Shown in pieces: positions 1 to 64,000 of a stretch of 64,000 bases of DNA (its first letter is position 1; every line of letters begins with the position of its first letter). A program made the position numbers and the translations under genes. The stretch comes from Sphyrna mokarran (taxonomy: Eukaryota), in NCBI GenBank assembly GCA_024679065.1, contig JAGIQG010000012.1:47492001-47556000 (forward strand), given 5' to 3'. Below the pieces are notes generated by a model, which was not told the origin of the DNA, made no database searches, and was given only the letters and a program-made list of their open reading frames with translations.

Positions 1-107
1 AAGTAGCTGCTGTATACATAATTTTTCAAAAATATATGAAAAACATTGACATAAGTACTGAAATGATCTGAATCAAATGAAGCACTGCTTCCTCCATACC
101 ATGTCAT

Positions 108-400
108 GGGCAACATAGTGGCACAATGGTTAGCTTTGCTTTCTCATAGTGCCAGAAACCCAGGTTCAATTTTTGGCTCAAGTCTGTGTGAAATTTGCAT
201 GTTCTGTGTAGGTTTCCTCCGGATGCCTAAGTTTCCTCCCACAGTCCAAAAGGCATGTCGGCTAGGTGCACTGACTATGCTAAATTCTCCATCAATGCAC
301 CTGAATAAGCACTGGAATATGGTAACTGGGGTATTTTCACAGTAACTTCATTGCAGTATTACTGTAAGCCTACTTATGACACTAATAAATAAACTTAAAC
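108..400 (+). mobile_element. tRNA-derived V-SINE (HE1-like), alternative-tail subfamily
   Basis: tRNA-like head (gtggcacaatggttagc...ccaggttcaat), V-domain core (ggtttcctccggatgc...tttcctcccacagtccaaa), tail gtaagcctacttatgacactaataaataaac. TCAT flanks both ends. Confidence 0.85.
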
Positions 401-431
401 TCATATTCTGATCTGATGCTGAAGTCATTGT

Positions 432-500
432 CATAGAGGTTTACAGCATGGAAACAGACCATTTGGCCCAACTTGTCCATGCCACCTTTTTTTTAACCTC
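432..500 (-). mobile_element. Short CR1-type 3' end fragment
   Basis: catagaggtttacagcatggaaacagaccatttggcccaac is the reverse complement of a typical CR1/HE1 3' terminus. Confidence 0.55.
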
Positions 501-2208
501 TAAGCTAATAAAGAATTTCAAAGTGTCCAGGTTGTGTAAAGGCCAGACTAATTTCTATATATTCCAGATTGTTGCATCAATTTTTCAATTGGATTTACAC
601 CAGTGATTAGTAAAATGAGGATGCAGAAAAAATTTACCCAGGGAATTCTTGTGTAATTACTTCTCCACAGTGAAAATCCTTTTCATTGATGTAACAATAG
701 TGCAACTTAAATCCAAGGAACCTAATTTACAGATAGCACGAGTCATTGATCTCTAGTGAATACAAATTATGGAATGTGTTCTGATGCTTTGATATCACTG
801 CATGTTACATCATGCACATCCACAATCGGCCTTCATTCACTTTTCATCATTTTTTAAATAACTAGAAATAATTGTTTAGTAATAATTGGGAGCAAAGCTA
901 CTCTAAGGCATTTTCTTTCATGTGTAATTCAATAGACCTGCTGCCAGTTTAGCAACTCTCCACTTTGCTGTAACTTAACAGTTTCTCTCCATAGTTGCTG
1001 GCGCTTAAATCGATATATGGAAGATTGGTGCTGAAATGTACAATTAAAGTTTTTTATTATTATTTTTGACTTGGTTTTTGATCATCTCATCAGTGAATGC
1101 AGTTTTTTTGTATATCTGGAACATGCCAATAATTTGTGTTATGTGTGCAGATTGTGGGTGGAGATTTCAAATCAAAGAAATGTTATGATGCAGAAAGAGG
1201 CCATTTGGCATATTGTGTATATACTAGCAAAAAAGAGAATAAAGAAACTATTATTTATTTTAATCCAATTTTCCAGTACCTGGCCCACAATCTTGTATTG
1301 TACAGCATTTCTGGTCCCCCTACTGTCAATAGGGATTCCTGTTGAAAGCCAAGAAACCAAAAGATCCAGCCAGCATAAATGACCAGAAACTTCCAGCCAT
1401 TGTCTCAGACTTTCTCCTCTCTCCTTCATGTGAATTTAAAGTTCAATAATATATATGCTGTATAATAGGCATATCTTCATTATGAGTTCACTAATTACTC
1501 CCATCTAATTGCACAATGCCTGCTCTCATTCAGCCTGCTGTTTGGCTCCAAAACATACTGTTCCACGAAATTATCCCAAAAGTATCCGCATTTTGGCTAT
1601 CTTTGTGCATCTGATTTTTACAGTCAATATGTAAATTAACATTTTCCATTGTTATCAACCTATCTTTCTGACAAACTCCATTTATTCCTTAATTTATGTC
1701 CCACCCAACCATAAAATTACTACTAGAGCACTGTACATAACTTCCAAAAGTCTCTTTTTGTCTTTACTATTTATCATCTCTATCTAAGCAATTTCCATAT
1801 TCTGGTTTCCTGAATTTAACTTTTCCTTCTGTATTGTGCTATTACGATCACTACGTAACAAAGCCACGCTCCACCTTTTCCTGTCCTTCCTAAATATTGT
1901 GTACTCTTCATATTCAGTCCCAGTTCATGTCCTGCAACAGTCATATCTCATTAATGACTAAAATTATAACTTATTTTCACGTATGCTTTACTGCAGACAT
2001 GTTTACCCTGGGTCAAACAGGCATTAAGGAATCCCACATGCTGCAGTTGTGACTCATCACCTGTCCTTAAGATGTTCTAGTTAAATTTTAATGATTTTGT
2101 TCAATCATATGTTTCATTTTTGCTTTTAAGTATTGTACTATCACTAGTTTCTAGACTATTTTGGACCTGAGGAATAGTCTAAGCCACAGTCATTTACCTA
2201 GAGTCTTA

Positions 2209-2476
2209 TAGTGGTTAGCATTGCTGCCTCACAGTGCAAGAAACCTAGGTTGGATTCTTGGCTTGGATCATTGTCTGTGTGGAGTTTGCACATTCTTCCC
2301 ATGTCTGCATAGGTTTCCTCCAGGTTTCTTCCCACAGTTCGAAAGATGTGCATTGGCTATACTAAATTCTCTCTCAGTGTACCTGGATAGGCACTGGAGT
2401 GTAGCGATTGGGGATTTTCACAATAACTTTATTGAAGTGTTATTGTAAGCCTACTTTGACACTAATAAATAAGATT
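2209..2476 (+). mobile_element. V-SINE (HE1-like), alternative-tail subfamily, 5'-truncated
   Basis: gtggttagcattgctgcctcacagtgc...gtctgtgtggagtttgcacattct...tttcacaataactttattg...gtaagcctactttgacactaataaat; collinear with 108-400. Confidence 0.85.
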
Positions 2477-4287
2477 CAGAAGATATTTGCCAAATAACTC
2501 ACAAAGTATGAACACTTCCTGAAGGCTGAGAAAGTTAGAAAACAAAAAGCAAATGAGCACCTCATTCCCTTCTTTCTTGTATTGCTGAAATTATTCAATG
2601 TCCAACACTCTATGACAAGAAGTGTGACTTGGAATAAACTTCATCTTCAACCCCTCTTTCATTCTGTTGCATTGAATTGCCACTTTGAACCAAATCCCCA
2701 AATAGACTCACTCAGTTGCTGTCTCAATTCTCAATTTGAACCTGATTCTCAAGTATACTCAGTTGGACTCTGGCCAGAGTTTTCCTTCATTAATTGTGTG
2801 CCCTTACTGAAATATCATGAAACATCACTTCAGCCCTTACTACTGGTTAACTCTTCAAAATACATAGACCTCATCCATGTCAACCCATGCTACCTCAGGC
2901 CCTTTGCCCACTCTTCATGGCCCTTTGCACTCTCTATGCCACTTCATACCCTGTGCCCATCCCGTGACTTTTTGAAGCCTTAATATTAAATTATCTCCCA
3001 ACCAACGTGCCAACTCATTCAACTTCCACCTTGGGCTGAATTCATATGACACGCCACTGACAATAATCACTGAGAGTAATAAAGAGTAACTTCTTATGAC
3101 CATGATATTATATTTATTATCATCCTCTGCAGCTTCTTCATTATAGGCAAACTGACCATCACTTCTATTAATGGGATCATGTGGTTTTGTGCAATTTGTG
3201 CATAGCAAATGCTTCACCAGTAATGTTTCATCTTTGCTCCTCTTCAAGATCAACTTTCAAGTCACCAAGTATCTATCTGTGACTGTCTCTCCTTCTCTAT
3301 ATATGCTACCCCTCTGTAACATCATTTGTAAGCATGTTATCTGCTTCTATGTTTATTCTAATGATGCATATCTCTAGTTCTCTCCCAGCTTCATCAGCAA
3401 CAATAACATTGTGTAGTGCCATTAACATAGTAAAATGTGTCAAAACACATGACAGAAGCATTTTTGAACAGGATTTTTCACAATTATATAAGCAAATGAT
3501 ACCACCATATGTGACATGATATCCTGTTTTTTAAATCACTCTTGTAAAGCACTCTGAGATGTTTTAAAGGCACTACATAAAATTACCCCATGCTCCAAAA
3601 CTGCACAAATATGGGGCACTTTCACTTGCTGGGGCAATCTTGAATCCACTCCCACTATCCACAGAATTGTCGACTCAACATTTGGAAGTTACAAATCTTG
3701 CTGATGAGATTGTAATTTTGTATCTTCCCTACCCCACATCAGTAACATCATCAGGTTCGTATCCATAATAGGTTTGGCCCTGATTTACATAGTTTTCAAT
3801 AAATGTTAATATTAACATGCCCTTTGCCAGATATTGAATCCCCCCACTATATTTTCCAACCACACTGATGTGATATCACATAGGTGCAGTTTAAGACAGA
3901 TTCACCCAGATGTTAATCTGTCGTAGGGATCCTCCAGCTGTGTAAAACTGACTATAGTTCCCAGGGGAGAGGGAACCACAGTGACTTGATAATGTTCCCG
4001 GACTTCCCTAGGCACAGGTTAGCACTGCTAGGTTGGCAACATGCCTCTGCTACCTAGAAATGCCATCCTGACAGTGCCAGCCTGTTCAAAGTGGCAGACC
4101 CAAGTGGGAGCCTCATGAGGGAGGGGAGAACTCATTTAAATGTAATGGAGGGTCAGAATGGACAGAGGAGCTGGGGAATCTCAGTGATGGTCATTTGGGC
4201 CCATGGCAGTGGCATGGAGAAATGAGTGCCGGTCCTAACTATGAGAGGACAGGGAGAAGAGAGAAGAGGCTGATGATAAGAGGGTAA

Positions 4288-4581
4288 GCACATAGTGGTC
4301 AGTGCTGCTACTTCACAGCAGCAGGACTTGGTTTCGATTCCCGAATTGGGTCACTGTCTGTGTGGAATCTTCTCCCTGTGTCTATGTGGGGTTCTTTCAG
4401 ATGTGCCAATTTCCTCCCACAATCTGAAAAACTTGCTGGCTAAAGTGCGACGGCCACGCTAAATTCTCCCTCAGTGCACCCAAGCAGGTGCCAGAGTGTG
4501 GTGACTAAAGGATTTTCACTGTAATTTCATTGCATTGCTAATATAAACCTACTTGTGACACTAATAAAAAATAAACTTAAA
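4288..4581 (+). mobile_element. V-SINE (HE1-like), alternative-tail subfamily
   Basis: Same head, core and cctacttgtgacactaataaaa tail as 108-400. Sits inside an older GC-rich element (about 3630-4770). Confidence 0.85.
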
Positions 4582-5322
4582 GGAGCTGATGATTGGCTGC
4601 TTCCACTCCCCAGTGATCAGAGGGGTGGCAGTGACTCTCCAATCTGTGTAGTTAAGCTTTACTGGTGTGTTGAGGCCCCGCCTATTTTCTCTGGATAGAA
4701 ACATGCCAGTTTTCCTGCCAAAAACATTACTGTTTTTTGCCCAACATCAAAAAAAAGGAGACAATCATAAAAACACTGTCATGGGTATTTCATTGAAATT
4801 GCAATTAAAGTATCTGCTTCAGACAGAAGATAAGCATTTGCCTGTATTTTGTAATGTTTCATCCACAAACTGAAGTCATAAGAGGCCTCTTTTACATTTG
4901 GGAATATAAAAATAAATGAGTGGCCCACTCTGAATAAATTCGGTAAAATAATCATCAGCATGTGTTATAGACACATACGTCCTTTTGCGAACTATTCAAG
5001 AGGAGAAGAAAGCACATTAAAAATGCTTACAGTCATTGCTCAATTACAAAAGATTTGGAAGGTACCACAAGGTGAAATTGATTTTTATTGTTCATTAAAT
5101 GGTCAGCATTCACCCAGGATCCAGAGACTGACACTACTGTGTAATTTTAACTTCTATTGTAACAAGTTTTGGCAGTTGTGAGATCAATTAGCCCAGTAAT
5201 TAGTGTGTTGCCAAGCACGACCTTTACAATTTTGATCCCGATTGACATCTTCGGCTTGTTGCCGTGCTGTAAAGCATTAAAGTGCCATTTGGCTCAAGCA
5301 AGTACTCAGTTCATTATATTAT

Positions 5323-6423
5323 GGGCCTATTTCACCATTGCCCGTTTTTGGGCGTGAAAACATGGTAAATTTGGGTGTGAGGCCATTAGTGTGATCTGCG
5401 CCCGCATCTGCACAGATGGCCACTTTATACCGAAACCTGGGAATGATGGCGGTCCGATTCGCGCCCACAGTGGGCGCAACGGCAATTTACATGCATTTGC
5501 ATGCATTTCAGTTGAATTAATGAACTGCCTGCCCAACTTTATCAGCATTTCCCCCTTTACCACCGATCCAGAATTGCATCAAAATGAATCTACTGAATGA
5601 AAGTTTGAACTGGGGGCTCCAGCTGCTGAAGAGGCAAGTTCAGAACTTACAATACCTCTCTGACTCAGATCAGTGGCGGGGGAGGGAGGACGGCCAGATC
5701 GTTCTCTGGGGGGAGGGGAGTGAAGCTAGATCGTTGCTGGCTGAGGGGGCAGAAGCGGGAGATGGGTCAGATGTAGTTCTGTTAGTTGGGGAGGAAGGCG
5801 ATCGTTGTCTGGTGGTGGGGGGGATGGCGGGGACAGCCGATTGTTGAATTGTGGGGACCAATTGTTGTCTGATGGTGGGGGTGGGGAGGGAGGGAGGAGG
5901 CAGTGGGCCAGGTAGTCCTCCGGGGTAGTTGGCGGTGGTGGTGGTGGTGAGGCGTGGGGAGACTAAGGCCAGATCATTCTTTGGTGTGTGGAGGAAAGTC
6001 CGATTGCTCACTAGAGGGGGGAGTAATTGGACCACTGGTAGGGGGGAGGGAAGGGAGCAGAGGGGTCGGCTGCCACTCTGCAGATGGTTGGTATGGGGGA
6101 AGGGGCCAGGGGGTCGCAATCGGTCTGGGTAGCAGGGGAGTGATGGATATGGGGGTTAGTAATGTCTGTAGGGGCCATTGTTCCGCTTTGAGCTCTGGGG
6201 CCACTTTATCCAATTTCTGCGGCCTGGGAGTGTGCTTTTTCAAATGTTTTTTTTCCCAATTGCGCATGTGCAGTTCAGAGCTCCAATTGTTTCGGGTGCA
6301 CAAAGCCCCATCCACAGCACAAATTTCAGGCTCAGTGCATGTGGGAACGCCTGAAAGCAGGTAAGTCGGATCTGAATTGCGCCCAGATTCAGCACTTAGG
6401 ACCTGATTTTACCATTTTCATTC
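5323..6423. mobile_element. Non-autonomous TIR DNA transposon (PIF/Harbinger-like)
   Basis: Left TIR gggcctatttcaccat. Left arm is homologous to the reverse complement of 59550-59756. G-rich interior with recurring gatcgtt subrepeats. Right TIR is present but flipped (6397-6425). TAT flanks both ends. Confidence 0.75.
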
Positions 6424-6958
6424 TATGTCTCTCATTAAATCAATCCATGTTTTCTAATGTTAAACAGGAACACATTAAAAATATATATATTTTAAGATGC
6501 TAGTTTGTGTGAAGATGTACTTTAATTTGAGACTGATGTTTTAAAGGTTTATTTTGTCATATTTCCTGCATAAAAATCTTTTATACACAAATGGTGTTTT
6601 TTAAAAAATAAATCTTTTAAGTATAATGACTGATGAGTGGAACCTTTATTTCATTTACAGTTCATTGCTTTTTCATTTGTAGTCAGTGATAGTTATCAAT
6701 TAATTTAACAGAATGCAAAGTTGGCTTTATTGTGTAATAAAATATTACACAAAAAACAAGTGAAAAGCAAAATGCAGGAACAAGATATTCTATTGTTCCT
6801 ATTTGCTGACAGGAATGCTTTAGTAAACGTGAGAAGCTGATGAATGATCAAACACTTGTGTTTATGAATTACATAATGTTAGAATTATAAATTGCATTAA
6901 GTTATGGATTAATGCTGAAAATGGTTTCTTCACATTGATGCCAACGTAAGTACATAAT

Positions 6959-6977
6959 TGCTGCCATCTGCTGGACA
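6959..6977 (-). promoter_or_regulatory. Candidate CTCF site
   Basis: Minus strand reads TGTCCAGCAGATGGCAGCA, fitting the CTCF core CCASYAGRKGGCR. Lies in non-repetitive intron about 320 bp upstream of the first exon in the window. Confidence 0.45.
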
Positions 6978-7299
6978 GTGTAATAGTTTGCATGAAAAAA
7001 TTTGTATGCACTGAATTGTGTTGTGATAACTGAAAAACATTGGCCTTCTGCACTATTTTGAGGAATAAATATTACCCATAATGTATAATCTGAAAACTGA
7101 CAAGTCTTTTATGTGAAAATTGTTGAATGTTTTCAGATGTAAATGAAAACAAATAGATTTGGAATTGATGGATGCAGGTATAGGTATTCAGTACAGAATT
7201 TAAACAGTATGTGGTAGTCAACTCTTTCAATGATATGTCATTAAACCCTGTACTTTTTTAAACAACAAGATTTTTTTTAATATTTCCTTCTTATTTTAG

Positions 7300-7681
7300 A
7301 TCAAATGACAGGGGATCACACTCGTCTTGAGTTCCACAATATTGAAACCGGCATTGTGACAGAGAGACGATACATATCAAATGTCCCTTCAAATTTCATC
7401 GGCCATTTACAGAGCCTAATGTTCAATGGCATGCCTTACATTGATCTGTGCAAAACTGGTGATATTGACTACTGCGAGCTCAATGCTAGATTTGGTTTCA
7501 AAATTATTATTGCTGATCCTGTGACCTTCAAGACAAAATCCAGCTACGTTGCACTGTCCACGTTGCAAGCCTACACGTCCATGCACTTGTTCTTCCAATT
7601 CAAGACCACATCAGCTGATGGCCTGATACTCTTCAACAGTGGGGATGGCAATGACTTCATTGTGATTGAACTTGTTAAAGG
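7300..7681 (+). CDS. NRXN1: Neurexin-1-alpha internal exon (382 nt): LNS4 C-terminus and start of LNS5
   Basis: Acceptor tttccttcttattttAG ends at 7299; donor GG|GTATGG at 7682. Reads [128 protein letters not shown], close to recalled vertebrate NRXN1. Phase 1 start, phase 2 end. Confidence 0.96.
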
Positions 7682-8439
7682 GTATGGTTGCACTCATTGG
7701 ATTTGAGATAAATGTCTGGAGTTGAGTTCTCACATTTGTTATGTTTGTAATTTTGGAGACTGAATGTTATAATTCTATTCATTTATATCCAGTTGAAGAT
7801 TCAGGACAGTTTATGGCTGTGGCCAGAATTGTCCCTATTTATAGTGTATGGGGAAAAATATTGACCTATGCATAGATTATTTTATAGTTATGTAATTAAG
7901 AATTATATTGTTATGTAATTGATTTTATAATGAGCAGTTGTTACTAGAGGTGAAGTGGGTTGTGCCCACCAGTAAGCAAGAGCCCCATGTTGCCCCTTTT
8001 TTTAGGAAAGCCTGACAAATTAAGTGTCAACCAAGTAAAAATCAGTTGGTCTTCCTCAAGATTAAGGAACCAGTGGCAGATATTCCAATTCTCAAGAGCT
8101 GTTGATCAATCAGAGGTTGGCATTCCATGGGTATTGTTGGAATGAAGGCCATATAGTTGGGGATCACTGAGAAAGGGAAGGGGTTTGGCAGTCAAGGCAG
8201 GGGTCATTCTTACCAATGCCTGATGTCTCAATCAGACACTTTGAACAAGGGGCCTCCAAGACCTGTTTATCCCCTGCCCCACCCTCTTTCCCTCTACTGG
8301 CTGCAATAGGGGTTCCCACTGGTGAGTCCCCAACCCGCTGCTGGTTGATAACAGTGGTTCCTTAAGTGGGCATTAATTTCATACTTAAGAGCTTCAGTTG
8401 GCAGCAGGGTGGAAAGGCTATCCATGAGTGATGAAATAC

Positions 8440-8722
8440 CAGTACAGTGGTTAGCATTGCTGCCTCACAGCACCAGGGACCCAGGTTCAATTTCAGTTTT
8501 AGACAACTGTGTAGAGTTTGTGCATTAGCCTTGTGTCTGTGTGAGTTTCCTCAAGGTTCTCTGGTCTCCTTCAATTGTGCAGGTTAGGTGGATTAGATGT
8601 GGTAAATGTGTAGATTACAGAGATAGGTCAAAGGGGAGAGTTTGAGTCTGATGCTCTTTCGGAAAATTAGTCAATGGGCCGGATTACTTATTTCTGCGTT
8701 GTAGGAATTTTATGATTCTATT
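8440..8722 (+). mobile_element. HE1-like V-SINE with CR1-derived tail
   Basis: cagtggttagcattgctgcctcacagcaccagggacccaggttcaa...gtgcaggttaggtggatt...atgggccg...gtaggaattttatgattctat. Confidence 0.85.
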
Positions 8723-8905
8723 GTCTATATAGTCTTACAGTCCCAAACTTACTTACTGGGCAGGCAATTGAGTCCGTACACAGTTTCTTCCTGCCAAATT
8801 AAAGGGCCCCCATTTTCTGACCAAACTTACCTTGGGAGGGGGCATTTAATTCCATCCAATTTTTGTTGCAATCCTGAACTGACTTCCTTATTTTTGTTTC
8901 CACAG

Positions 8906-9096
8906 ATACTTACACTACGTATTCGATTTAGGTACTGGTCCTTCCCTCATTAAAGGCAACTCTGACAAACCACTGAATGACAATAAATGGCATAATGTGC
9001 TGATTTCAAGGGACACAAACAACTTGCACACTGTGAAGATCAACTCCAAGCTCATAACTCAAAATACAGTCGGAGCCAGAAATCTAGATCTGAAAG
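8906..9096 (+). CDS. NRXN1: Neurexin-1-alpha internal exon (191 nt), LNS5
   Basis: Not in the ORF track. Acceptor tttttgtttccacAG ends at 8905; donor G|GTAAAC at 9097. Reads (G)[63 protein letters not shown](G). Phases match both neighbouring exons. Confidence 0.96.
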
Positions 9097-10264
9097 GTAA
9101 ACTCATGAATAAATAAAGCATAATTTCTTCTGCTTTTTGAAAAGGCTTTTTGAAACATTTTAGAATTCAGAATTATCTTCCAAACTTCGTTTCCTGCATT
9201 GAGTCTGAGAACTTCTAGGATTTCTTCAGACTCAATGTCTCATAGGATTTTTACTACAGTTACAATTCAAATTCAGTTTGAATGCCCAAGGCGCAAATTG
9301 GCACTAAACCTGAAGTGGAGTGTTACGCAAGTATAGATATGAGCTAGCTTTTGCTCTGTTGTCAGACATTCCTGGATTATCCTTGACGATGAAATATGAG
9401 AAAGACACTTTGCTCAGATTCTGTAGTCCATTGTTATTTTCGTTAATCCTTTCTCAATATTAGCATTTCATATAACCTACCTGAAGGGTGTGGGGTGGGG
9501 GTGGGGGGTTGTTGTTGAGCACGTAACTTGAAAAGATGCCTGCCCTTTGAATGAATTAAAAATTCAGACCCCATTTCAGGTTGATGATTTTTCAAAGGTG
9601 ATCTTTGATGCAATCAATTATAGGCTGATCACAGTTAACAACATACCTCCTCACCCCACAATATCCAGAGCATCCATATTTTATCATTAAACAAGATGCA
9701 GGCCTCCTTAGGATTCTGTGTTGTCAGGGAGCCATGCTGGTTAATAAAACTTGCTTCAAGACAGGAAATTTGAATTGATTCTGGATATTAAGCGAGATGC
9801 AATATTGCCCCCAGTGGTGAGATAATGAAATTGTAGCATGATTAATTGCCACTTATGAGTTCATTCAGCCACTCCTCAGATTTTAACTGCAAGGCTGAAG
9901 GTGGAAATCACTTGGCAGACTTGTGTCACCTGACGTAAGTGGAGTTTGCCTTTCATTTGGGCTGGAGGTCCTTTTCCCCCAGATATGTTTCACTCCCCAT
10001 CCTGTCTTTCAGAAGCAAGTCCTAACAGCCTGTCCATGGCAAAATCCCATATGTACCTCCATGCTGAGTCCCATGCGTCCTTTTCACTGGGGTTTGCTGC
10101 AGTTCCAGCTGTGGTCACCATTCCCTGGGTTAAAGCTGGGATAAAATAACTTCCCATCATTTGATTGGCCACCAGCTGTTGGAAGTAGCCTGACAGCCAG
10201 CTATTAAATCACTTTAGGTCAACCTGTCCAAGTGGAGGTGTGCTCACTTCTGAGCTGTATGTAG

Positions 10265-10840
10265 TGCAAAAGCAAAGATGTTATGTTAATAGTTTGCATT
10301 GATTGGAGTATTGTATCCAGTTCTGGCACCACACTTTTGGGACAATATGTAGACATTAGACAGAGTACAGAAAAGATTCACCAGAAATAGTTTCCAATGA
10401 GAAGGAACTGCAATCATACAGATAGACAGGAGAAGTTGCCATTATTTTCTTTGGAGAAGAGAATGTTGAGAGGAGATTTACTGGAAGCATTCAAAATCAT
10501 AAGAGGCTTGGACATACTAGAAATGGAGAAATCATTTCCATTAATGGAAAGATTGAGAACCAGAGGGCATAGCATTAAAGTAATTTGCAAAAAAAGCAAT
10601 GTGACATGAGGAAAAGCTTTTTACACATAGCAAGTGGTTAGGATCTGCAGATAGGACCTGAGTGTGTCTTGGAGACTGGAACAATCATGGCACTTGAATT
10701 ATTATCCAAAAAGAAAGAATTTTCAGGGCTGTGAGGAAAGGCATAGGAGTGACATTAGGTGAATTGCTCCTTCAAAGGGCTATCACAAAAAAACATGCTG
10801 AATAGCCTTCTATACTGTAACCAATTTTTAATTCTATGAT
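10265..10840 (+). mobile_element. CR1 LINE 3' fragment
   Basis: Decayed ORF2 C-terminus (ORF 10397: EKLPLFSLEKRMLRGDLLEAFKIIRGLD...RTRGHSIK), followed by a 3' UTR ending attctatgat. Confidence 0.88.
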
Positions 10841-11789
10841 TTAGAAATGGTTATTTTGTAGTATAAAAATGTATGAAATGATGTAAAATTGACATGTAAC
10901 TGATACTTAATTTTCCGCTTATGAAAAATATCTTGTTGATCATCTGCCGCTATTACTTGAAATGATTATTTAATTCACAGCATAAAAAATGGGGGCAGTT
11001 GTTGCGTATGGGAACAGAATAGCTTTCAAGTAGCATTATGTATACTATGCACTGTACAAAGTCGTAAAGCATTTCAGTAAAAACACTGGAAGGGCTGAGG
11101 TAAATCAAAGATTTGAATCGAGTTGGTTAGTGGATTCAGTAACATTAATAACTCTTAAATGAATAAAGCTGCATTCTACTCAGAAACATAAACTTATAGA
11201 AAGGAGAATAATAACATGTAAAAACATTGGGTTGCAGAATGCAATACAAAGTTCACACAGTAATAAAGATATATGCTTACACCATGTAAGTGCACTGACA
11301 CACACACACCTTTTGCAAAATTAGATAATACTGTATGTGTCCTGAGCTTGCTTCTGTGTGACATTCACTGTGTAAAAGAGCTGAGTGTTGCATTATTTTC
11401 AGATGCCTTTTAAGAAATTTCGAATGATACTATCATGCTGAGCATAGGAACTAAAGACCGTCATACATTCTAGTTTATTGCATTGGGGATGTCAGTATAA
11501 AAGCTATTATGCAAAGATAGTGTCCGTGCTGAAAATAAATAATGCCCTTCTGGGAGCATCAGCAATTCTTCCGTAAAGATAATTTGAAATATGGTAATAA
11601 TTTCTATACTTGATCTGAGTGCTGAGAGTACCTCCACCCAATAGTGCAAATTGAACACCTGAACAATTCCGAAAATTACTCAAAGCAACACAGTGGTCGT
11701 TTGGATTTATGGTTCATATATTTAAATACAGGTATCTCCCTTTTAAAGCTCATTATTGACATGCTTCTCAATTCAATGGATCTGTGCCT

Positions 11790-14770
11790 TCACTAGATCG
11801 GAGACTGGCTTTGTCTTCGCAACTCTTCTTGGCATCCAGGCAGGTCCACCACCAAAATTCTGTGTCAGCCCAATGTCGGCCTGTTAAATGATCTGTCACC
11901 TTTCAGAGAGTCATGATGTTCTTTCTGAAAGGTTTGCCTAGTCTCCACTCTCCCCAACAACTTTGGGAACACCAAGTCTAAGCAGGTACAAAGTGCCGAT
12001 CTATTAGCAGGTTAGAAGGCATTACCCTGTGATGCTGTGCAGTATAGTGTTGCAGGACAACAAAGAACTTGCCGATCACAATGGCAACAGCCAAATGAAC
12101 CTATTCTTTATGGAAGCCTTGAACATCTGCATAGCTTTTAGTCCACTAGTCCAGATGAGGCAGGATGATAGGCTGACTTAACAAGATGAATGCCATTAGG
12201 CTTGACAAAAGTCTGAAATTCATTTGCTATGAATGCCATTCCTTTGTCCAATATCAACACTTCAGGAAGACTAGATTGTAAGAAATGCCTCAGTTTTTAA
12301 ATTGTAATGTCCCTGTAGAGGATTGCATGAGCTGAATATCCAGCCACTTAGAATGGACATCTTCTAAGATACAGCAAAATCTACATGGAACAATAGTATC
12401 TGATAGCCCAGCCCTTTTCAACGGTGCATGTTCATTGGTGGCAGTAACAGTTGCTGCATCTGACAACTTCCACATTGCCCAACAATTTGTTCAATGTCTT
12501 TTCTGTGCCAGGCCATCAAACATAATTTCTGGCCAGGATGGATATCATGTAACTCTTGGTACAGGAGTTGTTGGCTCAGGGTGGTACAATGACATGGGTC
12601 CCGCAATATAATACTCCATCTTCACAGGTTTATCTCATCCCTGCAATGCAAATACGACTTCATTTGCCACATGTTGAAGTGCCACCCTGTCAGTTCCAGT
12701 TTCTTGACCTTTGGCAACAACAGGTCCCTATGAGTCCACGACTTAATGTGGGCTTCTAAAACAGGCAAGATATCCAGAAAATACAGAACCAATACTATCT
12801 CCTGCGAGAATTGGAGGTGACAGTGTGGTCTGTGGTAGAGGAAGATGGTTCAATTTATCCACATTTGAAATCTGTGTTGCTGGATGGTTTAGCGATATGC
12901 TGTCAGCAACAAAGCCAATCTCTGCATCCTAACTGAGACAATAAGTGGCTCTGGCTTATCCTCTTGGAACAGGCCTAGCAATGGCTTATGGTCTGACACA
13001 AAGGTGAAATATCGGACATAAATGTATTGGTGAAATGTTTTCACCGTGTAACTATTAGGCTTTCTTTGTTGATTTGTGAGTACTTTTTTTCAGCTTCTTA
13101 TAAAGTCCTTGAAGCAAATGTAATTGGCATTTCCACCTAATCTTCCATTCTATGGGATAGAACTGCTCCAACTCTACATAGCTAGACATCACAAGAAAAT
13201 ATTCATGGCTTGTTCGTCAGAATGTGTGATCAATGATGATGACTGTGATGCTTGTTTGGTTTTTACAAAAGCTTCGTTTTGCATGTCTCCCCAGTTCCAA
13301 TGCTAATACTTCTTAAAAAGCTGATGTAGGGATTTCCGAATTGTTGATTTGTACAGCAGGAATCTTCTATAGTAATTGACCGTTCACAGAAACATAGAAA
13401 TTAGAAACAAAAATAGGCAAGTTCAGCCCTTTGAACCTTTTCAGACATTCAGTCAGATGATGGCTGATCTCTCCCTGGTCTCAAATCCACCTCCCAACCT
13501 GTTCCCCAAATCCCTCTTTCCCTTTTTTATTAGAGATATGTTTAACTCCCTCTTGAAACCGTTCAATGAGTCAGACTCCACCATGCTTTAGGGCAGTGAG
13601 TTCCACAAATTCAGCACCCTCCATGAGAAGTAGTTCCTCCACATCTTGGTTTTAAATCTACCACTTTGCAACTTATAGCTGTGGTTCTTCCAGATTGCCC
13701 TATAAGAGAAAATATTTGGTCTACATTTACTTCATCAATCCCTTTTAAAATTTTATATACCTCGATCAAATCCCCTCTCATCTTTCTAAACTCCAGCAAG
13801 TACAAGCCCAAACTGTTTAATCTCTCCTCTTAAATCAATCCCTTAATCCCCAGAATCAATCTGGTGAACCTCCTCTGAACTGCCTCCAATGCCACCACAT
13901 CCTTCCTCAAATAAGGAGACCAACACCTTATACAATTGAAACAACACTTCTCTACTTTTATAGTCCAGTCCTTTTTGCAAGAAATATCAGCATGCCATTT
14001 ATCTTTTTTTATTATGAGCTGCATACTGACTTTTTACGATTAATGAACATGGACATCGAGATCCCTCTGCCCAGACACATTTTGAATCTGAATCTGCTTT
14101 CCATTTACGTAATAATTTGCCTTTCTATTATTTTCTGCCAAAATTGATAACCTCACGCTTACCACATTAAACTTTCTCTGACAAATTTTGGTCCATTCTC
14201 CTAGCCTATCTACTATATTTATCTGTAGAATCTTTATATATCTTCTTCATTGCCTGCTTTCCCATCTATTTTCATATCATATTCAAATTTTGCTATGTTA
14301 CACTCTCTCTGCTTGCAGATTATTTATATAGATTGAAAATAATCTATAGATAGGAAAGACTTCAGCTCTGTCATATTCCTTGGCCCTGTCACTCATTTAA
14401 CCTTTCACCGTATCTTTGAGGTGCTCCTTTGCATCCACTTTGAATCTGAAGTATGAAACTCTTCAGTTTGGAAAATATATTTCTCCCAATTCAACCATAT
14501 GCTGGCTTCCTTAAACCTCTTATGGACATCTTCCAGGTTTGCAGCATATTTTTCAGGCGAAGTACTTGTAATTAGGACATCATCCAAGTATACCGCCACT
14601 TTTAGATATTCCCTGGAACGTGCTCTCCATAGTGCATTAAAGAACGGCTCAGGCTGATAAGCCACTGGAGATGATTTGGTGAAAACCATTGACTTGTGCA
14701 CTATCAATATTGCAATGTCTCATGATAAAGATTCAAGTTACTACTGTAAGGTTATGTACAAGTCAGGTAA
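11790..14770 (-). mobile_element. Decayed Gypsy/Ty3 pol relic (RT, RNase H, integrase), split by a CR1 insertion
   Basis: Minus-strand motifs: VAVYLDDVLIT (RT, about 14590), PRNMTELKSFL, VNYYRRFL, an RNase H-like DHKPL region (about 12990), and integrase zinc-finger remnant ELHDIHPG...KDIEQIVGQCGSCQ (about 12500). Many stops and frameshifts. Confidence 0.85.
13385..14345 (-). mobile_element. CR1 LINE 3' fragment nested in the Gypsy relic
   Basis: ORF 13830-14024 (WSPYLRKDVVALEAVQRRFTRLILGIKGL) and ORF 13611-13811 (GLYLLEFRKMRGDLIEVYKILKGID). The 3' end acatagaaattagaa is at about 13390. Confidence 0.9.
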
Positions 14771-15884
14771 TTTGATGGTTGCATTAAATTAAATTAAAAG
14801 TTTGCCCAATCCAGAAAAAAGGAAATTATATGAAATGATATTCAAGTTGACTTCACTGGCATAGAATTTGAAAATATTCTACAAATTTATCTGATACATT
14901 TTGCACAATGCAAATGTCAGCACTGAAGGAAGAAACAATGACAAATCCTACATCACAGACATTGTGGCATAGAATTGTTGAAAGGTTGCTTGATTCATTT
15001 TGGTTGTTCACAAGCATAAGATAATTTTAGTTTTTCTTAGTGAGCTAGGCATCTCCTGGGAAGTCACTTTGAAAGGCAGCCAGGTCGTAAATTTAGATTT
15101 TCTGCAACTTGATATTCTTCAAGAATTTCATTATTCATACATGGACATAGGTCTGATGTGAAAACTTGCAAGAAAGTGTATAGGCCAGGTAACACAATGA
15201 AATTGAAGTTATCATCAAGAGGAGCAAGGCATGTTAAGGGTATATGCTAAGTCAGCACAAAGAAATACTCATTTCACATGAGGTTCCTATCCATCCTCGG
15301 TCCAAATTTGCATCTGAATTCTCATGTCAATGGTGCTGACTCTATTGTTGCCTACTTTACCAAGTTATCAATTATTTGAGAATTACACTGTATATCTAGC
15401 ATATCTGTGGCACAGCCTCATATTGCTATGTTCAGTTTATTGATGTGCCTAGGAAGCAACTTTTAAAATTGCAAGAAGAGATGGCCAAGGTGCCTAATTA
15501 CCAGATTTAGAGTTGGGATAACAGCTTGCTTCCACAATCCCATCACTGCCACTATGCAGCATGGCATCACAAGAAGGGAAGTGTGTCATGCGATGCAGTT
15601 TTAGTTCCACTTTTGCATTTGGGAAAAGCATGCAACACTGCTGCAGTTGTCCTAAAGATATTATTTTGTGCCCATTCTAAATATATGAACCCCCAATCTG
15701 TTTACGTAATCCCTGTTAAGTGGCTGGTGCTTTTATACCATTATAATAACAAAACTGATGTGAGGCCATTGCTGTGAATATAATATAAATTGTAATTTTT
15801 CCTTTACCCGAACTGCTGTTTGAGCATATTAACATAATCACAATACTTTAGTTAATTATATTTTATATTTTCTCTAATCCATAG

Positions 15885-16058
15885 GAGACTTGTATATTGG
15901 AGGAATTGCCAAAGACATGTACAAAACATTACCAAAGCTGGTGGCATCAAGGGAGGGATTTCAAGGCTGTTTGGCTTCAGTAGACCTGAATGGACGACTT
16001 CCAGATCTAATTTCTGATGCTTTGTACTGCAATGGGCAGATTGAGCGGGATTGTGAAG
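15885..16058 (+). CDS. NRXN1: Neurexin-1-alpha internal exon (174 nt), LNS5 C-terminus
   Basis: Acceptor ttttctctaatccatAG ends at 15884; donor G|GTATCC at 16059. Reads (G)[62 protein letters not shown](Y/F)CNGQIER is NRXN1-like; as recalled, NRXN2 and NRXN3 have DALHR. Confidence 0.96.
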
Positions 16059-16604
16059 GTATCCTTAACGCACTCACTCGAGAGACAAATCAATCACCAT
16101 CATTCTATAAAGATACCTGCATATTTGCAATAATTGCAGTATCTTTTGCAACATCATTTTATTTTTCAATATAGTCATGTTATGTTTAACCTTTGGAATG
16201 CTGATGCTTTTCCACAAATGCCTGTATTTACTGAATACTTTATAAGCCAAAATCAAGTTACTCAATAGATTTAAAGGCTAAGTAACATAATAATGGATTG
16301 AATTTTGTAGGCAGATTTTTTTTATTATCCTCTTCGCTTTCAAATGTCATAAAACCATATTTGCAGAGCATGTAAATAGTCATGTATTAAAAATTACTGA
16401 GAGTGGCTTTACTTACCAATATCTTAATGCAAGTATAAGTCAATTTAAAATAAGTGGGTTAATGCTTCTATGAAATAGTGGTGAAAGGAAATTCAATATG
16501 TTTGTATTAAGTCTTTACCCAATAACATTCCACACAATTTTCAAGCTTGATGTTATGACAGAGCTTTGTCATCCAAAAGTGATTATTGTGCAGATATATT
16601 TTTC

Positions 16605-16880
16605 CTTATTCTTTCATGGGTTGTGGGTGTCACTGCAAAAGCCATCATTTGTTATCCAAATGTTATTCAAATGCCCTTGAACTGAATGGCTTGCTAGACC
16701 ATTCCAGAATGCAATTAAGAGTCAACCATATTGCTGTCGGCTTGGAGTCAAATTTGGGCCAAACCATATACAGCAGCAGATATCCTTTCTTAATGGAAAT
16801 TAGTGAAGCAGATAAGTTTTTAAGACAATCAGTGATGGTTGTTGTGTTCCACATTACTTTGTATTCCAGATTCCAGGAGT
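16605..16880 (-). mobile_element. Shark tRNA-type SINE (same family as 35150-35520), 3' part
   Basis: Reverse complement aligns with 35290-35520 (gcccttgaactgaatggcttgctag...gagtcaaccatattgctg...ttagtgaa). Confidence 0.65.
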
Positions 16881-17167
16881 TCACTTATAGAACTTTTCTC
16901 AAAGCAATTATTTTGCTGTTAAATTAAGTAAAAGTGACACATTCCTCCAGCACCCTGTAATAATCATGTTTTATTCTCCAATGAGGATCTAAATTTCCTT
17001 TGGTTTAGGTTTGGATGGAAGAGAGTGGAATTAGGGACATGGTTTGATGTCCTGTCCTCCGTTCCTTTTTGCCGTTATCAATAATGCTTGATGAATTGAG
17101 CACATTATACTTGTATTTGTGACATATATTATGATAACAAATGAATGAGGAAAATATGCAAGAAAAT

Positions 17168-18086
17168 GTAGGCGATTCACCCATCCTGCTCACTGCTTTT
17201 TTAGCACAGTGGGCCAAGAGACTCTAACAGAGGCCGTTGTGCAGGTACCAAAAAGTGCCAGAAATTAGCACAGTGCTGAATAAGTTATGCAGCCTCTAAT
17301 TTAAATGAAATTTGAATGCAAATAGAAGCCTGGACTGAAATCTCTGGGACCTCTAGCTTCTTCCCACCGCCAGTATTTCACTCCAGCAGAGATTACTATA
17401 ACTCCTCACTAATGGGGAGCTAGCAGCCCAATGCCTGGAGTGAAGGGGAAGCAACTGAGGCATCCTAGAGAGTCAGGCACCAAGGGGGTGCCCTGGATGT
17501 TAACATCTTGGCAGTGCCAGCCTGTGCCCCTAGCACTGCCTGAGGGCTATAAAGTGCCAATGCCCAGCAGGCATACCTGGTGGGCAATGCCAAGGGGGTG
17601 GGGCATAATGGGGCAGGACCACTGCGAGGGCAATCTGTGTGGATGGGGTCCTGCTGCCACCCTGCAGTCTGGACTGGTAGGGAAGGGAGAGAGGCCAGTG
17701 ACTTTGGAGAGGGGCAATGAGTAGGTTGAGACTGGCCCGGACATGTCTGGCAGACCAGTGATCACAGTGGGGGTCACACTATCGGTATTGTGAGATCGCA
17801 GGGCTGGCTAATGATCAAGCTGTCAGCGATCTGTAGGCCAATAGACAGGGGCCACTGCGCACGTGCTGGTCTCAGCACTGACAGATCAGTGCACATGCAG
17901 TGGCCCACTCAGTGCAATGCTGCTGGCCTCTCCAGCGAGGATATGCACTGCCCTTTTTAACATGATGCATGAGAGTGCACTCTGCACAGACTGTGGGAGA
18001 TTTTTTTAAACTCTCGCTGAAAAACCCAGAGTAATTTACTCCAGCTTTTATGTGAATTCAACATTTTTTTTGTCAGAATCACCCCC
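17168..18086. mobile_element. GC-rich non-autonomous TIR element (Harbinger-like)
   Basis: Ends taggcgattcaccc ... agaatcaccccc are inverted. Interior shares tgccagcctg/ggcac motifs with 51326-52433 and about 4000-4100. Confidence 0.6.
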
Positions 18087-20779
18087 AGCATATTTTTCAG
18101 CATTCTCTTTAATTTATCAAAACTGGCTGTTTTAATTTATCAAAAATGGGACACTTTTTTCACCATACTGGATTACAAAAGTCTTGTTCATCAGGCTACA
18201 GAGTGGGGGATATATCTGGATTTATTTATTCTGTGACAAAGTGCAACAGAAATTTTACTCTCCACCTATCTCCAATGAAGTGTGTCCCAGCTAGCGCTGG
18301 GGTCTGCTTGGTAATTTAACACACTCTGTCTGACCCTGGAAAGTGGTTTGGGATTCAGGGCTAAAATAATAGGTGGAGTATTCACTCACTAAATAGGACC
18401 CGAAGAAGTTTGGGGAAATGTCAGTGAACCAATTATTTAGCATGCTGTTTAAATGTAAACTACAAAATATAAACAAATATATGAATATTGTACTATATAT
18501 TAAAAAATGTCTGCGTAGATGAATCTCATTTCTTCTGCACAGAACCAGGGCAGAAGCTCTACTAATATTGTATAATTATAAATGCATTAATTTCTATCTA
18601 CAATATATCACAGTCTAAAGGTTAAACACTATTTTGATCATTGTATATATTATTTTGTAATCTTATGATTTACATAATGAAAATTTTATGGAATTATAAA
18701 ACATTACATTTATGACTTTTGTTGTCCATTCTTTTTGTTGATATTATTTTTCATCATCCTGTTGTTGTGTTTTCTCATTCACCCTCATTCCTGGTATTTT
18801 ATTTTAAGATTATATTTCATGAAGTAGAATTATTACAATATGCATTTCTGGGTCCAGCCATCTCTGAAAAGGTACAGCCAACAAAATTCAAATTTGCACA
18901 AAGCAGTTAAACTACACACCTTATTAATCATTCTATTTAATACGTTAACAAGAGACAGTTGGGTACATACTGAAATAGCAATGTGTAACCACTATAATTC
19001 ATGATATTTAATTTCTTTCACTTATGGTTTCCCACACATCACAGGATGATCTCTCAAACTTTTTAGACAGTGACAAAGAATTCCAAACACAAATGTTAAT
19101 TTATTGAGTTTGAGTTCAGTTGAAAGATATTTTTTGGAATACACAGTAGCTAATTGTTTATTAGGACTGAACCAGTAATAATAATGAATGGCAAAATGGT
19201 CAGTGAATTATGCAGTACTGGATAATTCAAGTGACTCAGGGAAATTTACTATCAGACTTATCCCAGTTCTGATATTTTTTCAGGACTTGTTTCCAATTGC
19301 AACTTCATTGATTCAAATTTAGCTTTCAAATTGTGTTTATTAATTCCAGTTCTGTTTAAATATGACATTGAAGAATTAATGATAATTCAGGAAGTTTGCA
19401 TACTTTAAATCAATGAGTCTCCTCATTTTTGCTGTAGATACATCACGTACCATTTGCAGCCAAGCAGGCAGTGGAAAATTCTTCCTCCAATACTCCTACC
19501 AATGGCATTATTTAACTGGCAATTATGAGAATATACAACAGCAACTGCTGGTGCCTCACACTTTGATTTTTTTTCTTGCCGAGACAGTCAATGCCCTACA
19601 TCTATAGCCCCCTACACTTGAACAACTAAGCCTAGATTTTCATTCCCAGTTTGGGTGCACAAAGGTTGGAGAATTTCCAACTCTATGTACTTGACCTTTA
19701 AAAATGGTCGTCCGCAATTCTGATTTCCATTCTGGGGAAGTGGTGCTAGATTTGAATTCAAACCCGCTGTATCCTGGATGAGTGTGGGAATTGCAGGGTG
19801 CAGAGGCAGATGAATGAAAAGTCTCCATTCGTGCTCCAGTATCCTGTGGAATTAACTGAAAACAAAATTAAAACAAAAATAGACCTCACCTCCCATCTCC
19901 TTTTGCCACAACTCCCATAGACTCTCCATGCCTCATCCATACCAACCTATACCACTTCATACCTCTCATCCAACCCACTTGGTCCCTTTACTCCTTTTGA
20001 CAATCCATGCAGCTCTACTGACACTCCAGAACTTCATACCGTCAACATCTCCATAGCCATTGGAGATGGAAATTAGTGCCAACTCATGCATACCCATGCC
20101 ACCAAGCACTGTATCTTTACCCCCCCCGCCCATATCCACTCATCAAGTCTCATTGACAGCTTGACAGTTCTGTAACAGTCTTGACAGTTCTGTGCACAAT
20201 CTGCAATTACCTCTCCCAACTGCGTCCCAGGACCATATCAAAGTAGTACCTTACCTCTCCAAAAGAGTACCCCCCCCCCTCCTTATCCTAACAATTCATC
20301 AACTTCAAATCAACTTTTAACTGATCTCATCTGGACACTGAGTTTCACACACCCAAGGTACTGGGAGACCGCTGGTGATTTAATTATCAACTGCCTCTGT
20401 AAGCTATGTAATCATGGACTCTACCCTAATTTCAGTTCAACCCCCACAAAAACACAAAGTGCCAAGCTCTGTAGCAGGACTTAAATTTCTGAGCTAGTCT
20501 GTCATTTTTACCATGATGGAGTAGCTCTCTATTGTAGTAAAAATCCGGGCTCTAGTTTAGAAGCTCGCTATGGGGGGAGTAATGTTTCCTCAGAGTTCTA
20601 TTTGTAACGCAATTAAAAATGAGTAAATAATCACATTACAAATAGTGCAAGAGGAAATTTTCCCTTGCTGTATGGAGCATCGAGGCATAAACCTACACCT
20701 TACGTTGTGTTTCACAGCATGTTGGACCTCAAACTGTGTTAGCTCTGTTAAAAACAAGCAAACATATTCAATGGTTACA

Positions 20780-21120
20780 AAGAAATAGAACCAAGAAATC
20801 AGGACATTTGGCTCAACATGTCCACATTATATTTTCTCTCCACATTTGTCTCCTGTGCCACTTCATGTAGCCCTCTCAGCATATCCTTCTAGGCTTTGCT
20901 CCCTCCTATGCTTGTCTAGCCTCTTCTTGAATGCATCAGTTGCTCCCAATGATACTAACTTCCACTTTCTAACTTCTCTCTAAGTCGAGACATTTCTCCT
21001 GAATTCCCTATTGGATTTATTTGTGGCTGTCTTATATTTATGGCCCTGAATTCTGATGTCACTAGCAAGAGGAAACATTTTCCCCACATGCTGTAAAAAG
21101 AGGATACAGGCTCCTTGCAT
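20780..21120 (-). mobile_element. Old CR1 3' fragment
   Basis: aagaaatagaacc...catttggctcaac start and ctagcctctcttgaatgcatc...tttctcctgaattccctattggat resemble reverse-strand CR1 3' ends. Confidence 0.55.
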
Positions 21121-24100
21121 TCAACTGAGCTGCCCTTGGCACTATACTGCTGCACATGGGAACATACTACATTGCCCCAATATTGCCCAGCTTGAGTCAG
21201 AAGGTTGGATGAAATGGGATCAGGAAGAAATTTGGGTTTTTAGGAGGGGAGCAGCAATCCAACTCTGATTACCCCTCTATGGAAGTTCCAGTCCAATATA
21301 TATTGAGATGTAACTGTGTTGTTTGACAGCATCGCCAATAGCCTTTTATGCAACAGTACGATGTGCAAAAGAATGGCATTATAATGCAGCAAGTCACACC
21401 TCACAATTGCATGATGAGCATTTTAAAAATAGTGGACAAAGCAGTTTATTTTTCCATGGACAGGTAGTTGTGTTCAGTGACAATAGCTTTGAATAGGAGC
21501 TACTCAATGACAGTAGTAGGGCTCCACTTGACTTTCCCATCTACAGAGCTTATTCTGCATCCCTAATTGGATGGTGAAAGCAAAGATGATCCTTTAATTG
21601 CCTGCTTCCAGAAAAATAATGCAGGCAGGGGAGCTAGATGCTACTGAGGTTTGGATCTATAAATGGGCCTGTACCCATTTAATAATGATGGTAAAATTTC
21701 ACCTGTTCAGTCTGTTTTTCCCTTCACACCTCTTCTTTCAGATGTTCTCAGACCAGCTGAACATGTGCAACATTTTCCTTTTCTATTGATGTGAAAATCT
21801 GATTTTTTTTAATGTTCAGAGGTACAATATGGTAATTCTTCACAAGACATAATACAAAATATTTATTGGATAGGTTTCACCACTGGTTACTGTCAATATC
21901 CATAAACTATTATGATCTTTCTAGATTCTCTACATCAATGAAACTAACATAAATATTGCATTCAGCATCTATAACATTAAAATAAGTTTGAAATATATAA
22001 AAAAAATTTTGAAGAGCAGGCACTTGTCAGAATCAAGTTTTTTAGGGTTCCTAAAAAGCATTTATTTCCAGCATGCTCTATTTTTATTTTAGATTTCTAA
22101 TATCTGCAGTATTTTATCTTTGATGCACATCAAGGAAACAATGAAATTAACCAAACCAAAGAAAGAAAATACTTGAATATTTCAAGACCATAAATTATTG
22201 CAGCAGCAATTTAAATTAAAGTTTGAACACAAATTAATATGTCAACAACAACAATTAGTATTTGATTTGACAAATCTCAATTGAATCTAAAAATAAGACT
22301 GCAGTGGCATCTATCTTGCATCAAGTGATCAAGGCAGTCTTCAAATGATGGTTCAATCAACTGCTGATTTTGAGACCAGAGGAAGGAAAGGACTAATCGC
22401 TAGCTCATATCTCTTTGATACACAAACCTGTGGTCAAAGATTTCTATTTAAAGGTTTATTACACATAACTTATTGTATGTATAACTTATACATGTTTACT
22501 GTCTAGTGTGTTTTATGTATGTGTGAAAATATACATGATTATTATGTGATTTCCACATAAACATAAAATAGGCAGACAAACATGCATGCATAAATGTGGG
22601 CTTGCAAACAGATATCTGTGTAATAAACTTTTATCTGTAGTTGCCTGTTCAAGTCTTCTAATTCCATGTGTATATCTTAATGCTACTATGAAAAACAACC
22701 AGGAGAAAAATATAATAGCATGAGGGGCAAATAAATTATAATTTATATCTACAATTGCCCTATTTCTGATTTCCTTCATATTCCTGTACCTGCCACTGAC
22801 TTTGTCTCAGCCATAACCATCTGCTCATTCTACCGATCTCCCCACTTGATTCTTGTGCCTCTTGGTCTCTGACAGGACTCAATTTTTAGCTGTTGTCTAT
22901 TTTCCTCCTTATTTTAAGCCCCTTCCAGGCTTCCATTCGTTACCCAGGAGATATATTTGTGTATAAATGCATGCATGTACATGCAACTGGTATCTTTCAA
23001 TAAGGAGCCATTTTAGTACACTTAGTTACAGGTAATAGTTCTGTTCTATAACACTGCTGATTTGCAACAACAACCTTTTGTGTTCTAAAACTACAATTGT
23101 TTTTAGAATCCATTCATGAATCAGAATTAAATGGCTTGCGAATGTTAATTTGATAGAATGCAAAGAAAAGGATAAAAAAATGTTCTGAGTGTTGACTGTG
23201 CCTACCAACAAGAATACAAATAAGTGCACTTAGCCACAAAAAGAACAAAAATGAATTACTAAGAAGAAACCTGAAAATTGAAAATTATTGGCTGGGTTTA
23301 GAAATGTATTCTTAACTTTGTTTCATTTTTAACATTGAAACTGAAAGATATTCGTTAACAAGTTTAGGAAAACCAGTTTTTCCAATACATGTGTTCATAA
23401 GCAAATGTATGAAAGTTGTGAAATTAGAATAATCTTTGTTATAAATATACACAACATTTAAATAGATGGCTATATTATTATCTTTCACATACCATGGCTA
23501 ACTTCTTTTAAAGATGATAAGTGATGCCTGTTTTGCTTTCAAGAGAGTTGCTACTTGTACCAAATGCTTTATCCTTCCTGTGTTCCCATGTGGTCACCTT
23601 TTGGTTCATTTTCTCCTTCGACGAGTATTAGGAAGGCATGCATTGTATCTGTACTGAGAAAGTTTATTTTCTCACTTGCTATTGGTTTTTGTGGGAACTT
23701 CTTCACATTGGCTGCAATTCCCATCTGACCTATTACGATACAAATAGCTGCTGAGAGCTATGTCTTCAAACATTATTGAGTTCAGAAAGTTTTTTTCCAG
23801 TACCAGCTTCTGATGATTGTTATATTTCCAAGAATCATAAATATAAATTTTATGAAGACTATCAAAAAAGCTGCTAAGCATAAAGACTTCCACAGCTTGA
23901 AGTGTTGAAGGATTTACAAGGATTATCACAATTCTTTCCATATCTGAAAGAGAAGTCACATTGATATTGCAAACAGGTACTCTTCATCCAGATGGATTTC
24001 TTTTCCCTTTCTGGTGCTGATGTACCTGTCATGTACTTCTGATATTTGTTTTTTAATAATTCTTTGGCTTTCAATGTTTTTTTCTTATTTACCTCAATGA

Positions 24101-25181
24101 ATGAAGTATTGAAGTGGAATCAACTTCGGTACCAAACTTCTAGCAGAAAAAGGATTTTCTTTTCATCAGCATTCAGGATGCGAAGAAGCAGTCAAAATTC
24201 TTCTTGGAAGTCTATATTAGGATGAGGATAGACTTATTTTAGGAATAAAGAAATCATTAGACTGAGGCACTGTTGTGATATTAACTGGAAACTATAAAGT
24301 TGCAGATGCTTACAGCCTCCCATTTCGGTGAAAGGATCAGGAAGTGAAATCTGTATGAGAAGTTGTGCAAATGTAATGTAGAATGTCTTAAATCTGCTCC
24401 ACTTTATGTTCCATTAATCCTAGTGTATTCAGTATATGCTGCTTGAAAGGACTGAGAGGCAGATACAATAGTAACATTCAAACAGTTTCTGGAAATTTAC
24501 GTATGTGAAAATGAAAAGACATTGCACAAACACAGTTGGCTGAATGGCCTTGTTCCAAGTTATATTATTGTATAATGTATCTGATAACTTAACTTAAAAA
24601 GCTAAAACAGCAAGGCCTCAATCTTATGATATCCCCTGAACTAAACAAAGTGAGAACAGTAAAAGTGGACCAGGATCACAGAAGGGTGATCAATGGAAAA
24701 AACAACACTTCTTTCATTTCAAATGTATATTTTCAGTAGTCAGGTGCATTGTGTCATGTTGTTCAGGTTTCTAGTGATCTATTTTTGATGGGGTATTCAT
24801 TTTGTTTTCAGGCTGCACAGGTATTGACAAAGTTCAGAGAGCATTTTAAGTATATCAGTGCATTTTGTTTCCTACCGCATCATTCTGACTTGGAACTTTA
24901 TCTCAATGACACAGAGTCAAATCTTGAAACTCTCTCCATACACCACATGGTCTACATCACTTCAAAAGGTGGTAGAGATGAGTGACAAATTTTGGGGTGC
25001 CAGCAACTCTCTCAGCCCAATAATACAAACAAAAATGATAAAAGATTTCAATATTTGAATAAGTGCTTCAGAAGAAGTTATTTAATGTTCATATTGGTCA
25101 TTATCCCAGCAAGCTGTTGTTCTCAGACCCAGTAAAAATGTCAGGATTCAAATGCTTTTTGTAACTTGAGTAAAGTGAACT

Positions 25182-25834
25182 TTTGTTTCCTATATATCAA
25201 ACTCTAACTACCTGAATTGAATTGAACAATAAAATGCTCATCTGGACTGTATCATACATTTTTTATGATCAGGAAAATTCTGAGTAGCAGAAGATTGACA
25301 TTCTTAAGCTCACTTTATTCTGGATCACTTTTTTCTTCTGTTTTAAGCTTGCGCTATCTTAACAAAGTGCCTGTAAAAGATGCCTAAACAGGTACAAATA
25401 TTCAAGATTAAATCTAACTTTATCCAAAGTGCTTAGTTATTAAAGTCAAGATGATTGTTCAAAATTACTCTCCTTCAGTAACTGGCTGCACCTGGTAGCA
25501 GAATAGCCAATTGGAATATTCTGAAAAAAACCTTTTTTTTTCCAGTTTCTGTTGGATTAGTCTATTGGTTGCATAATTATTTATTTAGTAGCTTCTTGAA
25601 ATGTGTTGACATCTTTCTAATCAGCTACAAAACTGCAGCTGGAAGTATTCCTCAAGGTTTGAGTCAAATGCCACCTTTGTTTCCTATATACCAAACTCTA
25701 ACTATCTGAATTGAATTGAACAATATAATGCTCCTCTAGACTGTATCGTACATTTTTTATGATGCAGGGAATCCTGAGTAGCAGAAGATTGACATTCTTA
25801 AGCTCACTTTGTTCTGGATCACTTTTTTACTGTT
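25182..25834 (+). repeat. Local direct duplication of about 155 bp (25182-25342 and 25676-25834)
   Basis: tttgtttcctatata(t/c)caaactctaacta(c/t)ctgaattgaattgaacaat...ctgagtagcagaagattgacattcttaagctcacttt(a/g)ttctggatcactttttt occurs twice, about 495 bp apart, with scattered substitutions. Confidence 0.95.
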
Positions 25835-26849
25835 CACACCATAACTTTTTCAATGCTGCCGAATACCACTTGCTAACACATGAGGAAGTAGTACAATGTT
25901 CTGTTAAGCAAGCTGATTGCAGATCCATACAATGCTTTATATCTCAAATTCGAGGCTAAATAAATGAAGAATCTTTTTAACAAGTAGAGCATGTCACGTT
26001 CTTTAACTAGCTTAAACAAAACTGATGAAGATCACACATTAGTATTGGAGGTAAATCTTTGTACTTAGTTTTCTGAATACCAACTGAGTTACTATGTAGG
26101 CCTACTCAGCGCAATCCTAATGTTGCCTCATCAATTAACTGACATTTCTTGCCAAGAAAGAGCTATTTACCACCAGCAAAAACATTTAATTTGAAACCTT
26201 TGAAAAAAATTTAAAAAAGATAACTTCTGTGAATCTCTTTCCCACTATTCTGGCACCTTGATGATATAACTGTTAGCTATGACAAGAGAAAGATAATCAT
26301 TATTTCCCTGATTCTAATGTTGAGGGTATTGATGAAGAACCCTTTTCCGATTTCTTCACTATAATGAATAGCATCAATTTTAGTCTGTATCAGAACATGC
26401 AATACTCCGCCCTCCAATAAGACGCAGATCTGATTATATTCCTCCCATCACTCTCGGGATATTTACTTTCAAAAGTGCCTCTCTTTCTGTCTTTGAATCT
26501 ACTTTCTTGAAAACTTGCATATATTCATTGCAGTGAATAATGAATTTCCTTATGTTTTCCTTGAATCATTTTATAATTTTTTTAAATTTTATAGAAACAG
26601 CCATTAGCTTTTAAATTATCCATTGCAAAAAAGGTCTGCCTAGCTTATGATTTGCTAGTAGAGTTTTCAGCATGGTTGCTCCAATATTGATTTTATCACC
26701 TACATTTTGAAAGTTCTTGAATCTTATTCATGAAAGGTTTCGGTTAATCCAAAACCAGGAATCTGCCATTTTATACATTTAAACAAAGTGCCATCATGTA
26801 GTCTCCCATGAAATCTACATTCAGGCCTTTAGTATAGCAGGACTTCCAG

Positions 26850-29800
26850 TAACAGGTTTCAATATTGGGAGAGACCACTGAGGTGTGGCCGTCCCTGCAG
26901 GGAGCAATGTCTTTGACAAGCTGAGGAGCAGAGCAGACACTGAGAGGTGAGAGAAAAAGCAGCAAGAATGAATCCATGGCTTGTGAGCGGCAGGAGCTTA
27001 GAGCAGATTGATGCCCTAAGATTGGCAAAGGAGTCAGGAAAAGAATCCAAAACTGAGTCAAACTGAATGGCAGCACCTGTGTCTGAGAAGCCTCATGAAT
27101 GAGAGAATAGAACTGGAGCCAGGCTGTAGAACAAGCATGGTGAGTGACTGTGTTGATTAGCCAAGGCCCCAAGTAAGCAAAAGATCTGGAGCACTGGCAG
27201 TGGATATTCTCTGTAGATAGTTTGCTCCTGAAGTTGTGCTTTCCCTTGGCAGTTTATACAGTTATGATACCGGTGGGCTTTTTTTCTTAAGCTTCATACC
27301 GTATAGATTATGAAACCACACAATTCCTCTTGGCATTATTGGCATGATTCCTCAAAACAAGCATTCAGTCGTGACAGACAAAACAGAACAGTGCCTGGTT
27401 GAGATAAAGCAGATGGGATAGGAACTTGAACTCTGCCTGCTCAGTTCGGGAGGCTGAAGTAGTTGAAGTTCCAGCAGAAGTGCAGGATGAAGCTGAGAGT
27501 TGAAGCAGTGACCAGAGAACTGCTTTCAGTGTGCCTTCCTTTAATTTAGCAGGGGATGCGTGACATATCCCATTATTGATACCATGTCACAGGGTGGGAA
27601 GCTGGATAGATTTGGGGGAAGACTGGAGATGTTCAATAACCTGGTGGTTGAGAATGGGTTGGATATAGCATCCAGTGGCATCAATGAAAGGGAGCCCACA
27701 GAATTTGTGATGGAACATCTGTACAGAAAAGCTTGGCAGGAAATACTGGAGAAAGGTGCAGATGCTCAAATAGGTTTGTGGCAGATTTTTGACCTCCAGG
27801 AATTTTTAGGGACAAAAGTAGTCTTTCAAAGCTGCAGCAGAAGTTTTATGATTAAAAGCAAACCAAAGAAGAAGATCTCATCTCTGTATCCCTGGATCTG
27901 GTGAAGTTGTTGACCACATTGCCTTCCTGGATCTTGCTTCAGATCAACCATGTATCTGCAGCTGAAAGATCGCCTTGCTGTTGCATTGAGGGATGAAGAT
28001 TTTCGGAGGAATTTAAGGAGACTCAACTTGAAAACCCCAACTGTCCTCTTTGACTATGTATATTTATTCTCTGGGGCATTTGCAGGATGGCAGGCTGTTA
28101 CTAGTAGGGCATTGCAAGAATGAGAATTAGCTTCACAATATGTATAAATAATTTGGATCTGAAGACTAATTGTAATATTTCCAAATTTGCAGATGACACC
28201 AAACTGTGTGGGAACGTAAATTGTGAGGAGAATGCAAGGAGGCTTCACAGGTACTTGGACAGGATAAGTGAATGGGCTAGAATATGGCAGATGGTACATA
28301 AATGAGTAAGTGTGAAGTTACTCACTTCGGTAGAAAAAAATAGGCAAAATATTTCTTTAATGGTGAGAGAGTGGAGGTATAGGGGTCAAAAAGGACTTGG
28401 GTGTTCTTGTTTATGAGACTCTAAAACTTAGTATGTAGATAGAGCAAAGATTTTTCTTGCAGTATATAGAACTTTGGTGAGACTACAGCTAGCAATTTTG
28501 GTTCCCCTATCTGAGGAGGGATATACTTACCATAAAGCGTGTGAAACACAGGTTGACTAGATTAGTCCCTTGGATGATGGGATTTTCTTATGAGGAGACT
28601 GGGTCTGTGTTCCCTAAAGTTTCCAAGAACAAGAGGTGGCTTGATTGAACGTGATTTTTTTTTAAACAGGGCATTAGAGGGTGGATGTATATGACATGTG
28701 TTCCCTAGGAAGAGAATGTAAAATGAGAGAACATAATCTTGGGTTAAGGGGTACACCATTTAAGACTGAGAAGAGGAGGAATGTCTTCTTCAGAGGATCA
28801 TGATTCTTTGGAATACTTCACCTCAGAGTACTGTGGAATTCAATCATTGAGCATATTCAAGACAAAAATTGATACAATTCTGAGATGAATAACAGCAAAC
28901 AAATGAAGATAACAAGGGAAAATGATGTTAATGATCAGCCATGATCTGATTGAATGGTGGAGCAGACTCAAAGGACTGGATGGCCCTCTTCTGTTCATTT
29001 GTTCCTATATTTTCATTGTATCATTCAGATCATAGGGGAAGACTAGATGTTTAAGACCAGGAAAAAGACCATGATCAGGGAGTTGATGGGGACGTAATCC
29101 TCGAGCTGAAGAAGCAATTCCCCTGTTACTGCACAGCAAGGATAAATCCAATCCTTGCTGCTGTTGATCTAGCGTAAGCCTCATGACAGGATATGTGCAG
29201 AGTATACTTTAAAAAGGTGCTGGAATTCCAACAGAGTTGGGCATTTCCAGTGAAACTGCCCTCAATATACACCATAAACATCAAGCATGACAACTCCATC
29301 TCCAAAACTCCATTCCTCATCCAACATCAGAAGATACAGACCTAGAAAAGTAAATGGAAATGCTGAGACCCTCAGCTGGATGACTGAATATAGAAGACAG
29401 CCTACTTTTGCCAGGTTAGAGAGGATTATGGTGGATGCCACACCTACACCTCAAGAAAAGACAGCATTCACACACCAATCCTGTGTAGAATCTGGAAATG
29501 GAATTGTCATAATTTCACCAAAGCAGGAAAGTGGTTGGCATTGGTCATCACACCCATAACATCAGATGTGAAACTGGAAGTCAGACAGGGGAATTGCTTG
29601 ATGTCAAAACTTGAGTGAATGATTTGAGGGCAAGGAGGCCATTTAACAGTTTGGTGGAACCTGAAACAGTAGCTGACAGTAGTTTAAGTGAAGAGGAATC
29701 TGACAGTGATGGAACATCGTGGAATGTATGTGTCAGGGATTCTGTGAGTGCATCTATGCAGTGGCTGACTCTGGTATTGGTGGGAAATGCCATGATGTCT

Positions 29801-30600
29801 GACAGGGAGCGCTGCTGATCACATGTTCCCCTGGAGACATGATCAATTTCAACTCCTATGTAGCTGATCCATCACAGAGTCTGGATAATTTTGGCAGTGT
29901 TTGATTAGAAGGACGGCTATCATAGTCATGTTGAGCAAGTGCTGGATGTCATCCCAACCCATACCATTTGTCCAGATTAGTGATGCACAAAGGGAATGCT
30001 CCCACCAACATGGATTAAATCTGCTAGCTGTTGTATTTCAATTGAACTGGCTGATTATGCAGTGGCTTAGTAAGCCACTGTGTGATATGTCTCATTGCTG
30101 AGATAGCAAGGTACAAATGGGGAAGTATTTTTAGGGATCTCTACACCAGGTGGCGATATTGGAGAAAGAACACTGAGGAGGGGAACTGGTTGGCCCATGT
30201 GCATTTCTCTCTGTAGGGAGCAGTGTCTTTCACAAGCTGAGGCCCAGTGCCAAATTCTATGAGATAGGAAGAAAACAACAAGGATTAATTCAGGGTATGT
30301 GACACCTCATATTGGCTATTGAGACTAGGAAGGATCTGGAAACCTAGCCAAACTACCTTGCAACACTCTGGGGTTTGAAAAAGCATGAGAGACTGCAGTG
30401 AGGAGGTGGACAGCAGAATAAGTCTGAATAAACCGGGGAGTTGGCTGCATTGGGGAGTAAATGTCCTGTCTAAATAGGACAAAGATCTAGTGCAGTGATA
30501 TTCTAAGTTTGTTTCTTGGATTTGCATTTTCCCTTGAGAGTTTATACAGTTGCGACACTAGTGGAGTAAGAGAATATTGACTTTTTTAACCTTTGTTACT
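26850..30600 (+). mobile_element. Old, internally deleted Gypsy-like LTR retrotransposon with two degenerate LTRs
   Basis: Direct repeats: 26855-26930 resembles 30146-30242 (atattgg..aga.cactgagg...agggagca.tgtcttt.acaagctgagg), and 27175-27276 resembles 30478-30564 (aaagatct...gatattct...tttcccttg..agtttatacagtt). Internal YRPRKVNGNAETLS (about 29335) resembles the RNase H-end motif YRPGxxNxxADALSR. Confidence 0.65.
28052..29010 (+). mobile_element. CR1 LINE 3' fragment nested in the LTR element
   Basis: ORF 28120 FTICINNLD...ISKFADDTKLCG...LDRISEWARIWQM is CR1 RT. 3' end reads gatcagccatgatctgattgaatggtggagcagactc...gttcctat. Confidence 0.9.
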
Positions 30601-31477
30601 GTTTGGATGCTTAATTCCTATGTTGCCCTAGCATCTTGAGCCATTCTGTTTGTGCTATAATTAGTGACTGATCACTGACTCATTCCATGAACCCTGTTGT
30701 TCTTTGCCATTGACTTTTTCTCCTAGTCATATCATGCAATCTCCACTCGTTATCCAAGTAGATCTGACTGTCATGTGCATTAATCAATTTCAATTAGATC
30801 ATTCCTTTAAGTATACACAAACTCCACCTCTCTGGAACTTCAATAGTGATTCATTAAACCTTGATAGGATCCTTTCATACATGGTCACAAGCTATTCATC
30901 CTTGTTAGCTTGAGGTCTGAACTATTCTGTAAGACCAACTACAGCTTGCTAATTTTAGCAAAATGGGATACTACACATGTCATGATGCACAACTACTGCA
31001 ATCAGTAAGAAGACAAAAGGTTATCAGGAGATAGGCAGGGATGGGAAGTTGAGATTCAAACTAATTCAGCCACAATCTTTTAAACTGGGGATCAGGTTTG
31101 TGGGGCCAAACGGCCTACTTCTGCTTTCATTTCCTATGTTCATCTAAGCAAATGAGATCAATAATAAAACACCAATAATTTGTGGCTGTGCATGGGGCAG
31201 GCACTGCAATGGGATAATGACCAAATTCAGGCATGATCCAATTTCATGCATGCAAGATTCCAAGATAACTTTGGATGATAAAATCTTTGCAAATTGATTT
31301 CATATTTCTGGAGCAGCAACTGCTTGTTTCTAATTATTTGTTCTCAGGATGGGTGTGACTCTTGCAAAGTTACATTTATTGGCTCTCACTAATTGCTCAA
31401 AGAATAGTGAAGTTTTCTTTTCAAATTTTACAGTTTTTGTTCTGAAAGTATTTTCACAATTGTGTTAATGGAAAGAG

Positions 31478-31715
31478 CTTGTATTTAAATTGTATTTTTT
31501 GTGACCGCAGGACTAATAAATTGTTTGAAATTGAAGCATAGTATGAAGTGTAATAATAATTGTTGGAACGGAGTAAGATATTGTGCAAAGTAAACCCCCA
31601 CAAATGGCAGTGATGATGAACATCCTATGACCTGTCAGCTTAGATTGTGACAAAGTTTTTGATTTTGGTTTTAACTGACAACTTCTGAATTAAAAGTAAG
31701 AGTGCTACCTTTGCA
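31478..31715 (-). mobile_element. Decayed SINE with L2-type tail (SacSINE/Deu-like), inserted in a LINE fragment
   Basis: cttgtatttaaat...gtgaccgcaggac...gaagtgta...aaacccccacaaatggcagtgatgatga..., ending gagtgctacc (tRNA head on the minus strand). Confidence 0.45.
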
Positions 31716-33360
31716 TCAAGTTTCATACTTGAGGGTAGGGAATGCTAGGATTTTGACCAGTGTCAATAAAGGTATGTGGCTTTTTGGGAATATTATTGTG
31801 ATACTGTTCCAAATATGGCTGCATTTCAAGTAAATCCCATGTCCTGGCCTCAACAACTATCTCCAGTGATCATCTGAATTAAGAAATACTTTTTGGATTC
31901 TGTTATAATCTGGCCTTTCAAAACCTTGTTTGTACACTTATCCTACTGCTTTAGTATAGATGAAACATATTGGGAAGGATTTAATATGGTGGCAAAGGAA
32001 ACCCATAACCTGGTTGCACCCCTGCTGACCTGACCTCTTGAACCATATTTATCCAAGCTCCACATTCTCCTGAGGCCATTTAATGACTGCACTATCGTGT
32101 TCCTCCCCAGAGAGCTATTGCCAACGAGAGACAGAAAGTGCTGACACCACCACAAAGTGGTAAACTTCTAGTAATGCAGTGGGACTCATCCAGAGGATCA
32201 TCCAAAGACAGGTGTATGAGGAGAGATGGAGTTCTCAGGGAGCAGAATGGCAACTGGGGTCAAGAGCAAGAGTGGATGGGTGTCCATAACAAAGTCTGAG
32301 TGTGGTTTTTGTGGGCTGATGGTGGATCCCTTAAATGGGCATGCAGTGCTTGAGAATTCTTCTACAAAGCCTTCAGCCAAAGCAAACAGGAGTTGTTGGA
32401 TGAAGTGTCCCCCTTCCTGCCAATGGTTGAATAGCAGTGAAATGAGACCCTGATGTAACCTATTCGGAGCTTCAATTGGCCTCTAGGCACAGTGGCCACC
32501 TACAATCCTTTCAACTCTGGACTTAATAGGAGAAAGGTGGCTGCACTTCCATACTGTACCCCCTGCAGTCCCGGCCCCCCCTAAATCACACAACCCCTTA
32601 AATACCCACCATTGTTTCTTACCTTTTCTAATGTGTTTTTGGGGCTGAACAGCCCTACCTTGGCTAAATAATTGTTAGATTTGATCCTCCTTACATCAAC
32701 GGTCAGGCCTGTTGCTCACCTCTATTCTTGCTTCTGTAGTTTAGATGATTTTCTTATAATACTGTGGCCACAGTTCAGTTGAATTTCAGTGTAATCACGA
32801 AGATTTCAATTCAGCAAATTTGGCAATATAGCTCATCATTTTTGTACTCTTGGTTGCCATCTCATATTTAAAAGTTTTCAAGTTCAGTGATAATATCTTG
32901 CATTTTTATTCAATCTGAACTTGATTTGCTATATCAAAGCAAATACAAACCTTGCAACTTTCCCTATCTTATCTTTTGACCTGATGACAAGGATTTGATA
33001 ATAATTCCAGCTTTTTTTGGCGAAAAAATGACCACATGGGGAATACTTTACAGAGGGACATAGCTAGGCAATGACACATCTTAATGAATGGAAATGAAGT
33101 GCAGGCATTACTTTTTTCCCATGTTATGTGAATCATAATTTAGAAACTTCTAATTGTTATGCCTAGAGGTGAGTAATCTTCCTCATCTTATAGTTTTGTC
33201 ATGCTTGCCTTTCCAAAATAATTTATAATTATTATAGTGCTATGGTAAAGTGTATCATTCTGATGGCAATATATATACTTATTCTTTCTTGCTTGCTTTT
33301 TGATGGTCAAAGGCCTGCTGTCATATCTTTTATTTGTTACTGCATCTTTCTCTCCCTTTA

Positions 33361-33456
33361 GCAGCATGTTTGCACTAAATTATTTCTGATGTTTGCTAAC
33401 ATGCCACTAATGCTTACTAACCTTTTACATATTTTGCTTTTATTTTGCTGGCAAAG
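33361..33456 (+). promoter_or_regulatory. Splicing-regulatory region upstream of the SS6 microexon
   Basis: No AG dinucleotide from 33365 to 33454. ACTAA/CTAAC motifs at 33374, 33396, 33406 and 33415 (TACTAAC). TGC about 10 nt before the 3' splice site. GCATG at 33364. Confidence 0.7.
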
Positions 33457-33483
33457 TTGCATTGATGAAAGCTGACTTGCAAG
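33457..33483 (+). CDS. NRXN1: 27-nt alternative microexon, neurexin splice site 6 (VALMKADLQ), between LNS5 and EGF-C
   Basis: ttttgctggcaaAG|TT GCA TTG ATG AAA GCT GAC TTG CAA G|GTAGAT. Phase 1/1 and frame-preserving. With the upstream G it gives VALMKADLQ, the peptide recalled for mammalian Nrxn1 SS6. TACTAAC branch point at 33415-33421. Confidence 0.9.
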
Positions 33484-33890
33484 GTAGATAGTTGTGTGTT
33501 TGTACAAAACAAGACTGAAATCTATGTCTGTGCAATACTTATACAAACAGCACATATCTGCTTTGGAACTCGATTGCATTCATGTCAAAATTTCAGAATC
33601 AGATCAATATTTTTAAGAAGTATTGCCTATATGGGACTTTCAGTCTTGAATGTTTCTATATCAGTTATTTTAGTATATCGAGTACATTTGTTTTGCATTC
33701 TTCTTTGGATTCTGGTTTCCACTAGTAACTGTTTTAGAAATGTAAAGTTATTTTATTCATTCTGACATCCAACCTAACCATGTCCCTTTCTATGTCCAAT
33801 TATCAGTTGACAGAATGCATGCAAAACTTATTAATATAAGACTAATGATGTGCTTAGGCCAAAATGCATGTTTTGTCTGTTCTAACTTAG

Positions 33891-34010
33891 GGCCAAGTAC
33901 AACCTGCCAAGAGGATTCTTGTGGAAACCAAGGTGTCTGTCTACAGCAGTGGGATGGCTTCAGTTGTGATTGCAGTATGACTTCCTATACTGGAACCTTG
34001 TGTAATGACC
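33891..34010 (+). CDS. NRXN1: Neurexin-1-alpha internal exon (120 nt), EGF-like domain C
   Basis: Acceptor ttttgtctgttctaacttAG ends at 33890; donor C|GTAAGT at 34011. Reads (G)[39 protein letters not shown](P), with six EGF cysteines. Confidence 0.97.
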
Positions 34011-35149
34011 GTAAGTACACAAATGGGTATTTGGGATATATCATGCTGTTGTGGTTCCAAAATTATTGCATTGTTTTGAACTTTTGACAAATTATAATGC
34101 AGCCTGAAGTTGAAAGATTTGTGCAATAATCCAATGAGTGTGGGATCATTTAATAAAGAGGTTGATTATGATGGGCAAAATAAATGCTGAAACTAATATA
34201 AGGTGCTGCTAATCTAATTGTCTCAGGTGCAATGAGTGGTGTTTGATAAAAAATGTTGCTGAATATGATTGTCCAAAAGTAAAACATGTACAAATATGGC
34301 AGTGTTCTGTAAAGTTCTTAATGGTTGCTCTTTGTTTGAGAGTATTTGATGTTGTCTAATAGTGTCTTTCTGTGGCATTATTTTGTGAAATTAGCTAAAT
34401 GAGAAGCAGTGGTGAATTGAAGAAGTCTAGTTAGTGAAGGTAGATTGTGTGAAGTGCACTGATACATTGAATAACGTGTAGGAAATATATAGCTTACCAG
34501 GGAAACTCCTATCACATTGCTAACTGATCTTTGTCTCAGTTTGTTTGTTTCTTATCCTGATGGCAGCCAATCACCTGACTCTGCTGCTCTTTTCCAACAC
34601 TCAAGGGATGATTCTAACCCTGACTGCTACACAGATAGGAAGTTAAAATCATTAGTGGATTTCCCATTATCAGCTCTCTTTGACACACGTGAGATCATTA
34701 CCTGTAAGCCTAGTCCTCCTTTACATTTGCAGAATGGGCTCCAATGATGATATTATTCAGTTGTGGGCCTGAACAGGGACGCTCTTGTGGCTTTCTTCTG
34801 CAAGATCAGAATTCAGAGCCAGAAGAGGTCCAAAAAGAGAAGCCCACATTTTTCACTTTCTTATAGGATCATGAATACCAAGAAATGCTCCCCCCCACCC
34901 CCCCAAGCCTCTCAAAGAAGATCTAGGCCTCACCTTCCCAGGACTTCCTCAGATGATCAACCCACTGGCATGTTGGGAATTATTCCTTTGGTTATTGGCT
35001 GCCAGCCTCTGTCATTGCTCACTCACCTGCCAGCCACTGATTACTGGTTACAGGTGGAAAATTCACTGGGAGTGGAATTTAATGCCCTCCCCTTAGGTAT
35101 GTTTGGAGGCAGTGGAGTATTTAGTCAGGCAGGAGGATGCAGGTAGCAT

Positions 35150-35520
35150 TGATCATAGTAGTATTATCACTGGACTGGTAATTCAGAGATTCAGTATAAC
35201 AATCTGGGGACATGGTTCAATTCCTATCATGGCAGCTAATGGAACTTGAATTCAATTCGTAAAATCAGAATTGAAATCTAGTCTCAGTAATGGTGATCTT
35301 GGAATCGTTGGTGGTTGTCATAAAAACCTACCTGATTCACTAATGCCCCAATAGACAATGAAATTTAACATCTACCTATGTGTGACTCTAGACCCACAGC
35401 AAATTGGTTGACTTTTATCTGCTCTCTAAAACACCTTAGTGAGCCGTTCAGTTCAAGAACAATCAGTGTAGGTATCAAATGTTGGCTTCGCCCTGATGTC
35501 CGATTTAAAGAATAAATAAA
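35150..35520 (+). mobile_element. Shark tRNA-type SINE with LINE-derived tail
   Basis: tcactggactggtaattcagag...ggggacatggttcaattcc head, gtgactctagacccacagcaa body, aaatgttggcttcgcc...aagaataaataaa tail. Confidence 0.7.
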
Positions 35521-36814
35521 ATATGGTGACCCTGTCACCTTCCATTTTCTGCCCGGATTAAGTCCTTGGTTGAAAGACGTATTAATGCTTCCTACCCCAG
35601 TGCCAATTGAAATCTTTAAGTGAGCAATTAATGTCTATTTAAGGGCTTCATCCCACTGTGACTGGTATTCACTCACTGACAGAGTGAGACGGTTACCATG
35701 CAAGAGGCCTGAAAAGGAAACCTTGAGTTTGGTTGCGGCTCCCAGGGGATCCCCTGAGTACCTTTGAATGAGGGGCCTGGTATTCATAAGAAGGGGCCGC
35801 TGAGAGCTATCTTCTGCCCTTTCTTCCAAATCTTCTTGCCCCCACTAGCCAGTGATGCACTTTTTGCAATCTTCAGTTAACTGTAGCCTAGATCCTGCAT
35901 TGCCAGCAGTTACCATCTGGTGACACTATTGAGCAATGAGGAACTGCAAGCCTCTGTTTAACTAACAAGTCCCAAAGCACAAGACGTGGACTTCAGGAAC
36001 CTCCCAACCCTGATATCCTGGACCTTAGGGAAAGTTTGCTACTGGCCACTTCAGTTCTTGTCTGGCATTTAATATGGTAGGCCTTATCCAAAGAAGATGT
36101 CACACGTATATGTTAAGTCTCCAATGGTGTAATTAAATTGCAGATTTAACTCAGGATTTGTGACACATTAAATTTTTCTTTTACCATCATATTTCATGAT
36201 GTTAAATAAATATAATTTTGAGCAAGTTACTGAAATGTTAATGTTTGTTGCATAATTATAAAAATTGCATGATCAGAAGATGTCAGAAAGTGTGACATTG
36301 ACCGGTTAGCTTCTCAAAGTAAAATGCATTGTTTCACAACTCCCGGGAGAATGCACCCCATTCTGTCTAATACAGGAAACACATTAATACACTACAGATA
36401 CGTAGAACAAAGTACAAATAATAGGCTTTTGGCTTCTTATGAGAGATAGTGAGTGTGATGCAAGCATTTTAATTAATGAGGTGGGTAAATATTATTGATG
36501 GTAATTTCTTTCAACTACATTTCTTTGAAAAAAATAGGAAAATAATAGACGATTTGAAAATTGTTAGGTAACAACAATTAAGAAACTTTTTGTTTAAACA
36601 GGTTTATTACTTTCTGAAATAAGTTACTCCAAATGAGAGCCGAACTTTACTAAATTTCCCAACTTACTAAAAGGATGCTTGGCAGAATCTGCTGCCATGA
36701 AACAGGATGAAATTTTGATTCTGTGTCATTGAAGAGGCTCAAGTTTAGACCAAACAACTCTCAAAAAGAGGAAATAATACCTTTGACCTTTACAATATTA
36801 TGTTTGGCATTCAT

Positions 36815-37005
36815 TGGGCAGGATTTTCCATGCTTCGGAGTGGCAGAGGTAACCTACCACTGCCAACAGCGGGATCTTCTGATCCTGCTGCTGTCAACAG
36901 AGTTTCCCATTCGACACATCTCCCTCACTGTCAAGAAACCTGTGGCAGGGGTTTGCCACCAGCAGGATCGGAAAATCCCGCGAACGAGAATGGCCAGAAA
37001 ATACG
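36815..37005. mobile_element. Short MITE
   Basis: gggcaggattttcc ... ggaaaatcccgc and ccagaaaat form inverted ends; GC-rich island in AT-rich intron. Confidence 0.55.
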
Positions 37006-37872
37006 TATTTGTGAAAGAATGATGTGTGGTTCGATATTTATTTTTAAAAAGTGGCCCTGATGATGGCAAATATGGGTTTGATTAGCAGGGCCTGGAGTTT
37101 TAACTGGATGGGGATTTTCTGGATGGGGTTTCCAACTGGAAGTAAGTCTGGGCTAGCTGAGTTCCAGTCAGGTAGGAATCACTCCAGAGCAGGCTGCAGC
37201 CACCTGTAAAGTGAATGCTGTTTCAGTAAGCTCATTGGTTCGGCTTTTATTGGGATTAATTTACTTCTAGTAACAAACTTGGGGAGAGGAAATAAAAAAC
37301 TCTTCCTAACAGTTATTTAGTTAACAGTTTTTAAATCTTTGATTATTACCCTAATTTAATCCAGCAAATTTAAAGGGGTGAGGTATTATCATCTACTCTA
37401 TTTATTCATTTAATTTATTAAAATATTGAGAATGTGCGTAGGCAGGATCCAATCCTGAAGCGGGTTGGGTTGTGGGGGAGGGGAGAATTTGTATTATGTG
37501 TTCAGTATCATGTGATTGCTTTTGAGTCACATTTATTGTTGAGCTTTTGAATTCCTTAAGATTAATAACCAGTAATTAGATGAATTGTCTAAGTCTATGA
37601 ATGCCATGTCTAAGTTTCAAAATAAAAATTGCTTTCCTCCTTGTTCAAACATGTATGTGTGTTTGTCGTATGTATACACTATATCATGTATTATTCAGTA
37701 ACAAGAAATGGAAAGCAATTGTGAATAACTTATGCCATCTGAACATGAGGTGAAGCTCAGTGCCAAAAGCTATCGCAAAGTATAAACGTCATCACGTGCT
37801 AACTGTCCTTGACTTATTCCTTCATGTGCTGTAGAATTTGAGAACTCAGTGTTAACACTGAGATATTAACAA

Positions 37873-37891
37873 TGACCAGCAGATGGCATTG
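37873..37891 (+). promoter_or_regulatory. Candidate CTCF site (also contains a CAGATG E-box)
   Basis: TGACCAGCAGATGGCATTG fits CCASYAGRKGGCR. Confidence 0.4.
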
Positions 37892-40800
37892 CACTCATTT
37901 AAATTGTATCATAGCACCTACAGTTCTGCTTTTATCCTTGAGGGACACGTAGAATTAATAACCATGAAGATAGCCATAGAAAATACTTTACCTTTTATTC
38001 CTTGTAATCTAAGGCTGTAGTAAGATCACAGGATGATACTTTTGAAAATTCTGTTTGACTGAAGTGTGTCACTTATTTGCTTATAAAAACATGAGTCAAT
38101 AAGATTCTGTTGCTGCTGTAACCAGTTGGCACTTATGTTGGCAAAAGTATGCTGCTCTTCTAGATGTACACATGTCAGCATATTTTATAAATATTGATTT
38201 CCCAGTTTCATTTTCCATGATCCTTTGAGCATAATTTGGAACCCAGGAAAGGAAATAACACAGAATTCAGCATCATCACGACAGAGCTGTTATTGTTGAA
38301 CACACAACCAACTTCTAATTCTTCCCTTGGCCACCAATTAGACTAGCTGAGTCCATGAATACTATGTGCACAGTCACAGGCATGCACCCAATTCATTCCA
38401 CATTCACAAATAATTTGGAGTTGAATATTAAATGCAAGTATATAATATACTTCTCTAAATAGTGAATTAAATGATCTTAACTGGAAAATATTGCACCATC
38501 TTCTGTTGTGAAGTAAAAAATATGCTTTGTCTCAGATGCTTGGTAGGTTTGTGATGAAACAATGCAACTATGATTGCCTCATTTCATTTTGTATGTGTGC
38601 CATTTGTGGTAATATATAACATAATAAAAACATACGCTTGATTTCACTAGAAATAGTGGAGAGAATCTGCTCCTCCCTCCAAAGTTAGTGGTGCTGCTGT
38701 TCAGTGAATGGATTCAATGCCTGAATGCACACTGTTTAGTTATATTTAGTTAAATGTTGATTGCTTTAACTTGTTATTTTTTATCTTAGAATTATGTCAC
38801 ATATTTTGCATTGTTTGTTACAAATCAATATACCAATTAAAATATAAACGTTAATATTTTTGTTAAAATAGAGGACAAATAAACATAATCAGTAGATTGA
38901 AAACCCATGTGTCATGATGCCAGTGCTTAAACTTCCTAGAGTTTCAGGGGTCAATTGGAGGGCACAGCACATGTAAAGTTCTCATATATCCATTCATTGT
39001 TCATATGCAGAATAACTGCTGACATTAACTAAAATTTGAAGCCTGAATGGTATGCACAGTTGAATGAAGTGGGTAATGATGTTAAGTGTATTAATCTGTG
39101 TGAAGAGAACTCACACCAAATGAATGCTAAAGGTAAAGGACACCCATAAGCTGGTTCCCAAGCCTCTGCAATATTTCCAGCAATTTCTGCTTTTTGAAAA
39201 ATGGTTTTCAGCATCTTAGATACTTTGCTTCTGCAGCAAACATAAAGCTACTTGAGTAATCTGGAATGTTGCAGTTGGAGAGTGGGCAAATAATGGTGGA
39301 ACCAATTTCATCAATCCTGCAATCATGCAGAGACTGAGGCATTTTTTTATCCAAACAGTGCAAAATGAAAGGGAATCTGGGGCAAAATGATCCCAAATGC
39401 TAAATAATGTGCAAAGTATGGTGCATTTTAAGTCAATTTTCTGAAAAAACTACACTTGTAACATGAAAAGGATTATAACTAATTTTACCAGATGCAATGA
39501 TTAATGTTGAATATCAGAACAAAAGTGAAATACCACTGAAATATAAATGAATAAACCACGAGATTTCCTAATATATTAGTGATTTCTGTTTAACATATAC
39601 CAGCAAGTTTTCTATCTTTCCCTTAGTGATATGTTTGTAGGACATGGCTATGGCTAGTCACATTTGCCTTTATAATTACTAGAATAAATTGTGATTTACC
39701 AGTGAATTCCATGCTCAGAATTGCACTGAATTACTGTCAGGCAGTTAAAAGACTGATGGGTTTATCATTCTTGCACGTTGTGTGCGTGTGTATGTCAAAA
39801 GTAGTTTCATTTCATTATGTCCTAGATACATTTATGGTAAGATCTGTCACTTGTAGTGAACACAATATTTGTATATAGTTAGCATCTAATGTGGGCACTT
39901 AAAATTTGTTTTTCCATTCAGATCTGTGGAGATGTCCTTGGACCAACCGCACAAACGTTATATTCCCTCTGATCTAAGATCCAGGCTTCAGTTAAATAAT
40001 AAGTCCCGTAGTTGTATTTATGTTGTCAGTGGTCCTAACTTGCTTTTTATTGCTGGTGTCCCTTTCAACTCAACAGCAATCACTATAATGCTCCAAAGTT
40101 TTACATGATCTTGACTCAACTCCATGTTCCACATCTGGTCTATTATATTACAAAAAACTGGTTGCTGTCAAAGACATTGACTGTTTTTAACTTATTCCCA
40201 TTGCTATTGAATCTCTCCGTTAAACCTTTATCACTTCCGATCTCACTCTTTATAATAATGTCGGAACCAGCCTCTCAGTTCCTGACATCCATCATTTATT
40301 GCCCATAATTGCACATCCACTATTCCCATATATATATCATGTTTCCACAGAGACAATTTGGGAATATGTTTATAGTAATTTCCCTCCCAGGTTATATCCC
40401 ACTCACTCCAAGTTAAAATTGGGTTTGTTGTGTTGGGGCATCTCTGGTTGTAAATGTTTAGCAAACTTTGTCTAACATTGGCCTTTCCCTCTATGTATGA
40501 ATATAGTGTTTAAGTAGGGAGAGATGTTTTTAAACATGAAGGTGCCAGATTGAGTTTTTGCTTAAACTTGGATTATAATGCAAAACTTGTAGTCACGAGT
40601 TATAATTCAATGATATTATCGCTGACCTTCCTTCTGATTTTCTCCTTTCTGGGCTTGTGGGCCAAAAATGCAGATGAGTGACTTGCTGTTGGACCTCTGC
40701 TGTAAGTTTTTTCTGTAAAAGCCTACAGGAGTGTTATTAACAACTGTTTCTGGTTTAGCTTTGGTTTCCTTGGGATGATGCTTCTCCTCTACTGAGAGTT

Positions 40801-41559
40801 GGGATATTGAACTGCAATGCGCAATGCTTTATTGCACTACTTAACATCACTGCCAGATTGAATTTCAAAGATTTATAAACTTATGCAAACATTCATTTCA
40901 CAGATCAAGATTCAGTTTGTCCTGAAATAATCAAAACATTACCTGTTGCAAGTTGAGCATAGTTTGGCAGAATGTTCAGCCTCCTGATCAACTAACAGAC
41001 CAACATTGTATAGCAATGTATTGCATTATATCTATATCTGTGTTCATGGAATGATTCTTAAACATGTATCTTTTCTTTAAAATGTAATTTAGGAAATAAT
41101 ACAACATAATTATGAAAACAACCCTAATGCAATCAGTTTGCGGAACTATACAGAAGGAATTGTGTTAGTTTAGGGAACATTCCAGACATTGAATATTGTA
41201 TGTGGAATGAGCTATCAAAATTATAATCAGGAGTCAGGATTAATCAGCGAAATGTTATGTACATAAAAATGTATGATTATAAACAAAGATAGTCAAGATC
41301 AACTGCAGATTAGGTCCATAAACAAGAAAAAAAGTATTTTACCATCATACTGAAAATTCTTCTTAATGGAGATGAAATTGTTCCTTCAACACATCCAGTT
41401 ATATGCTGGCCGTAAATTATACACCAGATGTTGTTCCTTCCATCAGTGCTTTCACCCCCAGAAAGACATTCATGAGCCCAAAACTTGGATTGTTTAGTAT
41501 GCCTTTATCCATCTTGTATCAGTATAGTTGTTACTCGTATCATCTTCTTGCAGTTTTTT

Positions 41560-42140
41560 CCTTCATTCACAGGATATGGGAATCACTGGCTAGGATAGCA
41601 TTTGTTGCTTAATTGCCCTTAAGAAAGTGGTATTGAGCTGACTTATTGAACCACAGAGGTCCATATGATGTAGGTATACCCATAGAGCTGTTAGGAAGTG
41701 AGTTCCAGGAATTTAACCCAGCAACTGTGAAGGAACGGGTGATAATTGCCAAGTCAGAATGGTATGCATCTTGGAGAGGAACTTGTTCCTATATCTGCTA
41801 CCCTTGTCCTTTTAGTGGTAGAGGTCATGGGGTTTGGAATATGATGTTAAGGGACCCTTATTTGCTTCTTATCAGTCCAAGTTGAGTGTTGGACAGGCTT
41901 TGCTGCTTATGGACACAGATTGCTTCACTATCCAAGGAGTCACAAATAATGCTGAACATTGTACAACTTAGTGAACATCCTCATTTCTGACCTTATGATA
42001 AAGGGAAGGCCATTGATGAAGCAATGGAGATGGTTGGGCCCAGGACGCTACACTGAAAGACCTCTCCAATAATGTTCTGGAACCAGGATAATTGACTTCC
42101 AACAGCCGCAATCAGCTTCCTGGTATGACTCCAAGCATTG
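41560..42140 (-). mobile_element. Shark CR1-clade LINE, 3' end plus deleted internal piece
   Basis: ttcattcacaggatatgggaatcactggctaggatagcatttgttgc...gagttccaggaatttaacccagcaactgtgaaggaacgg; same family as 50540 and 56870. Confidence 0.75.
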
Positions 42141-45100
42141 AAGAGTTCAGAACTTCCATTTGGCTCTTATGGTAATGCATCTTTTATTTTACATGAACAA
42201 TATGATATTAATGATGTGTTTAAGTTGCTATGCTTACAGCTGATTAAGAGATCCAGGGAGGAAAGCTTTGTTCATATAGTACCATTTTGCTACTCAGACA
42301 ATATCAGTTCCCTGAGTAGAGACAGTATCATGAGCTATCACCTGTAGATTTGAAACCCAAGCAGTTGCACAGGTAAATTCTCTGCCTCAAAAGGAAATAA
42401 AAAAAGCAGTATGGAGTGCTTAGGGGAAAAGATAAGGAGAAAATGCATAATATTGTGCTACAGTCATAACTAGGGTGGAGTGAAAGATCAACTTAACATA
42501 AGGTGGATTGGCCAATACTCCTGTATTAGCTGAATAGTTGGAGATTTGCAAAAGCAACGAGAGGTAAATATAATACCTTTTGCCCCCTGGCCCCCAGGGT
42601 TCTACTTCACCATGGTCTCTGAAACCTGCCTCCTACCCTTCTCATCAGGGCTTGTCAGCTTGTTACATTGTGAAACTGAAATATGTACAGCATTAATATT
42701 TAGCACAGCTTCTCACTCATCGCCTGCTTGTGGTATTGGCAGTGGTCACTGCTGCTCTTGGAATAGGATTTGTCACATTCGTCATGAGTGAATAGGAGTT
42801 GTCCTCATTCTGACAAGCACCTACTGCCCCTTCGCTACCCCCACCAACAACATTTTCATTACTTCCCAGCCAGCCCAGGGATTTTGAAGTATTGAGCAAG
42901 GTGTTAAATTGCATTGTAGAGACTATAGCCCAAGGCTTTCTTCAGCTGATGTCAAAAGATGAGTGTTTATATGTTCCTCAATCACTCTGTCACCTCCACC
43001 CCTCTGTACCCTTGGGATGCTGAAAACAATTGCAGCAGTTGTCAATTAAATATATGAATAGAGACATTGATATTTAGATGCTAGAACTGAGACATCATTT
43101 TGATTCCTCTGCTTAAGCTGTACACTGAATTTAATCATACTCCCTTTTTACTTTAGCACTGTTTGGTTCACCTTCAGTTCACTCCTCATCATCCGTTTAA
43201 TTTTCTGTTTTCAATCTCGAATTGTCAAGATTTCTCTGTTTGAATTTTTCAAAATATACTTCCAAACTATTCAGCCGAAGGCACATTTCCAGCAATTATT
43301 CCACAACTGATCATTTACAGAGGAAAAATATCAGCGATATATAAAAAAAATTACAACAACAGCTTTGTGAAATAGAAGTGTTCTGTGATTTCTCAATTTG
43401 AATAGTTTATTAATTCATTATACCTGCATCCTGATCAAATATAGTTCTTTCTAAATATTAATCTTTCTTTTATTCCACATATCCCTTGTCTTACCCTAGG
43501 CATATAGTGATATACATTATTAAAATAAGAGAATAAATGACATAAATATTCCCCTTTGTTATATTTTAAAGACCTGGATTATTTTTAAGCTCTATTTGTG
43601 CAGTGTGATTTTAAAATAGCCTGCAGTGATTATTAGCTGTTCTGTGTATTGACACAGCAAAAGCCTGAGCTAATAGGGAAAAAAACTTCCATTTTAGTTT
43701 GTCTCCTCTTGTCTCCTTTTCTGTTTCAACACTTGCCCCCCCCCCCCGTCCTCCCCATCCATGCAATATTTGACTTGCATGAAGGTAGTCATTTTTTTAA
43801 AAAATCTATTTGTTTCCACAGTCTTCAAATGATTTACTTTTGAACCTTTTCATATGAAATCCTTTTCACAACTATATTAACCCATCTATTTTGAACAGGT
43901 TACTAGCTTGATTAAATAATATCAAAGCATTGTGATAAAATGTGTTCAGTGCACTAATATTGCACCAGATTCTTCAAGGCTCAAGTGTTTTATTTGTTCT
44001 CAAGTTGTAGATTCCCCAGCTGTCTTGCATCCTTTCCTGCTTGAGAGAGCAGACAGGCAATTTGTTCCCAGGCGACTGTTGATGGGCACTCTCACCCAGC
44101 TGCTAAGAATCATTTAAAAAGTGCCTGGGGTAGCTAGCCTGCCACTTTACTTTCCCTCCTTTCGTCCCTTTAGAGAAAGACCTGGCCTTAGATGAAGAAC
44201 TATTATGTGAAGAATTCTGGGTGTGAGCACATTCTTTATCACATGTGGATCAGCACCTTGGAGCAAAAATCTGCTGTACTGAAATACAGCTTTCATTTCT
44301 TTATTTTTGCTTCTTATTTTAAATGCTGAATGCTTTCTACTTTTTCAGCATTCACCTTGCTACCCAGTGCCTCAGTTCTCTGGGTCAAGTGATTGCTAGC
44401 TATTATTTGCAAAGAATTAATCATCATTTGAGGGTTGATTGACAGCAGATTTCAGAGGCACTTCCCATAGATTGCTTGCCAACAATGTGTGTGATAGTTG
44501 TGACAGTCTGAGGTACAAAGAAATCATTGACAATAGCTTGAATAGAAACAGAAAGGTCAGTCAGTGGCTTTGACATCTTTGAGAGAATGCAATTTATGCA
44601 ATGTTACGCTGTAACACCATCCAGACAGCCAATCACTACTTATACAAATATTTGTCATTGTGAGTCCTTGAATGAAATTCTGTTCTTTATGTATTGCTGA
44701 GTCATAGTGTTTTGGGGAGAAAAAAGCTCTATTTTATGCTCTTGGTTAAAAGTTGCTGGACGATAGTTGGTATTAATTAAGAAAAATCTCATGAGAAATG
44801 TTTAACATATGAGAGATTATCAAACAATTATCCCTTTAGCTTGTTACCAGCAAAGGTGCTTGTTCGACTAATGTTTGAGCAGAGACTAGAAGAGATGGAA
44901 ATGTGGCTCAAATAGTTGCTGAATTAGAGATAATGCAGTCTGCCCATATTATCTTGGGGAACTGATGGTAACATATCACCACCTGATTTTCCAGTTTGAT
45001 GTGCTGTGTTCAGTTCCTCAGGGCAATACAGGTTGGCTATCTATCATCACTTAATACTGCAGAAAATGCAATTTTAATGAAGTCATATTCTATTATAATT

Positions 45101-46189
45101 TTGAATTGAGTTCTGTTTGACTTTGCTGCAACTGCCTAGCCATTGTCTTGTTTTTGTAGCCATGATGTTAATAATTGACCAGTTCAGCTTCTGGTGAATG
45201 ATGTTGTCTGCCCAAATACTTATCTACTGGTATGCTTAAATTACTCTATCAACTCTAAATCACTCTGCCCAGAGAATCAGGGGAAACGTTAACCTTATCT
45301 GCTTGTCCCAGACCATGCAAATAGTCAGTTAACTTTTTCAGGTAGTTTGCCTATTGACATCCCCCACCAATCTCACAATCATCTATTTCAGCCTGCTCTC
45401 CTCAGCAGTTAGCTACCTTAAAAGCCAAAGCCAACAGAGTTCTTCTTTAATATGCAAGTCAGAGACCAATAATGTAATTAAACTCAACCACGGTTTAACT
45501 GTGATCTGAGCTGGAAAACATTTGTGGGACAAAGCCTAAACATATTATAATTGTATTTTCCTTGCATGGGCAGGAGGAACAGTAGTATTTCTCGGTCACA
45601 AAAGAAAAATTTACACTTGTCTTGTGCTGCAGTCCCACCCTACCCACCGCACCCCACATTCTTTCTCTACTTGAAAATCCTCCCGAAAATTTCTTCCCCA
45701 TGATTTACTTTCTTTCTAGAGACCTTTTTAGTTTAGGCTGGTGGCTATCTGATTCCCTGCCTAAAGCCACTGGCCAGCTGTTGCTTCCAATCTGTTTTGG
45801 CTTGGCCATCATGAACGCTCTGTAGATTAGTGCAGAATTTAATACCACTTGAATCTTATGTTGAGGTCAAATAGTTTGCGCTCATCCCTGTTTACTCAAT
45901 TCCTTTTCAGTCAAAATTAGGGTTGCTAGGTCGTGTATTATCACGCCACATATGAAGAAATTTGTGACAGCATCAGTCTTGAACTTGCCTTTTGCCAGCT
46001 AGTACCTATGTTGCTTTGTTCTTTAGTCACGTTTAACTTGACGTGACTTTTAAGGTGAAACGTTTATATTCTATTTTGTATCTCCCATCTTATTTATCGC
46101 CTTTGAAGGCAGAAGAGTTGTTCCAACCTTCCTTCATAATTTCATCTACTGACAGTGGGAATTAATCTTACCAATTTTCTGTATTATTT

Positions 46190-47400
46190 TCATGGCTTAG
46201 ACATATCCTTTATGTGTCACTGATGAGGACTGAATGCAATATTTAAGATGGGTATGACTCAAGCATCTTCAGCATGATCATGTCTTATATACTTTACTGA
46301 CTTGCTGCTCAATATTTTGTTTGCTTTGTTCATTACTGTTCTTCAATAATTTGGCATCATTGGTATAGGTTAGTGACACCATCAGGTTGTTTTCAGCTTC
46401 TTTGCCAGCCAACCTGCGTCAGATTCTTTTGTATTTCCTCGTGTTTTCAAAATGTGTAAAATCTTGTGCTTTTATTTTGAATTTTATATGCAATAATCCT
46501 CCTCACTTAGAAATATGTTCAAAGTCCTTTTTCAATTCTTTGACAGCTCTGTTTAACTGAACTGCTTTCTTTCCTCCGATTGCATAACAGAGCAACTTGC
46601 AGTGTGCGTCTGAATCTATTAATTTACATAGATCAGAAACTATTGGTGTTCTGATGCCAATCACTAGGGCACTCCATTAATTACATCTCCCAAGCCTGTC
46701 ATTTTCTTCTGTTACTCACACTTTTCTTTCTGCCAATTTTATGTCCTCCATAATTTATCGGGATGCACACACTGTCTTAAAATTGTGAAGCAGCCTTTAA
46801 TGTAGAATTTAATTGAAGACTTTTTGGAATTTTTTGGGAAGTCACTTGCTCAAAGAATGTTGAAGAGCAGTCAGACCTCATTTGCCCTTTCTAAAACCAT
46901 GTTCCACATTGGCTATTACTTAACAGGGTTATTTTTATGTAGGCAAATGCAAAAGGATTTAATGAACGATTTTCAATATTTTACCATTTACTGATGTAAA
47001 ACTAATGAGTCTGTTTTTCTGGAGCAAAACAAAAAAATGCTGGAAAAAGGTGAGCAGGTCTTACAGCATCTGTGGAGCAAGAAAAAAAGCCAATGCTCTA
47101 TTCGGTCCTGACAAAGAGTCATTCAAACTCAAAACGTAGACTCTTCACTCTCCATAGATGCTATCAGACCTGAGATTTTCCAGCATTTTTCTGTTTTTGT
47201 TTCAGATTCCAACACCTGCAATATTTTGCCTTTCTCTGTCTTTGTGGAGTCACCTTTTTTGAAGTAGGTCTCATGTTGGCTCGTTTCAAAGCCAGTGAGA
47301 CGACACAAGTATGTTCATTGATTGCTTCATAATGACTGTCAGCACTAAGTAGATTTTGCCTCTAGAATCATTTAACAATCTTGGTTGTGCAAACTCATTT
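46190..47400 (-). mobile_element. Highly decayed CR1 RT region
   Basis: Reverse-strand CR1 landmarks (gaagactttttggaa, DFxKAF-like; ttgccctttctaaaaccatg, HGFRKG) and actgatgtaaaactaatgagtctg (RPISLTSV-like). Interrupted at 47025-47230. Confidence 0.55.
47025..47230. mobile_element. Palindromic Penelope-type terminal-repeat relic
   Basis: aaaacaaaaaaatgctggaaaa...caggtct.acagcatctgtggag is inverted against ctccatagatgctatcagacctgagattttccagcatttttctgtttt. Centre has a degenerate ctgacaaa-gagt..actc-aaaacgt hammerhead-like remnant. Confidence 0.65.
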
Positions 47401-47914
47401 CTTGAGACGGTTTTGAACTCTTGAGTGCATGCTACTGGTGTCTTTTCTATTGCGTACTCTTAGAGGTGGTAATTTAATAAGGTAACTATTTTCACATTAT
47501 TTGTAAATTTACACCTCTTTTTCTTTAATAGTGTTCTTGCTCTATTGTACTGTCAGATTTGTGTTTTGTAGTGTCTGACTTATGCAGCCATTAATTTCCA
47601 ATTTCTCTGACCACCATGTTTACATTAGTTTGGAAATGTGGGCTTTCAAAGATATTTACCCAACTTTTGGATAGAATTTCATTGTATCACACACACTGAC
47701 AGTTAGGGTTGGGGGTGTGGGGGAAGTAGCGAAGGGTAGTGTTTCAGTCACAGACTTTGCTGTGGCTGTTTAATTCAGCCATGGTATTAGCATACTGCTT
47801 CTAGATTTCCTGTGAGAGGTTTCTCAGTGAAAGGCTCCATACTAAAAAAGACCCAGTGAGGGTCCAAATAGCTACATTCAGCATTATTTGTGAAGGCGGA
47901 ATGATAGGAAGACA

Positions 47915-48520
47915 TGAGAAGGTTGCCCCCTTGTTCTCTGACTCTTTCTTTGAAGGTGATCTGGTAATAATCAGATGAGAAAAAAAGTGTTGTTCCATAT
48001 GGATGGGAGGAAAAGACCAGCTGCCTAAATTAAGCAGGAGGTCCCTGAACTAGTGGACAGTACAAATGTGTTGATGCCTTGTAATTAGATTCAATACCAA
48101 AAGAGTTTATTGACTTAATAATGGCAGGAAAAGTGAGTGTCAGCTCCCACTTTCAGAATTACCCAGCATCCTGTGCACAGCACTGCCAGACCAGCACACT
48201 TTCTAGATCCATTCGTGCTCCTCCAAGCACCACTTCACTTGCCCATCTCAACAGCCAACACACGCCCACCCCCATCTTATTAGTTTCTCACAGCCATCTC
48301 TCACAATTATCTTGCACAAATATTGTCATTCAATCATCGCATATTCACATCCCACACTCAGAGATCTCTGCTCTCTTCGATTACAGAAGGGAGTATGCAA
48401 CTTCAGGGAGAAACAGATAACTGGGTGGGCCTATGGGCCACATTGATTGCTGTGGAGGAACAAACTTTGGACATTGGAAAGATAACACAGTTCATGGGTT
48501 TAGGCAATGGAGAGATTTAG
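47915..48520 (+). pseudogene. Decayed Harbinger Myb/SANT-like DNA-binding gene relic with an intron
   Basis: Reads across frameshifts as KVAPLFSD...VLFHMDGRKRPAA...IQYQK.F.DLIMAGK|GTGAGT, then after ttcgattacAG ...N.RE...TG...LIAVEEQTLDIG. Resembles recalled Harbinger ORF2/NAIF1-like motifs (APxFS...QCxKxFNDL...TGGG). Confidence 0.5.
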
Positions 48521-48731
48521 GCCTCATAAGCATCTATTGATTGCATTAGACATCATACTTCTACTTAACACAACACTTGACTCATACCCATGTCAACAAT
48601 AATTCCTTCATTCAGAGAAGTCAAGCATTCTGAAGATGCATAACCACCTGACTCATGCACACTGCACACTATTGCAGATGTACACACCTTACTGGGTACT
48701 ACAGAACCTGGTGGAAGGCACTCTGTCATAT

Positions 48732-48935
48732 TTTAGAAACATAGAAAAACCACAGCACAATACAGGTCCTTTGGCCCACAAAGATGTGCTGAACTTATCC
48801 CTACCTTAAAGATTACTAGGCTTACCTATAACCCTCCATCTTACTATGTTCCATGTACTTATTTAAAATCTCTTAAAAGACTCTATCAAAACCACCTCCA
48901 CCACCGTTGCTGGCAGCCCATTCCATGCACCCGCC
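48732..48935 (-). mobile_element. CR1 3' end fragment
   Basis: tagaaacatagaaaaaccacagcacaatacaggtcctttggcccaca...cctccaccaccgttgctggcagcccattccatgcac. Confidence 0.75.
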
Positions 48936-50724
48936 TATAACATTTAAAGTATAACAATTTTAAATGTTATGCTCTCAAATTCATTTTAAAATAACTACCC
49001 TGGAAACATCTGTTCATAACTTCAGAGGTTGCACTGCCAACAAAGATCGCCATATGGATAGACATTGTCTATGTAGTCTTCAAGCTATTAATTTTAATCT
49101 TGGGTTCAAAATTACCACTTCAGTGCTTGTTAAAAAAAAACAACTCTTACGTACTGATGAAATATAATCTACAACTATTGAGATGTCTTTTGCTGAAAGA
49201 CAGAAGAAAGGTGAAAGGAAATACTTATTGTTCAAAGGCTCACCCATAGTCTGTCACTTTTTTGGTAAACAATGCTACCTACATGAAAAAATTACCCTAA
49301 TGGAGAGCCATCATTTTTGTTCTCCCTTTCTTTCAAGGTTGCTGTGATTAGATTTGATCAAAAGTGGAGTTCAGCCATCCACATTGGACATTAGACTCCA
49401 TTTAATGATAAATCATCTTGAAATCTTTTGAATATCTATTCATCTTAGGCCTGAAAGTTTAATGTTTGTGTAGCTGTCTGAGTGCAGAAAGTATTGATAA
49501 AATTTGAAGGTAAAGGTACAGCAAATGTAGGCTTTGTTTACGATCATTCATTATCACTTCATGAAACAGATGTTGAGTTGCTTCTTCCAGTATAAATATT
49601 GAGCATATTTGCCTCAGGGAAGCTGTTGTCATTTCAATTGCATAGTACATAACCGTTTCCTTCTGTGGAATTAAAAAAAATGATTATTTCATTCTTGAAA
49701 ACAAGAAACCCCCATGCGAGCATTATTGAGTCAGCTTTGACATATCAAAAACAATTAGAAGATTGGCATTTATTAAATTTTTAAAATAACTGTGTTTTCT
49801 GCAGTATCATTTTCAAACATGAATTTTCTTCACATGATGGTTTGCAGGAATTTAAATGCTGTGAAAATAAAGTAGCATGTCATCCAGGTAAACAAAATAA
49901 ATCTGTCTCTCTTGATATCACTGATCTTTCACATGAGCGGATTTGTGTAATATAATTTCCACGCAGCCAAAATTGTATCATTGCCTCTCTGCGTTTCATG
50001 TTTATATTGGATAGAGTTTAGGGTTATACACAAGTACTTTCAATCTGATTTCATTCCAAACCTGTTTGGCTAAGTTTTCTATTTTATTTTTGCAGCTCAC
50101 AGGGACTACTACCTCCAACCCACCCCCCCAACACACCTCTCCCTCACCCCACACCTCTGTTGTGTTAAGCTAAACTTCTCATGTTTAAGAGTAACTGCTT
50201 TCTATTTTGTTGAGGTAGAAAAGATGGGAATAAAGAAGGCTGAAAGTTTCATTTGAAGAATATATGAAGCCTAATATCGGATACAATTATAATATACAAG
50301 TGGCATTAAAGATAACCTTGGGGAAAGATGAAGTTGTACTTCATATAAAGATTTTTAACACAGCTAAAATTATTTTTTTTCTTTTTCTATTTTCTACTGA
50401 CATTGTTACTCCTATTAGGTATATAATTTCATAACTGGTGGGCTTCTTTTTAATCTCTCCCAAGAACTATTATTCATGTCATGATCTAATTAATGGTCAA
50501 TTGGCTCTTCAGGCATAAGATGAATCACTTTTTTTAAAAAACTTATTCATTCTTTGGCATTTGGATATCACTGCAAAGGCCAGGATTCTTTGTTTTCATT
50601 GAAATTGGTGAGCTGCCTTGTTGAATTGCTAATGTTTGAATGATAAAGATTCACTACTACTGCTGTGGAGCAAGCAGTTCAAGGATTATGATACTTAATA
50701 AAGGAATGGCATCATATGTTTAAG

Positions 50725-51173
50725 ATGTAGAGATGCCGGCGTTAGAGCAGTCATGGGCATTCGGCCTCCAACCTGCGGGTAAATGTTCTTCAAGGGGGCC
50801 TTCGTGACACACGACAGCGCAGAGTTGCTGAGCAGAGACTGATAGCCAAGTTCCGCACACATGAGGACGGTCTTAATAGGGATCTTGGCTTCATGTCACA
50901 CTATCTGTAACCCCCGTAACTTGCCTGGATTAGCAAAAAACCTCACTTACTGTGCTGTCTGGAGAAAATACACAATTCTCTAACCAATGCTCAGGATTCC
51001 CTTCACACACATTGTTAGCCACTTTAACACTTGAATAGCAGGTTAGATGTAAGGATTCGCATTCTAATCAGCAGTATGTAACTGTCTGTGTGGATATGAG
51101 TGCCTCTGCAGATCAGAACACTGCATTTGCCTGACGAAGGCACAACATAGTGTCGAAAGCTCGTGGATTTACT
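50725..51173 (+). mobile_element. 5'-truncated Penelope-like retroelement (GIY-YIG endonuclease C-terminus plus pLTR)
   Basis: 50746-50910 reads SSHGHSASNLRVNVLQGGLRDTRQRRVAEQRLIAKFRTHEDGLNRDLGFMSHYL* with no internal stop (ExxLIxxFxT..GLN motif). Perfect 14-bp direct repeat ATCATATGTTTAAG at 50711-50724 and 51174-51187. Confidence 0.88.
51125..51168 (+). ncRNA. Minimal hammerhead ribozyme-like motif in the Penelope pLTR
   Basis: AUUUGC-CUGACGA-A-GGCAC-aacaua-GUGUC-GAAA-GC-UC-GUGGAU: core boxes CUGANGA and GAAA, 5-bp stem II, UC cleavage site, GU-rich stem I, vestigial stem III. Confidence 0.6.
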
Positions 51174-51325
51174 ATCATATGTTTAAGCCAGAGAAGAATT
51201 TTGAGGTGGTGGTATTGCCATGCACCTGCTACTCCTCCTTCTAGGTAATGGACGTTGCACATTTGGGAGGTGCAGCCAATGAAGCCTTGGCAACTTGCAT
51301 CTTCTTAAATCATACATAATACTAC

Positions 51326-52433
51326 TGGGTGGTATCTTGACCCTGTGTTCACTGTTTGTCAGTTGCCAGTGAGGGGTCAAGATCCAGAAGTCGCAGTTTT
51401 CTCAGGTGAGAATGCAATTTTGGATCTTGCCCATCTTTTGTCAGTGATATCATCAGATCATGCTCACAACAGTGCGTGCCTGATTTGCATGGATTTCCAC
51501 TTCATTTCAATATTATTAACCCAATCCCTTCCTCAATATTGACCTCCTGCCACATCTTTAAACCACGCTGGCATGACGTCACATCAGAGTGATTGACTGG
51601 TTTACAACAGGTACAAGCAGGTTCTTACAGACATGAGCCTGTTGTGCAGGTCTCCCTGGACTGCTCAGCAAAATATAGCCTTGATGGACAAGGATCATGG
51701 TCGGGCAGTCAATACCCCCTTTACGCTGCCCTTTGGAACATTCTGCCCAGACCACCCTGGCAGTGCTAACCTGTGCCAAGGGGCAGACCTCAGTGGGAGC
51801 CTAATTGGAAGAGGTGGGGGGGGGGAGGTGAATCTGTGCTAATGTGGTTGTGGGCCATGAACCGACAAATGAGTGGGGAATGACAATGAGAGTCATTTGC
51901 GGGGATGAGGATGATGACATTGGAGAGAAAGAACCTATGTTTGTGATTGTTGGGGGGGAGAGAGGTCAGGGGTGGGGGGAAGAGAAGGGACCAATGATCA
52001 TAGAAAGGAGAGAAAGGGCCAATGGTTGCAGGGGGGGACAAAAGGGGCTGATGATCATGGTGGGGGAGGAGAAGGGGCTAATGGTCACAGTTGGAGGGTG
52101 GAGAAAGGACTGATTGTAACAGGGATTTTAGAGTGAATGCTGGTTCCAATTGTGGGGGGGAGGAGGTGCAGAGGGGAGTTCCTGAGCCCTCAGTGATGGG
52201 GGAAGGTTTAGTTTTGCTCGGATTGGGGTGCCCTTTAATGATAGCACCTGATCTCTGCGTAACCGGGTTTTGCAGTGTGTTTAGGACCGGCCCCCTGTAT
52301 CATGCTCGCTTGGTTTTTTTGCCAGTGTGGGCTAGAATCTGGAAACAAACCTGAGTGGTATAGCTGGAGAGAAATATGTGATTTTCTCACCAGAAACTAC
52401 ACTCTGTCATTTTTTTCGGTAAGATTTTGTCCA
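51326..52433. mobile_element. GC-rich non-autonomous TIR element (Harbinger-like)
   Basis: Ends tgggtggtatcttgacc ... ggtaagattttgtcca are imperfect inverted repeats. Interior has degenerate ~30-bp G-rich subrepeats (51950-52115). Confidence 0.6.
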
Positions 52434-55226
52434 CTGTATGCTGGTAATTGAGAGAATGGATGTTTCAGCTGGAGAATTGGTTGCCATTTAATTTGAATTA
52501 TTTGTCCGTGGTAGATTTAAGGTACTTGAATGTTTATACAAGCTGTACAAGTACAAGCGAGTGAAAGGTATCCCATCACACTTCTAACATACATCTGAGG
52601 TAATGGAGAAGCTTTGTTGAGCCACTCATCACAAAATACCTAGCCTCTATTCAAATATCAAGTTGCATATCAGATGCAATGGTTTTGAGAGTTTCTGGTC
52701 AATGGCTACCCCCAAAATGTTGATAGTGGATCCCAACAATAGTGCTAGTATTGAATATCAAGGAGATGTGGTTAGGTTCTCTCACATTGGAGATGGTCAT
52801 TGTCGGACATTTGTTTGACATGAATTGAGCGTAAACCTTTTGTCCCGATAGTTCACCAGTAGTAATTTTTAGGGGGTTAATGTGGATAAAAATCAGGACT
52901 TGTGATCTTAGTTAATTAGCATGGAGGCTGGAGACACAAATGGTGCTGGGAAGATTAGAATGTGTTTGCATGAGTTGTCATTGGAGATATCAAGAGTCAT
53001 GTGGATCATAGGTTATCATGGAGGGTATGAGTGGCTATTAGACATAGATGTTGACATGGGCGGGGGGTGAGAGGAAGAAGATGCTGAGGCTGTGAGGGGT
53101 GAGGGCTAGAGAGACTAATGTTGAAGAAAATAACTGGCAGAGAACGAAAGTAGGCCATTCGAACACTTGCCAGCCCCTATGGTTACCTGCACTTGGTGTT
53201 CAGGAGCAATAAGTCCATTTCTACCATCAACCATCCCTTGAAATGGAGATCCTATCATTTGAGCAAAGTTTCTCCTGACTCTCTCTAACCAATTTAGGAA
53301 CAAAAATCAGGAACCATTTTACCGTTTTTCTTTAAATTATCTGGAAAATAATTTGCAAAAAATAAATGTCCTAAAATTTCTTTGGTTATGATCCTGATTT
53401 ACAATCACTGGTATTGCACTGACCAATGTTCTCCAGTGTTGGTTGTATGAGAGTTTTCAGGGGTCAGCAGCAGGGCTACAGATTAGCATGGGGTCATTGG
53501 ATCCTGAATTGGTTATTACAGCACTATAGGAAAATCTCTGGGCTCTGCCTGCCCCTTGCCTATGGAATTTTGTGCTTGATTGGGGCGGGGGTTAGTTTCT
53601 CAAATTGAATGAGAAACCAATCTATTGAGGTTTTTCTTAAATTTTAACCTTCAGCAATCCAGGCTGTTTGTTTTACTTGTACCCTTTGGTAGCCAAATAT
53701 GTGTTTCTATGGAGGCAGGTACACATCCATTCACCATGAACACCAATCACTGACTACCGACCTAGGAGCAAGCCTGACCTTGTTCCACATCAGCCTGTCA
53801 TTTATCTTGTAAATGATGGAAGTTTGATGCCCTATAAAGCAAAGAAGAAACATTATCATTTTCCCAGGGGTTGTAGCAAGAGGCTGACAATGCAGAAAGA
53901 ATTTCAAAGTCAATATAATTTAACGAGCTGCAACTCAGACAATGTGCTCATTACTGAAGAATTGCATGTTGCAGGATGTATTGGGCCTGAGCTAGAGAAC
54001 ATTGATAAAATGGCCCTATGATAGTACAATGCATTCAAACATTGAATTAAAACAAAAATATAAATATTTATAAAACTGAGGCTTGTCAGCAAAAGGGGAT
54101 AGCACATTTTTCTTGGAGTACACCATATCAGCATCACATGTGCTCAGGTCAGGTATGTCATGAACAAATGTTGCTTGAAAGCTCTCTTGACATGAATAAT
54201 AAGCCTGAACCACAACCCCAGAAGACAAAATTCCATGTATGTATATTTCCCACACCATCTATCTTAATGACTTGTTTTGTAATAACCTATTCATGCTGAA
54301 TGAGGGGAGTTCTGTATAATGTTATGATAGCAGCTGTTTATACTGGATAAGTTAAATCCCAGAGTGAAACCTAACTTGATAGATCCTGACCAGAATTCTC
54401 CACTGGATAGGTTTTCTGTTTGCATGGGATTGCTTCAGTTGGAATTGCCATTGACATCAGAGAGAGCAGAAGATCCTGCCATTGAGAAAAATGCTGAGTT
54501 GAGGCTAACGTTTTGTTTAAAAATTCTAGAGGAAAGTTACTGCATAAATTCACGGGAGTCTGTTAAAGAAGTTTTAATGCAAAGTAATATATTTATTCAA
54601 ACAGGGAAAAAATAATATTACACCAGACATACAGTTTAGAAAGCTTTCAATACAAACACAAGAAGGCAATTCAAACTCCCATTATTTCTTTACCCCAGCA
54701 ATATCTTCATAGAGACACAAACCGATCTTGATATACCACTGGCTTGACATAAATGTTTCTCACTGGGGACAGGCACAGTTTCACATTATTTTCTTCAGGT
54801 GGATTCCTGAGCATCGCTGTGCTCTAAACTCAGTGCTCCTTCTAACTATAGAGTAAATAAATAAATTTCCTAAATATACATTTCCAGTAGCACCTCTGCC
54901 AAACTGATCACTTTACTGAGTCCCATTACTTATTGTTCAGTTAACTACTGACCCTCAGCCTTGCAGTTTTTAGCTTCAGAAGAAATCCTTGTATCTTTCT
55001 GGCATGAACTCTGAGCTCACCCTCTCTCAGCTCTGTCTTTTCTATGCGCCACTATGCAACACTAGGCAACAGACAAAACCTTTTCTACTTCATGCTTTGT
55101 TTTCAGAATCCTTGAGTGTTCAAATCCTTTTAACTTGCCCCTTTAAACTTGGGGGCTTTAATGTTTACATATGCAAATCCAAAAGACCTCAAACCTTTCA
55201 ATTAAGTCTATCCAGACTCCTAAGCA

Positions 55227-55520
55227 TCAAAATCTTCACTCACCCTGCATATATTATCTTCCACCTTCTACCGTTAGGAAAAAAGTACAAATGTCTGAGG
55301 TCATGTATCAACTGACTCAAGAACAGCTTCTTTTCTGCTGCTATCAGACTTTTGAATGGTCCTATCTTGCATTAAGTTAATCTTTCTCTACAGCCTAGTT
55401 ATGATTGTAACACGACATTCTGCACCCTTTCCTTCTCTATGACTGATATGTTTTGCCTGTATACTGCACAAGAAACAATACTTTTTACTATATGCTAATA
55501 CATGTGATAATAAATCAAAA
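55227..55520 (+). mobile_element. Rex1/Babar-type LINE 3' end
   Basis: HPAYIIFHLLPLGKKYKCLRSCIN*LKNSFFSAAIRLLN resembles the Rex1 ORF C-terminus. Tail reads aatacatgtgataataaatcaaa. Confidence 0.75.
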
Positions 55521-56869
55521 CAAGTACTCCATGTACAGTCGCACTAAGGCTTTTTACAGCAATGTAAAGACAGCTGCTTAATTGAAATTTGCATGCCTGG
55601 TGTGTAATCAAATATTATAGACAAACAATAAGCCAGATTCAGTCCTTAGTCTCTGCTATGTTAACTGATTTCATCTGTGATGGCCCTATGGGCACTACAA
55701 TTTGTATCAATTCACCTAGACTTGGAATGGGAAAATGAAGCATTTCTCCTGATCACTATCACATTGATTGGAAAGTACATCCATATGAATCTCAACTGAA
55801 GATAGAATTACATTCCAAGTGATAATTGACCACTTGACCAATGAGAGTCAGTGACCGTGCTCCTTTCCCCAGTTTGAATTACTGATTTCTGAAGACAGAT
55901 AAAATTGGAGAAGAGTAATGTCGATGGTGAACTACTCTGACAGGAATTGATTCCCTCACTCCCTCACATTCTATGTCCTGCCAATGAAATTTAAAACTGG
56001 AGTGAATAAGATGTTCCTTCTCTTCGACTGCAAGACTTGGAGCTTGCTTGTTTGAGTAAATTGCAAATCCTTTCTTTGACTGAGAGCAGCCAGCACACCT
56101 ATAAATATAACTATAGCAACAGCAAAGAATACTGTCACATGTTATCTCCTACACTGCCTTGAAGCAAGTTACGGTTGCTAACAGATTCTGTATTAATTCA
56201 AAAGTAAATTGTTATATAACACACAAAAATGTGATAAAATGAGCTATCATGTGCAATGGCGTCAAGTGGACCCGATAGTTGGGAGAATAGATTCACATAA
56301 TTTGCACACTAAAGTACAAACCCCAAATGACTGAAGCAGAAGAGGGGGAGGGAATTGAGTCATCCCATTGTACAGAATAATCCAAGTATGGGTCAATTCA
56401 TCATAAAACAGTGCTTAATGCTAATTGAGCTATGTAAAATTCATTAGGAACTGTGTAAATTAAAATGATCAAATTGCATAAGGCCATACCGCCCAAAGTT
56501 GAAAATAAATGACACGACTGCACAAAATTAGATATAACGTCATTTGGCTTTTCAAGGTTTAGCCAACATTGTAATTACTTCTAAGTTCTGAAATAGAATT
56601 TATGGATGAATTTCTATCAAGAACAGAGTAGTCATAGCCAATGATTCCTTTTGTTCTTTACAGCTAAAAGAATGAAGATGCACGAGCCCATGGTTAAAAC
56701 AATGAAAGTATGTGTGTCTGGTGTATTGGTCTTTATAACTTGAGCAATAATGCTGCATAGCACTAAATAGTGTTAAATTCAGAAGCTGACTGCTCTCAAC
56801 TTATGAGATGAAATAAAGCAGTACTGCAACAAAACCCAATGTTCCCTGGGAATATGTCAGCATGTATTT

Positions 56870-57210
56870 TTATTTGTTCTTGGATTTTGAGCATTGCCAT
56901 CAAGGCCAGCATTGTTACCCTTAAGTAACCTCCAGAAGATGGCGGAAAGATGCCTTCTTAAACCACTGCTGCCCATCTGTCCTGGGTACAGAGTGCTATT
57001 AGGAAAAGTGTTCCAGGGTTTTAACCTATAATAGTGAAGGAACAACAATATTATTCCAAGTCAGCCTGTGTGGCTTGGAGAGAATTTGTAAGTGGTGGTG
57101 TCTGCATGTGTCCGCTCCTGTTGTCCTACTATGTGATATAGATCGCAGGTTTGGAAAATGTTGTCAAAGAAGTCTTGACAAGCCACTACATCTGATAGAA
57201 GCTGTTCTTC
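56870..57210 (-). mobile_element. Shark CR1-clade LINE 3' end
   Basis: ttatttgttcttggattttgagcattgccatcaaggccagcatt...ttccagggttttaacc...agtgaaggaac...ccaagtcag; homologous to 41560. Confidence 0.75.
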
Positions 57211-58923
57211 CTTATGTGTTGAATGATGTAATTTAGCACTGTGTATGCTCATAAGGATAAATTTCACAGTTTTCCACTTTTTTTTCCAAAAAGGGCTGTC
57301 TTTTAATTTTTTTCATGTTTTATTGACTAATTTCAACAATCGAGCACAAGTAGCAAATCTTTGCGAGTATGCATTCTTGGCAAGATTGCAACAAACTGTT
57401 TTTCCCTTAAACTATATTTACTAATCAAGGTTTACAAATCCTTCCTGATTTCTGTAGAGATTTGTGACCGTTGAGCTACGGTTCAGTCTTCATAGAAGAG
57501 TGTAGCTACAGATTTATATTCCCTTCAGTGCAGGGGATGGGATGATAGGTCAGGGGGTAGGGTTGTAAGATGGGAACCATGCCAGCGAAAACATGCCCAC
57601 AGAATAACCAGCCTTCCCACCAACCAGCAAATAATTTATGCAGGTAGGAGGGGTGTTGGTTCGCCCGCTTGCCTGTGGGTCAGTTGAAGCCATTAAGTGG
57701 TCAACTAATAGTCACTTAAGTCCCGTCCCCTGCCACTACTAGGATTTTACCCACAGCAGGCACACTAAAGGCCACACAGAAAGATCCCTCAGCCTGTTGA
57801 GGCATCTCCTGGTTGGATATCCTGTGCCCATTCCTCTGAATTCTCACTCACTGTATTCTCCTCAACACCCTGACCTCAAGACATGTTACTTCTTGCCAAC
57901 ATCACACCCCTGACCACCTTCCAAACCTCCCCACCAGTCTGACCCAGTCAGATCCTGGATTCATCTCACAGTCTAAGCTGCATCACAGAACACCTTCCTT
58001 GGGGACTGTTTCAGTCCCAGTCATGGCCACTGCTTCTAGTAATGCTGCTGGGACAGGAGCCAGCTATTTAATTGGCAACTCTTTTAAACAGACTTCCTCT
58101 TAGAATGAGAAAGAAGGCCCAGCTCAAATCAATTGATGATCCAACGGTCATTACATGTTTGTGGGAGGAGCCAGCCAGTTTACCCTTTTGTTCAGGATTT
58201 GCAGTATTTGCTTTCTTTTGATCAACTTTTATATTTTTGTGTTTCATTGTTTCAGCAAGTATATTAACAGCCTGTGTTCTAAAAGTACAGTGTGGCTTTA
58301 AATTTCATCTGTGTTTCTCATGAATTACATTAAACTGTTCTAAATGTGAAACAAATCCAATTTTGTAAATATCTTAGTTCCCACAAACTCTACATATAAA
58401 TCTTGAGAGGTTGATAATGGATACTGCTCATCATTCACTACCTGGTTGACTTTGAATGCCTGACTTGGGAACTGCTATAAATAGGATTGCCTGATCACTC
58501 TTGTCAGTTTTTCCACCTGCCAATTTTGGAACGTCTGCAGTGTCTCCATGATGCCAAGAAAATCCAAATCCAAGGAGGCCAGCTCCCATGTTTAATGACC
58601 TCATTGAGCATTCTACATGTTCAAAACATATGAATACACAACAACAGTTTTTACTAAGTATTGAGTTCAACAATTTCAGACTATAACCTTGGCTTTTTCC
58701 TTTACTTTTAAGCAGTGGCTGCTCATCATTCTGCTCTTCACACCTCCTCTAGTAATATTTATTGCCCATTCTCTTTGCTTTCACCAACTTTGATGTCACT
58801 TACCATCTTCTGTCTTCCACACTATCCCAAATCTTCTCTTTATGTATTTATTTTCATTCCACTTACAGTTACTTTCAATTGCTGTTTCAGATGAAAATCT
58901 TCAATCAGAAAAGTTGACTCTTT

Positions 58924-59756
58924 GGGTCCTATTTTAACATTTTAATTCTAAGTGCTGGGCACACTTGAAACTGGGAGTGGTTTAGACCCGACGTTTAGAC
59001 CCGACGTTTAGACCCGACGTTTAGACCCGACGTTTAGACCCGACGTTTAGACCCGACGTTTAGACCCGACGTTTAGACCCATTCTTAGATGCTCCCATGT
59101 GCACTCTGCCTGAAAAAAAATCAACAATTCTAAATTGGGCTGCAGAAGCCTGTGGGCAAGGCTTTGTGTCCAAAACCCTGTAGCTCCGATCGTTGCCTCC
59201 ATACAGAAAAAAAGAATTTAAGAATGCGGTTCCCTTGCCACATCGCTCCTAGGCTGGATAATGCCTCCACCGGCCCCCATAGACATTGCCCCATTCCTAC
59301 AATATTACTGATCCCATTACCTCCCCCAGCCCACTCAGGCCAATTGCAGGCCCCAACACCCCTCTTCCCTCCCACACCAATGTCAGACAGAGTAGCAATG
59401 GACTCCCCCGCCCATCTCAGGCAGAGTGACAATGGATGCCCCCACTGATCTCAAGCAGAGAGCTGTCGAACACTTGGCACTTGCCTCTTCACTAAATGGA
59501 GGGCCCAAATCAGACTTTAGTTGAGTACACCAAAACTGGATGGGCAACTATGGCGATAAAGGAGGAAGTGCCGGTAAGATTGGGCATTAAGTCAATATAA
59601 ATGCATGCAAATTGCCTTGATCGCAGTCATTTTTGGGCCTTGGTAAAGGGGAAACTGGCACGATGGCAGATGCGGATTGCGCTACTCACTTCACACCAGA
59701 CTTTGCCAAGTTATTGTGCCTGGAAACAGGCAGAACTTAATGGTAAAATTGGGCCT
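58924..59756. mobile_element. Non-autonomous TIR DNA transposon (PIF/Harbinger-like), same family as 5323-6423 in opposite orientation
   Basis: 17-bp TIRs GGGTCCTATTTTAACAT and ATGGTAAAATTGGGCCT, with TTT on both sides (3-bp TSD). Confidence 0.8.
58981..59080 (+). repeat. Perfect minisatellite (TTTAGACCCGACG) x 7.7
   Basis: Seven exact 13-mers plus TTTAGACCC, with no mismatches. Confidence 0.98.
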
Positions 59757-60889
59757 TTTATCTCAGCCTCGCCAAAGCTGCATATTTCTAGTGTTTTTGC
59801 TTTTATAATAGCATTCGATTATGGGATGGAAACGTACTGCCTAAATGATTCTTGTGGAATAGGGAAAAGTGTACCTGAGAGTGTCTGAAACAGTCATTAC
59901 TGTATAAATTCATCAATATTGTGGGCAACTTGCTTCTGAGGAGTCTGAAAATAGCTTTCCTCAATTCTATTGTTGATAGATCAACTGTAAACTGCACTAA
60001 TAGGAAGGAAACTGGTTATGTCTTTTTTAACGGTGAAGGCAGTAGACAAGAACATTTTTTTTCTTATCTTTCTGGAAGTATTGATAGTATCTTCACCTTC
60101 AAAAAGGACTTTTTACCAATGTTTTGTGTTTGTAGTCAACTGTCTTTAGATTTTTTACTGAGCTGCTCGTTGGAAATCATTTTGGCCCAGATCTTCCAGT
60201 CAGTGTCAATGCCGTCAGCTTGGGCACTGCCTGCAAACATTCCTGTCATCCAATATATTGTGTTACTTCAGCTGGGGCTTCCGATCCAGGCTAAAGCAGC
60301 AACGGGGTCAGCACAGACATCCAATAATCTGCGGAGAGAGGAAATACCCTCTTCTCACAACATTAGCTGCTGTATTCCGATAAATTTTTAATTGGCTCAA
60401 TTCTTTCATTGGGTGAGTGCATGAGTGTGTACTTGGGTGGGTGAGTGAGTGAGTTAATGGATGAGTGGGTTAGTGAATGAGAGGGTGACAACTGATTAAA
60501 TGGTGGGTGGGTGGATGAGTGGGTGAATTGGTGAGCAGTCAAGTGAGGGGATTGGTGGTTGGAGAGAGAGTTGGCTCAGATTGTGCAGGTGAGGGAGGGT
60601 ATTGGATCATACTGTTGTGGTAGTTGGGTGCATGTAGTCATATTGGGAGGGAGTAGTTTTTGGCTGTCTTGCTCAGATCCATTATAATTACTAATCACAC
60701 AGATCTGTCATTATCTGGCATAACATTTCCAGGATAAATGTCCCATGTATTGGGCCTAAATTTCTGACATTAAACTCAGTGTTAATGACTTCCATGCAGG
60801 TTCAAGGTAGTGGGTCCAGATCAGTGGAAATCAGTCCATCAGAAGCTTAAACTTCCTGTGTAATTTTAATGCATGTGTGTTACCAGATA

Positions 60890-61162
60890 AGTGCCTTGGT
60901 GAGTTGCTGTATTAATCTTGTAGATGGTACACATTACTGCCTCTTTGTGTCCGTGATGGAGGGATTGAATGTTGAATGAGGTGCTAATCAAATACGGTGC
61001 TTTGTCTTGGATGGTATCAAGCCTCTTGAGTTTAGTTGGAATTGCATTCATCTAGGCTCGTGAAGAATATTCCATCATATTCCTGACTTGTGTTTTGATG
61101 GTGGATAGGCTTTGGCTGGCCCAGTTCAGTTTCTGGTCAGTGGTAACCACAGGATGTTGATT
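60890..61162 (-). mobile_element. CR1-clade LINE internal fragment
   Basis: ORF 60866-61051 (PTKLKRLDTIQDKAPYLIST...IQSLHH...YKI) resembles a LINE ORF2 C-terminal region. Confidence 0.75.
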
Positions 61163-61169
61163 TAGTAGT

Positions 61170-61416
61170 AGATTCATAGAAACCTACTCTGTGAAAGGAG
61201 GCCATTTGGCCCATTTAGTCTGCACGGATCATATTGCCACTCAGGCCCTATCTCTATGAACTTACCATAGCTATTCCCCCGAAAACATCTTTGGAGTGTG
61301 GGAGGAAACTGGAGCACTGGAGATTGTACAAACTCCAAAGAGACAGTGACCCAAGCTGGGAATGGAACCTGGATCCCTAGCGCTGTGAGGCAACAGTGCT
61401 ATACACTATGCCACCC
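61170..61416 (-). mobile_element. HE1-like V-SINE with CR1 tail
   Basis: catagaaacctac...ggaggccatttggccc tail, ctttggagtgtgggaggaaactggagcac core, gaacctggatccctagcgctgtgaggcaacagtgcta...gccaccc head. Confidence 0.85.
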
Positions 61417-64000
61417 TTGTTCGTAGATGATCAGGTTCACAATGTAGATCATGTGTGAGGTGTGTCATATGCAGCAGGGATAATGATTATCGTCAGCTGC
61501 AATGAAACAGACTAGTTTTGATTTTTTTTCCATTTGGTGTTTTAAGGAGGAAGTAGTCACAGGTGATAAAGCCACAGTTACCCAGTGAGCCTTATATTGA
61601 CATATTAATCACAAGATCAGTATATTTTTCACCAGATTGGTCAACCTATGGAATGTTTGGTTCAACATGCTCAATCACTTGGCCTTCTCCATACTACTGG
61701 GATCTTCAGGACCTCAGTGTAAATGATAATTTGTCCTTCCGTTGACAGATGCCACCTTTATGAATAGGTTAGCGTTCGACGCTATCACCATTCAACTTGT
61801 TTGTGACTATTGCAGGTAAATGCATGATTTCCTGGCAAACCAATGTTTTTATTTTATTCAGAAGCAGTGAACAACATATTTATTATTTTCAGACATCTAG
61901 CAAAACATGGATATTTTTTAGGTGAACAGTAATACACATTGTCATTGATGTTTATAGACATTCGATATCATTCAGATGAAGTGCAATTAAGTTCATGTCT
62001 TCACTAAAGCTATCATTGGAAAGCATGCTGAGGATGCCTGGACAAACCAGAGAACATTCTGTTTTTGCAATTTACCACATTTTGCAGAATCATTGTCTGT
62101 GTCATTCAGTGTCGCAACTGATAGAGTTGGAACTTGGATAATTAGTAATAAGAAAAATGGGGGAAAGTAACTGTGTAGACAGAAGATTGAGTAGCATGGC
62201 CAGCTTGCCTGCTTTGAGCTGATCACGATATTTAGAAATCATTATTTAATGAACCATTTTCGCGGAAGGATACAACAACCATTTTCCTGGATTTCTACTT
62301 CTATCTCAGTAATAACATTATGGGAAAGCACTTAAGGCAGATGAATAGGTGAAAGTGACTCCTAATGTACAATAATATCTGCCAAATTCTTTATTCTTCC
62401 ATTTCCACCTGTGCCCCTGAATTTAGTGGCTGTTCTCATCTCTTGTTCCTCTGTGTATACAGATCTTTCCAAACAAATGTGGACTTCTTCTCAGTATTGA
62501 CCTTATGGCAGGAACCAATGAGCTAGCTGGTTGTCAGTAATATGTCAATGAAAGATTTTGAAGATCATGGTGACTCTTGAATTCATTCTGTTGTAACTCC
62601 CAAATATTTCCATTTGAGTTTGTATGTGTATGGTCAATGTAAGGTTTCCTATTTGGGAAGTGCATTGTCTGTTTTCTGTTCCAAAAATGAACCCAAACCA
62701 AGCCATACTTCATCCTTATTGATCTTTTTTCCTAGTTGAAAGGATAAATCTGTGTTAAACTTTAATGTAGTTGCACAAATACAGGTGCAAAGTGACATGA
62801 GATCTTTAATACACCATCCTATTTCTTGTTCCATTGAACCCATGTGTTTCAAACTGAGTGCCACTGACTTTTTGAACCTGGAAGCTGTGATTGGCAGTCA
62901 GTGGAGTTTTCAGTTGCCAGTCGGATTAGGAAAGGCTGCATCTGCAATTTGAAAATCACATTCCCTGAGGAAGGGAAAAGAGGGAGGAAGGGGGATAAAA
63001 TAACCGTCTTGCCTCCAATTCAAAGCCCCGTTGAGCTCCTTGAAGAGCTTATTAATATTGGGCAGAGCAAGAACGCAATTTTCAAAACTGGAATCACCAA
63101 ATCCAAATAGTCTGGTGCACAATCATGAAATTCAAATTTGGCCAAATTCAAATGTTTAAAAAAAGGTCAGGAGCTGGGAGAATTCTACACTTGATTGCAT
63201 GCTTCAATTTCTATTTGGTCAATTCTGTGCTCAGTGAGACTGTTGGCCTTCTGATGTGCTGTCTCCTGTGTTCTTCAAATAGCAGGAGCCTTGTTGTGGC
63301 CACTGTGGTGACATTCAACACCATTAATTGGGCACCAAGCTTGCACCCAGCCCACCCATCAGGTTTCAGAACCCAATTTGAAAATTCAACTTGTTATTTT
63401 TAAATGAAAATAATAAATATAGTTTTTACATGCTGGTTTCATGAAAATAAAACAATGATATTCCTTAATACAATTGGAGTAGACCATATAAGTGAACTTT
63501 GCCCACCATATCAGAATACATTATATTCATCTGAAACTAATGATAAAAACCGATGAATATTAACTGAAGTGATGTAAATAAGATGTGCTACTGTTTAATA
63601 TAATTGTCAGAAGTTATTGGGACCTTGAAAACACAGGATAATAAAATTATAGTATCTAACAAAGATCATTTTATTCAAGTTACATACAAATACCCTATGT
63701 TCTAATCATGCTGTCAGACACCGAAGTTTTAATGTAAATTGTTGTCATTTTTCTTACCATCTTAGCTGTTTTTATTGGATTTAACTGTGGCCAGCACAAT
63801 ATTCATCATAGTGGAAACACAAGATTCCTAATTCATCCCATTATAATCTCACATTAATTGACAGAATTGCTACTGTTTTCAGTTGATTGCATTCAGTTGA
63901 CAAAATGGTGCTAAGTATGTTTGCCTACCATAAAAGCTGGTTAGTTTATTCATAATTGCATTTTATAGACATTATGATGAATTGTTCCTCTTATCTCTGA

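Follow-up and report, generated by a model that had tools for sequence, protein, structure and literature searches.

The neurexin-1 SS6 microexon of a shark, a probable cassette exon

The question raised by this locus is whether 27 nucleotides lying inside a long neurexin intron of the shark Sphyrna mokarran form an exon, and whether that exon is the counterpart of the mammalian alternative splice segment SS6 (AS6). The window that we analysed is 64,000 nt of genomic sequence (contig JAGIQG010000012.1, positions 47,492,001 to 47,556,000 of the forward strand), and all coordinates below count from its first nucleotide. Our preferred reading, to which we assign a probability of about 0.92, is that the segment is the shark orthologue of NRXN1 SS6 and likely a cassette exon, included in a minority of neural NRXN1-alpha transcripts, in which it would lengthen a hinge in the protein and shift its ligand preference as in mouse.

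The host gene and the anatomy of the 27-nt exon

A splice-site check and tblastn identified four constitutive neurexin-alpha exons on the plus strand of the window. These exons, the microexon and the two intronic regions discussed below are as follows.

7300..7681, plus strand: constitutive exon, end of LNS4 and start of LNS5 of NRXN1-alpha; AG/GT ends, 95-97% to shark and skate nrxn1a by tblastn, Pfam Laminin_G_2
8906..9096, plus strand: constitutive exon, middle of LNS5 of NRXN1-alpha; AG/GT ends, tblastn, Pfam Laminin_G_2
15885..16058, plus strand: constitutive exon, end of LNS5, phase-1 donor; 57/57 residues identical to Stegostoma, Chiloscyllium and Scyliorhinus nrxn1a, with matches to the neurexin-1-alpha PDB entries 3r05, 3qcw, 3poy and 3asi
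33365..33456, plus strand: extended 3' splice-site region of the microexon, putative function; 90-nt AG-free zone, branch-point-like motifs, UGC
33457..33483, plus strand: predicted SS6/AS6 microexon, 27 nt, phase 1/1, encoding VALMKADLQ between LNS5 and EGF-C; AG/GT ends, in-frame join, match to the mouse and zebrafish exons by eye
33484..33890, plus strand: downstream intron, 407 nt; two TGCATG motifs, first 9 nt as in zebrafish (by eye)
33891..34010, plus strand: constitutive EGF-C (EGF3) exon; 40/40 residues identical to Stegostoma and Scyliorhinus nrxn1a, tblastn

The four constitutive exons are identical to elasmobranch NRXN1 at 280-284 of 288 residues (284 for Scyliorhinus nrxn1a, 281 for zebra shark), to Callorhinchus NRXN1 at 259, to tetrapod NRXN1 at 247-249 (turtle 248, dunnart 249) and to NRXN2 or NRXN3 at 214-231. 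In a tree, the window falls among elasmobranch NRXN1 sequences beside those of catsharks, with moderate support and in an unstarred clade. Together, the exon identities and the tree placement identify the host as a shark and the gene as NRXN1; on sequence grounds it is NRXN1-alpha. Searches by tblastn with two models each of the alpha and beta forms detected no further neurexin exon between 34011 and 64000, and the next exon probably lies past the end of the window.

Several repetitive elements were also noted in the window. A broken LTR-retrotransposon relic occupies 12293-14719 on the minus strand, in the intron upstream of the exon that ends LNS5, with domain matches to RVT_1 (14408-14719), RT_RNaseH (12892-13089) and Integrase_H2C2 (12421-12621, weak). 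A local duplication of 170 nt (91% identity) pairs 25166-25334 with 25659-25828, a dispersed repeat of ~260 nt has copies at 127-392, 2212-2472, 4346-4581 and 8443-8558 (71-74%), and at 58980-59080 a 13-nt unit is repeated perfectly in tandem, 7.8 times.

The 27-nt segment is directly preceded by AG and directly followed by GT, and 407 nt separate it from the EGF-C exon. Because the LNS5 exon at 15885-16058 ends after the first base of a codon, translation of the insert gives VALMKADLQ, and the frame is restored at the EGF-C exon; the translated join of all five exons is 297 residues long with no stop. The splice ends and the open join thus bear out the initial annotation, which had proposed an AG/GT-bounded, phase-1 exon at this distance. 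Might an AG..GT 27-mer with these properties arise by chance in a long intron? The 17.8-kb intron contains 61 such 27-mers, 31 of which are open in phase 1. However, the microexon, at the right junction and in the right phase, matches the skate RefSeq insert at 9/9 residues, whereas the next best of the 31 open candidates matches at 3/9, and across all six frames of the window the remaining 9-mers reach at most 5/9. The match to annotated inserts, combined with identity to the mouse exon at 27/27 nt, refutes a chance origin, to which we give a negligible probability.

The length of the segment falls within the range of 3-27 nt, in multiples of three, that defines SRRM3/4-type neural microexons. 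Its host (NRXN1-alpha), its position between LNS5 and EGF-C, the preserved frame and the encoded VALMKADLQ are those of SS6/AS6, and the host gene, junction, phase and peptide all uphold the earlier assignment to NRXN1 SS6. The peptide, which the initial annotation had given as that of Nrxn1, agrees with the mouse entry in supplement file 12 of PMC12626420. We conclude that the segment is a real exon, orthologous to the known SS6 (AS6) microexon of NRXN1.

The insert in other species and the age of the exon

Gene models from other species contain the same insert. The counts for the elasmobranch nrxn1a cluster come from 15 listed members of 294, of which 13 are alpha forms, and the insert is present in 7 of these 13 alpha models. 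In the skate Amblyraja it is identical at 9/9 residues (RefSeq XP_032881149.1 and XP_032881152.1); in the zebra shark Stegostoma (XP_048392679.1) and the bamboo shark Chiloscyllium (XP_072436962.1) it reads VAMMKADLQ, which is 8/9 identical, and this change (L3M) is probably a carpet-shark substitution. RefSeq models with and without the insert both exist for Stegostoma and Amblyraja; RefSeq X-isoforms are computed models rather than curated transcripts. Among the best 120 matches to a search with the LNS5-ending exon, seven carry the insert (one zebra shark model with VAMMKADLQ, and four turtle and two dunnart models with VALMKADLQ), and pigeon and emu models also have VALMKADLQ (9/9). A search of 50% clusters gave the insert in 1 of 150 matches, which were mostly single-exon read-throughs. 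Matches to an insert-free query spanning the junction were left out of the absence counts, since such a query is biased against inserts.

The insert is found in none of the seven Callorhinchus alpha models listed. An unrelated 9-mer at the SS6 junction of one Callorhinchus UniRef model was dismissed on its sequence and is a probable modelling artefact. These models bear on two expectations of the initial annotation. The exon was thought to be hidden from automated annotation, but RefSeq carries it in Amblyraja, Stegostoma and Chiloscyllium, and the seven Callorhinchus models are where it is missing. It was also described as apparently unchanged in a cartilaginous fish, which holds for Sphyrna and for skate but not for the zebra and bamboo sharks.

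A homologous sequence could persist in the shark as a silent relic that is rarely or never spliced in. The listed chimaera models would be in keeping with this, as would human single-cell long reads, which, according to the accessible part of PMC12642523, show SS6 to be largely skipped in the cell types of adult cortex and cerebellum; adult glia exclude it, and its use in fetal pyramidal cells varies. Against a relic, the exon matches mouse at 27/27 nt (by eye) and its intact splice signals are shared with zebrafish, and three other elasmobranchs have insert-plus models, two of them with a lineage-specific residue indicating that the insert was read from their own genomes. We therefore consider a silent relic very improbable, and favour a spliced orthologue of NRXN1 SS6.

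How old is this exon? Since shark, skate, zebrafish and tetrapods all have it in NRXN1, the jawed-vertebrate ancestor already had it. To this extent the dating in the initial annotation stands, but the shark copy supplies no new date: teleost nrxn3a has a homologous insert (in 2 of 15 listed models of one cluster), which makes the exon older than the NRXN1/NRXN3 duplication. In elasmobranch nrxn3, the insert occurs in 0 of the 15 models listed from a cluster of 70, which may reflect loss, low inclusion or missing annotation; this absence is weak evidence, given that teleost nrxn3a models show the insert in only 2/15. As a control, NRXN2 matches to a bird query contained 0/120 SS6-like inserts (118 with none, one without the junction, one with an unrelated 10-mer). 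Three hagfish models, as annotated, contain no 9-residue insert (one has none, two have a single Ala).

Two variants at this junction were seen in passing. The single extra Ala of the two hagfish neurexin models recurs in a minnow nrxn2 model, and perhaps reflects a tandem acceptor; a goldfish nrxn3a model has an extended SS6 insert of 14 residues, which suggests an upstream alternative acceptor.

A more far-reaching interpretation is that sharks and rays kept NRXN1 SS6 letter for letter and lost NRXN3 SS6, that NRXN1 SS6 may likewise be gone from chimaeras, and that the NRXN1 exon is held in place by an RNA-level splicing code. Its basis is annotation (inserts in the listed models of elasmobranch nrxn3, 0/15; of Callorhinchus nrxn1 alpha, 0/7; of elasmobranch nrxn1a, 7/13), and we regard this interpretation as doubtful. 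If it were true, cartilaginous fishes would constitute a natural knockout series for the hinge switch.

Constraint and splice signals

The microexon is identical to the mouse exon at 27/27 nt (by eye, for the exon only; supplement file 12 of PMC12626420). Compared with zebrafish, it is identical at 26/27 nt, whereas 103 nt of flanking zebrafish cDNA match at 74/103 (by eye; Fisher p=0.004), and third codon positions are identical at 9/9 in the microexon and 11/35 in the flanks (by eye; Fisher p=0.0002). At the protein level, the insert is identical to that of turtle at 9/9 and the flanking exons at 248/288 (p=0.27); for zebra shark, the values are 8/9 and 281/288. The earlier suggestion of stronger constraint on the microexon than on its neighbours is thus supported by the DNA comparison but not by the protein comparison. 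Carpet sharks show L3M, zebrafish has M4L and teleost nrxn3a has GFT; the residue changes seen all lie within positions 2-4 or at position 9. Mouse-zebrafish conserved microexons are stated to exceed their host proteins in conservation in the portion of Calhoun et al. available to us (PMC12626420); extra constraint of this kind is already known for neural microexons in general.

The AG-free zone before the acceptor of the microexon is 90 nt long, compared with 28-65 nt for the other four exons, and zones of at least 90 nt precede only 5 of 1135 intronic AGs. Branch-point-like motifs lie at -68, -58, -47 and -37 (TACTAAC occupies 33415-33421, and the nearest YTRAY is at -37), and UGC is found at -22 and -11 from the acceptor. 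The 200 nt upstream contain 10 copies of TGC, compared with 3.4 expected. Two copies of ACTAAY, which we take to be a QKI/SF1-type motif, are also present upstream (a post hoc observation). Downstream, the 407-nt intron contains two copies of TGCATG, at 33816 and 33865 (Poisson p=0.018, post hoc and uncorrected), presumably an RBFOX-type motif. The zebrafish locus has TACTAAC, the acceptor-proximal UGC and the first nine intronic donor nucleotides in common with the shark (by eye). Together, these comparisons suggest an exon that, with its splice signals, is nearly invariant at the DNA level across jawed vertebrates.

SRRM4-regulated neural microexons are described, in the excerpted text of PMC12871342, as having a long stretch between branch point and acceptor together with UGC. 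The shark acceptor fits the SRRM3/4-type layout of UGC near the acceptor, a long pyrimidine-rich AG-free stretch and a distal branch point. We propose that SRRM3/4 probably drives inclusion through the AG-free stretch with UGC that lies downstream of the distal branch point, and that the downstream RBFOX sites possibly aid it. The 12 supplement files of PMC12626424 contain no rows for nrxn1a, nrxn1b or nrxn3a, and no SRRM3/4 dependence of the exon is recorded there.

It could be that the exon is spliced but kept mainly for its RNA sequence, that is, for splicing signals in and around it, with the peptide serving as a generic spacer. The complete conservation of third codon positions relative to zebrafish speaks for this; the restriction of amino-acid changes to positions 2-4 or 9 also agrees with it, as does a zebrafish deletion line that has no named phenotype in the available text of PMC12626420. 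Against it, even the paralogues NRXN1 and NRXN3 have KADL in common, and inclusion alters ligand adhesion in mouse, although the accessible part of that study (PMC4489214) does not separate the effect of length from that of sequence. We consider this explanation possible but on balance unlikely, and it qualifies the preferred reading, in which a functional hinge insert is spliced into some NRXN1-alpha transcripts, rather than excluding it.

Relation to the known SS6 microexon

Reviews assign the sites SS1-SS6 to Nrxn1 and Nrxn3, and SS1-SS5 to Nrxn2 (PMC12665717, from the accessible text). The 27-nt nrxn1a/Nrxn1 exon is one of 95 mouse-zebrafish conserved microexons in the available portion of Calhoun et al. 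(PMC12626420), and its zebrafish orthologue is scored "Yes" both for UC repeats and for UGC in the supplement. RT-PCR put inclusion of the zebrafish exon at 0.18 at 12 hpf, rising to 0.42 by 24 hpf (PMC12626420, file 1). The exon was deleted in zebrafish by CRISPR, and nrxn1a is not among the lines named with phenotypes in the main text, as far as it was accessible (PMC12626420); for this reason, the in-vivo effect of the deletion may be small. In mouse brain, the AS6+ peptide was found by mass spectrometry, and AS6 was positioned at a hinge; adhesion to LRRTM2 was ~threefold higher without AS6, and adhesion to neuroligin-3 slightly higher with it (Schreiner et al. 2015, PMC4489214, available sections). 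Liu 2018, as quoted in an excerpt of a review (PMC13212319), found that SS6 relieves restricted L5-L6 flexibility.

What would the exon do in the shark? Inclusion in a minority of neural NRXN1-alpha transcripts is likely. By analogy with mouse, the nine added residues would give a longer hinge between LNS5 and EGF-C and shift ligand preference: the SS6+ shark protein would be more flexible at the LNS5-LNS6 hinge, and would adhere less strongly to LRRTM2 and slightly more strongly to neuroligin-3.

The SS6 peptide is reportedly called conserved among animals in a 2015 abstract by Serova. Our literature search, which did not reach the primary SS6 papers, found no publication on SS6 in any shark. 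PMC3933685 treats AS4 and has no mention of SS6 or AS6, and the accessible portions of two bioRxiv preprints, one of them covering elephant shark (10.64898/2026.09.05.749416), do not mention this exon. The shark exon is nonetheless a member of a named and already annotated splice event, and as such is already known. It carries little weight as a discovery, because the mammalian site has protein, binding and structural data, zebrafish has an orthologue and a deletion line, and RefSeq has entries from three cartilaginous fishes. We regard the shark copy as a tidy data point, with the outcome that microexon conservation predicts.

The closest known system is SS6 of mouse and human NRXN1-alpha (AS6; exon 17 in the accessible text of PMC12642523), which is in the same gene, at the same LNS5/EGF-C junction and of the same length, phase and peptide; the flanking exons differ (249/288 residues identical to dunnart). 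Zebrafish nrxn1a differs from the shark in having Leu in place of Met at insert position 4, and a longer stretch between branch point and acceptor (~52 nt, compared with 37 nt in the shark, by eye). Elasmobranch nrxn1a isoforms have the insert at the same place, with the same peptide in skate and VAMMKADLQ in Stegostoma and Chiloscyllium. The NRXN3 SS6 insert is paralogous, and in mouse its regulation is described as independent of NRXN1 AS6 (PMC4489214, available sections). It lies at the same junction and has KADL in common with NRXN1, whereas the first half differs, as in the VGFTKADLK of zebrafish nrxn3a.
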